DNA of 64,000 nt from a virus, in the IMG/VR virus record IMGVR_UViG_3300025886_000012; one strand, 5' to 3'. Each line of letters opens with the position of its first letter. Positions within the stretch are counted from its first letter, which is position 1. A program made the translations under genes and the position numbers. Positions 1 to 64,000 of this stretch are shown here, piece by piece. The notes under the pieces are model-generated. The model ran no database searches, was not told the origin of the DNA, and was given only the letters and a program-made list of their open reading frames with translations.

Positions 1-1295
1 TGACTAATACTTGTATTAACATCAACTCTTGTTTTATCAACTTTTTTAGTAAGCTCAGTTGGTAATAATTTTATGCCGCCGTATCCATATTCTAGATCAT
101 TAATAGGGTTTTTACTACGCCATACATGTACTGCATCTTTATCATGCTCAGGCACTATATATTCAAAATTAAATGTTTCAACAACTTCGGCATCTCCGTC
201 AATAATCCACATCATATCAGTATCGCATATTTCAGCGGCTGCAATATGTGCATTAGCAATACCTTTTACACCGTGTATTCTTTTTGCAGCTGGAAATCTA
301 CGTTTTAATAAGTTAAAATTTTCATTAGAATTTTGTTCACCATATGAAATCATTATTATATCGTAAGTATTGGATATACTTTCAACTATAGACTTATGTA
401 CTGGCCTTGCTGGACTTTTGTACATGCGTTTAAAAAACTTACTTTGTCCACTGTTATACGGCATTAAATCTATTGGTACATCTAATTGATTTTTTAAGTC
501 AGTGCCTAACTCTTCAATATAATGTTTGATATCTTCTTCAACAATATTGCCTTTTTCATTCCAGTAGTTGTTTAACCATTTGAAATCTCTTACATTAATA
601 TAATCCCAATCAGTACACATTGTTTTATAAAAACCTTCTCTAGCACCATATATGGCCCAAAGTCCATTTTTAACATCTGCACCAGTCATACACCAAACAT
701 ATAGTCTACTAAGATTTTTCCAATGTATTGCTTTCATATCTTTTATTGAAGGTTTTATGCCTTCAATAAGACACATTTTTACACCTTCTCGAAATCCAGC
801 ACGCCATGCTTGCTGAGGAGTATAATTATTTTCTACTGTGCTCATACATTTGCTTAATTGCACATAATCTAAATCCCAACAAAAATCAACTTGTGCTTTT
901 AAATTATTTTTATCTGCATTTTCATGGGTTTTCATTTCTAATACTGTGTTCTTATCCCAGCATTTGATTCCGCCATTGCCATATGTTAGTCCATTTATAG
1001 TGTTATAGCCTGCCCAACTAATAACTTTATTAGATAAATTTGTTCCATTTGCAAATTCAACACTTTGATTTACAAATTCAGAATGTACAATGTTATCGCC
1101 ATCAATGGTGATAAATCTAGATGTTTCAGATAGTTCAGCGCAGGCTTTGTGAGCTGCATCGCTTCCTTCGACTCCGTGTACTCTTTTAGCCCACGGAATT
1201 TTTCTACACAGATCTGTATAATTTTTTTCTGCATTAGGTTCGTCATAGCTTAAATATATAATATCAAAGTCTAACACATTAATAATTTTGCTCAT
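1..1295 (-). CDS. Tandem two-domain glycosyltransferase-like (GT-A fold) protein, 3' end outside window
   Basis: Not in track. ATG at 1295 overlaps the upstream TGA (ATGA) and the frame is open to the window edge. Two similar units: FDIIYLSYDE..KRVHGVEG..AHKACAE..FITIDGDN..YGNGGIKCW and YDIIMISYGE..KRIHGVKG..AHIAAAE..MWIIDGDA..YGYGGIKLL, each with a DxD-like DGD motif. Confidence 0.7.
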   Translation of the reverse strand, partial: MSKIINVLDFDIIYLSYDEPNAEKNYTDLCRKIPWAKRVHGVEGSDAAHKACAELSETSRFITIDGDNIVHSEFVNQSVEFANGTNLSNKVISWAGYNTINGLTYGNGGIKCWDKNTVLEMKTHENADKNNLKAQVDFCWDLDYVQLSKCMSTVENNYTPQQAWRAGFREGVKMCLIEGIKPSIKDMKAIHWKNLSRLYVWCMTGADVKNGLWAIYGAREGFYKTMCTDWDYINVRDFKWLNNYWNEKGNIVEEDIKHYIEELGTDLKNQLDVPIDLMPYNSGQSKFFKRMYKSPARPVHKSIVESISNTYDIIMISYGEQNSNENFNLLKRRFPAAKRIHGVKGIANAHIAAAEICDTDMMWIIDGDAEVVETFNFEYIVPEHDKDAVHVWRSKNPINDLEYGYGGIKLLPTELTKKVDKTRVDVNTSIS

Positions 1296-1882
1296 TGTAT
1301 TATCTCGATACTGTAAGAGTCAAATCTTTTTAAAGTATATACACTGTTTTCCAATAACTCTTCATCGCATATCATAGGTATTTTGTAATCTTCCGAACTA
1401 TAAAGGTATCCTTTATCAATTAGATATATAACATTTTCGATGCTTTTAGTTAAGTTAATTTGAAGAACTCGGTATAATTCGTGAGGGTCATTTTCTTTTG
1501 TAATGCTAAATGACAGCGATGCAATGCCTAGTGTACTTGGATTTATTTGATCATGAAACTTAATACTCCAATATTTTTCTTTACAATTTTTTATAATAGT
1601 AACATCAGCGTTTGAACTTTTTTGTATTTTGTAAATTGATCTGTTTATATCATAATTATTAATTTCATCAATAGTTTTTGTAGTTAATTGATTTTTTTTT
1701 GAAATAGGGTCAAACATGACACAATAATTACTAAACGGTGTAGTTCCTGTAACCAAATCACTAACTTGACCTAACTCAACTTCAAGACACGGAGTATTAT
1801 CTGAGCTAATGTTACTGTTTCGAATTGCTGTTATATTACCATTTATATCAAAGTAAACATATTTTTTAATATTGCTATGCAT
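1292..1882 (-). CDS. Hypothetical protein in glycosyltransferase operon
   Basis: 196-aa ORF, SD GAGG, overlaps both neighbours. Confidence 0.75.
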   Translation of the reverse strand: MHSNIKKYVYFDINGNITAIRNSNISSDNTPCLEVELGQVSDLVTGTTPFSNYCVMFDPISKKNQLTTKTIDEINNYDINRSIYKIQKSSNADVTIIKNCKEKYWSIKFHDQINPSTLGIASLSFSITKENDPHELYRVLQINLTKSIENVIYLIDKGYLYSSEDYKIPMICDEELLENSVYTLKRFDSYSIEIIQ

Positions 1883-2726
1883 TTAATTCCTCAAAAAAAC
1901 TTTCATAGGTATTTACTATTTCATCAGTTAAAAAATTTTTTTCAGTATAATGAAAAATTCCGTGTTGTTGAAAGTTGCCAATTTTTAATTCACATTCTTT
2001 GGTGAAATAGGTTCCAACAATTCGTTGCCAGCTGTTTGAATTTGGAGTAGACCATCCTTGTATATATGTTTTCATATGTGTAAATGTAGGATAGTCAATG
2101 CCAATGTCTAATATTTTAGATTCAACACCTAATATTTGACACGCAATTGCACAACTTAGATCAACACTTGCTTGTTTTTGATACACTGTTCCGCCAGCAA
2201 ATTCATTATAAAAAACTTTCCAATTTTTTAACACATCTTCTAAACATTTATAAAATGTATGAGAAAAATCAGACTTCTTAAAGTAATGAAATCCACTGTA
2301 TATGTTGGGCAAATCATATTTTTTGAATGCTTTTCGATAGTAATTATCAATTACATTTTCATTTTTATAAGTTTTTACATTAGATACAAAAAACAATTCT
2401 TTGGTTTGTAGATAATTCCACCAAGATGATATATCATCTAGTACAAGCATGTCAGTATCCATTACAATTGTTTGATCATAAGGCGTACAATTATAAATTT
2501 GCCACCTATTGTGTATTTTCCATTCACCTTCGTCGTTGTAATTTACGTTCTGCATAGGAATAATATAATCAAACATGTGTTTGTACTGAATATCAACCAA
2601 ATCATTAGTAATTAAACATATACTAACATCTTTGTTTGAACATCTAATACTCATTGCAGCTACATAAGCTTGTCTGACATAATCATCTTTGTTGTTTTGA
2701 GCAAACATTGTAAAATTAATAGTCAT
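1875..2726 (-). CDS. Glycosyltransferase, GT8-like
   Basis: YDQTIVMDTDML (DxD after beta strand), NIYSGFHYFKKS, late HY motif. ATG at 2726 preferred over track TTG at 2732. Confidence 0.7.
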   Translation of the reverse strand: MTINFTMFAQNNKDDYVRQAYVAAMSIRCSNKDVSICLITNDLVDIQYKHMFDYIIPMQNVNYNDEGEWKIHNRWQIYNCTPYDQTIVMDTDMLVLDDISSWWNYLQTKELFFVSNVKTYKNENVIDNYYRKAFKKYDLPNIYSGFHYFKKSDFSHTFYKCLEDVLKNWKVFYNEFAGGTVYQKQASVDLSCAIACQILGVESKILDIGIDYPTFTHMKTYIQGWSTPNSNSWQRIVGTYFTKECELKIGNFQQHGIFHYTEKNFLTDEIVNTYESFFEELNA

Positions 2727-3534
2727 TTTCAATAATCCTATGCAAACTAAATTTATTCATAACGTGTACATTGCAGCCTGAGATATTAGATACACGTTGC
2801 TCTCTATTAGAGAAAAAAGTAAACTTGTCGTTGGTTAATGAAAGTAGCTCGTCCTGGTCAATGGTATAAAACATTGTGCCCGGCATTGATTTAGCAAAAT
2901 CACCTGCTTGGTGGCCATTTAAAATATGTATTGCAATACTAAAAATAAAATCATTTCTAATTAAAGATGATGGAATTTGATATAGATTTACATAGTGCGA
3001 CCAATTTTGTTGTATGTGCTTGGTAAGTTCAAATAATAAATTAGTTTTTTGTGTTTTTCTAAAAAATATAGCTGTTGCCCAGTAAAATCTAGGACCAGTT
3101 TTGGTAATATAATCAAATTCTTCAGTATTTTTTGTACCTGTTACTTCAACTCCGCCGCTGTATATTAAAAAATCATGAGGTTGAACAAAACAACTTTTAA
3201 AAATATCATTTGATATAATATAATCTGTGTCAAGCAATAGTGTTTGGTCATATGGTGTTAGATCATAAACCAATGAGCGTTCGGTATTCTTGAAATCATC
3301 TTTTTTTAATATCGTACCATCTTTAAAAGTTTTTCGAGAATGCGATGTGCTATCTGATATGGTAATTATATTTTCAAACACATCTAAATACACATTATCC
3401 TGTGAATCAGTATCAGTTATTAGAGAAACTGGTAAGTCTAAGTATTTTTTAATTCTATTTGCATTAAATGCTGCTTGTTTTACATAATCAATACTGTTAT
3501 TGTTTCTTGCAATAAAAACTACACCTGATTTCAT
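2716..3534 (-). CDS. Glycosyltransferase, GT8-like (paralog of adjacent gene)
   Basis: LTPYDQTLLLDTDYII, FYWATAIFFRKT, RNDFIFSIA; same layout as the neighbouring GT. Confidence 0.7.
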   Translation of the reverse strand: MKSGVVFIARNNNSIDYVKQAAFNANRIKKYLDLPVSLITDTDSQDNVYLDVFENIITISDSTSHSRKTFKDGTILKKDDFKNTERSLVYDLTPYDQTLLLDTDYIISNDIFKSCFVQPHDFLIYSGGVEVTGTKNTEEFDYITKTGPRFYWATAIFFRKTQKTNLLFELTKHIQQNWSHYVNLYQIPSSLIRNDFIFSIAIHILNGHQAGDFAKSMPGTMFYTIDQDELLSLTNDKFTFFSNREQRVSNISGCNVHVMNKFSLHRIIENDY

Positions 3535-3878
3535 AATTCAACTATGCCCGCTACTGACCTTTGTTTTGTAATTTTTTCGTACTCATTGTAATATTCTGTT
3601 GAAGCTGTGTTGTATACTTCCAAAAGTGTTTTTAAAAATTCTTCTAGATTATCAAAACGTATTGGTATATCAAAGTCATCAACAATTACAGCATCAAGTT
3701 GTTGTGCATTTACCAACGCACTTACATGTGCTATCAAAGTTTGACTGATCAAAAACTGTCCTCTATTATAATAGACTATTGATGATTCAAGATATTTTTC
3801 TTTGAGCAAACGTTTTTGATTAGAAAGTGTTACTGCGTATTTACTAAAATCTAATGCTTTAGAAAGTCTGTCGTCCAT
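3531..3878 (-). CDS. Hypothetical protein, first gene of GT operon
   Basis: ATG at 3878 with SD GGAG (MDDRLSKALDF); track start at 3890 is a TTG inside the SD region. Confidence 0.75.
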   Translation of the reverse strand: MDDRLSKALDFSKYAVTLSNQKRLLKEKYLESSIVYYNRGQFLISQTLIAHVSALVNAQQLDAVIVDDFDIPIRFDNLEEFLKTLLEVYNTASTEYYNEYEKITKQRSVAGIVEL

Positions 3879-3890
3879 ACAATTCTCCAA

Positions 3891-3898
3891 TATTTATA
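3891..3898 (-). promoter_or_regulatory. T4-type late promoter TATAAATA
   Basis: Exact T4 late box upstream of the GT operon. Confidence 0.7.
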
Positions 3899-3904
3899 TA
3901 TACA

Positions 3905-3933
3905 ATTATACATGTAAATATTGTATTTGTCAA
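3905..3933 (-). promoter_or_regulatory. Consensus sigma70 promoter
   Basis: TTGACA (3933-3928), 17-bp spacer, TATAAT (3910-3905). Confidence 0.8.
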
Positions 3934-3937
3934 GTAA

Positions 3938-5341
3938 TTATTCTAAAGAACTGTTAACTGCACAAGTAGGGTCAGGAAAATGTACTGCTGTTATAGTTGA
4001 TCCATTATATGTAAACGAACTATCAGGCACATAAGCCGATATAGTCGAAGTAGTAGTTCCTCCAACATCTTCGTCTTCGGCAGCGCCAGCTGGGCCAATT
4101 TCGCCTTCAGGAACATCTTGTTGATCGCCGGCGTCATCGTCACGGAATTCGATTAAAAATTGAATCTTATTAGTACCAACTAATTTAGCTTGAATATTAT
4201 AATCATTTTCAGCATACACTGCTGCAACGGCGTCTGCTTTAAATATTTCTTTATAGTCAGTGGTTAAATCATTATACCCATCAGTATCTGTAATACTAAC
4301 TGTTGCATCTTGTGGTGGAGTATTTACTCCTATGTCGTTAGTATTATGTGTCTCGTCTCGACCAAATTTTATTGTTCCAATAGAATCAAGTAATGCTAAC
4401 CAACTAGCATATTTAGTACCTGTAGTATTGGTTCCGCCACTTATGCTAGCGTTGAACCAAATTTCGCCGCCGGCTTCAAAATAGCTTGTCCTTGTTCGGT
4501 TGGGTCCGGCTGTGTTAAAAGTAACCGTTACTTCGTGAGTAATTATATCAACAGTATTTCCCCATGCAGTTGTACGAGTACTTGTATCTAAGGTAGTCAC
4601 TGAATAATTATTAGCATTATTAGCTGGCAAAGTATAGCTTCCGCCGTTTGCTACTGTCAATGCATACGATCGAATTGTATTGACTGAACTTAAATAGTCA
4701 TTGTATCCCATTTGACTAGAATTTGAAATTGATGTACCAGTAATAGTGTAATTACCAGTGTTGTACAATGGATTACCTAGAGGGTTTGGCGGATTATCAA
4801 GATCAGGAGATTCATATGTAGTATCACTTGTAGTATTTCGGTTTATAGTAAAATTTGTTTCGTCTACTACTGTTACTGTAAACTGTTGTGTATTTAACAC
4901 TGTCATTCCGGCAACGCCGTCAATAGTAACTGTCATGCCGGTTTGCAGTCTATGCGGTGCCGAAACTGTAATTTTTCCTGGATTTTCTTTTGTAATATTT
5001 ATTATATGCCCTGACCCAGACACAGATGTAGCGTCAGCGCCGTAAGTATACCCTGTGTCTGGAACATCTAGATTAGGCAAATTTCCAGTTTGATGATAAT
5101 GTGCTCTAGCAATTGAGAGATATAATTTTTCAATTTCAGATATATATGTACCAGCACCAACAGGATTATAAGCTGCCTTTCCTATAGTTTGTCCTGTAGA
5201 TACAGTACTAACAAAATTACTAGTACCTGGTAATTGCCAACTCGAAGATGTTTGGCCATACATGTCGTGTAAAACATCTTCAAGTTGACTACGTAAAAGA
5301 TTATACTCCGATGCTTCAATATTATCATTTGAAGTTACCAT
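3938..5341 (-). CDS. Virion structural protein (tail-fibre module), paralog of 5354..6241 with inserted beta domain
   Basis: Shares ITHEVTVTF..YFEAGGEIWFNAS..KYASWLALL..IKF with neighbour; T/S/G-rich; lies in tail module. Confidence 0.6.
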   Translation of the reverse strand: MVTSNDNIEASEYNLLRSQLEDVLHDMYGQTSSSWQLPGTSNFVSTVSTGQTIGKAAYNPVGAGTYISEIEKLYLSIARAHYHQTGNLPNLDVPDTGYTYGADATSVSGSGHIINITKENPGKITVSAPHRLQTGMTVTIDGVAGMTVLNTQQFTVTVVDETNFTINRNTTSDTTYESPDLDNPPNPLGNPLYNTGNYTITGTSISNSSQMGYNDYLSSVNTIRSYALTVANGGSYTLPANNANNYSVTTLDTSTRTTAWGNTVDIITHEVTVTFNTAGPNRTRTSYFEAGGEIWFNASISGGTNTTGTKYASWLALLDSIGTIKFGRDETHNTNDIGVNTPPQDATVSITDTDGYNDLTTDYKEIFKADAVAAVYAENDYNIQAKLVGTNKIQFLIEFRDDDAGDQQDVPEGEIGPAGAAEDEDVGGTTTSTISAYVPDSSFTYNGSTITAVHFPDPTCAVNSSLE

Positions 5342-5353
5342 TAACTATTTTCC

Positions 5354-6241
5354 TTATTCTAATTCAGTAACAATATTATATGCAGGAGTTTCTACTAATA
5401 CATTAGAACCAGTAGCTCGTCTTTGTGAAATGCTACTAGTTAATGTTCCAGACACTGATTCGTCGCCAAAAAATCCCTCTGCTGAGCCGCCGGTGTCTGC
5501 ATCATTAAACTCCACTTTAAATTGTAGCACACTATCGCTTGTTTGTCTAGCAAGAACTTGATAACGATTTTCTGAATACGAACCAGTTCCTTGCCTTGTT
5601 GCAATAATTTGGTAATCTGATGTTAGATCATAATTTCCTATAGTTGTTAACACAGAATTATTTTGATCAAGAGTATTATTATGTTCAAATTTTATTATGG
5701 TAGTATTTAACATTCCTACCCATTCATCAAATTTTGCTCCTGTGCCACTAACAAGTGTTGCATTAAATATTATTTGGCCGCCTGAGTTAAAAAAATATCT
5801 TCTATGATTTGCATCATCAAATACTACTTTAAAATTATGTGTAATTATTGGAGCACCATCATTTACGCCCCAAATACTATTTCTAGCACTAGTTAGCTTA
5901 ACTTCTACGTCGGCTTGTGTTAATTCATAGATATTAAATTTATTAGCAATAACTGTTGTTGAAACATCAGCGTATTGTGTGTATACTGAATCTGTAATAT
6001 TTTGTGATTCTATAACATCAGTTAATGTAGGATTAGTTCCTGTTTGGTGAGCAAACGTTTTGGCTAAGTCAGTCTTGAGTCTTGACATATGTATATCGTC
6101 AACTACTGCTGACGCTACTAATTGATTTGATAATAATGTTTGTCCATATCCAAATTGTCCTGATCCTATGCCAAAAACTTGTTCGACACGAGATTGTATC
6201 TCATTATATTTTGAAGCTGTAACTAAATCACCAATTGCCAT
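5354..6241 (-). CDS. Virion structural protein (tail-fibre module)
   Basis: ITHNFKVVF..YFFNSGGQIIFNAT..KFDEWVGML..IKF; paralog of downstream gene. Confidence 0.6.
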   Translation of the reverse strand: MAIGDLVTASKYNEIQSRVEQVFGIGSGQFGYGQTLLSNQLVASAVVDDIHMSRLKTDLAKTFAHQTGTNPTLTDVIESQNITDSVYTQYADVSTTVIANKFNIYELTQADVEVKLTSARNSIWGVNDGAPIITHNFKVVFDDANHRRYFFNSGGQIIFNATLVSGTGAKFDEWVGMLNTTIIKFEHNNTLDQNNSVLTTIGNYDLTSDYQIIATRQGTGSYSENRYQVLARQTSDSVLQFKVEFNDADTGGSAEGFFGDESVSGTLTSSISQRRATGSNVLVETPAYNIVTELE

Positions 6242-6270
6242 AACAAATTTTTTCCTATTTTACAAACTAT

Positions 6271-7740
6271 TTAAACCTTTAGTACACACTCGACTAGCTT
6301 TTCTGATTCAACATCACTTGACTCTAATGCAATTCCTACTATATTAGAATCTGTTGGAGAATTATGAGCTACACCATCTGCGCCAGTATACACATAATCT
6401 CCTTTTGTAATTGTTCCTATTATCCTTATAGGCACTCGTCCTTTTAGTGCCAATGCCTGTCCTGCAGATTCGGAATTCATTAGATATGCAGGCGAAGCAG
6501 AAATAACTCCTACTGGAATCTTAAATTGCTGACAAGCTGTAGTTTCGCTATCAGTTGCATCCGATACCATCATTACAGTACCAGTAGGATATTCCTCTGA
6601 CGTAGTATATTTTTCTGCTAGGTCTGCATATCTTGCTTGTGTAGCTGTACCGCTAAAAAGTACCGCAGTCAAGTTGCCATTTGAATCTCTTGCTGCAATA
6701 CTACTAACTGTTGCAGCAGTTGCAGCATTTGCATACGTTGAAGTTCCACTAATCTTTAATGTAGTAGCTTTTGCTGCTTCACCAGTAAAGCTATCACTGT
6801 GTACTGTTCCCCATTTTTTAGTTGAAGATCCTAAGTTAACTGTTCCATCAGTATACCAATAAGCTGCATCACTTCCTGATGCAGCGCCGAATGCAAGCAT
6901 AGCACTTTCTAAATTATCAGTAATATTAAATTTATCGTTATTCATTTTAAATGTTGGTGTTGAGCTTGTGACACCAACAGTTAGTGTAGTTGAAGTACCT
7001 AAGGTGTACCCGCCATCAGTAAAAGTAGTTGTTCCTGTTAATGCAGGACTAGCTGATTGTAAGAAACTCGACGAAGGTAAACCGCCTAATTTTAATGCAT
7101 TTGAAGCTGTGCCCCAAAATCTATAATCACCACTGGTTACACCTGTTGCTCCAGTATTAATCATAGTAATACCTTTTTGTAAATCAGTAAAGCCTGTTAT
7201 AGCCGATGTTGAATCAATTGTAAACGCAGTGTTACTAATAATATGTACAATCACATCATTGATTATAGACACAATTACAGGGTAATTTACACCTGTGGTT
7301 GCTTTTAACTCTCTACTCTGCATTTGAGTTGTACCACTTGAATCTGTTGACTGGGGACCTACTAGTGTCCAGGTACTTGAATCATTGTATGTAAATAACT
7401 GCCCTGTTGTGGTATTCCAATAAAAATCGCCTGCTGTGCCTGTAGAGGGCGCACTAGCTAGTACTTGTGCTCCGCCAACTGGTCTCCAATTCGATGCTGT
7501 ACTATTATATAGTTTTAATTTTTGTACACTAGAGTCATACCATAATTGTCCGCCTACTGGTCTTGAAGGTGCAGCTGAACCACTAAAGTTTTCTAACAAA
7601 AATAACATGTTTTCGTTTTGTGCTTCGCCATAGCCTGCATAGTTTTTACCAATAAGTTTTAGATTAGTAGTTTGATCTACTGTTCCGTCTTCAATTGTTG
7701 ATAAAACTGTACCGTTAAATTTGTTAATTGTGTATGCCAT
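6271..7740 (-). CDS. Tail fibre/spike protein with probable C-terminal chaperone-like domain
   Basis: N-terminal GKNYAGYG..NEN..LLENF..GQLWYD shared with the two upstream genes; C-terminal YADLAEKY..VGVIS..ALKGRVP..GIALE resembles peptidase G2-like intramolecular chaperones. Confidence 0.65.
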   Translation of the reverse strand: MAYTINKFNGTVLSTIEDGTVDQTTNLKLIGKNYAGYGEAQNENMLFLLENFSGSAAPSRPVGGQLWYDSSVQKLKLYNSTASNWRPVGGAQVLASAPSTGTAGDFYWNTTTGQLFTYNDSSTWTLVGPQSTDSSGTTQMQSRELKATTGVNYPVIVSIINDVIVHIISNTAFTIDSTSAITGFTDLQKGITMINTGATGVTSGDYRFWGTASNALKLGGLPSSSFLQSASPALTGTTTFTDGGYTLGTSTTLTVGVTSSTPTFKMNNDKFNITDNLESAMLAFGAASGSDAAYWYTDGTVNLGSSTKKWGTVHSDSFTGEAAKATTLKISGTSTYANAATAATVSSIAARDSNGNLTAVLFSGTATQARYADLAEKYTTSEEYPTGTVMMVSDATDSETTACQQFKIPVGVISASPAYLMNSESAGQALALKGRVPIRIIGTITKGDYVYTGADGVAHNSPTDSNIVGIALESSDVESEKLVECVLKV

Positions 7741-7787
7741 TTGTAACTTTCCTCTTGTGCATGTGTATTTAGTTTAAATACTGCGAT

Positions 7788-7795
7788 TATTTATA
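7788..7795 (-). promoter_or_regulatory. T4-type late promoter TATAAATA (second variant CTAAATA at 7766-7772)
   Basis: Exact box overlapping the TAA stop of 7791..9092. Confidence 0.6.
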
Positions 7796-9092
7796 GTGCT
7801 GCTATTGCTGTTTGGAAGTCACCATAAGTACTTGCCGCAGCAACTAATGTTTTTAAATTTGATATTGTTATAAATGCTTCAACATTATTAATTTTATATG
7901 TAAATCCAGTAGGAACATTAAACCCACATGATGAGTTCCACGCATTTGAAGCTGTAGTCCATGTTAATGTTTTATCGTCGCCACTTACACGTACTGATAT
8001 GCCTGAATTATCTGCTTGTGCTTCTGTTAATAATGTACTATCGCTAGTAATTCCTAATTCTATTAATTTATCTTCAACTCTTAGATTATCTACATCAACA
8101 CTAGTTGACGTACCTTCAACTATTAAATTTCCAGTTACACGAAGATCTCCTGTTAAATCTAAACTATATTGCGGTGCTTCATTCCATAAACCAATTCGTG
8201 TTGTGCTATTATCAACATTCATAACAGTTTTGTTTGTGGCGCCTTGTTTAATTTGTAGTCGCCAGTCACTGCCATCTTTTTGTCCTCTATTAACAATTAT
8301 GTTATCCTCAACTCTAATAGTATAATCGCTATCAATTCCAATAGTTAATCCGGCATCATTTTTAATATGTAATATACCAGTAGTGGTATTATTTGATGCT
8401 GTCCTAAGTAGTTGTTCAGGTGTATAGGAAACTCCTCCAGCTGAAACAATATTTTTTGATGTAGTAGCCGTACCATTAAATATAAATTCAGACTGACTTG
8501 GACTTACATTTATTCCAACATTTATTGGACTGGTATATCCTGGTAATATATTTACATTAGCACTGTCAGTTGTATCATAGCTTATGCTAGATTTAGCATG
8601 TACTGCCATTAATGTTCCGCTAATAAACTGTCTTACAATAGTGTGTTTAATACCGTTTGTATCTATTATATCTTTAACATCAAGTCCTGAATTTTGTTGA
8701 GTTTTTGTATATATTGGGCCAGCAAGCAATAAGTCTGTGCCGTCACTAAAATACAATTGTTCATTTGCACTATCAATCCAAATATCACCAGCTACCATAG
8801 CCGGCTGTACTGGTGATACTGATGCAGTGTCAGTTGACTTCCACAATGCACCATTGTAAACTTTTAATCTTGATTCGCTTGAATCAAACCATAATTGGCC
8901 TGTAATTGGAGTAGTTGGTGCTGTTACACTGCTAAAATTTTCTAGTAATTTTATAAGATTTTCATTAAATATTTCACCATACCCAGCATATCCTTTGCCA
9001 ACTAGGGTTAAATTAGTCGTCTCATTATCAACTGTAGCATCTACTAGATCAACTAGTAATGTGCCATCAGTTTTATTAATCTTATAACCCAT
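7791..9092 (-). CDS. Tail fibre / baseplate-attached protein
   Basis: Same N-terminal domain (GKGYAGYG..NENLIKLLENF..GQLWFD). Confidence 0.6.
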   Translation of the reverse strand: MGYKINKTDGTLLVDLVDATVDNETTNLTLVGKGYAGYGEIFNENLIKLLENFSSVTAPTTPITGQLWFDSSESRLKVYNGALWKSTDTASVSPVQPAMVAGDIWIDSANEQLYFSDGTDLLLAGPIYTKTQQNSGLDVKDIIDTNGIKHTIVRQFISGTLMAVHAKSSISYDTTDSANVNILPGYTSPINVGINVSPSQSEFIFNGTATTSKNIVSAGGVSYTPEQLLRTASNNTTTGILHIKNDAGLTIGIDSDYTIRVEDNIIVNRGQKDGSDWRLQIKQGATNKTVMNVDNSTTRIGLWNEAPQYSLDLTGDLRVTGNLIVEGTSTSVDVDNLRVEDKLIELGITSDSTLLTEAQADNSGISVRVSGDDKTLTWTTASNAWNSSCGFNVPTGFTYKINNVEAFITISNLKTLVAAASTYGDFQTAIAAL

Positions 9093-9093
9093 A

Positions 9094-11175
9094 TTAAACT
9101 CCTGTATATATAATGTAGTTTACCGTTAAAAACGGTGAAACTGTAGTAAACTTATTGCCAACTGACTGACTAGTATTATCTATTGTTTGAGTAGTATTAG
9201 TTAAATCTTTAACATCATGTGTTGATTTACGACCACGTCCAGACTCACCGCCGCCAGCAAAATCAATTAATGTCGATTCACTATCCTCAATAGTTCCAGT
9301 TGTACTAGTAACTGCATAATACTGTGTATTTGACTCATCAGACCCAATCAAATTATGATGGTGTTGCGGTAACTGATCCTTAGTTAAATACCTTCTTTGA
9401 GCTCCACCAGTTCCTCCCATAAGTGCAGCAGAAGGATCGTCATACGCTCTTGATTCGTCGGTTGCTAATGTTCTAGTAGCTGTGCCACGATGTCCTAACA
9501 AGTTTCTACCACGTGTATCAGGAACATTAAATGTACTAGATGTCGCAAACCCATATGTTGTGCCAATTGCATTAAACAATGCTGAATATGTTGAACGAGA
9601 TAACGAACTGCCGTCACACATATACCATCCTGTTGGAGCAGTTGTTCCACCAAATGGCATTATCATTCCAACTGCAAAAGTAGGTATTAATGATGTAATT
9701 TGACTAACTTTTGCTTTGTATATACCAACTCCTTGTGTTGACCCAGCTGCCTTTAGGGAAGTCTCAGATGGATTGTAAAGAATTAGTTCTTCATTGTTAA
9801 CAACTGCATCAGTATAATTAGTTTTGCCAGCAATAAAACTATTATCTATTGATACATTAAAAATTTTAGAGCCGCCTGTTCCGTTAAAGCTTACTTCTGT
9901 ACTAGTTGTAACATCGCCTGTCATTGAAAAATTAGTTGCTGTAGTTAATTTATTAGCACTTGTAGCTATTCCTGTTAGATTTCCAACAACATCACCTTGT
10001 ACGTTACTAATAACTTTTGTTGCATAAACATTATTAAATTTTAATAAATTTGTTCCAATATTCCTTGTACTAGTAGTATCTGGAGTAATATCCTTAAATT
10101 GAGAAGTAGTACCATTTACTGTTAAATCTCCACCTATATAAGTAGCAAGTGAAATTCCAACACCTCCTGATACCTTAAGTGCTCCAGTACTAATAGAAGT
10201 ACTTGCAGTAGTGTCAGTAATACTTACTGCACCACTTGATGCAATACTACCTGTAACATCTAATGCTGATTGAGGATTAATATTTTTTATTCCAACATTT
10301 CCTGTATTAGTAATTTTAATTCCAGTAGTATTAGTATTAACTCGTAATTCAATATATCCATCAGTACTTAAATTTTTAAGAAATGCATTACTTCCAACTA
10401 TTCCAGCAGTAAAAGTTTCTGTGGAGCCGATTCTGACACCAGATTCGTCTGTAACTCTAATTGGTTTTGTAAATATGTTATTTGCAGTTAGTCTTGCAAA
10501 ATCTGATCCAGCATATGCAGTTCCGCTAACAATTAGCGATTCGGCCTTTTCTGACGTTCCATAATACTTGCCTGTTGTTCCATTAATATTTGACGAAATA
10601 TTTAATCCAGCATTTATTTTTGTAAATCCTACAAGCGTTAGTTTTGGAATAAATTCTTTATAACTAACAATTGAAATAATAAAATTATTTACATAGGTCA
10701 TTACAACTGGATACTCAACATTATCAATTCCTGTAACAGTTACAAATCTTGGGCCTGTAGCAGCACCTGAAGAAAATTCTGGGCCAATTAATATCCAAGA
10801 CGAGCCTGAATATAAGTATAATTGCTGACTAGTTGTATCTACCCATAAATCTCCGGTTAAACTAGACGCTTGAATTGGCTGCGTTGATGATTTTTCTATA
10901 CCATTTGCTGTTACCCAGTTAGAGCCGTTGTATATTTTTAATTGGTCAATACCAGCTGTAGTATCATACCATAGTTGTCCTTCAACTGGATTTGATGGTG
11001 AATTATTGTTTGCAAAATTTTCTAATAGATGCAAAAAATTGGTATTTATTGCAGTTCCGTAATTTGTTAACGACTTGCCTGGCAATTGTAAAGAAGTTTC
11101 AGTATTAACTGCATTATCTTGAACTGTAATAGATCCTTTATTAATATTATCGGTAAAATTTACTGGATATGACAT
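9094..11175 (-). CDS. Tail fibre with phage tail collar domain
   Basis: Shared N-terminal domain; collar motif GMIMPFGGTTAPTGWYMCDGSSLSRSTYSALFNAIGTTYG..FNVPDTRGR; C-terminal PFLTVNYII. Confidence 0.8.
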   Translation of the reverse strand: MSYPVNFTDNINKGSITVQDNAVNTETSLQLPGKSLTNYGTAINTNFLHLLENFANNNSPSNPVEGQLWYDTTAGIDQLKIYNGSNWVTANGIEKSSTQPIQASSLTGDLWVDTTSQQLYLYSGSSWILIGPEFSSGAATGPRFVTVTGIDNVEYPVVMTYVNNFIISIVSYKEFIPKLTLVGFTKINAGLNISSNINGTTGKYYGTSEKAESLIVSGTAYAGSDFARLTANNIFTKPIRVTDESGVRIGSTETFTAGIVGSNAFLKNLSTDGYIELRVNTNTTGIKITNTGNVGIKNINPQSALDVTGSIASSGAVSITDTTASTSISTGALKVSGGVGISLATYIGGDLTVNGTTSQFKDITPDTTSTRNIGTNLLKFNNVYATKVISNVQGDVVGNLTGIATSANKLTTATNFSMTGDVTTSTEVSFNGTGGSKIFNVSIDNSFIAGKTNYTDAVVNNEELILYNPSETSLKAAGSTQGVGIYKAKVSQITSLIPTFAVGMIMPFGGTTAPTGWYMCDGSSLSRSTYSALFNAIGTTYGFATSSTFNVPDTRGRNLLGHRGTATRTLATDESRAYDDPSAALMGGTGGAQRRYLTKDQLPQHHHNLIGSDESNTQYYAVTSTTGTIEDSESTLIDFAGGGESGRGRKSTHDVKDLTNTTQTIDNTSQSVGNKFTTVSPFLTVNYIIYTGV

Positions 11176-11177
11176 GA

Positions 11178-11789
11178 TTACACCTCGTTAAATCCGCTAA
11201 GACTCTGCACTCTTACAGTATAGTCAATTTGAATTAATCTATTCAAACTTTTTTGTACTGGATGGAAAATTACATGAGTAATTAGTTTTCCTGTTCCAGA
11301 ACTACTGTAACTTCGCAATCCTAATTCATCAAATACATATGCACTGTTTGAATTTGATGATGTATCGTATGCATCTTGACCGTCAGGCTCGCCGTAATCT
11401 AATAAACAACTTACTAAAATATCAGTATAATTTGTGCCAGATACGTGTCTTATTTCTGTTTTATTTCTTGAAGGATCAAGATTATTTACACTTCTATCAT
11501 CAACTACTTTGGTATAAGTTTGATTATACAAGCTAGCATTTGTTCCAGTAGAGTTTGGTGTTAGATACGTTATTATACCTGTTGGGTCAATATTTGTTCC
11601 GCCGTTGCCGAAACTCATTTCATATACAAATCCCGATCCAGCGTTTGATAAACTTTCAGCTAATGCAATACTCATATTTTCATAATGTATTGCGTTACGC
11701 TTGTTTATTAAAATTTCACCAGATTTAGGATCAAATATTTTTATGTGTCCTTCGATGTGTATTCCGTTTAATTCATTTATTTCTGTCAT
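11178..11789 (-). CDS. Virion structural protein (baseplate module)
   Basis: 203-aa ORF with SD GGTGG and its own late box (11806-11812), between giant baseplate gene and fibres. Confidence 0.6.
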   Translation of the reverse strand: MTEINELNGIHIEGHIKIFDPKSGEILINKRNAIHYENMSIALAESLSNAGSGFVYEMSFGNGGTNIDPTGIITYLTPNSTGTNASLYNQTYTKVVDDRSVNNLDPSRNKTEIRHVSGTNYTDILVSCLLDYGEPDGQDAYDTSSNSNSAYVFDELGLRSYSSSGTGKLITHVIFHPVQKSLNRLIQIDYTVRVQSLSGFNEV

Positions 11790-11805
11790 TGTACCACCTA
11801 TACTG

Positions 11806-11812
11806 TATTTAT
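11806..11812 (-). promoter_or_regulatory. Late promoter ATAAATA
   Basis: Overlaps stop codon of the giant gene. Confidence 0.55.
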
Positions 11813-14800
11813 TTAGGCAACTGTATTGTAGCCTTTAGAAGGAATTTACTAATATCATTATTACTAGATCCTAGTGATTTAGTAGTTGAGTTAGACACAA
11901 TCTCATTCCAAATTTGTCCTGTTTTTCTATATACTTCTATTCTTTCTCCATCTAACGGAATAGTTGAAAATGTAACTGTATTACCACTGATTGTAAATTC
12001 TGGATTAATTGTTTCATCACCTTCGGTACTATCTTGATCATTAGATTCGTTGTACATACTTATGCTAGACTTACGTAGACGCTTGCCGCCAACTTTAATT
12101 TCAATTTCGTTTACACCGTATGTTGGTGTAAAGTTTAGATCCACTGTTGCTGAAGATCCATTGCCACTAAATGTCTGTTTATCAATTGTATCATTGTATA
12201 ATATATTTTCATCTGGGCCTTGTCCATAAACTTTAGTGTCTACTGCATATGCTAACTTAACGCCTGTTCCAAGTGTGCCACGTCTGAGTTGAGTTAAGTT
12301 ATTGCCTGTTTTTGCAAAATATTCTATGCGTTCACCTTCAACAAATATTACTCCAGGTATATTTGTTGAGACATCAGGTTCAAAAATTCCAGTTGCATTT
12401 TGTAATTGTATTGTATTATCATTATAATTTAAAATAGATTGTAATTTATAACTATTTGCTTCGTTTAGCCTTTTGTAGTGTGTTCTATTAAGCATATCTT
12501 TAAATACTCTATATCCAAACGAATCAGTTGTTGAATTTCCAAATTGTAAAACATCTATAGTATCTAATTCAACTGGAATATTAGTTAGCTCAACTGCATT
12601 TAATTTAGAATTTACAATATAGTCAATATTTACATCTAGCATAACACCATTTTTAAATACCCAAACATATCTATTATTTGACACTATGTTTGTTAATCTT
12701 ATTATACCCTGTGTAACTTCTTGTCTTTTTATATATTCCGGAGTTCCACTTGTTAAACTGGCTATTGTGCTAGGTTCTCCGGTTGTACTAGTTGTTAATA
12801 CTGATAATGCAACTCTTTCAAATTTGTTTACATCGTGATTTGAAAAATGTATTAATTCAACTTTTTTTCCTGCTGCTGGTGCTGTTGTAAATTCAATTAT
12901 ATCTGAACGGACTTTATAATCTGCATCTTTATCAATTACTACATTAATAGATGCTCCAACTGGAGCAATTAAATCATCAGTTAATGTAATAGTATATTCA
13001 GCTGGATTGTAGGTATATTGTAACGAAGTTAACTTAACAGTATCGACAAATACTTGAATATCTGTCGAAGTTATTTGACTTGGCTGAGTAAACTGCCAGC
13101 TATCGATATTATATACTCGACTAGATGTTGCTGTATAAGTTCGGCTATATCCCGGTTTTTGTACTTTATTATCTACTAACAATAATATTTTATGCGACCA
13201 TGGATTGTTGTTAAACGGCGTAACATTTACACTATATGTAGTAGTTGATCCATCAGGAATAAATGTTTTGTCAGTAATAATTTGACTATATGTTTTTAAT
13301 GTGTTATTATACAAACTATATTGTATAATATTGTTATTACTAATGCTTGCTGTATTAAGTAATTCAATAACTACCTTTCCTGTTGTTGATTTAACAAGAT
13401 TATAATCAACTCCAACAGTTTTGATTACTCCGTTTATAGTTAGTATTGCTGTTACTGTAGTTGACCATATTGCAACTGTTGGAATTTGAGATATTCCTGT
13501 AACATAAGTTAATGAATTTCTGTCAATTAAATCAGTGCCATTGGCACCAATTGTAGTAATTGAGACTCGGTTACTACCGCCTATTTCATAACTGCTATCG
13601 CCGTCAATATGTAAAGTATTGTCAAACCAATTAATTGAATATAATTCACTAGGTAAAATAACTCCATCTAACTGTACAATTATATCTGAATTTGAAAAAG
13701 GTGTTCCAGGTAATGTAAATGTAGTAGTACTTGTATCTAGCGTATAATGAACAACATCAATCTTGCCTACACCTTCTGATGGTTTATGAAATACTCTCAT
13801 ATCTAATGTATCAATTAGTTGACCCGGTACTAACTCCTCAGGGCCTTGCGACGACAAAGGAGAAACAAAGTCGTCACCGTCGATATTAATTGATTCTGGC
13901 AAAACTCCAGTTGCTGTAGTATAACCTAGGTCGCCTCCTGACAATGCAATATCATAACTATTTGGTGACGGAGTAAAGCTACCATCACTGGTAGCTTTCC
14001 TAATTATAACATTATCTCCGTCGGTTATTCCAACTATTTGCTCATTAAGAACAATAACTGTTGTTGAACCGTCGCCAATTATAGTTGACATTCTAACATT
14101 ATTAATAATTGTTGATCCATCAAAATTTGGGCCGTCGATTCTTACTCCATTAAGATATACATGGTATTCAACACCATCAATTAACGGAGAACTCATTTGG
14201 AATATGTTTGTACTTCCGTCAAGAATAAACACTTCATCTTCGTATGCACTATCAAATGCATCCCATGGTTGAGTGCCAAATCCTTGAGCTTCAAAACCTT
14301 GTTCTACTCCAAAATCTGTTCCTTCGTATACCGACTTAGCATTTTTAACTCCGTTAAGAAGTTGGCTTAAATCCTTACCTGGCATATTACTAGTAGGAGT
14401 ATAAAAGAAATTAATTCTATCAGCAGCATCAAGCATTCTAATATCTTTTTTATATGTAATAACTATAGTATCAGTTGCTAAAGGTGCTGTATTAAAAGTT
14501 ACATACCCAAGATATCGATCATAACCTTTAGTAGTATCTAATTTGTTTCCAACTGTATAATTACTCGAAACTAGTACCTTAGAATTTATAGTTATACTAA
14601 ACTGATTAGTTTTTATGTCAATTGGCCATTTTAATCCAAATGTTTCTTTTGATCCTGTTCCTGTAAATGATTCATTTACAACAAGGTCAGTAACATAATA
14701 AGATCCTCTTACCCTGTCAAATTTCATAATCATATGACTAGATCTAACCACACTTTTACCTAAAATTGCTATAGCACTTGCTGTTACGCCGTCTTTTGAT

Positions 14801-17800
14801 GTACCGATTGTTATAGTCGGAGCAGTTAAAAATTTTAATGTATTAGGTTGACTAATAATTTGAATACTATCAACAGAACCATTTTTTAAATATGCATATG
14901 CAATAATATCACTATCGCCAATTTTAACTATTGGAGTATCTATATATCCACTTCCGCCGTTGATAACTTTTATCGAAGCTATATCAAATCCAACATTATC
15001 TTTCCAATTTTTATACGGATAATTATTATATCTTGTATCTAAGTTTGATATTAAATCTGTTGTTTTGTTATATACAGCCGACGAAGTTTCAATTAATCCA
15101 TCATGATAACTCGGAGGAAGATCAAAATCAGACGTCATAGTCTGCGTATTAGATATATTTTCGTAACTTGATATATATTCTCGTACTTTAGTTTTAAATG
15201 GTTTTACTTCGTTAACATAATCTTGATAATTTTCTAAATTATCATTTTGATAATTTCTTGTTTTCTTAAAGTTACCAAGATTGTGTTTAGCTGTTACAAA
15301 ACTACTTTTAAATGCCCAGTCTAGTCCTGGCTGTTCTGCAAACGCATATCGTAAGCTGGCAAAAAATAAATTATAATATTCAACTTCAAGATCTGCAATA
15401 AAAATATTGTTTTTAAGTACTGACATAATTATTCGTAATTCTTCAACTGGTTCTTTATCATAGAACGAAGTATCATATAATTTTGAATCGTATCCCTTAC
15501 TAGATGTAATTGTGTCGTATAGAGATGTTGACAATTCTATTGTACCATTTTCTCTACCAATAGTTTGATAATTAACTGTATAGTCTTCCGTATCAGTATC
15601 GTTAATTTTCTTTAACAATAGCCAACCGCCTGTGCCAATGGTTTTAATTTTTACTATATCACCAATTTCACAGTCTAATAAAAATAATTGGTAGCTTTGA
15701 TCTACACTTTTGTTAATTGTTGTTAGTTTATCATATCCGTCAGCATACCAATCTTTATAAATCCAATATTGTCGTGTATCATAAGATTGAATATTGGTTC
15801 TTTCCCATATTCTAGTAATTTTATTATACTTGTAAATAGTCCAAACGTTTTCAACGGTTGAATCTGTTTTAACTAAAGCAGTGTAATCACGAACTGTTAA
15901 CGTAGTATTAGATGAATATTTTTTCCCCGAATCTCTTACAGTAACACTTGTTATCTGTCCTAAATTATTAATAGTTGACTGTAGTACTGCGCCAATTCCG
16001 CTAGATGAAGTTATCTTTATAACTGGAGCATTTACATAACTTCTTCCAGATTTTATAATATTAACTCTAATTATTTTTCCATTACTAATTACAGGCAATA
16101 GTTCAGCCTTTTCAAATTTAGCCATTATTATATTATCAAGATCTTCAATAGTTTCAACTATCGAATCATATACTCCAGTGTCAGCATTTGGAATTTTATC
16201 AAAAGTTAATAGTCCTGATATATCATAATTATCAACAATTTGGTATTTGTATAATATTGAATTTGCTCTCTCAATAACTTGCTTTAATGCTTCTTTGTTA
16301 TTAATAAACATTCCTTGACGTGGATAATTTAAAATTCCATATCTATTGCTAACTGGTAATGATAAATCTGGTAGTTGTATTTCTTGTAAATCGTATCCAA
16401 CTAAACTATCTAACCATTTTTGTTCAATCTCGTGATTTAGTTTTTCTCTACTGACAACACCTTCAGCTAACAATTGATATTCACGATGTAAATTTACTTG
16501 AAGATTTTCATCTTTTAATAATTCAAAACGTAATATAGAATTAGTTCCTTCAATAAAACTTTTGCAATTGTGTAATATAAATTTATCAGTGTCGAGTATT
16601 TCTACATAACGATATCCTTGCGAAGCTGGATCTGCTATAAGATTTGCAACCGACATTGCATCAAGTGTTCTAAAATTAACCGATGGGATTGTTTTTTTGT
16701 TTTTAACCCAGTAAAAATATTTTTCACTAAATGTCTTAGAAACACTATCAAATACTCGTTTTATACTATATGCTTGATCGCCATATAATGGTACTCCAGA
16801 CACTCCATTTGAAATTCCTTCGTTAGTGTTACTCAATGACAGCCATTGACTTGGAGTCAATGATGTGCCAACCCATTCGTAAATATCAATACTAGTTCCA
16901 AATATTAGCTTACTACGATGTGCTGATCTATAATGTGAATCGCCTTGATAAGGATCGTACCATGCAGAAGTTGACAAGTTCCACCATAGTCGTCCTTCAT
17001 ATTCTTCGTTCCATGCTGAACTTTCATCAACTACTACATTTGCCACAATATTTCCAAGTTCGTCTTGTGTATTAACTGAATATATTGCAGGATCATAAAA
17101 TGTTTTATACGATATTTCAACATCTGCAACACGAGGTATTCTTCCCTGACGACAGTCAACAACATCTAATGTAGTTAAAAGATCATCTGTATCTGCTGAA
17201 TATAGTAATACTCGTTTAATTTTGTCAAGATTTATCATTCCATCTTGAACTGACAACGATGTCCAAGAATCAATATTAATATCAGCTCTTAAATCTGTAA
17301 CTATTCCAACTGAATCAGCCGTGGTTAAATTAACAATTGTACTGTCACTAGTGTCAGCAGGATCAACATTTGGAAGACCTATGTATATATGATTGTTTGA
17401 AAACACAAAATTTTCTAACTCAGATCCTGTTGTTTTTCTTTGATAATCAACATCTTCGGCAAATATAAAATTATTTCCAATATCTTGAAATATAAAAATT
17501 CTGCCTGTATCTTTGGTAACATTTTTAAAAGTAGTTGAATTGCTATCAAAAGTTGTAATTGAATCATTTTTTGTTCCTAATGAATCTAATACATATTTTG
17601 AATAAACTAATGTGTGGTCTGCTAATTGATCAACAATATATTTTTGTATAAATTCATCATACGTATCAAAACTTATTGACAATCTACGATCGGTATTTTT
17701 TGCTGATACTGCAAGTTTATTTTTACTAAAATCAAGACTGGTTCCAAAAAATTCATTTATTTCTAGATGTATACTTTTTAATGTTTGATCTAGACTATAA

Positions 17801-20800
17801 GTTGATACATTATTAATAGTAGTTTTTTTGTATACATAAACACAACCTTGATCTATTCCTGTTTCATCATTTCCGGGTGCACCGATTGCAATTTTATCAC
17901 CGGTATCGTTAACTGCAAGACAATATCCAAATTGTTCATGTGTGTTTGCTGAACTAATATCTTGTATGTATTTCCATCTACCTAATTGATTAAAATATAC
18001 TGAAATTTTATTATCAAATCCGTCTGACGACTTAAATGCTAATACATCGCCTAATTCGTTAACATCAAATATTTTTCCAATATTAACAATACTATCAGCA
18101 GATGAATCATCTGCTTCATCTGCAATATTCATTCCTGTACGAGGAACATATCCTGTGTGTTCAATAAGACTAACAGTACTCAAGGTCGGATCTGATATTT
18201 TTGTCCATGCTGCTGTTATAGTAGGTAAATTACTTCCAGCAGTCATTGTAATACTTGCTTGATACAATTCTTCATTATATAGCACTATGTCTAAGTTGTT
18301 ATATTGAACTGAGTTACTATATTCACCTTTAAATTTTCTATCAATACTATAATTCCAAGTAGACCCATCATAATCTATAAAATAAATACGGTCTGCTCCT
18401 GGAGCACCGACAAATAGTCTGTAGGTTTCCTCGCCTACTGTTTTTCTTATTTCAACATGATATCCAAATTTTTCATCTGTTGTCGGAGTTGGCGATATTA
18501 CACACGAATGAAACCCATAAGCGCCTGTTTGATAATTTTTTTCATATAGATATACTAAACCTTGATTGCTTAACCCGCTTGATGTTCCGTCTTTATCAGC
18601 TGTAAGCATAGATACAACTTTCCAATCGTGACTCTGGTCAGTAATTGTACTGTTGTCTCCAGTTATAGTTCTACGTGCTTCCCATAAGATTCCTCTATCA
18701 AGTACAATATCACCTGCACTGTAATTTCCACTACTAGATAGTGTTCCGACTAATTTTGACTTAACATTTGTTGCTAGCGGAGCACCAACTGCAATAAATC
18801 TATCAGTTGACGTAATTGATGTAGAAAATCCATAATTAGACGAAGTGCTATGTAAGCTATCAACTGGTATTAACGCCTGAGATTGAATTAAATTTTCAAA
18901 CTCAGTATTTCTTGTGAATATACCTATACGTCCAATATTATTATGTGTTGGTGATCCTATAGTAACAATATTATTTAATTTGTTTGATGAAATACTTGTA
19001 CCAAATTCGTCAGTAGTGCTGTCAAGTTCAACAGGATTAATAACTTCGTTATGCAGTTTAAACATACTTTGATTTTGATAAACTTCCCATAAACTATTAC
19101 CGTTGTTTTCTAACCATATGCGATCTCCTGGTGTATTATACAAATCAATTGCTGTACTATTTGCTATGTTAACATCTGCAAATTTGCGAGTTACAAGTTT
19201 AAGCACGGTTGTTGAGCTTAGTGTTGGAAATTGATCTTCTTCATTGATTGCTTGAGATGTTAGTAACCCAACTTCAGTTAATCCATCTTTAGCTAATACA
19301 CTGTTTACTTTATAAAATCCTGTAACTATACTATCTGAACGTATACCAATTATATCATTAACACTTAGATTAACATACCCGTTAAAATAACAAGTAAATC
19401 CCTGTACAAAATTTCCCTGTTGATCTATACGTGATTCTTCAGGCAAGTTTAGTGCAAAACTATTAATTGTAAGTTCGTCTGCATGTATGATTCTATAAAC
19501 ATTCCAACTAGTTAATTCGTGTGTAACCCAGATAAACTCACCGGCTGAGATAGCATTAAGATTTAAATCAAGTATATTATCTTTAAAGGTAACAATAAAT
19601 GAAACATCATTATCATTTACAAATCCTGAATATCTTGTAAAAAAATTATTATCAAATTTTTCAACAAATGGATTATTGTTATAACCATCAGGAGTAAGTT
19701 GTAATGAATTATTTGTTAATTCATATACTAAATCATTTCGAGATGTTGTATTGTCAGTTAATTCAAATATTTGAGGTTCTAATTTTATCTTTGATTCATC
19801 TAATTTAAATTCTAATTCTTCAATGTTATCAAACGATCCAAAATTTCCTACTCTTAATGCCCATTCTTCATAAAACTCTAAGCTATCTTTATCAGCAGTA
19901 CTTAATTTATCAAACAATTTAGTTAACGAATTTTTAGTACCCTTTTCTTGTATAAATCCTTGATAAAATTTATACTCACTTGAGCTATCTGCGATAATAT
20001 TTGATAGGTATTCTCTAGGCTGATATCCAATTAGATGCTGCGCCATTCTTTGTTGTTCAGAATCAAAATTGTCACTATCTAAATCATAAAATTCAGTAAA
20101 CTGTAATGCTTTATAATCCCAATTAGGCAAAAGTTGTCGAGTTGGTTTTTGATCTAATAACGTCCAAAAAACTGGATTGAATTTTTCTGTACTTGAATGT
20201 GTAGTATTAGACGAATAATAATATTGTTTATACCGAACTACATCGCCAATTGTATAGTCACTCCACACTTGCCAATCAGAAATTTTTGGATCATCAAAAA
20301 TAAATCCTGGTATATTATAACTTCCGTTCCAGTCAGCTGTTCGATGACCTACAAGTTTAATTCTATCCTGTCTATATCCAGTTGAAGTTTGATAGATAGT
20401 ATCATTAAACACTGTAGAATTATCAATTAATACAATATGTTCTCTTTGTACCAACGGAAGATTTACAGAATATATTAGATGTTTATCATCTAACGGCTGA
20501 ATACCAAACATATTTTTTTCGTCTCGATATACACTTATTGTATTGTTTGTTACTACAGTACCGTCATTTGACAATAGCACATAATCATTATTTTTTGAAT
20601 CTTTTAAATTATCAACAACATGATATTTTCTTTCAAAAACAACTGCATTAGCAAAAGGACTTAAACTTAAAACTGTTCCGTTATCCCAATTTTGCTGTGT
20701 CCAAAACAAAAATTCTTTTATTAGTAAATTAACATCCTCAACTAGTTCAGTTTCATTATTGAAATAATCAAATATAAATCCTTGCTGTTGAAGATATTGT

Positions 20801-23800
20801 TCGTATCCAAGTAAAAAATCAACTAATTCTTGATCAGTTTCTATTAAATGTCCATAATTATAACGTGTTAATGTATCTTCAAAGTGTGTAGCAATTAAAG
20901 CCGTAGTTCCGCCTGCTAACGGTAATTTTGATAGTTTTGTAAATTTTTTATCATCAAATGTTTGAGTGCTTTCATGTGTAATAGTAGTTCTATAATATTC
21001 ATCATTATACTGTACTACTATACCTGAAACATATTGAGATTCTTGACTCCACAAAATAAATTCTTCGCTAACTCCGCCTACTGTTAGTTGAATATCACCA
21101 ACTTGTCGAATAGATTTGTAAATGTCAAAAAATGGAGTTGTCTTATTATATCCAGAAATTAAATATCCTTTATTTGATTTTTCAACAATAATTGCACTTA
21201 TTGATACTAAGTCAATAACACTACTAGTATTGAAAAATATTTGATAGTTTTCATCTGGAACAAATACTGTATTTTTATTTAACGGGCTGCGACTGTCTAA
21301 AACTAATTTAAGTTTTGATTTATCAGCATACCCTCCGAGTTTTATTGAAAGTTGATTTGTTAATTTAGTTAATGTATCCTTATATAAGTTATATACATCT
21401 AAATTTTTTCCAATTAAAAATGCTGATATATAATTTATTAATCCTGAAGAATAATTTATTGTTTGTACATTATCAAATGTTGGAAATAACAACTCAGACA
21501 GCTCAATTTGTTTTTCAGTTGAACTATAAACCAAATTGTTAGATAAATCTCGGTTAACTCTACTTGTATCAAACCCTAATCCTAACACTTTAGCAGGCTG
21601 AGATAATACCCATGCTGTTAACAATGCAAAAGGATATTCTGAACTTCTACGCCAGGCTGTTTCAACTGGTGAATAGTCGCCAAACATCCAAGACTGGTTA
21701 GCTGTCGACACATTAAAATTTTGTGCTAATCCTGAATCATACGGACTTAATAAATTTCCACTTGAATCTACTGGAATATAATTTAATAAATCTAGACGTA
21801 CATATTTTTTATTTTTGATAATTGCAACACCAGGTTGTCTAATTATACCTTGCGATAAATCTTGCCATAAAATTAAGTTATCCTTTGTATACGGAGCAAC
21901 ACCATAAACAGTATCCCACCAAGTTGGTTTAATGTAAAACCCTACCATTTCCCAGGGGTGAGAATGAGGACGATCAGTATCAAAATAATCTTTGTATATA
22001 CTTCTCCAACTGCCGCTAAGGACTTCGTTGTTATATGATCCAAGATAGGAATAGTTATACGAAAATGAGTCAGTATCTAAAAAATCATTATTTTCACTAT
22101 ATGTTAAATTACCAACTGTTTCATTCCAGCTAACAAAATCACTAATTAATATTTTATTAATTTTTGTAGAGCTAAATCCACTACTACGAAATTTTCCTTT
22201 AATGAAATCATGAATATCCAGTTTGTTAACATCATATTTTGCCTTAATATTATTAAAAATCCTATATTCAATTTCTAAAATAATATCATCTCTGTAGTCA
22301 TCAAATGCTTTTATTAAAGATCCATCGTGACCTTGAATTACCGATACCGGAGTATTAAAATTATAAGTTGTATCAATATATTTTATTGGCTGATACTTTG
22401 GATATAACCCTAATTTAGTAGGAGTAGGAGGCACAAACCACGAATCAGTTGAATCATATTCGTAAATATCAATTACATCATTAATTAATGGAGTTGTTAA
22501 TAAATTTACAAATCCATCTTTAAACGTATAATCTTTATCATGCAAAAGTTGTTGATCGTTTTTATATACTAGTACAGACTTAGACGATAATGTGTCTAGT
22601 GTAAATGTTGATGATAATGAAAAATAAGAAACACTAGTTGATGTAATAGTATGTCTAGTTTTTATTTCATTTTCAAAACCAATCATATCCATAAATTTAA
22701 ATGCGTTTGAAGATATAAAATCTTTAGATAAGTTTGAAAGTACTAAATCAGCATGTTCTTTGGCCGAACCATGAAATCCACTATTTTCTATTTCAAAAAT
22801 TAATTTTCTTTTAAATTTAGCATACTCGGTTTTAGCATATCTTAAGGAATTAACAACATTACTATCGTCAGATGCTAGATGATATAATGCTAGATTTACA
22901 GGGCCGCTGTGCTTAACAAATCGTCTACCATATTTGGCTAAATTTCCTATATCTCTTAGATTATTACTACCCGGATGTACTCCATCAAAACTAGGATGAG
23001 CTTCGGCAATTGAATCTACATGATCCGAAACTTCACCTAATGTAAACGATGTAATATTTTCATTTAACGGGTTTTTTTCAAAATTAATAGGCATTTCATA
23101 AAATCCGTTGGTGTTTTTATCAGCCGAACTTAAACATTTAAACACTACCAAGTCTTCGGTTTTTAAATTCTTAATAAACACAATACGTCGGAAATTACTG
23201 GTATTATCAACTGTATAATCAACATTTTCAATTTTACGAATTCCATTTACTAAAACTTGAACAGTAAGGTCTGTTAGTTGAGAACTATTATCGTATACAT
23301 CAATATCAAAATTATTTAAAATAGTTGATACTTGTAGGGTTTGTATAACATGCTGATAACTATTAACATTAGCTTTTTTCCATCCAGATGTATATTCAAA
23401 AGTAGTTCCATCAGTGTTATATTTTTTTAAGAACGCTTTATCAGTCTTATAAGTAACTTCAGTTAAACTTGCAGTTTGATATATTACCGATTGTGTAAGT
23501 AAATCAAAATTAAACGCAATGTCTCCAATATTATTAATACTATTATATGATAGAGGAAATCCTAATTCGGTGTCAGCAACACCAGTTCCAATTTTATAAC
23601 TAAAAACTTTATTACCAGCAAAATTACTTGAATCGTATAAAATTTCATCATTTAGATTATTTTGTAATTTATCAAATAAATCAAAAAGTGGCTCTTGATT
23701 GATTGCAGTTTTTTCTTGTGCTAATTTCCAATTTTTACCATTATAAAAGAACATTTTTCCTTTATAAGAATTACCTAACTTAGATAAAACAACATCGTTA

Positions 23801-25419
23801 TCCAAAGGAGATGCATCAGCTTCTTCTACTAAACCAATTTGTTTAACTGAGTTATGTGTATGTACTCTTACTTTATATATTCTTCCTGACACAAGTATAT
23901 CTGTATCAGCAGTAAAAAGTACTCGCATTCCGTGAGCTAAATCAACACCATCGACATTGTATCCAATACTTCCTTCAATAGTACTAAACACATCTTTTGT
24001 ATACGTATCGACTAGGTCAACTTGTGCCTTTGCTTTAGCACCATGATTAAACAATTTAAGACCCGACTCAAATTCAATAATAGGCCTAATTGCTCTTGTA
24101 CTTTCATCTATATCAATTGGCAAATTATTTGCCAATAACGATGATTCAATTACTGATTTATGAAACCATCTATTATTTCGTGACCATGGATTACGATCAG
24201 GACTGTTCCGATTTATTAAAATGTAATCTCGTGTTATAGGCTGTGTTATAGCTACATCAAGAGGATCTTCATCAAACACAGAATTGTCAAAAGGTGATGA
24301 TTTATCAGATGAAAATGCGTTCGAAGTTACTAATTCTGTTTCAGGTATTAATGATATACTATCTCCAACTCCTTCGACATACCATGAACCAGTTGAATAT
24401 TTTGTTGGTATCACATTTCCTTCAAAATGTATCTTCATTCCGTTGCTTAATTTAGTACCTGTTCCTAGTGTATATGTACTTTTTCCAATTATTTCATTAT
24501 CAATATCAATCTGAGAATTTTCTGAAATATTAAAAAAGTTAAGTATTCCACTAACATCACCATCTAATTCACTAATATAGAATAATGTATCAGGAATTGT
24601 ATCACTAACTTTAAGTTCAATTATGCCATTTTCAATATAATTCTGAGTAGTTAATTCTAAACTGCCATCATCTTTATAAATGTATTTTTTTATACCAGTA
24701 GTATAAAGATTACTAGTATTTTGAGTATTAATTTCTGCTGAATACTCTTGATCTATATAGCTTCTATTTGTAGCTATTGCAACTGGATATCCAGGACTAT
24801 TAATATCAAATTTATATGTTTGTCCTTTATATAGTTTTATTGTAGGATTATATTTTATTCCATCAGGAGTTACTACAAATACTGTTGAATTACTATCTAA
24901 CTTATTTGTTATTTTGTAGGTACTAACTGTTTCTCGTTGCTGACCACTAATTGCAACCGATCTTGGACCATTTGATAACCAATAGTATTCTCTAAAATTT
25001 ACAAACTTATCTAAATCAATATGAGGATTCCATGCATAAAATTCTGATGCATTTAATTTGCTATGATTACTAACATCGCCGCCAAACTTTTTTATAACAC
25101 CTAAATAATCATTATAATCTTTATAAAAATTAACATTTTCATATTCGTCTTTTTGGACTAACGCTGGCTCAAATTGATAATCTTCTCTATTTGAAGTAAC
25201 GTCTTTTAAATATAAATCTGTTTTTTCTCTCGATAACGAATGTCGTCTTCCAGCATAAGAATTAATTTTTTCAAGTTTACCAGGAGTAATAAACTGATCA
25301 ACTGTACTTGACAAAAACTTTTTATTAGCGTCTGACCTAAAATATTTAGGTAAAAAATTATGAGATTTTTCAGTATTATTATTGTCAACTGGTAAGGACA
25401 TTTCATCTTTATTAGCCAT
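11809..25419 (-). CDS. Giant (4536 aa) baseplate/virion protein, gp7-like position, with FG-GAP-like and CBM5/12-like repeats
   Basis: Uninterrupted 13.6-kb ORF coupled (TAATG) to gp6-like gene; repeats such as EQFGYCLAVNDTGDKIAIGAP and WSDYTIGDVVRYKQYYY. Confidence 0.7.
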   Translation of the reverse strand: MANKDEMSLPVDNNNTEKSHNFLPKYFRSDANKKFLSSTVDQFITPGKLEKINSYAGRRHSLSREKTDLYLKDVTSNREDYQFEPALVQKDEYENVNFYKDYNDYLGVIKKFGGDVSNHSKLNASEFYAWNPHIDLDKFVNFREYYWLSNGPRSVAISGQQRETVSTYKITNKLDSNSTVFVVTPDGIKYNPTIKLYKGQTYKFDINSPGYPVAIATNRSYIDQEYSAEINTQNTSNLYTTGIKKYIYKDDGSLELTTQNYIENGIIELKVSDTIPDTLFYISELDGDVSGILNFFNISENSQIDIDNEIIGKSTYTLGTGTKLSNGMKIHFEGNVIPTKYSTGSWYVEGVGDSISLIPETELVTSNAFSSDKSSPFDNSVFDEDPLDVAITQPITRDYILINRNSPDRNPWSRNNRWFHKSVIESSLLANNLPIDIDESTRAIRPIIEFESGLKLFNHGAKAKAQVDLVDTYTKDVFSTIEGSIGYNVDGVDLAHGMRVLFTADTDILVSGRIYKVRVHTHNSVKQIGLVEEADASPLDNDVVLSKLGNSYKGKMFFYNGKNWKLAQEKTAINQEPLFDLFDKLQNNLNDEILYDSSNFAGNKVFSYKIGTGVADTELGFPLSYNSINNIGDIAFNFDLLTQSVIYQTASLTEVTYKTDKAFLKKYNTDGTTFEYTSGWKKANVNSYQHVIQTLQVSTILNNFDIDVYDNSSQLTDLTVQVLVNGIRKIENVDYTVDNTSNFRRIVFIKNLKTEDLVVFKCLSSADKNTNGFYEMPINFEKNPLNENITSFTLGEVSDHVDSIAEAHPSFDGVHPGSNNLRDIGNLAKYGRRFVKHSGPVNLALYHLASDDSNVVNSLRYAKTEYAKFKRKLIFEIENSGFHGSAKEHADLVLSNLSKDFISSNAFKFMDMIGFENEIKTRHTITSTSVSYFSLSSTFTLDTLSSKSVLVYKNDQQLLHDKDYTFKDGFVNLLTTPLINDVIDIYEYDSTDSWFVPPTPTKLGLYPKYQPIKYIDTTYNFNTPVSVIQGHDGSLIKAFDDYRDDIILEIEYRIFNNIKAKYDVNKLDIHDFIKGKFRSSGFSSTKINKILISDFVSWNETVGNLTYSENNDFLDTDSFSYNYSYLGSYNNEVLSGSWRSIYKDYFDTDRPHSHPWEMVGFYIKPTWWDTVYGVAPYTKDNLILWQDLSQGIIRQPGVAIIKNKKYVRLDLLNYIPVDSSGNLLSPYDSGLAQNFNVSTANQSWMFGDYSPVETAWRRSSEYPFALLTAWVLSQPAKVLGLGFDTSRVNRDLSNNLVYSSTEKQIELSELLFPTFDNVQTINYSSGLINYISAFLIGKNLDVYNLYKDTLTKLTNQLSIKLGGYADKSKLKLVLDSRSPLNKNTVFVPDENYQIFFNTSSVIDLVSISAIIVEKSNKGYLISGYNKTTPFFDIYKSIRQVGDIQLTVGGVSEEFILWSQESQYVSGIVVQYNDEYYRTTITHESTQTFDDKKFTKLSKLPLAGGTTALIATHFEDTLTRYNYGHLIETDQELVDFLLGYEQYLQQQGFIFDYFNNETELVEDVNLLIKEFLFWTQQNWDNGTVLSLSPFANAVVFERKYHVVDNLKDSKNNDYVLLSNDGTVVTNNTISVYRDEKNMFGIQPLDDKHLIYSVNLPLVQREHIVLIDNSTVFNDTIYQTSTGYRQDRIKLVGHRTADWNGSYNIPGFIFDDPKISDWQVWSDYTIGDVVRYKQYYYSSNTTHSSTEKFNPVFWTLLDQKPTRQLLPNWDYKALQFTEFYDLDSDNFDSEQQRMAQHLIGYQPREYLSNIIADSSSEYKFYQGFIQEKGTKNSLTKLFDKLSTADKDSLEFYEEWALRVGNFGSFDNIEELEFKLDESKIKLEPQIFELTDNTTSRNDLVYELTNNSLQLTPDGYNNNPFVEKFDNNFFTRYSGFVNDNDVSFIVTFKDNILDLNLNAISAGEFIWVTHELTSWNVYRIIHADELTINSFALNLPEESRIDQQGNFVQGFTCYFNGYVNLSVNDIIGIRSDSIVTGFYKVNSVLAKDGLTEVGLLTSQAINEEDQFPTLSSTTVLKLVTRKFADVNIANSTAIDLYNTPGDRIWLENNGNSLWEVYQNQSMFKLHNEVINPVELDSTTDEFGTSISSNKLNNIVTIGSPTHNNIGRIGIFTRNTEFENLIQSQALIPVDSLHSTSSNYGFSTSITSTDRFIAVGAPLATNVKSKLVGTLSSSGNYSAGDIVLDRGILWEARRTITGDNSTITDQSHDWKVVSMLTADKDGTSSGLSNQGLVYLYEKNYQTGAYGFHSCVISPTPTTDEKFGYHVEIRKTVGEETYRLFVGAPGADRIYFIDYDGSTWNYSIDRKFKGEYSNSVQYNNLDIVLYNEELYQASITMTAGSNLPTITAAWTKISDPTLSTVSLIEHTGYVPRTGMNIADEADDSSADSIVNIGKIFDVNELGDVLAFKSSDGFDNKISVYFNQLGRWKYIQDISSANTHEQFGYCLAVNDTGDKIAIGAPGNDETGIDQGCVYVYKKTTINNVSTYSLDQTLKSIHLEINEFFGTSLDFSKNKLAVSAKNTDRRLSISFDTYDEFIQKYIVDQLADHTLVYSKYVLDSLGTKNDSITTFDSNSTTFKNVTKDTGRIFIFQDIGNNFIFAEDVDYQRKTTGSELENFVFSNNHIYIGLPNVDPADTSDSTIVNLTTADSVGIVTDLRADINIDSWTSLSVQDGMINLDKIKRVLLYSADTDDLLTTLDVVDCRQGRIPRVADVEISYKTFYDPAIYSVNTQDELGNIVANVVVDESSAWNEEYEGRLWWNLSTSAWYDPYQGDSHYRSAHRSKLIFGTSIDIYEWVGTSLTPSQWLSLSNTNEGISNGVSGVPLYGDQAYSIKRVFDSVSKTFSEKYFYWVKNKKTIPSVNFRTLDAMSVANLIADPASQGYRYVEILDTDKFILHNCKSFIEGTNSILRFELLKDENLQVNLHREYQLLAEGVVSREKLNHEIEQKWLDSLVGYDLQEIQLPDLSLPVSNRYGILNYPRQGMFINNKEALKQVIERANSILYKYQIVDNYDISGLLTFDKIPNADTGVYDSIVETIEDLDNIIMAKFEKAELLPVISNGKIIRVNIIKSGRSYVNAPVIKITSSSGIGAVLQSTINNLGQITSVTVRDSGKKYSSNTTLTVRDYTALVKTDSTVENVWTIYKYNKITRIWERTNIQSYDTRQYWIYKDWYADGYDKLTTINKSVDQSYQLFLLDCEIGDIVKIKTIGTGGWLLLKKINDTDTEDYTVNYQTIGRENGTIELSTSLYDTITSSKGYDSKLYDTSFYDKEPVEELRIIMSVLKNNIFIADLEVEYYNLFFASLRYAFAEQPGLDWAFKSSFVTAKHNLGNFKKTRNYQNDNLENYQDYVNEVKPFKTKVREYISSYENISNTQTMTSDFDLPPSYHDGLIETSSAVYNKTTDLISNLDTRYNNYPYKNWKDNVGFDIASIKVINGGSGYIDTPIVKIGDSDIIAYAYLKNGSVDSIQIISQPNTLKFLTAPTITIGTSKDGVTASAIAILGKSVVRSSHMIMKFDRVRGSYYVTDLVVNESFTGTGSKETFGLKWPIDIKTNQFSITINSKVLVSSNYTVGNKLDTTKGYDRYLGYVTFNTAPLATDTIVITYKKDIRMLDAADRINFFYTPTSNMPGKDLSQLLNGVKNAKSVYEGTDFGVEQGFEAQGFGTQPWDAFDSAYEDEVFILDGSTNIFQMSSPLIDGVEYHVYLNGVRIDGPNFDGSTIINNVRMSTIIGDGSTTVIVLNEQIVGITDGDNVIIRKATSDGSFTPSPNSYDIALSGGDLGYTTATGVLPESINIDGDDFVSPLSSQGPEELVPGQLIDTLDMRVFHKPSEGVGKIDVVHYTLDTSTTTFTLPGTPFSNSDIIVQLDGVILPSELYSINWFDNTLHIDGDSSYEIGGSNRVSITTIGANGTDLIDRNSLTYVTGISQIPTVAIWSTTVTAILTINGVIKTVGVDYNLVKSTTGKVVIELLNTASISNNNIIQYSLYNNTLKTYSQIITDKTFIPDGSTTTYSVNVTPFNNNPWSHKILLLVDNKVQKPGYSRTYTATSSRVYNIDSWQFTQPSQITSTDIQVFVDTVKLTSLQYTYNPAEYTITLTDDLIAPVGASINVVIDKDADYKVRSDIIEFTTAPAAGKKVELIHFSNHDVNKFERVALSVLTTSTTGEPSTIASLTSGTPEYIKRQEVTQGIIRLTNIVSNNRYVWVFKNGVMLDVNIDYIVNSKLNAVELTNIPVELDTIDVLQFGNSTTDSFGYRVFKDMLNRTHYKRLNEANSYKLQSILNYNDNTIQLQNATGIFEPDVSTNIPGVIFVEGERIEYFAKTGNNLTQLRRGTLGTGVKLAYAVDTKVYGQGPDENILYNDTIDKQTFSGNGSSATVDLNFTPTYGVNEIEIKVGGKRLRKSSISMYNESNDQDSTEGDETINPEFTISGNTVTFSTIPLDGERIEVYRKTGQIWNEIVSNSTTKSLGSSNNDISKFLLKATIQLPK

Positions 25420-28400
25420 TAGTAACTATATCCTCCACTACTCGAACTACTACTTGAACTACTACTTGAACTACTACTTGAACTACTACTTGAACTACTT
25501 GAACCACTCTGTATTGAATACGTCGAAGCTGCTATACTAGTTGTTCCGCTTTGTATTGCTAAATTTGGTTGGCTAGTTGCAATTGTAATTGCACCCTCGG
25601 CTTTTAGCCTATCAGCAGTTATTGAAGTAATTATTTCAACATCGTCGACTGTTGCTGCACTAATAAATATTTCATCAGCATTTGCTTTTATTTCTTGAAG
25701 ACTTCCAAAATAACTACTAGGGTCTCTTGGCACTATTACAATGTTGCTTATATTTGTAGCCAATTGTTGCATTATGTAAGCACTTAGTTCGCCCCAGTAA
25801 AATGTTTCGCCAAAGTCCCAATTTGTTAAGGAAAAATATTGATCAATAGCTGCAATGATTTGAGATTTTAAATCATTATTATTTGTAACTTTTTCATTAT
25901 TTTTTACCACTTTAAAAACTGCTTGCATTTTTGACTCACTTATTTTTCCAAATAAAGGTTTAAAAACTACTGGATGATAAATTAATTCATCACTAATAGA
26001 TTTAATTTTGTTTATATCAGTACTGTATGTTCTATACAATAAATCACTACTCGGCGGAAGCGGTGCAGTTGTTAATACTCCTGAAAGATATAACCTATAA
26101 TTAGTATTATACTGCTTGGTTAATAGATACATATCTATTATATTAGTTGAACTAGGATCAATTCTTGTATTTTCATCAGTGGCATGTACGTATTGAAATT
26201 TAAGGTTATTTCTTCCAGTATATGCGTTATAATTATAGTTATCGGTAAGTGTTTTAGTTGTACTATTCAAATTGTAAAATAATCCTAGTGTCGTTGTATA
26301 AAATACAGGATTGTTTTCTGTTAGTGTATTAATACTTTCATAATCAGTAACTATTATAATATTTTCGATTTGTTGATCAACATAATCATAACTTTCACTA
26401 TTATTCTTTGTTATTTTTTTAGTAAACACATACTCAGTTGATTTAACTATTTTTTCAAATAATTCAATATCGTCAACTACTCCATCATCGTCGGAATCAG
26501 AAAAAGTAATTTCTAATTTTTTATTATTAATATAACCATCGTCATTATAAAATGATTTTGAAACTTCCCAATTAAAATCAGTTGTATAAGCTAACGTATT
26601 AGTCGAGGCATTAACATCATTATTAATACTTAATACGCTAATAGTATCTTTAATAAGTTTTCCTGTTTTTGAATCGTATATTTTTTTATTTTGGTCAAAG
26701 AAAAATTTAACTTCATTATAACTTTCAAAAATATAGCGAAGAGATCGGTAACTTACATCATAAGTAGTTCCGTTTGTTTCAAAAAGTAATATCCAGCTTG
26801 AGTCTAATGACTTACTAGTTGTATCGCCTGCTGCCGATGTACTAAAATTATTAACAAGATTTAAATCATCTTGTAGAATAATTTTCCATTGCTTGGTGTT
26901 TCTGTCATATCTTAAACCAAAAGTTTTATATGAAAATATTTGGTTTATCATTTCTACTTTAGTTAATGCTGTTAATGTCCTTACAAATTTTGGTTTAATT
27001 TCTGATAATATTGCTCCATTTGGAATTTTATCATTTAATGTAATTGGTCCAAGACCTGTGGTTGTATTAGTTTTTCCATCAGTGTAAATACTTACTACCT
27101 TTGTCCATTTATAAGTAGAAGATCCTGCGTGACTTGCAGGGCCGGCCATCAATGTTCCATCTGGCATAAAATGGTATCCTTCTGGTGGAGTAAATTTAAC
27201 CATAGCACCTGACTCAAAAAATCTTAAAGTACTTTCAGTATATGAACCTACAACTACAGCTATATCAGTAGAATCAACAATTTTACCTGTAGACCGATTA
27301 GTTTCTGTAGTAACTGATGACCATGTTAACCCTATTAATTGATAGGACTGATTTTGAAAATTATCTAGATAAAAATTTCTTACATTTTTATCTTTTAAAA
27401 TAGATGATATTCTATTTTCAATTACACCTTCGATATCTGTACGAGTAACAAAACTAAACATTTCTTTTTTTGTTATGTTTTCCTTGTATAAAACGCCATC
27501 TGAACCAAAAATTCTTGTATTACTATATTTTCCAGTTGCATCAACTAGATCATAATTACGATTTATTCCGCTAGCGGTTCTATTAACTGCTTTAGATTTT
27601 ATAATATCTTGACTTATACCCAAAGGACCAATATTATAATCTTCACCAGTAATTAACCTATTTTGTGTATAATAAGTACTTGGAGCATTATCACGAATAC
27701 TATCTGAAGTTTCTGAACTAGATGCATTACTTACTGTACTTTTTAAGTCTAAATTTATTGTTAAAGTTTCTGACCTGCCAATACTACTAATATATGGCAA
27801 CGAGACCGAAACATTACTAATATTTGCTGGTAATATTGTAAAATCTCTGTTTACACTAGTTCTGTAATATATTCTAAAAGTACCTTTTGGTAAATCACCA
27901 AAAACACCATCAGAAAAACGCAAGCTTATTCTATCGTTAATTCGAGTAACAACAGAATAAAAAGACTTTATTCCTTTGTTTAAACTATTATAAACAACAT
28001 TATTTCCTTCAACAGCTTCAACTTGTGTCCATAATTCTTGTTCATTACCATTGGAATCTAGCTTGTATAGCCATATATCTGATTGATTTATATTTTCAGC
28101 ATCAATATCAACTCTTTGGTTTGGCACTGGATTATCAATTACAAATTCTCCTCTTTGTAATTGTCCTTGTACAAAATTAAGAAAGAATCCTGTATTAGAA
28201 CTAGCAGCACCTTGGCCATTATCTCTATACAAAAAATTCATACTGCTAGATAATGTAGGTGCTGACTCGATAATTTCTGAGTCTTTGATTCCGGTACTTA
28301 CTACTTCAAAATCTAACGACTGACTGCTTACTGCTTTGCTAAATGCATAAACTGGAATTCCAACCTGTGCTAGATTAAATGCATATTTCTCTGTAGGAAT

Positions 28401-28943
28401 ATTAGCTACATTAGCAAATTCCATCGGCTGTCCAAATTTATTTTGTGTCATCATTGCTGCATTTAATACACGAACAAATTGTTCAAACCAGTCTCGATTT
28501 GTTGGATCGTTCCATGCAATTGATCTGCCACTTAAATTATTAGAATTTGAATCAACTACATTTTCTGTAGTAGATATACTTGTAAATTTTAATAATCCTT
28601 TAGCTGCTTGATTTCTTTTTGGACTATAAGATAACAGTCTGGCTAAGCGTAGTACACTTTCTCTACGTTCGGCTAATTCAATAAAGTTTTCTCTGGCATT
28701 AAGATCAACACGGAAACTAATATTTTGTCCAAGAAAAGCCACCATATCAATTAGTGCTAGATATTCTGAACTTTCAATATAATCATTAAAATCTTCAGGA
28801 TAGTTAGTACGAAGATAATCAATCATAGTTCTTCTTAGATTATCAAAATCATAGCTTTTAAAATCAGCAAATTTAAAACTTTGATAGACTCGTTTCCAGT
28901 CTTCGGCTGCTAATAGTCTAGTTTGTCTGTCAGTTGAGGACAT
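25419..28943 (-). CDS. gp6: Baseplate wedge subunit, gp6-like, with 22-Ser C-terminal tail
   Basis: DFDNLRRTMIDYL..DFNDY..LIDMVAFLGQNISFRVDLNARENFIELAERRESVLRLARLLSYSP; RLITGEDY; follows gp25-like gene. Confidence 0.8.
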   Translation of the reverse strand: MSSTDRQTRLLAAEDWKRVYQSFKFADFKSYDFDNLRRTMIDYLRTNYPEDFNDYIESSEYLALIDMVAFLGQNISFRVDLNARENFIELAERRESVLRLARLLSYSPKRNQAAKGLLKFTSISTTENVVDSNSNNLSGRSIAWNDPTNRDWFEQFVRVLNAAMMTQNKFGQPMEFANVANIPTEKYAFNLAQVGIPVYAFSKAVSSQSLDFEVVSTGIKDSEIIESAPTLSSSMNFLYRDNGQGAASSNTGFFLNFVQGQLQRGEFVIDNPVPNQRVDIDAENINQSDIWLYKLDSNGNEQELWTQVEAVEGNNVVYNSLNKGIKSFYSVVTRINDRISLRFSDGVFGDLPKGTFRIYYRTSVNRDFTILPANISNVSVSLPYISSIGRSETLTINLDLKSTVSNASSSETSDSIRDNAPSTYYTQNRLITGEDYNIGPLGISQDIIKSKAVNRTASGINRNYDLVDATGKYSNTRIFGSDGVLYKENITKKEMFSFVTRTDIEGVIENRISSILKDKNVRNFYLDNFQNQSYQLIGLTWSSVTTETNRSTGKIVDSTDIAVVVGSYTESTLRFFESGAMVKFTPPEGYHFMPDGTLMAGPASHAGSSTYKWTKVVSIYTDGKTNTTTGLGPITLNDKIPNGAILSEIKPKFVRTLTALTKVEMINQIFSYKTFGLRYDRNTKQWKIILQDDLNLVNNFSTSAAGDTTSKSLDSSWILLFETNGTTYDVSYRSLRYIFESYNEVKFFFDQNKKIYDSKTGKLIKDTISVLSINNDVNASTNTLAYTTDFNWEVSKSFYNDDGYINNKKLEITFSDSDDDGVVDDIELFEKIVKSTEYVFTKKITKNNSESYDYVDQQIENIIIVTDYESINTLTENNPVFYTTTLGLFYNLNSTTKTLTDNYNYNAYTGRNNLKFQYVHATDENTRIDPSSTNIIDMYLLTKQYNTNYRLYLSGVLTTAPLPPSSDLLYRTYSTDINKIKSISDELIYHPVVFKPLFGKISESKMQAVFKVVKNNEKVTNNNDLKSQIIAAIDQYFSLTNWDFGETFYWGELSAYIMQQLATNISNIVIVPRDPSSYFGSLQEIKANADEIFISAATVDDVEIITSITADRLKAEGAITIATSQPNLAIQSGTTSIAASTYSIQSGSSSSSSSSSSSSSSSSSSSSSSGGYSY
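25444..25500. repeat. Tandem repeat GAACTACTACTT x4 plus partial copy, encoding poly-Ser
   Basis: Four exact 12-bp units read directly; minus strand TCA AGT AGT AGT. Confidence 0.95.
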
Positions 28944-28966
28944 GTGCGCTTTCCTTAATTATACAG

Positions 28967-28974
28967 TATTTATG
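28967..28974 (-). promoter_or_regulatory. Late promoter CATAAATA
   Basis: Upstream of gp6-like gene. Confidence 0.55.
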
Positions 28975-28994
28975 TGTATTAGAAAAGTGCGTGT

Positions 28995-29435
28995 TTAAAT
29001 TAACCCATTGTCTCTATCAAATTCTAACTGTAAAAATTCACTAATATTATATTCTAAATATGTTACTTCAAACTCAACTTGTATTCCTGACTCGTATGAA
29101 TCAACATTAATAGCATCAACAGTTACTCGGGGATCTGATCCTACAATTTCTGTTAGATTTTGTATAATAGACTGCTTTAGTGTATCAGTAAATGGCTCAT
29201 ATAATACATCCCATATTATGTTTCCAAATTCTGGATTTTCTAACTTTTCACCTATTCGAATATATAAGTGGTTTAGTATGTCTTGTTTTATTATTGCAAC
29301 ATCAAATTTTTTAAATTCTTTATTTTCATCAACAGTACTTAGACCTCGATATGACCTATTAGCAATAGGTTTGTTAATCGGTGAAACTGGTTCAACTTGA
29401 ACCAATTTATATAAGTTTTTTTCTAATGTACTCAT
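28995..29435 (-). CDS. gp25: Baseplate wedge subunit, gp25-like
   Basis: IKQDILNHLYIRIGEKLENPEFGNIIWDVLYEP..DPRV..VEFEVTY. Confidence 0.85.
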   Translation of the reverse strand: MSTLEKNLYKLVQVEPVSPINKPIANRSYRGLSTVDENKEFKKFDVAIIKQDILNHLYIRIGEKLENPEFGNIIWDVLYEPFTDTLKQSIIQNLTEIVGSDPRVTVDAINVDSYESGIQVEFEVTYLEYNISEFLQLEFDRDNGLI

Positions 29436-29439
29436 TCTA

Positions 29440-29446
29440 TATTTAC
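29440..29446 (-). promoter_or_regulatory. Late promoter variant GTAAATA, 4 nt before ATG
   Basis: GTAAATA-TAGA-ATG, no SD. Confidence 0.5.
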
Positions 29447-29447
29447 C

Positions 29448-30953
29448 TTATATTTTTAGACTTTTTATAGTTTTTTCTAACTCTTCAGCTGTTGCAATTA
29501 GTCCTTTTGTTTCTACTTTTGCTAAACTTACAAATTTTTCAATCTTATCTTTATTATTATCAAGTATGTCTTGTGCAGAACTAGCCAGTTGTTTTAGATC
29601 TTTATCTTCTAAATTAATTACATTAAATGGTGCTAGTTTAGCTAATTCACTAGCAGCTTGAGTAACTGCTATTCCTCCGGATAATTTATTTGAAAGCAAC
29701 GAAGTAGGGTCCGATAGTGATTTTATTTTTGAAGTAACTGACGAGGCAGCATTAGATATGTTTGAAGATACAGCAGAACTTGTACTTGATGAAACAATCG
29801 ACGACACTGAGGACGCAGCACCTGAAATTGAATCAGGTACCCTTGAAGATATAGCCGAAGCAGCACCTGAAATTGCTTTAGACATGTTGCTAAATGATTG
29901 TGTTATAAGTTCATCTGGTATTTGCGCCGAACTATATGCTACTGTTTCATTTTGTGATGAAAATCTTCCAGCTGCTGCATCTATTGCATCAGTTCCTGAC
30001 AGTCCTCCGGTAACTTCTAATTTTTTAACTAAATCAGCTGCTTGAGTTTCTGTTAGATTGGATACACCAGGATCATCAGTTGCTACTGTGCCTGCTTGCA
30101 ACGACTGTGGTCCGGTACCATTAATTAAGATATCTTTTATTTTTTCACCTACACGAAAATCATATCTATCATCAAGTGGACTGATTACATTATAACCATA
30201 TGGATTTCCTGGTGAAGGTAATGATCCTTTAGGTCCTGGCATATTTTGATGTTTTTGTCCTCTGCGGCGTACACCTCCCATTGCTTGAATTTCGGCTTGT
30301 GTTAATGGTGAGAAACCTTCAGGCAAATATGATGCTGCATTAGCAATATCAACTTTGGTAACTTCTCCAGTTCCGCCGTTTTTAATATCAATTAATCCAG
30401 CTAAAAATGCATCTGCTTTTCCGTGTGCTGCATTAAGGCCATCGCCTGCATAATAACTTTGTCCTTTATTTACTATACGACGGTGACCTTGAGCTCTAAA
30501 TGGCATCGGAACACTTGCAAATTCTTTTGCAAGATGTACTTGAAAATTAGCAGAATTTTCTTGAGATGAATAAGAATTTCCTTCGTGTATCAAAGATCCA
30601 GCTTTCCATTTATCCAATCGACGTATTGACTTCAATCTTAATAAAATTAAATAATCTTGTATATCAGGAGTAAAAATTGTTCTTTCAGGATCAAGCTTTG
30701 AAATCTTAACTACATCTAGTAGTGTATTTTTTATAAATTGATAACGACCACATGCTGTAGATTTAAAACCTGATCTAATTCTTGAAATTTGAAAATCTTT
30801 AACCTGTTTGAGAGACATACGAATTAAATTAGGCTCTGTTGTACTTGGCCAAAGTGCTGTATAAGGGTCTCCGCGAACACCAGTTGATTCTCCTTTTGCA
30901 ATTAATGATAATAAGGCTTTATCCTGTTGTGTTATTTCAATAGTAGTGCTCAT
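29448..30953 (-). CDS. Lysozyme-like muramidase/transglycosylase domain plus long S/A-rich C-terminal region
   Basis: ALLSLIAKGES (candidate catalytic Glu), STACGRYQFIKNTL, FTPDIQD, LAKEFASVP; lambda-R/GH24-like layout. Confidence 0.7.
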   Translation of the reverse strand: MSTTIEITQQDKALLSLIAKGESTGVRGDPYTALWPSTTEPNLIRMSLKQVKDFQISRIRSGFKSTACGRYQFIKNTLLDVVKISKLDPERTIFTPDIQDYLILLRLKSIRRLDKWKAGSLIHEGNSYSSQENSANFQVHLAKEFASVPMPFRAQGHRRIVNKGQSYYAGDGLNAAHGKADAFLAGLIDIKNGGTGEVTKVDIANAASYLPEGFSPLTQAEIQAMGGVRRRGQKHQNMPGPKGSLPSPGNPYGYNVISPLDDRYDFRVGEKIKDILINGTGPQSLQAGTVATDDPGVSNLTETQAADLVKKLEVTGGLSGTDAIDAAAGRFSSQNETVAYSSAQIPDELITQSFSNMSKAISGAASAISSRVPDSISGAASSVSSIVSSSTSSAVSSNISNAASSVTSKIKSLSDPTSLLSNKLSGGIAVTQAASELAKLAPFNVINLEDKDLKQLASSAQDILDNNKDKIEKFVSLAKVETKGLIATAEELEKTIKSLKI

Positions 30954-30962
30954 ATTTTTTCC

Positions 30963-31217
30963 TTATTTTATATATTTTTTTAATAACAAGTAAATTGTGT
31001 AACAAACAAACAAGTACGCTGTTGCTACACCTACGTCTATTAAATGTTCTCGCATATGATATATAAATTCTATACCTGCTTGTACATCGCCCATATTGTC
31101 TGTGCTTTCGTTAATAGTTACGTTTTTTGTCCCTATGTTACCATTGACTGTTTGCATCATCATTGACTCTAAATTTTGTTCTACTGGGCCGTCTAGCGGC
31201 ACTGTGTGACTACTCAT
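30963..31217 (-). CDS. Small membrane protein (84 aa, one C-terminal TM helix)
   Basis: ATG 31217 with SD GGAG; hydrophobic LIDVGVATAYLFVCYTIYLLL then KKYIK. Track start at 31304 overlaps upstream gene. Confidence 0.65.
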   Translation of the reverse strand: MSSHTVPLDGPVEQNLESMMMQTVNGNIGTKNVTINESTDNMGDVQAGIEFIYHMREHLIDVGVATAYLFVCYTIYLLLKKYIK

Positions 31218-31230
31218 TATTACTCCTTTA

Positions 31231-33885
31231 CTATTGTGGGCCGGGTGTGAATGTTCCATCTTGATTATTTTCATTGTGCTGTACATCACTAGCAACATAA
31301 TCATCTGATGTATCTCCGTATGCTGCTTCGTTGTACTCGTCAGGAATAAAATCAGGTGTGTTACTTTTAGTTGGAGGAAGAGAAGGTATTTCGTTATTTG
31401 CTAATTGTTCTTTTAAATCATAAGATCCGCCTTCGGCTTTAGCAGCACTAAAATGCATCGCATTGTTATACTCAGTTGCATCGCCTCCCCATCCAAGCCC
31501 ATGTTTTTTAGCAAGTTCGCTAACGTTTTTAGGCATGTCAGTTGGCAGTTTTGTTCTTTTTGGTGAATAATAACCATTTGTTTCAGGATTGATATCAATA
31601 GCAGCACCAATAGAATGATAATTGTTAATAGGATGGCTCAATGCATTTTTAGTAAAAATTCCGTGTATTTCTTTTATTAGATAGCCAGTAGCTTCAAGAT
31701 CATTAATAAATCCCTGGAATGCTGGAACAAGTACTTTAGCAACCAATGCAGACGGTCCTGATTTAGTGTCTACGGCACCGACTCTATCTCCCTGCTCTTC
31801 TGGTATCTTAACTGTTCCTTGGGTAGTTCCTTTGGCTGTTGAAGTTGCACCATCTTGTCCTGTTCCTGGTGCTGGATCGTATACGTACCCCGAAGTTGAA
31901 CGACCTATTGTATTTCTTAAAAATGTATCAGGAGTGAGAACTCTATCATTTGACGGTAATTCGCCAGGTGATTCTCTGTCGGTTTTGGCTTTTTTAAACG
32001 CCTGTGGATTCATGTTTTCATGATGTGTCCACGGTTCGTGTTGCGGTGCTCTTGTGAGTATTGACTGATATGGTACAGCCTTTGATGCTCCTGGTAACAT
32101 ATAAGGCAAAGTTACAGTTGTTAATTTACTAATGGGCTGGGCATCTGTTGGCTCTGTTGCATCGATTGCTGGACTAGCTGTTGTTCCAGCAGTCCCGTCG
32201 GCGCCAGCAGTAGCTTGGCCTGCACTATTTAAATGTACGTTTGTTCCAGCTAATGCAATATTTCCACTTGACATTAAACTAAGTTTGCCGCTGCTATCAA
32301 AATGCGAAGTACTGCCTGATTTTAAATTAAATGTTCCAGTTGATTTAAGATGTAACGAACTACTAGAATCTACATTAAATGTTCCAGTTGATTTAAGATG
32401 TGTACTGGTTCCTGAATCGGCACAAAATGTTCTTGCTGCACTATTAATAATTGACATTCCTGATTTTTGATATATTGATCCAGCTGCATCATTGTACATA
32501 AATGCTCCAGATTTATTATATGTACTATTTCCGCTTGTATGATATAAGCTTTGTCCAGCAGTTTGATGAAAGGCACTGTCAGCTTTTTGAAATATGTTTG
32601 TCGATGAATGCAGATTATAATTATCACTAACAGTAGTTTTCATTTCCTGTTTAACATTAATATCATATGTTCCTAATATAGTATGTTTTGAGTCTGCACC
32701 AGTGTGTATTTCAGTATCGTGTGTGCTTTCTAAACGGATCCTACCACTTGGTGCTCCATTTTCAATAGCATTTCCATCACTCGACCTAGCAGATGCTTTG
32801 ATGTTAACATTACGACCAGCTTCAACATTAAAATCTCTTTCAGCTGTAAAATTAATATCATTATCACTCATTACGGAAATACTATCTTGTGCATGTATAT
32901 CAATTTTACCATCTGATGATAATTCAATCCAAGCTGTTCCTCGAGAATTAGCAATGTAAATTAAATCTTCAGAATTATGTAATAATATTTGATGTCCTGT
33001 TCTAGTTCTTAAACGAATTAGTTCGTTTTGAGGAATAGTATCGTCGCCATCAGTTTCGTCATTTTCTCTACTTAGATATTCAGGTGCATGATCTGATGCA
33101 TGAAAGCGTCTAACAAACTTATCATCGCCGTCGTCCATTACAAACGAACTTCCGCCTAGTCTACTTCTAAATACATCTGCAGCCTGATCTTTAGTTCCCC
33201 GTTTTCCTGTTGGCGAGTCTATTCTTTTATCTAACGGACCGGGTGTATTAATACCAAACACTGCACTTGGTACTTCGCGCCTTGCACTTGATGTAGTAGT
33301 TCCTCTTGATTCGTCATCTAACAGTCCTTGAATTTCTAATATTTGTGTAAAATCATAGTTATACGGTTTAGGGTATAATGTTGGGTCATATTTATCAGGT
33401 GTTACTGTATGCTTATTGTATTCTCCAACTGGTAATTTTTTTCCAATTAGTTCAGGCGGAGTTCCAGGTGTAGTAAGTTCAGTGGCTGCATATCCTCCCG
33501 GAACCATAAAATTCATATAATCGTCTGGTATACAGGCAATCCAATATCCATAATCGGCATGTCCTTCTGCAAAAATTACCAGCACTAACGTACCAATGTC
33601 AGGCGGGACCATCCACATACCATAACTTTGTTGTGTACTTCTATAATTATCGTCTCCAGATGAACTTTCTAACGGTGTAACACCATAAAAAGGAGATGCA
33701 TATTTTACAATACGTGTTTCAGATTCTTGCGAATCTCTATTTCCTGAGTTACCACTGTAGAGTAACTGAACTTTTAAAGATCCCATAAAGGTTTGATCAA
33801 GGTGACCTATAACTTTAGCAACAAAAGGTCCGCTGCCAATGCTGCTTGGTATTTTATGAGAGGTACGTTTAACTTGGTTTGACAT
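31231..33885 (-). CDS. gp5: Baseplate hub/puncturing spike, gp5/VgrG-like, with C-terminal peptidase M15-like domain
   Basis: OB-fold (YGMWMVPPDIGTLVLVIF), RLRTRTGHQILLHNSEDLIYI, 8-residue beta-helix repeats (HLKSTGTFNV), then HSIGAAIDINP..GLGWGGD..MHFS. Confidence 0.75.
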   Translation of the reverse strand: MSNQVKRTSHKIPSSIGSGPFVAKVIGHLDQTFMGSLKVQLLYSGNSGNRDSQESETRIVKYASPFYGVTPLESSSGDDNYRSTQQSYGMWMVPPDIGTLVLVIFAEGHADYGYWIACIPDDYMNFMVPGGYAATELTTPGTPPELIGKKLPVGEYNKHTVTPDKYDPTLYPKPYNYDFTQILEIQGLLDDESRGTTTSSARREVPSAVFGINTPGPLDKRIDSPTGKRGTKDQAADVFRSRLGGSSFVMDDGDDKFVRRFHASDHAPEYLSRENDETDGDDTIPQNELIRLRTRTGHQILLHNSEDLIYIANSRGTAWIELSSDGKIDIHAQDSISVMSDNDINFTAERDFNVEAGRNVNIKASARSSDGNAIENGAPSGRIRLESTHDTEIHTGADSKHTILGTYDINVKQEMKTTVSDNYNLHSSTNIFQKADSAFHQTAGQSLYHTSGNSTYNKSGAFMYNDAAGSIYQKSGMSIINSAARTFCADSGTSTHLKSTGTFNVDSSSSLHLKSTGTFNLKSGSTSHFDSSGKLSLMSSGNIALAGTNVHLNSAGQATAGADGTAGTTASPAIDATEPTDAQPISKLTTVTLPYMLPGASKAVPYQSILTRAPQHEPWTHHENMNPQAFKKAKTDRESPGELPSNDRVLTPDTFLRNTIGRSTSGYVYDPAPGTGQDGATSTAKGTTQGTVKIPEEQGDRVGAVDTKSGPSALVAKVLVPAFQGFINDLEATGYLIKEIHGIFTKNALSHPINNYHSIGAAIDINPETNGYYSPKRTKLPTDMPKNVSELAKKHGLGWGGDATEYNNAMHFSAAKAEGGSYDLKEQLANNEIPSLPPTKSNTPDFIPDEYNEAAYGDTSDDYVASDVQHNENNQDGTFTPGPQ

Positions 33886-33886
33886 A

Positions 33887-36800
33887 TTAATTAAATACCT
33901 TTATTACATTATTTTTAAGTTGATTAAGTTCTCCAGAAAGATTTTTAGTAGCAAAGTCTTCTGCAGTTGCTTTTCCAAGGTTTATTAATTCTTCAATTGG
34001 CTGAGATTCTAATAATTTTGGCGCTAATGATATATCATCAAATATTTGACTATGTTTTTTTAATAAATCTCTTTGTAAATCACCATATGTTTGTGACAGA
34101 CCTTCAAGTGCCTGAGGTATTTCACTTAATCCTCCAATTACAGCACCATCAATTGATAATTTTGCTTTCTCTAATGCTGAGCCAATTCCTTGTGGAAATT
34201 GACTTTGTAAATCAGTTGTTGCCTGCTGTAATGCAGAGTTTATTCCCTTAGGAAATTGACTTTGTAAGGCAGAAGTTGCTTCTTTAAGTTGCTGTACTCC
34301 TAAATCAGGATTAACCCAAGGCTTTGCTAAATCAGGATTAACCCAAGGCTTTGCATTTTTTATTAAATCGCTAGCGTTAGTAGCAGATACTGCGCCTGCT
34401 AAATCTGACGATACTTGTTTAAGTGCCCGACTTGCATCAGGAATATTTTGTACCATTGTGCCAAGGTTAGGTATATCAATTCCTAACTTTCCTGAAAGTC
34501 CCTCAATTGAAGACAGAGAATTTCTTAGATTATTTTGAATTTGTAAACCAACATCAATTAATTCTTGTGATTTGTTTAGTATTTCAATAACCGGAGCTGC
34601 TGAAATTTTTTCTAACTCTTGAACATTAATTTTTCCTAGGCCAAGATCAGCAAATAAGTTAGATGCTGCATTACCAAAAAACGACGTTGAAATTGGATTA
34701 TTAAACACCCTTCTGTTTTCAAGCATGGTTGGAATAAATTTAGGATCAAGACTTGAAGTAAAATTTTCAATTATTGAATTTGAAAATTCAACACTACTAT
34801 CACTTTGTCCTGGGCGCCTTAACAACTTTAATGTTTGTACAAACTGTCCTTTTGAAAGAGCTGTACTAATGGTTATAACCTTGTACACACCATTAAACGC
34901 ATTATTTGGATCTATTTGTAGTGTATTTCTTAAATTATAATCGATAGCACTGTTAAAACGTACAAGAACATCAACTTCGGTTGATTTTGTGTTTATAGTT
35001 CCATTAGCAGTTGTAAATTTATTTGAAGCAAATCTTTGATTTCCTGCATCATTATCTAACAAATAATACGGATCTCCCCAAATTGTTAAATCTAAAACAA
35101 TATTTTCAATATCACTGTTCATAACCAACGATTGAAATTGTTCAGCTACAATCTTCTTATCAGTTTTTTTTGACGAGCCACCTTTTATTTTTGCTCCAGT
35201 TTCTAATACTGGTTCACTTCTTGGTAAAATTCTCCCGGCAGCTTCTTCATACCCGTCAGTTACTTGTAATACATCATTTTGACTAATTGCTGTTTGTTCT
35301 TCTGAAGCAACACCAGCTTTGTGTTTGTCTTCAGTTGCTTGAGTATCAATCATTGGTCTAAAAAAACTATTGTCAATTTTAAATTCAAAATCTAATACAT
35401 CAATATTTTTACCTGTGTATGTATAACTATAAGATTTGACACAATTTTGTATTAATTCATCATAATTTTGTTCATTATTACTATCAAAAATTCCATAATC
35501 CATCTGATAAGGAATTACAGCAAATATAAATTGATATGCCGGACGTCCAGCACCATTGTCGTCACTGATAATTTTTAAATGGCCGTCAATTTTAAACCAT
35601 TCAATTTTTTTATCAGGACCGGGCTTTATGTCAATTAATCCTTCGCCCCATTCGCTGCTAAGTATTACTTCTTCAATCATTTTTTCTATTTTAGTACCTG
35701 GAGCAAAAGTAAATTCTCTATTAAGGGGATCAATTGACATGCTTCCTCTTTTGTAAACATTATTTTCCCAAACAAGATTATCAACTCCAAAAGGACTAGT
35801 GCCTTTTGTTTGAAAATTGTCAGTTATTAGACTACTTCCAAACTGATTAGAATTTGGATTTATTATTGTGGGCCGAGTAATGGGCCCAGATTGAACTGGA
35901 ACACTTTTAGCTGGTGTTATACTGCTAGGAACTTCGTCGTAGGTGCTACCTGGCTGGCCTAGGGGTATAACTTGATCTTCAGGAGATAATGCACCAAAAT
36001 TAGATGATTTATCTTTATTGTTAGTATTTTCAATTACTCGTCCCGAGCCGCCAAATGCATCTAAATTATTGTCTGTAGGATCTATTCTTTTACCATCTAG
36101 TAAATACGATCCGCCGCCTGTTAATTTGTTAAATTCGTCAACTTCTTTATTTGAAGATTGATTTAATTTAGTTTTATTAACTGTAACTTTGTTTTTATTA
36201 AAAGGTACAATATCTTCAGGAGATAATGCACCAAAATTACTAGGATTTGTACTTGCTCCTTGTATTACAGCACTTTGTCCGTCAATACTTGATTGTACTT
36301 GAGTAGGATCTTTTGGAAATATAATGTAATATTTGTCTGCAACTGTTTTTTCATTTTTTGAAACTCTGTTTAGTTCTTGACTATTTAATAGTGCTTGTAA
36401 ACTATTTTCGTTTAAAGATAAAACTTCATCAACTGACTGACCTTTAATTTTTACATCTGTCTTAACTTCTTGAAATGTATCTGTAAACACCTGATGATTT
36501 GCAGGTATTGCTTGAACTTGATAATTTGAGCCCGAAGCAGTAGCGTTAAATTTAAGATCAACAATTTTAATAGCAAAACTGTGTTTAGGCAAAGTTTTAG
36601 TAGTATCAGTATCAGTGTGTCCGATAAAATCAACTGTTAGTAAAAAAGGCGATTCCATTGCACCTCCTCTAAACCCAGCCTCAAGTGCTGCAACATTTAG
36701 TGTTTGAAAAAACAACCCAATGCTATACGGTTCGCTAATAGTAAATGACATTTGAGTGGCTTCTGAAGTGCCTGTGCCGCCGTTCGGAATTACTAATCCT

Positions 36801-37027
36801 TCTATATTTAAATCATCAATAAAGTATTCTACGTTTATTCCTAACTGTTCTTCGGTATATGTTTGTATATTTCCACTACCCGCAGGTGTTCCGCCTGATC
36901 TTGCAATAACCAATCTTTCAGAATCTAGATAATTGCCCGAATTATATTCTTCTTTTGTAACTGCCGATAAAGACAATCTATAATTGTACAATCTAAACTG
37001 ATTTAATGGATTAGGTTGTAAACTCAT
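33887..37027 (-). CDS. Baseplate hub protein, gp27-like position, with long insertions
   Basis: YNYRLSL, YFIDDLNI, FTISEPYSIG, KSYSYTYTGKNIDVLDF, LTIWGDPY, FNGVYKVITI..GQFVQTLKL; lies between gp53-like and gp5-like genes. Confidence 0.55.
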   Translation of the reverse strand: MSLQPNPLNQFRLYNYRLSLSAVTKEEYNSGNYLDSERLVIARSGGTPAGSGNIQTYTEEQLGINVEYFIDDLNIEGLVIPNGGTGTSEATQMSFTISEPYSIGLFFQTLNVAALEAGFRGGAMESPFLLTVDFIGHTDTDTTKTLPKHSFAIKIVDLKFNATASGSNYQVQAIPANHQVFTDTFQEVKTDVKIKGQSVDEVLSLNENSLQALLNSQELNRVSKNEKTVADKYYIIFPKDPTQVQSSIDGQSAVIQGASTNPSNFGALSPEDIVPFNKNKVTVNKTKLNQSSNKEVDEFNKLTGGGSYLLDGKRIDPTDNNLDAFGGSGRVIENTNNKDKSSNFGALSPEDQVIPLGQPGSTYDEVPSSITPAKSVPVQSGPITRPTIINPNSNQFGSSLITDNFQTKGTSPFGVDNLVWENNVYKRGSMSIDPLNREFTFAPGTKIEKMIEEVILSSEWGEGLIDIKPGPDKKIEWFKIDGHLKIISDDNGAGRPAYQFIFAVIPYQMDYGIFDSNNEQNYDELIQNCVKSYSYTYTGKNIDVLDFEFKIDNSFFRPMIDTQATEDKHKAGVASEEQTAISQNDVLQVTDGYEEAAGRILPRSEPVLETGAKIKGGSSKKTDKKIVAEQFQSLVMNSDIENIVLDLTIWGDPYYLLDNDAGNQRFASNKFTTANGTINTKSTEVDVLVRFNSAIDYNLRNTLQIDPNNAFNGVYKVITISTALSKGQFVQTLKLLRRPGQSDSSVEFSNSIIENFTSSLDPKFIPTMLENRRVFNNPISTSFFGNAASNLFADLGLGKINVQELEKISAAPVIEILNKSQELIDVGLQIQNNLRNSLSSIEGLSGKLGIDIPNLGTMVQNIPDASRALKQVSSDLAGAVSATNASDLIKNAKPWVNPDLAKPWVNPDLGVQQLKEATSALQSQFPKGINSALQQATTDLQSQFPQGIGSALEKAKLSIDGAVIGGLSEIPQALEGLSQTYGDLQRDLLKKHSQIFDDISLAPKLLESQPIEELINLGKATAEDFATKNLSGELNQLKNNVIKVFN
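34301..34354. repeat. Exact 27-bp tandem duplication (AKPWVNPDL x2)
   Basis: TAAATCAGGATTAACCCAAGGCTTTGC twice. Confidence 0.95.
35975..36239. repeat. Exact 28-bp direct repeat, copies 237 bp apart (NFGALSPED x2)
   Basis: ATCTTCAGGAGATAATGCACCAAAATTA at 35975-36002 and 36212-36239. Confidence 0.9.
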
Positions 37028-37028
37028 T

Positions 37029-37325
37029 TTATGTTCCTATTACAGCTGATAATAAGCTTTTTTGAGGCAAGTATATACTAGTTCCTGCTTTAAAATCAAA
37101 AATTGGATCTTTTAATACGTCCATATTCCTTACAGAAAATACCCACCATAATTTAGGAGTTCCATATAAATCAAATGCTAATAAATCAGGACGATATGTG
37201 TATTGCGGTTTTATTTCGTATATTATATCGGTATCTTGTGCTGGAATACTTCTCTTTTGATACAATCCTAAATGATTTGCTTGTTCAAAAGGCGTAACTT
37301 TCCAAGGACTGGTGTTAGAGTACAT
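37029..37325 (-). CDS. gp53: Baseplate wedge subunit, gp53/LysM-like
   Basis: YEIKPQYTYRPDLLAFDLYGTPKLWWVF..N..DPIFDF..G..IYLP. Confidence 0.75.
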   Translation of the reverse strand: MYSNTSPWKVTPFEQANHLGLYQKRSIPAQDTDIIYEIKPQYTYRPDLLAFDLYGTPKLWWVFSVRNMDVLKDPIFDFKAGTSIYLPQKSLLSAVIGT

Positions 37326-38197
37326 TATATTATTCCTTTATTTGTTCCAATATAGTGTCCTTTAGTAAATTCATCTAAACTAAAGTTTGAAACTTCGTTC
37401 CGACTGTATGTCGGAGATACTAATATATTAAATCTTCCTAAAGTTGGCACATATGAATACGTTGCAGAGTCGTTATTAGTAAATTTTCCAGTTCTAGCTG
37501 AAAATGTAACCGAGCCTGGTGCAACAGGAACTTTAATGTAATCAACATTAGCAGGAAAATCAACAGATACTTGTTTTACAACTACTGGAACTTTGTTATA
37601 TATAACATCTCCGTATCCACTTAGATATACCAAAGGCGGAGGTGCACCTGAATTTGACGACTTACCATAAAACATTTTAGTTACTGCACGTAAAAACATA
37701 GTCGAGGCTATCCAATATTTTCCGTCAGCTTCATTTTCAACTGGCCATTCAGCACTAATTGATATATCATCAACTGAACTATTTTCGTAGGTATTAAAAG
37801 CATAATTACTATGAGTAGGATGTACTGTATTATAATTTGCACTATGAGCAGCAACAACTTGCGGAGTTGCTGGAAATACCATTGAATTACCAGATGTTCG
37901 TAACGGTGCTAATACTGAATTATTAGCTTGGAAGAATTCAATACCTGTTGGTAGATGTAATCTTACTCTCCAATCATTACTCGATGTTTGACTAGTTGGA
38001 GTAATTGGAGAATATGTAGCTGTATACTGAGCGCCTGAAGGTAATCCTATCATTCTGCCATGACTAACAAACGACTTACCATCTGCAATATTTTCAAATG
38101 TATTTTTTATTGTATTTGCAGTATTTGCTACATTTTTAACGTCTCTGACCACAGACCTAACTGTTCTTAAACCTTTAACTATTTTAGATAAACTCAT
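37325..38197 (-). CDS. Baseplate / tail-tube initiator protein (gp48/gp54-like)
   Basis: MVFPATP..HSANY..HPTHSNY, GAPPPLVYLSGYG..VPVVVKQVSVDFP..VDY; first gene of baseplate operon. Confidence 0.55.
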   Translation of the reverse strand: MSLSKIVKGLRTVRSVVRDVKNVANTANTIKNTFENIADGKSFVSHGRMIGLPSGAQYTATYSPITPTSQTSSNDWRVRLHLPTGIEFFQANNSVLAPLRTSGNSMVFPATPQVVAAHSANYNTVHPTHSNYAFNTYENSSVDDISISAEWPVENEADGKYWIASTMFLRAVTKMFYGKSSNSGAPPPLVYLSGYGDVIYNKVPVVVKQVSVDFPANVDYIKVPVAPGSVTFSARTGKFTNNDSATYSYVPTLGRFNILVSPTYSRNEVSNFSLDEFTKGHYIGTNKGII

Positions 38198-38217
38198 TTT
38201 ATACCTACTCTCCAGTG

Positions 38218-38224
38218 TATTTAG
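38218..38224 (-). promoter_or_regulatory. Late promoter variant CTAAATA for baseplate operon
   Basis: Directly abuts the -35 box of the divergent sigma70 promoter. Confidence 0.5.
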
Positions 38225-38258
38225 TTGACAAAATTAAGTACATATATTATAATAAATA
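38225..38258 (+). promoter_or_regulatory. Consensus sigma70 promoter with overlapping late box
   Basis: TTGACA 38225-38230, 17 bp, TATAAT 38248-38253; ATAAATA 38252-38258. Confidence 0.8.
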
Positions 38259-38272
38259 TAGTAGGAGATATA

Positions 38273-39091
38273 ATGAAAAAAGTTAATTATTTAAACAACA
38301 AGGATATCCTGTTAGAGATACATAAATCAAAAAGTTCATTTTGTAGTTACATAGACGAGTCATATGCAAACTTTGATATTATTTTGCCAGCAACAGACAA
38401 CATTAATATACGAACTATTGCAGAAGCTAAACGAAACAAAGCAAAAAAACTTACACAAAAAATATTCGAAGGGCATAAAGCCCAAGGAAAGAAAGTAAAA
38501 CTAGCTGAATGCGAAGTTGACTATAGAAAAATTACAAAAGAAGAACTAATCTTTCGAATTATGACATATGATCATATTCCAGACGAGTTTGGACGAAAGA
38601 AAACTCCTAAAACAATTGCAGATACTAAAGTTAAATTAAATTTTCCACCTTTTCAGCATTATAAGTTTGACGAAAATAATGAACTGCAATGTGTTGGTAA
38701 AAGTCACTGGATTGAAGGGATGGAAAATGGATACTTTTCAAAAGATCACGGAAGAGCAACAAATAAACTAGCAATGATGTGGATCAAACTATGTGAAAGA
38801 TATGCTACTAGAGGCAATGTTCGAGGTTATACATACAATGACGAAATGAAGGGGCAGGCTATATTACAATTATCACAAATTGGTCTTCAGTTTGATGAAT
38901 CGAAGTCACAAAATCCATTTGCTTATTATACTGCGGCTGTTACAAACTCATTTGTAAGAGTTATAAACATCGAAAAGCGTAATCAAAATATTCGAGATGA
39001 TATTTTAGAAATAAACAATTTAAATCCAAGCTTTACACGCCAAGGTGTTGGTGAATTTGAAGCATCTGAAAAAAGGTATAACAATCGATAG
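38273..39091 (+). CDS. gp55: Late-transcription sigma factor, gp55-like
   Basis: ATG 38273 after SD AGGAG; NYLNNKDIL, YTYNDEMKGQAILQL..FDESKSQNPFAYYT..NSFVRVINIEKR. Confidence 0.8.
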   Translation: MKKVNYLNNKDILLEIHKSKSSFCSYIDESYANFDIILPATDNINIRTIAEAKRNKAKKLTQKIFEGHKAQGKKVKLAECEVDYRKITKEELIFRIMTYDHIPDEFGRKKTPKTIADTKVKLNFPPFQHYKFDENNELQCVGKSHWIEGMENGYFSKDHGRATNKLAMMWIKLCERYATRGNVRGYTYNDEMKGQAILQLSQIGLQFDESKSQNPFAYYTAAVTNSFVRVINIEKRNQNIRDDILEINNLNPSFTRQGVGEFEASEKRYNNR

Positions 39092-39098
39092 TATCTTC

Positions 39099-39127
39099 TT
39101 GACAATTAACAACTTTTATTGTATTAT
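39099..39127 (+). promoter_or_regulatory. sigma70 promoter for gp47/gp46
   Basis: TTGACA, 17 bp, TATTAT. Confidence 0.7.
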
Positions 39128-39153
39128 AAAGAAGAATATAAGCGAGGTTTAAT

Positions 39154-40164
39154 TTGTTTAAGAAAGCAGCAGTATTTACTGACTTACATCTTGGATTAAA
39201 AGGTAATTCAAGAATACACAATCAAGATTGCGAAGACTATGTTGATTGGTACATTGATCAAGCTAAAATACATGGTTGTGAGACTGGAATCTTTACTGGA
39301 GACTGGAATCACAATCGTAATAGTTTAAATCTTACAACTATGAGCACTGGAATTAGGTGCTTAGAAAAGTTAGGCGCAGCATTTAAAAACTTTTATATGT
39401 TTGCCGGCAATCATGACCTATATTATAAAGATAGACGTGATATTAAATCAACTGAATTTGCTAGACATATTCCTGGCGTAACTGTAATAGACAAAATTTA
39501 CGAAGATAGTGATGTAGCATTTGTTCCATGGCTAGTTGGCGATGAATGGACACAAATTTCAAAAATTACTAGCAAATATCTGTTTGGACACTTTGAATTA
39601 CCATCATTTTACATGAATGCAATGGTACAGATGCCCGATCATGGTGAATTAAAGTCTTCGCATTTTGTAAATCAAGAATATGTGTTTAGCGGACACTTTC
39701 ATAAGCGTCAACGGCAAGGAAAAATACATTATATCGGTAATGCATTTCCACATAATTATGCAGATACATGGGATGACGATAGAGGAATGATGATTCTCGA
39801 TAAAGAAAACAGTTGTGAGCCATTATACATTAACTGGAACGAATGTCCAAAATACCGAACCATTAAACTAAGTGAATTAATTGATCAAAAAGATACTGTT
39901 ATTAAAAACAAAATGTATCTTCGTGTGACGCTCGATTTGCCAATTAGTTTTGAAGAAGCTAGCTTTATTAAAGAAACTTTTATAAATGAATATAAATGTA
40001 GAGAAATTACACTAGTTCCTCAAAAAAATATTGACGAAATTAATACAGATGTTGATATTGAGAAGTTTGAAAGCGTTGATGAGATAGTAAGTAATGAAAT
40101 ACTTGCTATTGATAGCGAAAGTTATAATAAAAACACATTATTAGAAATATATAGAGACCTGTAA
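39154..40164 (+). CDS. gp47: Recombination nuclease, Mre11/SbcD-like (gp47)
   Basis: TTG start with SD GAGG; phosphoesterase motifs DLHLG, TGDW, GNHD, GHFE, SGHFH. Confidence 0.9.
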   Translation: MFKKAAVFTDLHLGLKGNSRIHNQDCEDYVDWYIDQAKIHGCETGIFTGDWNHNRNSLNLTTMSTGIRCLEKLGAAFKNFYMFAGNHDLYYKDRRDIKSTEFARHIPGVTVIDKIYEDSDVAFVPWLVGDEWTQISKITSKYLFGHFELPSFYMNAMVQMPDHGELKSSHFVNQEYVFSGHFHKRQRQGKIHYIGNAFPHNYADTWDDDRGMMILDKENSCEPLYINWNECPKYRTIKLSELIDQKDTVIKNKMYLRVTLDLPISFEEASFIKETFINEYKCREITLVPQKNIDEINTDVDIEKFESVDEIVSNEILAIDSESYNKNTLLEIYRDL

Positions 40165-47623: not shown

Positions 47624-49792
47624 GTGCAAGTATTGACAACAATTGACAATGTAGGCGGTAATGGTTTTAATTCTCAAACAAGCATAGCTAGTGAAGCTAC
47701 GCTTGCTGCACTACTCGATGCTGTCAAAGGCGGTGGCAGCGGACTTAATAATAATCAAGAAGCTAGCAATACTAACGCTGGTGGTGGCATTGGCAACGCA
47801 TTAAAAGGCACAGCAAAAGCATTAACTGCACCTCTTGCAGGTGCAGTTAAAGGTGTTGGTCGCCTTGCAAAAGAACTTGCGTATGGTAATGCTCGGTTAG
47901 GAGATTTTGCAGAAGCAATCTTTGACGGTTCAAATGCAATGGTCGATCTAACTAGGTATTTAGATTCTAATATTGATAATCTCAGAGAGTTATCCAGTGC
48001 AGGTGCATCATTTAATAACAGCTTGGTTGATATGCTAGACGCTTCGGTAAAAAGCGGAATGCGACTAGGACAATTTCAACAATTTGTAAGTAATAGCACA
48101 GAATCTTTAGCAGCATTTGGCGGAACAGTAACCAGTGGTGCAAAATCTTTTGGAAAATTTAGTAAAGATTTTCGCGATGGCCCTGGAAGACGATTATTTG
48201 AAATGGGGTTAACTGTTAACGATATTAATGATAGTTTATTATCATATGCTGAAATTGAACGCAGACGCACTGGTGAAAATATACGCAATGATGCTGTTAC
48301 TCGACAAAATGCATTAGCATATTCAAAAACAGTTGAAGGACTTACAAAGGTTACTGGCCTTCAACGTGACCAAATTGAAGACTCTCTACAGAAACAAGTA
48401 CAAGAAGCAAGAGTTCGAAACATGCAGTCAAGACTTTCAACAGAGGCGTTGGCAAATTTTCAATCAAACTTAGGGTTTGTTGACGAAAAACTTGGTGGTG
48501 CTTTTGCTGACGGATTTAGAGACATTGTAGACGGTGTTGCCCAAACAGATGCCGGCAAGGCCTTGGCAAATCAGCTTGGTCCATCTTTTGTTGATTTTGC
48601 ACAACGAGCAGGTAGAGGCGAAGTTAGCCAAGATGAATTTCTTAAACGAATAGCGTCTGCAGGAAAGACATTGAATGCCAAGAGTAAAACTTTTGGTGAT
48701 GCACAGCTAAGTGCTATGGAAAGCGCAGGCGGCATCAATACTGCAATAGCAAACCTGTTTAACGAAGCATATAAACTTGCTGATGCGCAGGCACTAAATG
48801 CTGATAAAGCTGGCGACGAAGGTGATCAAACAGACAAAGTAACCGCCTCACTTATGAAGTTTGATGAATCGATTACCGCACTACGAACTCAGGCACTAGA
48901 TGCAATAATCACCACTCTTACAAAAGATAAAGGATTAATTGATTCTTTTGAAAATTTAGGTGATACTGCATCAGATAAATTTAGTCCTGCGATTGAAAAC
49001 ATTTCAACCCAGTTAGGCAATATGATGACTGATTTTGGTAGTCTTAGTCTTTCTATGATTGGTCCAGAAGGAGGAGCAGTTAGTGTAATTGATAGACTTA
49101 CTGCTGCACTAGACAATATACCAGATAATCTAACAAACATATTCGGCGACGGCAACGGCAGCGGATTGTTAGGCGAAGCAATTAAAAGCATTAAAGATGA
49201 GTTTAAAGGAGTTGGAACTGCGATTGCTAACGCAATGACAGATCAGATAAAAGAAATCTTTGGCGGATTTGGTGGATCTAATCTTAGTGCTACTAATACA
49301 ACAAAACTTATAGATCAATTTAAAGATAATCCAGACAGTCTTTCAGCTGATGAAAGAACAGATCTAATACGAACATTAGTTAATGAAAGTGCTGAAAAGC
49401 AAGGTGGTTTCGGGGCATGGATGAATAAACTCGCTGAGAATTCAGGCTTACAGGCCCTAAATGATGCTTTAAATTTTGAAGGAACATTCTATACCGATGA
49501 AAAAATTGAGAAGTTGATTGCCGGTCGCAATATAGGAACACTAAGAGCTACAGGAAGAACAACTGAACCTGCTGATTTAACTGCAAAAATTCACAAAGGC
49601 GAACGTGTGCTAAATTCACAAGAAGCAGCAGCATACAACAGTCAGACTGGGGCTGGAGGAACTATACAACAGTTAAATACAACTATGAATCAAGCTGTAT
49701 CACTGTTGCAAACTATTGCAATGTATCAAGGTCAAACCGCTAAAAGTGTTGCAGGAATAGGAACTGATTATTACAGAGGCATTAACACATGA
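47624..49792 (+). CDS. Tape-measure-like protein
   Basis: Long helical A/G/S/Q-rich protein next to the chaperone gene; start may be TTG 47633 (SD GGAG at 47621). Confidence 0.65.
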   Translation: MQVLTTIDNVGGNGFNSQTSIASEATLAALLDAVKGGGSGLNNNQEASNTNAGGGIGNALKGTAKALTAPLAGAVKGVGRLAKELAYGNARLGDFAEAIFDGSNAMVDLTRYLDSNIDNLRELSSAGASFNNSLVDMLDASVKSGMRLGQFQQFVSNSTESLAAFGGTVTSGAKSFGKFSKDFRDGPGRRLFEMGLTVNDINDSLLSYAEIERRRTGENIRNDAVTRQNALAYSKTVEGLTKVTGLQRDQIEDSLQKQVQEARVRNMQSRLSTEALANFQSNLGFVDEKLGGAFADGFRDIVDGVAQTDAGKALANQLGPSFVDFAQRAGRGEVSQDEFLKRIASAGKTLNAKSKTFGDAQLSAMESAGGINTAIANLFNEAYKLADAQALNADKAGDEGDQTDKVTASLMKFDESITALRTQALDAIITTLTKDKGLIDSFENLGDTASDKFSPAIENISTQLGNMMTDFGSLSLSMIGPEGGAVSVIDRLTAALDNIPDNLTNIFGDGNGSGLLGEAIKSIKDEFKGVGTAIANAMTDQIKEIFGGFGGSNLSATNTTKLIDQFKDNPDSLSADERTDLIRTLVNESAEKQGGFGAWMNKLAENSGLQALNDALNFEGTFYTDEKIEKLIAGRNIGTLRATGRTTEPADLTAKIHKGERVLNSQEAAAYNSQTGAGGTIQQLNTTMNQAVSLLQTIAMYQGQTAKSVAGIGTDYYRGINT

Positions 49793-51534
49793 GTTGGAAA
49801 AAACATTTTACACCAGTACCCGCAAGCAAGAATACAACAGGTAGTTATAGTCCTTTTAGCTTTAACAAAAGCAATGGCGGCGTAGGTCCAGCAGCGGCAA
49901 ATTACTCAAGTCATTTGCCTGATGTATACGTAGGATCACCAAACCGTATTGAAAGATATGGCCAGTATAATACTATGGATACTGATTCTGAAGTTAATGC
50001 TGCCCTTGATATTCTTGGAGAATTTTGTACACAACCAAACAAACAAAATGGTACACCGTTTAGTATTGTATTTCATCAAACTGCTACTAGCACTGAAGTA
50101 AATATTGTGTCACAATATTTAAAACAGTGGTGTAAGTTACAACAATTTGAAAAACGTATGTTCAAAATCATTAGAAATACGTTTAAATATGGCGATCAAT
50201 TTTTTATTAGAGATCCACAAACTTCAAAATGGTTTCATGTTGATCCTGCAAACCTAACCAAAGTTATTGTTAATGAAAGTGAAGGCAAGCGTCCAGAACA
50301 GTACATTATCAAAGATATTAATATATCATATGAAGCATTAAGTGCTACCAAAATCAATACAATTAACGACGGCGTTGGCGCTAACGGAGCCGGACAAAAT
50401 TATCAAACACTTGATCAAAAATACATGACCGGATCTCCAAATACTCCAAACAACAGCAACAGATATTCAACTGACTCAAATGAAATTGCAGTTGATGCTC
50501 AACACATTGTACACCTTTCGATGAACGAAGGATTAGATAATAACTATCCATTTGGTAATAGTTTACTTGAAACTATCTTTAAAGTATACAAGCAAAAAGA
50601 ATTACTTGAAGATGCAATTATTATCTATCGTGTGCAACGTGCGCCAGAGCGCAGAGTATTCTACGTTGATGTGGGCAACATGCCATCACACCTTGCTATG
50701 CAGTTTGTGGAGCGTGTAAAGACGGAAATTCATCAAAGACGAATCCCATCAAAGACCGGCGGAGGACAAACAGTCATAGACAGTAGCTACAACCCGTTGT
50801 CAATTAACGAAGACTACTTCTTTCCACAAACTGCTGAAGGTCGTGGATCAAAAGTTGAAACACTACCAGGCGGAACCAACCTTGGTGAAATTGACGATTT
50901 ACGCTATTTCACCAATAAACTAGTACGTGGATTGAGAATTCCAAGTTCTTACTTGCCAACTGGTGCAGACGATTCGGCTTCGCAATACAATGACGGTCGT
51001 GTTGGCACAGCCTATATCCAAGAATTAAGATTTAACAATTACTGCGAACGACTACAAAGTATGCTCACAGAAGTATTTAATAATGAGTTTAAACTTTACT
51101 TAGATCATAAAGGAATTAACATTGATATTTCAATGTTTGATTTAAAACTACAAACTCCACAAAACTTTGCAAGTTATAACCTAGCAGAGCTAGACAATAA
51201 TAGAATTTCTACATTTAGTCAAATGCAAGCTGTGCCATTTATTTCAAATCGCTTTGCTTTAAAAAGGTTCTTGGGTCTATCTGATGAAGAAATTCAACAA
51301 AATGAAGCACTATGGCGTGAAGAGAATGATGAATTCTTTACTGGCGAGCCACAAGACGCTGCTGCTAATATGAGAGACGCTGGTATAACTGGCGCAGGCA
51401 TATCAGACGATATGACAGCAACTGGCGAAGATGAGATACCTGAAGAACCAATGGACGATGCAAACAGCGCATTACCCACTGATGCAGCTGCCCCAGCAAC
51501 ATCACCGGCAGCAGAAACAGCAGTTGGAGCATAA
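49789..51534 (+). CDS. gp20: Portal vertex protein
   Basis: LLEDAIIIYRVQRAPERRVFYVDVGNMP, EDYFFP..GRGSKVETLPGG.NLGEIDDLRYF. Confidence 0.95.
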   Translation: MSWKKHFTPVPASKNTTGSYSPFSFNKSNGGVGPAAANYSSHLPDVYVGSPNRIERYGQYNTMDTDSEVNAALDILGEFCTQPNKQNGTPFSIVFHQTATSTEVNIVSQYLKQWCKLQQFEKRMFKIIRNTFKYGDQFFIRDPQTSKWFHVDPANLTKVIVNESEGKRPEQYIIKDINISYEALSATKINTINDGVGANGAGQNYQTLDQKYMTGSPNTPNNSNRYSTDSNEIAVDAQHIVHLSMNEGLDNNYPFGNSLLETIFKVYKQKELLEDAIIIYRVQRAPERRVFYVDVGNMPSHLAMQFVERVKTEIHQRRIPSKTGGGQTVIDSSYNPLSINEDYFFPQTAEGRGSKVETLPGGTNLGEIDDLRYFTNKLVRGLRIPSSYLPTGADDSASQYNDGRVGTAYIQELRFNNYCERLQSMLTEVFNNEFKLYLDHKGINIDISMFDLKLQTPQNFASYNLAELDNNRISTFSQMQAVPFISNRFALKRFLGLSDEEIQQNEALWREENDEFFTGEPQDAAANMRDAGITGAGISDDMTATGEDEIPEEPMDDANSALPTDAAAPATSPAAETAVGA

Positions 51535-51542
51535 ATAGTAAC

Positions 51543-51788
51543 ATGATACTTAGAGAACTATATTACTTTGATAAAAAAACAATGGAGCCTGAAGAGGACC
51601 ATCGTTATGAACCTGAAAGAGATAAGAAAACATATTCTTTTTCAGATACAAGACAGACTAGATTAACGTTAGGTGACATTAATAAAGCAAGAAAAGCTGA
51701 CGAAAAGCATAGCGAAGAAAAAATTAAAGACTTGTATCATGTAAGAGCAATGTATGGAATATCTGCACAAGCACCTGCTGAAATGTAA
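51543..51788 (+). CDS. Hypothetical protein (head module)
   Basis: 81-aa ORF; ATAAATA at 51531-51537 exactly 5 nt before ATG. Confidence 0.75.
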   Translation: MILRELYYFDKKTMEPEEDHRYEPERDKKTYSFSDTRQTRLTLGDINKARKADEKHSEEKIKDLYHVRAMYGISAQAPAEM

Positions 51789-51806
51789 TATTACAAGGAT
51801 CTTACA

Positions 51807-52556
51807 TTGAAAAAATATATTCCAGGTGAGTCAAAAGCTGAACGAAAACAAAGAAAAACTATTGACAAATTAAAAAAACTTCAATCAAAATCGTTAGATA
51901 AACAGACTGTAGAATCTACCAATATATCCAACAATAATAATTTAGATACTAATAAAAATCTTAATTCGCCGATTGCATTTGTTCTTGGCAACGGAATTAG
52001 CAGAAAAGATATAGATATTACACTATTACAAACCTATGGAAAAGTATATGCGTGTAATGCAATATATCGTACTTCGCAACCTGATTATTTAATTGCAGTT
52101 GATACTAAGATGATGAAAGAAATAATACAATCTGGATATCATCAAACTAATATAGTTTACACTAATCCAAATCGTTTCACTAGAGAATTTGATAATATAA
52201 ATTTGTTTACTCCAAATTTAGGCTGGAGTTCAGGTCCAAGTGCATTAAATTTAGCTAGTACACACGGATATTCAACAATATATATACTAGGTTTTGACTA
52301 TCAAGGAGTAGGTGAAAACAATGGTCTAGTTAATAATTTGTATAGTGGAACTGAAAATTACAAAGGCAGTAATGACAGAGCTACTTATTTTGGTAACTGG
52401 TCTAGACAAACTGGTATATGCATAAGAAAATATCCTGAAATAAAGTATATACGAGTAGTCGAAGATGAAAATAGCTTTGTTCCTGATAATATTACCAACA
52501 TGGAGAATTTAAAACATATTACCAAACAAAATTTTATAAATAACTTATCTAAATAA
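51807..52556 (+). CDS. DUF115/MptE/Maf-like Rossmann-fold (sialyltransferase-like) protein
   Basis: AFVLGNGIS, VYACNAIY, PDYLIAVD, GWSSG, IYILGFDY; TTG start. Confidence 0.55.
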   Translation: MKKYIPGESKAERKQRKTIDKLKKLQSKSLDKQTVESTNISNNNNLDTNKNLNSPIAFVLGNGISRKDIDITLLQTYGKVYACNAIYRTSQPDYLIAVDTKMMKEIIQSGYHQTNIVYTNPNRFTREFDNINLFTPNLGWSSGPSALNLASTHGYSTIYILGFDYQGVGENNGLVNNLYSGTENYKGSNDRATYFGNWSRQTGICIRKYPEIKYIRVVEDENSFVPDNITNMENLKHITKQNFINNLSK

Positions 52557-52613
52557 AAAAAATATAAAACTGTCGGTTTTGAACCTATTATAGTATAGTT
52601 TTTACTATAACGT

Positions 52614-52620
52614 GTAAATA
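52614..52620 (+). promoter_or_regulatory. Late promoter variant GTAAATA for head operon
   Basis: Preceded by hairpin TTATAGTA-N7-TACTATAA (52588-52610). Confidence 0.5.
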
Positions 52621-52658
52621 TAACTGACAGCCTTGAAGTACATTTAAAGGAGAAAAAC

Positions 52659-53627
52659 ATGACTGATCAAAATAAATTTGAAGAAATGCTAGAACGTCTA
52701 ATTAACGAAGACCGTTCAGGCGCAGAAGAACTATTTCACGAAATAGTTGTAGCAAAATCAAGAGAAATTTACCAAGACATTATTGAATCTGAAGAAGAAG
52801 TTGACGAAGATGAAGAAGTTGACGAATCATCCGAAGACGATTTAGACGAATCCGAAGACGATTTAGACGAATCAGAAGATGATTTAGACGAATCATCCGA
52901 AGACGATTTAGACGAATCATCCGAAGACGATTTAGACGAAATGTTTGGTCTTGACGAAGTAGACGATGACATGGGCGGCGATCCAACTGATGACATGATG
53001 TCAGACATTGAAGACGGCGACGACATGGATGACATGGGCGACGACATAGGCGACGATGAGGAAATAGAAGATCGTGTAGTTGACTTAGAAGACGCACTAG
53101 CTGAATTACAACAAGAATTTGAAGCTATGATGGGCGACGATGACGACATGGGCGATGACGACATGGATAGCGATGACGACATGGACGACATGGACGACAT
53201 GGGCGATGACGACATGGACGATGACGACATGGATGGTGATGACGAAACTGAAGAGTCGTATGCATTTGAAGAGTCTGACGAAGAAGTTGACGAATCAGAA
53301 GAAGAAGTTGACGAAGTTGCTAAATCAGCAACTGAGCAAATGCGTGAATATGTTGAAAAAATATCTGCACCATCTGGTGGCGATAACGGCGCAAATTCAA
53401 AAAGCATAGTAGCAAAGCCAAATAATATGGGCGGAACATCAGCAAATATTGCTAAAGGTGCAACCGAAGCAGGCGGTAAGGCTGCTGCCCCAAAAGTGGA
53501 TGACGCAGGCAATAGAAATAAGCCCGGCGGCATGAGTGCCAAAAAAGGCATGAAAAACGAACCTGGTCACGGCGCTGAGAAAAAGGGCAAGCCAGAGAAT
53601 GCTGCAGATAAAAAGTCATTGACTTGA
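52659..53627 (+). CDS. Highly acidic prohead core/scaffold-type protein
   Basis: D/E-rich; directly upstream of prohead protease, where T4 has gp67/gp68. Confidence 0.6.
   Translation: MTDQNKFEEMLERLINEDRSGAEELFHEIVVAKSREIYQDIIESEEEVDEDEEVDESSEDDLDESEDDLDESEDDLDESSEDDLDESSEDDLDEMFGLDEVDDDMGGDPTDDMMSDIEDGDDMDDMGDDIGDDEEIEDRVVDLEDALAELQQEFEAMMGDDDDMGDDDMDSDDDMDDMDDMGDDDMDDDDMDGDDETEESYAFEESDEEVDESEEEVDEVAKSATEQMREYVEKISAPSGGDNGANSKSIVAKPNNMGGTSANIAKGATEAGGKAAAPKVDDAGNRNKPGGMSAKKGMKNEPGHGAEKKGKPENAADKKSLT
52821..52940. repeat. Five tandem 21/24-bp units encoding DE(S)SEDDL
   Basis: GACGAATC(ATC)CGAAGACGATTTA-type units read directly. Confidence 0.9.
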
Positions 53628-53654
53628 AGCAGCAAATAAGTTAAGGAATTACGG

Positions 53655-54278
53655 ATGAGCTATTTACGTGAACATATGAGTTTCGACCAGGCTAAAATTG
53701 TTGTTGAGTCTGCTAACGAAGGCAAAGATCTTTATATGAAAGGCATTTGTATTCAAGGCGGAGTACGCAACGCAAATCAGCGTGTATATCCCGTAAATGA
53801 AATTAGTAGGGCTGTCACCACACTCAATGAACAAATTGCTGGTGGTTATTCAGTTCTTGGTGAAGTAGATCATCCTGAAGGACTTAACATTAACATTGAC
53901 CGTGTATGCCATATGGTTACAGAAATGTGGATGGACGGTGCAAATGGTTACGGTAAATTAAAAATATTACCTACTCCGATGGGACAACTAGTTAAAACAA
54001 TGCTTGAAGCACAAGTTAAACTAGGTGTCTCATCAAGAGGCTCCGGCAACGTTAGCGAAAGCGGCAATGGCGAAGTAAGCGAATTTGAGATAATCACCGT
54101 GGATGTTGTAGCTCAACCTAGCGCACCAGGTGCTTATCCAACACCAATATATGAACACCTAATGAATGAAAAAGGTGGATATAAGGCATTTATTACAAGT
54201 AAAGAAGTAACAGGCGACAAAAAGGCACAGAAATATATTGCAGAGAGCTTATTAAATATAATAAGCAGGCTCCAATAA
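53655..54278 (+). CDS. gp21: Prohead protease
   Basis: NANQRVYP, LGEVDHP, LGVSSRGSG, DVVAQPSAPGAY. Confidence 0.95.
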   Translation: MSYLREHMSFDQAKIVVESANEGKDLYMKGICIQGGVRNANQRVYPVNEISRAVTTLNEQIAGGYSVLGEVDHPEGLNINIDRVCHMVTEMWMDGANGYGKLKILPTPMGQLVKTMLEAQVKLGVSSRGSGNVSESGNGEVSEFEIITVDVVAQPSAPGAYPTPIYEHLMNEKGGYKAFITSKEVTGDKKAQKYIAESLLNIISRLQ

Positions 54279-54289
54279 AGGAGAATAAT

Positions 54290-55375
54290 ATGGACCCAAT
54301 AAAATCCCTTTTAGAGAGTGAAGCAATTACAGAGCAAATGAAATCTGAAATACAAGAAGCATGGGATACTAAGATAAAAGAAAATCGTCTTAGTGTTGCA
54401 TCAGAACTAAGAGAAGAATTTGCTTCAAAGTACGAACACGATAAAGGTGTTATGGTTGAAGCAATTGATTCAATGATACGCGAAAAGCTATCAGAAGAAA
54501 TGACAGAATTCCACGAAGATAGATTACAACTTTCGGAAGCTAAAACAAAATATGTTAAAGCTATGAGAGAAAATTCTAATCTTTTAAAGACATTTGTTAG
54601 CAATACTCTTGTTAAAGAAATTTCAGACCTACATGAAGATCAAAAAGAAATGGCAAATAAATTTACCATTTTAGAAGAATTTATTGTAGATCAACTTGCA
54701 AACGAAATTGCAGAATTCCAAGAAGATAAGAAAGACTTAGCTGAAACAAAAGTACGTTTAGTACGTGAAGCTAAAGTTCACTTCAACAAAATTAAGAAAA
54801 CTTTTGTTGAAAGAAGTGCAAAAGCAGTTGAGAGAACAGTTAACAACGGATTAACATCTGAAATTAGCCAACTCAAAGAAGATATTGAAGTAGCACGTAA
54901 AAATGATTTCGGTCGTAAAATATTTGAAGCATTTTCTTCAGAATATTTAAATTCACATCTTAGTGAATCGTCTGAAACCAAAAAATTGTTAAAAGTTCTT
55001 GAAGCTAAAGATAAACAACTTGCTGATGCAAAAACACTTGCAGTAAAAGCTAAAACTATAGCAGAATCAAAAGACGCTGAAGTAAAGCGTTTGCTTGAAT
55101 CCAAAGAACGTATAGCTATTATGAACGAGTTGACTACGCCATTAAGCAGAGATCAACGAGGAATCATGAATGACTTACTGGAGTCGGTACAAACTAGTAG
55201 ACTACGTCGACAATTTGACAAATACCTACCGTCAGTAATTGATGGTCATAGTCCAGCAAAGCAGAAGGCACAGATAACCGAGGCAAAAGAAATAACAGGC
55301 AATAGAAATAATAGTTCAATCAAACCAGTATCAGACCATAATGTCGTTGACATTAAACGTCTAGCTGGATTATAA
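54290..55375 (+). CDS. gp22: Prohead core scaffold protein
   Basis: Coiled-coil protein between protease and capsid; FGRKIFEAF. Confidence 0.8.
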   Translation: MDPIKSLLESEAITEQMKSEIQEAWDTKIKENRLSVASELREEFASKYEHDKGVMVEAIDSMIREKLSEEMTEFHEDRLQLSEAKTKYVKAMRENSNLLKTFVSNTLVKEISDLHEDQKEMANKFTILEEFIVDQLANEIAEFQEDKKDLAETKVRLVREAKVHFNKIKKTFVERSAKAVERTVNNGLTSEISQLKEDIEVARKNDFGRKIFEAFSSEYLNSHLSESSETKKLLKVLEAKDKQLADAKTLAVKAKTIAESKDAEVKRLLESKERIAIMNELTTPLSRDQRGIMNDLLESVQTSRLRRQFDKYLPSVIDGHSPAKQKAQITEAKEITGNRNNSSIKPVSDHNVVDIKRLAGL

Positions 55376-55388
55376 TAAGGAGATAATT

Positions 55389-56564
55389 ATGTCAGAACTA
55401 CTAGAAAGTCGCTGGACAGAGACTAAAGGTGCTCTGCTCGAGGGCCTCGGAGGCAACAAAAAGGCAGTAATGGACACTACTCTTGAAAATACACGCAAGT
55501 ATTTGTCAGAGAGTGCAACTGCTGGTGCTACTTCTGCGGGTAACGTCGCGACACTTAACCGTGTGATCCTACCAGTGATCAGACGTGTAATGCCAACTGT
55601 CATTGCAAATGAACTAGTTGGTGTACAACCAATGACCGGCCCAGTCGGTCAAATCCACACATTGAGAGTGCGTTATGCAGATACGTTTGATTCAACTAGT
55701 GGAACAGATGTAACTGCAGGCGAAGAAGCATTAAGCCCATTCAAAATTGCCGAAGGTTACTCAGGTGCTGCTGCAACTGATAAAGCAGCTTCAACAGGAT
55801 CCATGGAAGGTACAGCTGGTAACAGACTAAGCATCCAGATCTTGAAGCAAACTGTAGAAGCAAAATCACGCAAGCTATCCGCTCGCTGGACTTTTGAATC
55901 TGCACAAGATGCTCAATCACAGCATGGCATTGATGTAGAAGCAGAAATTATGGCTGCTCTTGCTCAAGAAATTACTTCTGAAATTGATCAAGAGGTAATT
56001 AGTAGCTTAACCACACTAGCTGGTTCTGCTGTACAAACATACGACCAAACATCTGTGTCTGGTACTGCTACTTTTGTTGGTGACGAACATGCTGCACTAG
56101 CTGTTACTATCAACAGAGTATCAAACCTAATTGCACAGCGTACACGTAGAGGCGCAGGTAACTGGGCAGTTGTTTCACCAACTGTACTAACTATCCTACA
56201 AAGTGCAACTACTTCAGCGTTTGCACGTACAACAGAAGGTACATTCGAAGCACCAACTAACACAAAACTAGTTGGTACATTGAACAATGCAATGAAAGTA
56301 TATGTTAACACATATGCTTCTAGCGATAATGTTCTAGTTGGCTATAAAGGTTCAACTGAATCTGATGCCGCAGCATTTTATTGCCCATACATTCCGCTAA
56401 TGAGCTCCGGTGTTGTGCTAGATCCAGCAACATTTGAGCCAGTTGTTAGCTTCATGACTCGTTATGGTTATGTAGAACTAACTAACGCAGCTAGCTCTCT
56501 TGGTAATGCTGCTGACTACTTAGGTCTAGTCGGAGTTACTTCAAATAGCTTAACTTTTAGCTAA
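55389..56564 (+). CDS. gp23: Major capsid protein
   Basis: VGVQPMTGPVGQIHTLRVRY, VEAKSRKLSARWT, YCPYIPL, MTRYG. Confidence 0.95.
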   Translation: MSELLESRWTETKGALLEGLGGNKKAVMDTTLENTRKYLSESATAGATSAGNVATLNRVILPVIRRVMPTVIANELVGVQPMTGPVGQIHTLRVRYADTFDSTSGTDVTAGEEALSPFKIAEGYSGAAATDKAASTGSMEGTAGNRLSIQILKQTVEAKSRKLSARWTFESAQDAQSQHGIDVEAEIMAALAQEITSEIDQEVISSLTTLAGSAVQTYDQTSVSGTATFVGDEHAALAVTINRVSNLIAQRTRRGAGNWAVVSPTVLTILQSATTSAFARTTEGTFEAPTNTKLVGTLNNAMKVYVNTYASSDNVLVGYKGSTESDAAAFYCPYIPLMSSGVVLDPATFEPVVSFMTRYGYVELTNAASSLGNAADYLGLVGVTSNSLTFS

Positions 56565-56581
56565 GTTATACTTTATATTAC

Positions 56582-56607
56582 AAAATAGGCGCTGCGGCGC
56601 CTATTTT
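56582..56607 (+). terminator. Intrinsic terminator after capsid gene (possibly bidirectional)
   Basis: AAAATAGGCGC-TGCG-GCGCCTATTTT. Confidence 0.85.
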
Positions 56608-56630
56608 CTTGACTTTTTTAAAAAAACCGG

Positions 56631-56659
56631 TTGACAACACCATATAAGTTTGCTATATT
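56631..56659 (+). promoter_or_regulatory. sigma70 promoter
   Basis: TTGACA, 17 bp, TG-C-TATATT (extended -10). Confidence 0.75.
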
Positions 56660-56665
56660 AAGTAC

Positions 56666-56884
56666 ATAAGTTAGGCGACGGTTTAACTTAGATGGTGACT
56701 GAAGCGATGTCGGTAGACGGCATCAAGGTAATGTAGAAGAATCTTAGCGGATTGGTTTAGCGACTGCATACATGTTCTGGGTTAATTGCACGAGTCTACT
56801 TGTGCCCGGTTGAAGGTAATAAGTAATTCCTTCCTATCAATATTAATTAAGGAAGGTTCTGCTACAGTGGCAGGACCTTTTTTT
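56666..56884 (+). ncRNA. Candidate ~220-nt small RNA
   Basis: Bounded by sigma70 promoter and terminator; only 13-14-codon ORFs without SD; several hairpins; about 43% GC by hand count. Confidence 0.55.
56853..56884 (+). terminator. Intrinsic terminator
   Basis: AAGGTTCTGC-TACAGTG-GCAGGACCTT followed by T run. Confidence 0.85.
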
Positions 56885-56891
56885 GTATTTG

Positions 56892-56898
56892 ATAAATA
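56892..56898 (+). promoter_or_regulatory. Late promoter ATAAATA
   Basis: Upstream of structured leader and 56994 gene. Confidence 0.55.
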
Positions 56899-56993
56899 TA
56901 TACGTCAGATAGTGTGTTATTAAGCACACTTATGCTGTCCCAACAGCGTACCGGATAGAACCCGGATAGGACTACTTTTATAGGAGAAAAAAA

Positions 56994-57455
56994 ATGGGAA
57001 GACCACTTAATAAAAGATTGTTTGGAGTAGCAGGCACAGGACCTACAGCTTCGGGAACAGAAATCAAAGTAAATTTTCATAACGGAACAGCAGTTAAAGA
57101 GGGCTATATTGTAAAACAAAAAGGTTCTAAGAAATTTGTTTGTGAAGAAATTGGAACAGCAGGCTTATTTACTTGCACACTAAAAACTGGTGTACTACCA
57201 GCGGCATTATCAGCAGGCGAAATGTCAATTTCAGTACAAGGCGCTGATTCAGAAACATACGGTGTTGCAAAAATTACAGGCAGAAAAGTTACTGTTGCTT
57301 CACCAAGTGCAACTGGTTCAAATGCATTAGCAGGAACATCGATAAAATATGCACTTACAGGATCAGCAGCAGCTGGCATTGTACGTATGGAAGAAGCTGG
57401 CGATGACAACACATTATCTGATACAGATGATGATGATTTCACTGAAGACGCATAA
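56994..57455 (+). CDS. Late protein, possible capsid decoration protein
   Basis: G/A/T-rich 153 aa, strong SD AGGAG, follows capsid gene. Confidence 0.5.
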   Translation: MGRPLNKRLFGVAGTGPTASGTEIKVNFHNGTAVKEGYIVKQKGSKKFVCEEIGTAGLFTCTLKTGVLPAALSAGEMSISVQGADSETYGVAKITGRKVTVASPSATGSNALAGTSIKYALTGSAAAGIVRMEEAGDDNTLSDTDDDDFTEDA

Positions 57456-57520
57456 TAATTAATTTTAGTATTAGTTAGGACAGTTTTAAGGATTGTCCTA
57501 ACACAACTATTGGAGGAACT

Positions 57521-57781
57521 ATGGCAGTATCTAAAGTACAACACTACGATGTAGATTTATACAAAATAAAAGTGAAAAGTAACGGATTGATTGATATTGA
57601 TGCTGGCACTATTGAACTTGGCGGCTATGTAAAAATAACAGGTCAAAATACTTTTACATTATCAAATTGTACAACCACACAACGTGACGCACTTACTCCG
57701 GCAAATGGTAGTACTATATACAATACCACTACAAATAAATTCCAGGGCTATGCAAACGGCGCATGGGTAGATTTGCATTAA
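57521..57781 (+). CDS. Hypothetical virion-type protein
   Basis: SD GGAGG; C-terminal GSTIYNTTTNKFQGYANGAW motif common in fibre-like proteins. Confidence 0.6.
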   Translation: MAVSKVQHYDVDLYKIKVKSNGLIDIDAGTIELGGYVKITGQNTFTLSNCTTTQRDALTPANGSTIYNTTTNKFQGYANGAWVDLH

Positions 57782-58212
57782 ACAACTAACTCAATTAGTT
57801 TAAACACAGTTTCTAATTTTTTTTGATTTATTTTAGATCTTAATGTATTTGATAATCCTTGATGCAACGGCTTTGGCCAATTTCCAAAACTTACCCATGC
57901 ATATCCGTTGTGTTCTTTATTTAAATATGGAATAAATTCTTTGTCTATTACACACAAATAAGTATGAAATTTAAAATTTTCATCATTGCTGATAAAAGTT
58001 TCTAGTGGAATAGTTTTTTTAATATCTGGAAGATTACCTAATTCTTCCTGAATTTCTCGTTGTAAACCTTCCCATGCTGTTTCGTTATCTTCGTTTCTTC
58101 CGCCAGGTAATCCCCACACATTTTTTTGTCGTGATTGCGCTCGATGTAAAAATAAAAATCTATTAGTTGATAGTGTGTAAATTAATGACCCGGAACAAAT
58201 TATACTAGACAT
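57778..58212 (-). CDS. NUDIX hydrolase
   Basis: Nudix box GGRNEDNETAWEGLQREIQEELG. Confidence 0.85.
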   Translation of the reverse strand: MSSIICSGSLIYTLSTNRFLFLHRAQSRQKNVWGLPGGRNEDNETAWEGLQREIQEELGNLPDIKKTIPLETFISNDENFKFHTYLCVIDKEFIPYLNKEHNGYAWVSFGNWPKPLHQGLSNTLRSKINQKKLETVFKLIELVV

Positions 58213-58220
58213 ACATTAAT

Positions 58221-59708
58221 TTAGCCATCCAAGTATGCCATCCAGTTTCCTCCTGAATAGAATCCTTCCCAACTTTTAGTCCAAATTTTTCCATTCCATT
58301 TATATTGAATATTAGTATTTAAATTCTTTATATAAGTTATATTTGAAGTACTCGATGCATTAAATATAATATCCCAACTGGTTCCATTCCATTCAATAAT
58401 ATCATTCTCGCCGGCAATTACATCAGTACCGTTATTATTTTTCCATGCATCAGGGCCGTCATATGCTGCATCATTAGCATTTGTACTATTATTAATAGCA
58501 GATAATATAAGCACACGTAATCCTGATACTTTATATGTTGAGGGATTCCATCTTTCGGGTTCAATAATATAATCAATACTGGTTAAACTATTTGAATCAC
58601 GATATGAACTATTAATAATAGTATTTGCTGGCAGTGTATCGCTATCCCATACTATTGAAACTTCTCTATCATTTAATGGATTTAAAGTAAATGTTCCAAT
58701 AAGATAGTTAGTAGTATCTAGTTGTCTTACACGAATTTGACTAACTCCGGCTTTGTATTGACCTGGATAACTTTGAAGTATCATTTCCCAACTTTCGTTA
58801 CCAACTATATCGTTAACAACTAATTCACCTTTAGTACCAGTTACATACAATCCATAATTTTGATATGTAGTTGATATTGTTGAACGATCAACATCTGACA
58901 AATCAATATTAAGTTCAGATTCAATATTAACTTCGCCAGTTGATGATTCAATCTTAGTTGTAACTTGCTCTACTGGATGTTTAACGTCTTGATAAGATTG
59001 TAATATTGGAGTACTAATTCCAAGTTCAATCTCTCCTGAATCTTCGTTGTATATACTAGCAATAACTTTTGTAATTACTCCAAGACGTTTTACTTTTGCA
59101 GGAGGAGACAAATAGATAGGAGTTGTTAATGTTAGTGTAGCTATATCAATTTCGGTATCTATACCAACAGGAACATTTCTGCTGCTGAAAACAATTGTTT
59201 CTAGATTTACACTAGTTAAACTAGTCCAATCAATATAATTATCAGTTGATTGTATTTCTAAAGAAGGATTAAACAAAGTTAAAATTTGTTCTAAAATTTG
59301 TAATTTTTGATCAGTACTTGTTGACCATATATCAACATTTAACCCAAGTATATACGGAGTTGGCATTAATCTTTCAACTGTATAATTTTTACCTTGTTCA
59401 TTTAGATATTCAGTACCATCAGCATTTAATGCTCTTTCTCGTACATGAACTTTACTTACATATGTTGAATCAGATGTTTTAGATCTATCTTGTTGTAAAT
59501 TAGTAATATGTATAGCAATTCTTGGAGCACTTGGAATTTTGTTTTCTGAATTATCTTTTATAATATTTGCTACTTGGCGTGATAAATCACCATAAGTAAC
59601 TGGTACTTCACGTAAATCTCCGTCGCCATCTTGATAGCTAAAATTACTCATTAACCGAATAGACTGTGTTAAATATCTTCTTATTTGACCATCATAAAAA
59701 TGTAACAT
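58221..59708 (-). CDS. gp15: Tail sheath stabiliser / terminator, gp15-like, with C-terminal extension
   Basis: HFYDGQIRRY, VPVTYG, MPTPYIL..NVDIW, KLQILEQILTLFNP. Confidence 0.75.
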   Translation of the reverse strand: MLHFYDGQIRRYLTQSIRLMSNFSYQDGDGDLREVPVTYGDLSRQVANIIKDNSENKIPSAPRIAIHITNLQQDRSKTSDSTYVSKVHVRERALNADGTEYLNEQGKNYTVERLMPTPYILGLNVDIWSTSTDQKLQILEQILTLFNPSLEIQSTDNYIDWTSLTSVNLETIVFSSRNVPVGIDTEIDIATLTLTTPIYLSPPAKVKRLGVITKVIASIYNEDSGEIELGISTPILQSYQDVKHPVEQVTTKIESSTGEVNIESELNIDLSDVDRSTISTTYQNYGLYVTGTKGELVVNDIVGNESWEMILQSYPGQYKAGVSQIRVRQLDTTNYLIGTFTLNPLNDREVSIVWDSDTLPANTIINSSYRDSNSLTSIDYIIEPERWNPSTYKVSGLRVLILSAINNSTNANDAAYDGPDAWKNNNGTDVIAGENDIIEWNGTSWDIIFNASSTSNITYIKNLNTNIQYKWNGKIWTKSWEGFYSGGNWMAYLDG

Positions 59709-60841
59709 TAGTTATCTGCCCTTGGTGATAGTGCTTTCGACAAGCTCTGACGTTCTGTTACAGTAGTACCGCCTATTGTTGAAGTTTTAGTATTATTAAT
59801 AAACGATGTACGTTGTGTATCTCTAGAATTAGTATTAGTTAGAGTTTGTCTTACGTTGTCTTCCATTTTAATCCATCTTGTTCCGTTAAATCTAAATAGT
59901 CTATTAGGAAAGAAATCAGTTCTTAAAAAATAGTCTCCATTCTGACTGCTTACAGGAAATCCTATTCCGCTACCAAATACTTCTCCATTTGGTGGCAATC
60001 CGTCTCCAACTAGATAGCCCGAATACCCTGATCTTTCAGGAGGTGCATTTGCTCTATCAATTGCTGAATCGGCACCAGTTGAAACTAATTCGGGTTTACC
60101 ATCATTATCTACTTGGAGTGTATAAAAATAACTAGTATCATATCCGCTTTTTGGAGCATCAACTTCGGCTTGAGCAACAACAGCATCATTGATTGCTTTT
60201 TCTTGATTATAAGTACTTAGAACATCTCTTAGGGTATTTCCTTCATCATCTTCTGCAGATTTGTCAAGTATATCTTTATACTGTTGACTATCAATAATCT
60301 GTGTTAATTTTAATCTATATAAATGAGGGAACCATGTTTGTGAAAATCCTTCTGACGACCTTGATACTTCTTCAATTACATAAAATCTTTTCAGTGAAAC
60401 ACTAAAATCATTTAGTGCATGTTCATCAACAAGATGCGGCAGTTCAATTACATCGCCACTGATCAATTTACGCCCAATTGTTTTTACACTACTATTAATG
60501 TGTACAGTTAGATATAAAGTATCACTACTTAAAAACAATCCAAACTGACTTAAATTAAAGTCATTATCTTGAATATTATATATTCCACGGATTTCATATA
60601 TATCAGGATCGTATTTTCGATCTCTGTTTTCAAGAAACAACATATCTTGAATATTTGTTTCAGCAACTTCATTATATCTTGGCTTATCTGCTGTTGACTC
60701 GACAACTGATGGATTGTCAGGACCTAAAAACTTATGGACAAATACATCAGTGCCACCAATTGAAAATTGTTCATAGATAACTTTATCTAAGAATTCATAA
60801 TCGGCAGTTTTATTTGGTCGGTATAAACTTAATCTTGGCAT
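59708..60841 (-). CDS. gp14: Neck protein, gp14-like
   Basis: ATG 60841 (MPRLSLYRPNK); IGGTDVFVH, LSQFGLF, GDVIELPHL, YRLK. Track start at 60886 overlaps the divergent gene. Confidence 0.7.
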   Translation of the reverse strand: MPRLSLYRPNKTADYEFLDKVIYEQFSIGGTDVFVHKFLGPDNPSVVESTADKPRYNEVAETNIQDMLFLENRDRKYDPDIYEIRGIYNIQDNDFNLSQFGLFLSSDTLYLTVHINSSVKTIGRKLISGDVIELPHLVDEHALNDFSVSLKRFYVIEEVSRSSEGFSQTWFPHLYRLKLTQIIDSQQYKDILDKSAEDDEGNTLRDVLSTYNQEKAINDAVVAQAEVDAPKSGYDTSYFYTLQVDNDGKPELVSTGADSAIDRANAPPERSGYSGYLVGDGLPPNGEVFGSGIGFPVSSQNGDYFLRTDFFPNRLFRFNGTRWIKMEDNVRQTLTNTNSRDTQRTSFINNTKTSTIGGTTVTERQSLSKALSPRADN

Positions 60842-60846
60842 ACTTA

Positions 60847-60867
60847 TATTTATCGTTACGCTAAATA
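60847..60867. promoter_or_regulatory. Back-to-back late promoters
   Basis: ATAAATA (-, 60847-60853) and CTAAATA (+, 60861-60867). Confidence 0.6.
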
Positions 60868-60884
60868 CTAGCGGAGACTTAAAC

Positions 60885-61643
60885 ATGGCAGACTTACAAA
60901 CTGAAAAACAAGAAGTTTTTGATTATATTCATGCATTCCTTGGCGGAGGTATGATCGATGTAGAACTTGATCCTATACATTATGAAACTGCATTATCAAA
61001 AGCTTTATCAAAATTTAGACAAAAATCTGAAAATTCAGTTGAAGAGAGTTATATTACTCTTGATTTAGTTAAAGATCAAAATCATTATACTTTGCCCACT
61101 GAAGTAATTGAAGTTAGACAAATTTACAGACGCAGTGTTGGTAGTCGAAGCGGTGGCGGCGATGGCGGAACATTATATGATCCATTTAATTTAGCATATA
61201 CTAATACATATTTACTATCAGGATCTGGTATGGGAGGATTAGCAACTTACGAATTGTATTCTCAGCACCAAGAACTTGTAGCTAGAATGTTTGGTGCATT
61301 TATTGAGTTTACTTGGAATAGTGCAACAAAAAAATTAACAGTTTTGCAACGTCCAGGATCAGAAGAATCGGTATTGTTATTTTGTTATAATTATAGACCT
61401 GATACGCAAATACTAGCTGATTATCTAGCAAAGCAATGGATTAAAGATTATACACTCGCAGCTTGTAAATATATGCTAGGCGAAGCACGAGAAAAATTTT
61501 CCACCATTGCAGGTCCACAAGGCGGAACTGCACTTAATGGTGCTAGTTTAAAGGCAGAAGCCCAGCAAGAAATGGAAAAACTTGAAATTGAAGTTTCAAC
61601 TGCTGTAGCAGGCGGAACTGGATATTCCTTCCTAATTGGCTGA
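60885..61643 (+). CDS. gp13: Neck protein, gp13-like
   Basis: LGGGMIDVELD, WIKDYTLA..KYMLGEAREKF, GPQGG..LNG..LKAEA. Confidence 0.8.
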   Translation: MADLQTEKQEVFDYIHAFLGGGMIDVELDPIHYETALSKALSKFRQKSENSVEESYITLDLVKDQNHYTLPTEVIEVRQIYRRSVGSRSGGGDGGTLYDPFNLAYTNTYLLSGSGMGGLATYELYSQHQELVARMFGAFIEFTWNSATKKLTVLQRPGSEESVLLFCYNYRPDTQILADYLAKQWIKDYTLAACKYMLGEAREKFSTIAGPQGGTALNGASLKAEAQQEMEKLEIEVSTAVAGGTGYSFLIG

Positions 61644-61691
61644 ATTAACTATGTAGTTAACGGTAAAATCCGGTAGTTTTTAGCATGTATG

Positions 61692-61698
61692 CTAAATA
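61692..61698 (+). promoter_or_regulatory. Late promoter variant CTAAATA for sheath operon
   Basis: Overlaps right arm of inverted repeat TTTAGCAT-GT-ATGCTAAA (61679-61696). Confidence 0.5.
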
Positions 61699-61738
61699 CT
61701 ATTAACAAAATATTACCATCAGACAAGGGGAACTAAAA

Positions 61739-64000
61739 ATGGCATTAACATCACCAGGTGTATCAGTATCAGTAAGCGACGAGAGTTTTTATACTCCAGC
61801 TGAACCTGGTACTACACCACTTATATTTGTAGCTACAAAAGAAAATAAACAAAATCCTGGAGCAACAGGTACAGCTTTAGGAACATTAGCTTCCAATGCA
61901 GGAAAGCCTTATTTAATCAGCTCACAAAGAGAGCTGTCTGAAACATTTGGCGACCCTTTATTTTATAAAGATGCTAGTAACAATATGTTACATGGTAGCG
62001 AACAAAACGAATACGGATTACAAGCTGCATATTCATTTTTAGGTGTAGCTAATAGAGCATTTGTAGTTCGTGCAAATCTTGATTTAGCTGATATTAGCGC
62101 AAGTGCAACTGCAACTGCTGGGAAAGCAGCTAATGCATCATATTGGTTTGATACAGATGATACAAAATTTGGTATATTTGAATGGAACGGTGCATCCGGG
62201 ACAGTAACCGGCGGTCAAAGTTTTACAAATAAAGTTCCAACTGTTATTACTGACACTACTAAAGTAGTTGATTATGCAGGTGCTGATTATACACCAAAAG
62301 GTAGTGTAGGCGCAATTGGCGACTATGCTGTAGTTGCAGTTACTAATATTAACAGAATGTGGTATAAAAATTCTGTTGGAGCATGGGTTGAAATTGGAAG
62401 TTCTGCATGGAAAGCTAGTCATCCAATGGTAACAGGTACTGTATCTACACCAACTATTGTTGCTGGGCAAACATTATCTTTTAATATTAGTCTTGTTGAT
62501 AGTGGCGGAACACAAATAAGCCAAGTTACTTCGGGTACTACACTAACTAGTATTGTAGGTGATATTAATGGTAATAGTACACTACAAACTGCAGGTATTA
62601 CTGCTAAAGCAATAAGTAATCGCCTAGCAATTTATTACAATGGATCAACTGCACAAGGCGGAGTAGCAGTTGATAGAGTAGAAATATACGGAGATGTTGC
62701 ACTTACTACAGCATTAGGAATAACTCAAGGTGATTATTATTCTCCAGAATTAAATATTGCACCTCATACTAATGTTCCTGAATTTAAAGCAATTAATCCA
62801 AATCCAAGACCAACTGGTAGTATATGGATTAAAACTACTAATCCAAATAAAGGCGCAAACTGGTCAGTAAAACAATATAATTCAACTAGTGATGTGTGGA
62901 CTACAATTGATGCACCAATATATAATACTAATTATGCAGCAATTTATTCTCTTGATAGTACAGGTGGCGGCGCAAATATTTCTGAAGGCGCATTATATAT
63001 TCAAAATAATCTTACAGAAATAGCAGAAAAACTAGCTACATTTAAAGTATATAGAAAAAATAATTCAGGTGCAACTACAATAACAAGTGGCAAAGTTTTA
63101 GCTAGCACATATTCAGCAGGTACTTATTCATTCACAGTTTCAGAATCAAAAACTGGTATAGCTACTATGAGTACACCAGTAACTGTTTCATTTACAGCAA
63201 CCGGTGCAACATCTGATGCTGAACTAATTGCAAATGCAATTAACTCAGCAGGATTTACTAATATTACTGCTACGATCGATTCTGTAAATAGAATTACTGT
63301 TTCACATGCATTAGGCGGCGACATTAGATTTGTTGATACAGCAGGTGCTTTAGCATCTTTGTTTACAATATATGATTCAACTAATGCAAGTTCAACTACT
63401 AACTTTTATTTTGTTCCTGGAACAAACACATCTACATCGCCAAAACAGTTTATGGCAAGCTCGTGGAAAGTGTTAACATATACAGCCAAAGCAACTGAGC
63501 CAACTACTATCCCAGCAACTGGTACACTTTGGTATAGCTCAATTGTTGACGAAGTAGATCTATTAATACATAACGGAACTACTTGGGTCGGATTGCATAA
63601 TTTTGATCCATTAGGAGGAAGTGCAACTGGCGCTAGTAGTGTACTTGACCCAGCTGGTCCAATAGTGTCAGCGTCACAGCCAACTACACAATCAGATAAG
63701 TCGGCATTAGTTGAAGGCGATATATGGATTAGCACAGCTGATCTTGAAAATTATCCAACTATGTATCGTTGGAATGCATCATCAGCAAAGTGGGCCATTC
63801 TAGATAAAACTGATCAAACTACAGAAAATGGTATATTATTTGATGATGTACGTTATAATACCTCAGGAGCAAATAGTGCTACAGCAGGGACAATAGTTGA
63901 CTTATTAACTAGCAACTATTTAGATCCTGATTCCCCAGATCCAGCACTATATCCAAAAGGTATGATACTATGGAATACACGCAGAAGTGGGTTTAATGTA
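61739..64000 (+). CDS. gp18: Tail sheath protein, 3' end outside window
   Basis: Not in track. ATG 61739, SD AAGGGG; MALTSPGVSVSVSDES, SQRELSETFGDP, NEYGLQAAYSFLG..AFVVRA. Confidence 0.85.
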   Translation, partial: MALTSPGVSVSVSDESFYTPAEPGTTPLIFVATKENKQNPGATGTALGTLASNAGKPYLISSQRELSETFGDPLFYKDASNNMLHGSEQNEYGLQAAYSFLGVANRAFVVRANLDLADISASATATAGKAANASYWFDTDDTKFGIFEWNGASGTVTGGQSFTNKVPTVITDTTKVVDYAGADYTPKGSVGAIGDYAVVAVTNINRMWYKNSVGAWVEIGSSAWKASHPMVTGTVSTPTIVAGQTLSFNISLVDSGGTQISQVTSGTTLTSIVGDINGNSTLQTAGITAKAISNRLAIYYNGSTAQGGVAVDRVEIYGDVALTTALGITQGDYYSPELNIAPHTNVPEFKAINPNPRPTGSIWIKTTNPNKGANWSVKQYNSTSDVWTTIDAPIYNTNYAAIYSLDSTGGGANISEGALYIQNNLTEIAEKLATFKVYRKNNSGATTITSGKVLASTYSAGTYSFTVSESKTGIATMSTPVTVSFTATGATSDAELIANAINSAGFTNITATIDSVNRITVSHALGGDIRFVDTAGALASLFTIYDSTNASSTTNFYFVPGTNTSTSPKQFMASSWKVLTYTAKATEPTTIPATGTLWYSSIVDEVDLLIHNGTTWVGLHNFDPLGGSATGASSVLDPAGPIVSASQPTTQSDKSALVEGDIWISTADLENYPTMYRWNASSAKWAILDKTDQTTENGILFDDVRYNTSGANSATAGTIVDLLTSNYLDPDSPDPALYPKGMILWNTRRSGFNV

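Follow-up and report, generated by a model that had tools for sequence, protein, structure and literature searches.

Genomic setting and transcription unit

The window, that is, the whole 64-kb stretch of viral DNA analyzed, derives from an uncultured marine giant phage. The best RNA runs containing the region are marine or estuarine, and BLAST of the window copy and of two related copies (L377, L228) against 50,697 cultured phage records returned nothing meaningful and no cultured carrier. No tRNA or tmRNA genes were found in the 64-kb window. A non-coding RNA gene lies between the gene for the major capsid protein and the next post-capsid gene, in the following arrangement:

55389-56564 (+), gene for a gp23-like major capsid protein of 391 aa, the upstream neighbor (PHROG 138, major head protein, E 1.8e-102)
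56582-56607 (+), intrinsic terminator of the capsid operon; relatives have an equivalent hairpin whether or not they carry the RNA
56631-56659 (+), sigma70-type promoter, TTGACA-17-TATATT, with an extended -10 TG at 56651-52 and a predicted +1 near 56665
56665-56840 (+), compact manA-family RNA of the twin-UUAGCG subtype, about 175 nt, assigned from Rfam RF01745, an alignment, covariation and a 176-nt RNA contig
56849-56884 (+), intrinsic terminator of the RNA gene (-19.0 kcal/mol), the sequence of which varies between clades
56891-56898 (+), GATAAATA, T4-like late promoter box of the downstream gene; relatives lacking the cassette have the same box in front of the same gene family
56913-56996 (+), freshwater-2 RNA motif (RF02980), 5' leader of the downstream gene (74.3 bits, cut-off 49.9)
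56994-57455 (+), post-capsid gene of 153 aa, MGRP family, with no PHROG match

The capsid protein is 67-71% identical to the capsid proteins of Vibrio phage 2.275.O, Sinorhizobium phage Phosso, PA5oct and GAP32. Weak transcript evidence comes from capsid RNA contigs of two studies, which end at 56503 and 56534. A perfect TTGACA-18-TATAAT was observed at 55347-55376, immediately before the capsid gene and overlapping the gp22-like gene at its end; capsid genes are usually expressed late. Within the freshwater-2 leader (56913-56996), the first hairpin is entirely different in the window (TTATTA loop region) and in L202 and L210 (GCAA loop), the remainder being identical. No paper on freshwater-2 was found in the literature search.

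The promoter of the RNA gene consists of TTGACA (56631-36), a spacer of 17 nt and TATATT (56654-59). With its extended -10 element it scores 11/12 and ranks second among the promoter-like sites in 50000-64000, and it is one of two extended -10 sites of this grade in the whole 64 kb. Promoter-like sites in the AT-rich region are by themselves not above chance (56 found, 55.5 expected). A promoter and a terminator are paired at the same spacing in relatives. The sigma70-type promoter, taken alone, suggests early expression.

A preliminary description of this DNA had proposed a self-contained non-coding RNA gene of about 220 nt. The promoter, the terminators and the three hairpins it listed (56667-90, 56706-24, 56788-805) were all recovered, as were GAAGG (56812-16), CCTTCC (56829-34) and GGAAGG (56851-56). 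The gene was upheld as self-contained and non-coding, with a promoter of host type and a terminator of its own; its size was not upheld, since the conserved fold covers about 175 nt (56665-56840), not 220. The three hairpins are real, but the list missed the two UUAGCG hairpins, the closing stem and a loop-loop pairing. That the gene holds no credible ORF agrees with our analysis: the sole plus-strand ORF of at least 20 aa starting inside it is a 45-aa TTG frame that crosses the terminator, and the shorter ORFs in the RNA region are without conservation across the subfamily.

In a marine metatranscriptome (X19), a contig of 176 nt lies wholly on 56665-56840 with one difference and with the flanks uncovered, and its ends agree with the predicted start and with the end of the fold. 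The RNA was covered in one of four RNA runs, in which contigs cannot show absence. A discrete transcript of about 176 nt is weakly shown by this one low-depth contig, which is strandless and for which DNA carry-over is possible.

Secondary structure and covariation

Scanning viral and metagenome contigs with sequence patterns yielded 83 matches, the window among them and some redundant between collections; the alignment used here (A1) holds 34 distinct full-length sequences of one subtype. The folding z-score of the window copy is -3.94, with 0/200 shuffles as stable (terminator included). Across A1, 96.4% of cells in the structure are paired, compensatory changes occur at 35/49 pairs, and the covariation score reaches 0.59, while controls with slid partners do not exceed 0.11. 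The P1, P2, P3, P4, P8 and P9 helices of manA all have covariation support in A1:

56667-56690 (+), hairpin P1, with a GACG loop at 56677-80 that is GACG in 34/34 members of the subtype, on a covarying stem
56691-56838 (+), closing stem P2, 56691-95 with 56834-38, with compensatory changes at four of five pairs and a pair probability of about 0.92
56706-56724 (+), hairpin P3, with the loop GGUAGAC (56712-18), which pairs with L8
56732-56772 (+), P4 (56732-35 with 56769-72), bearing two hairpins with UUAGCG loops (56740-53 and 56754-65) on covarying stems
56776-56811 (+), P8 domain, with the apical loop GUCUACU (56794-800), the partner of L3, supported by covariation
56812-56833 (+), hairpin P9, GAAGG (56812-16) with CCUUC (56829-33), supported by covariation; its 3' side is the strand earlier noted as a switch

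A near-invariant GUGACUGAA segment (56695-703) comes after the 5' strand of P2. In the full transcript the pairing probability of P9 is 0.96-0.98, and two of its inner pairs change compensatorily, in 20/34 and 10/34 sequences.

The L3 and L8 loops are complementary over 6-7 covarying base pairs in the window, and 5-7 complementary bases are kept in 34/34 members through differing sequences. Over 12 distinct combinations the L3-L8 score is 5.54, compared with 3.48+/-0.34 for permuted pairings (0/5000); because the A1 sequences are related, such shuffle counts are not to be taken as probabilities. The helix is 90.5% paired, with compensatory changes at 5/7 pairs. A weak signal was found for L8-L9 complementarity (3.75 vs 3.38+/-0.14, 38/5000); in the window, the 5-bp option (56821-25 with 56797-801) shares bases with the L3 site, and L359 does not preserve it. 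The L3-L9 control gave no complementarity signal. By our reading, L3-L8 is the "pseudoknot?" of the original manA description. Judged from its sequence, it also corresponds to I2, the L3-L8' interface in the Photobacterium manA assemblies; it could be an intramolecular pseudoknot instead of an intermolecular contact.

The first of the twin loops is UUAGCG in 33/34 members and the second in 30/34, the other four having UUAGCA. In the compact subtype a three-way junction takes the place of the P4-P5-P6-P7 four-way junction found in most of the family, and the window RNA lacks the manA four-way junction with complementary L5 and L7. As the four-way junction is not universal in manA (it is absent in 6FAB), the three-way junction is taken as a marker of a variant. 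Both loops being UUAGCG, the L5-L7' contact has no plain counterpart here. No UUAGCG was found in the text or construct table of the supplement to the manA preprint (bioRxiv 10.64898/2026.07.01.735769), and a literature search for UUAGCG as a loop term found no paper. The hairpins were also considered as anticodon mimics; this idea was dropped, since an anticodon loop has 7 nt and these hairpins have loops of 6 nt, on stems that covary. In one manA of the long subtype (L071:5082-5296), the middle hairpin carries UUAGCG in the position of the GNRA-like loop of its relatives, a hint that this sequence may be an interchangeable contact module.

Assignment to the manA family

The manA motif has been described as a riboswitch candidate (Weinberg et al., 2010; PMC2864571), and it is still treated as cis-regulatory in the literature searched. 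Positions 1-192 of Rfam RF01745, the full model, match 56669-56843 with 44.4 bits (E 2.5e-10), so the window copy does not reach the gathering cut-off of 55.2 bits. The cut-off was passed by five of the 13 subtype loci tested (L377, L195, L366, L441 and L463; 57.9-65.2 bits), and a model built from the compact-subtype alignment alone recovers manA of the classic cyanophage type with 37-56 bits. From these two results we conclude that the element is a divergent, compact, remodeled manA rather than a new RNA family; the novelty implied by the preliminary description gave way to this Rfam assignment. The core blocks of manA are all present and in order, namely the GACG loop, GUGACUGAA, AAGGURAU and the GG..UAA..CC of P9.

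At the curated Rfam threshold, freshwater-2 (56913-96) was the only hit. Weak Rfam hits to STnc40, STnc130 and the L20 leader match terminators only and were rejected. A kinship with CRISPR repeats or toxin-antitoxin RNAs, which had been put forward for comparison, found no Rfam match even at E <=10, and the same was true of tRNA and tmRNA. In a narrow pattern scan of GTDB genomes, two matches were obtained, both apparently chance occurrences in coding-type sequence, and no cellular copy was detected.

The classic manA of T4-like cyanophages shares with the window RNA P1 with its GACG loop, GUGACUGAA, P3, AAGGURAU, P4, P8, P9 and the closing P2 in the same order, as well as L3-L8 complementarity, a host-type promoter directly upstream and, often, adjoining tRNAs. 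It is, however, longer (190-215 nt, compared with about 175 nt for the window RNA, which scores below the cut-off), and it has P5 (GUGGUG), P6 and P7 (YUACCA) where the window RNA has its three-way junction and two UUAGCG hairpins. Unlike classic manA, the window RNA has its own terminator and, being closed by it, is not a 5' UTR. The window capsid resembles those of PA5oct/GAP32-type jumbo phages, not those of cyanophages. A longer manA subtype within the same phage family (the GAUAGUGCAAGG type, 200-217 nt) occupies the same post-capsid slot with the same type of promoter and a terminator, but has a different body and a four-way junction.

Structures of manA assemblies have been obtained by cryo-EM, according to the preprint, for A0F1 (a 60-mer), 67AA, pho_A28C, pho34_A767 and 6FAB, and the RNA-only cages were formed in vitro at about 3 mg/mL (bioRxiv 10.64898/2026.07.01.735769). 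That source gives L1-L1' as an intermolecular contact in the solved cages (its Fig. S17) and L5-L7' (I1) as common to the four solved variants with a four-way junction (bioRxiv 10.64898/2026.07.01.735769). The loops of I2 (L3-L8), which the Photobacterium variants also have, are kept in the window RNA, as is the GACG loop of L1. In place of the complementary L5/L7 pair (I1) the window RNA has two identical loops, and no GNRA-capped P6 is present. The compact RNA is best filed as a manA variant: it has the core blocks, the helices and the L3-L8 pairing, but not the cut-off score, the four-way junction or a position in a 5' UTR.

Genomic distribution of the cassette

The locus was compared with 80 capsid relatives, 56 of which have at least 600 nt downstream. 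A manA-type RNA of the longer subtype lies behind the capsid gene in 21/80 relative loci. Among the tabulated related cassettes, a sigma70 promoter is present in 18/19 and a terminator in 18/19, and a tRNA follows one. Two loci (L069 and L031) share the promoter and the start of the first hairpin with the window, but continue into a different, longer manA body; a conserved 5' hairpin with a variable body, as suggested in the preliminary description, is thus seen in carriers of the longer subtype. Empty sites occur for both types of downstream gene (L017, L032, L033, L046, L047, L050, L052, L076; and L060). No manA was found elsewhere in the larger relative contigs, which are 17-53% complete (32-53% for a set of four). 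Comparison of these loci shows the element as an accessory, exchangeable cassette of predicted promoter, RNA and terminator between the capsid terminator and the next late promoter.

Of 34 compact members, eight are post-capsid, 16 adjoin tRNAs, one lies by a permuted tmRNA of the alphaproteobacterial type and nine are in other contexts. In six, a tRNA is immediately 3' of the RNA; with a tRNA as their direct neighbor, these copies cannot serve as leaders of protein genes, and tRNA processing may free them. An ORF begins 19-41 nt downstream in six members (L251, L263, L362, L455, L471, L480), so that a cis role may exist elsewhere. The 5' UTR location expected from the cis-regulatory annotation of manA was not found in the window, where the terminator of the RNA gene, the late box and the freshwater-2 leader intervene before the downstream gene.

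The slot behind the capsid terminator (56565-56912 in the window; L001-L080) was also observed to be a hot spot of accessory genes, with many different small ORFs and riboswitches; a tRNA also occurs there (L051), and the manA subtypes number at least three. Glutamine riboswitch aptamers scoring above the cut-off (43-58 bits) were detected at L022:4235-4282, L055:4236-4282 and L028:2734-2783; they lie directly after the capsid terminator, with a small ORF downstream and, in two of the three (L028 and L055), the manA cassette as well. A second conserved non-coding element is found right 3' of manA in two phage groups (L359:3383-3480 (+), L241:4875-4965 (+), L288, L319, L333, L430, L435). It has a long stem around ATGCAC...GTGCAT, a possible TCC/GGA pseudoknot and no meaningful Rfam match. 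In phage tRNA clusters beside the subtype, ARAGORN called tRNAs with A34 anticodons, tRNA-Ser ACT (L228, L251, L476) and tRNA-Gly ACC (L331, L438), which are either real or miscalls; A34 anticodons are rare in bacteria. Permuted tmRNA of the alphaproteobacterial type was found on three contigs bearing the subtype (L288:1974-2377, L344:2722-3144, L366:2433-2706), a hint that the hosts of those phages are alphaproteobacterial. The tmRNA match in L366 abuts or overlaps the 3' end of manA.

Possible functions

We consider it probable that the element is both a compact manA and a trans-acting structural RNA. It would be made by the host sigma70 polymerase from early infection, fold via its invariant core and oligomerize by kissing loops L3-L8' and, probably, GACG L1-L1', a scheme modeled on the in vitro behavior of the solved manA RNAs. 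It would act in trans as a structure, with no pairing to mRNA and no control of its neighbors. The function we favor, with rather less than even confidence, is that of a multivalent decoy or scaffold whose UUAGCG loops bind a putative conserved host RNA-binding factor, perhaps a defense or translation-control protein, and so aid takeover. It is favored because invariant bases lie both in the core and in the two identical loops on display, because the gene is accessory, and because the RNA travels with tRNA and tmRNA genes in the manner of GOLLD and ROOL. Those RNAs are likewise phage-borne, near tRNA islands and RNA-only kissing-loop oligomers (bioRxiv 10.1101/2024.12.08.627333), and by analogy they may be regarded as precedents; the likeness is in working only, as they are unrelated in sequence and fold, measure 600-800+ nt and have no Rfam match in the window. 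In a bolder version, which we think unlikely, the compact subtype would form an RNA-only oligomer of new geometry in infected cells, an RNA-only counter-defense device swapped as a cassette between lineages. Its UUAGCG loops would then kiss homotypically, with G-A pairs on either side of two G-C pairs, or would be displayed many-fold and trap a host defense or translation factor.

The other explanations differ in what the structure or the transcript would be for. A reading as a trans-acting orphan aptamer or ribozyme, whose pocket would consist of the invariant GUGACUGAA and AAGGUAAU segments, would account for core nucleotides that are invariant across differing phage lineages, for the complex fold and for the original riboswitch-candidate status (PMC2864571). 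It is nevertheless improbable, slightly more so than a new geometry: the tRNA-flanked copies have no expression platform, and the preprint places the conserved non-Watson-Crick modules M1 and M2 in the intramolecular fold and, in its available part, reports neither ligand nor catalysis (bioRxiv 10.64898/2026.07.01.735769). Of the small-RNA roles first suggested, a protein decoy is still a possible one, as in the reading favored above, whereas regulation of host mRNAs by base pairing has become very unlikely; the early-type promoter, the terminator and a size typical of sRNAs would suit it, but the loops either covary mutually (L3-L8) or are short constrained hexaloops, a long exposed seed is absent, and the same fold occurs in different phage groups. 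T4-type packaging motors work without RNA. This counts against a role in virion assembly like that of the phi29 pRNA pentamer, in which a kissing-loop ring would aid the packaging motor or the head. The gene does lie directly behind the capsid gene, and solved manA RNAs form kissing-loop pentamers (bioRxiv 10.64898/2026.07.01.735769), but the site is empty in many close relatives, the same subtype sits in tRNA clusters elsewhere, and the promoter is sigma70, not late; we regard such a role as highly improbable. The chance that the transcript is an mRNA for a small peptide is practically negligible. A 14-codon frame from 56692 is present in the post-capsid clades; it starts inside stem P2 without a ribosome-binding site and is absent from the other 26 members, and variation tracks base pairs, not codons.

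The preliminary description had further proposed a switch, in which CCUUCC gives up its partners in P9/P2 for the base of the terminator, so that early transcription enters the downstream gene. The alternative helix exists (7 bp, 56829-35 with 56850-56, -11.2 kcal/mol) and dominates the equilibrium folds of transcripts ending at 56856-56874, tertiary contacts not being counted; manA is, moreover, listed as cis-regulatory in Rfam and was a riboswitch candidate in Weinberg et al. (2010; PMC2864571). From 56878 on, however, the terminator displaces the helix, the probability of which falls to 0.02 and then to 0, and forcing it costs 7.8 kcal/mol. It is limited to the clade of the window, values in the 22 other cassettes being 0 to -6.3 kcal/mol; clade B, with a near-identical RNA, has no such helix and differs in terminator and downstream gene. 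The CCUUCC strand belongs to the core and covaries with its P9 partner. Neither the fold calculations nor the 22 other cassettes revealed a conserved, mutually exclusive terminator and anti-terminator. By sequence only, no dependence of the downstream gene on the upstream promoter is apparent: it has its own late box (56891-98) and leader, in the same layout in empty-site relatives. An attenuator is very unlikely on these grounds, only marginally less so than host-mRNA pairing, and this part of the preliminary description found no support.

Implications for manA RNAs

Covariation of the L3-L8 pairing points to natural selection on a contact known from the 2026 cage structures. Lacking the usual L5-L7 pair, the subtype of 175 nt offers a small, easily made test case, which could be used to determine which contacts set the geometry of the cages and whether assembly is the function. 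The promoter and terminator, the empty sites, the tRNA-flanked copies and the swaps between subtypes argue that, in these phages at least, manA exists as a free RNA gene, in contrast to its catalogue entry as a cis-regulatory riboswitch candidate.
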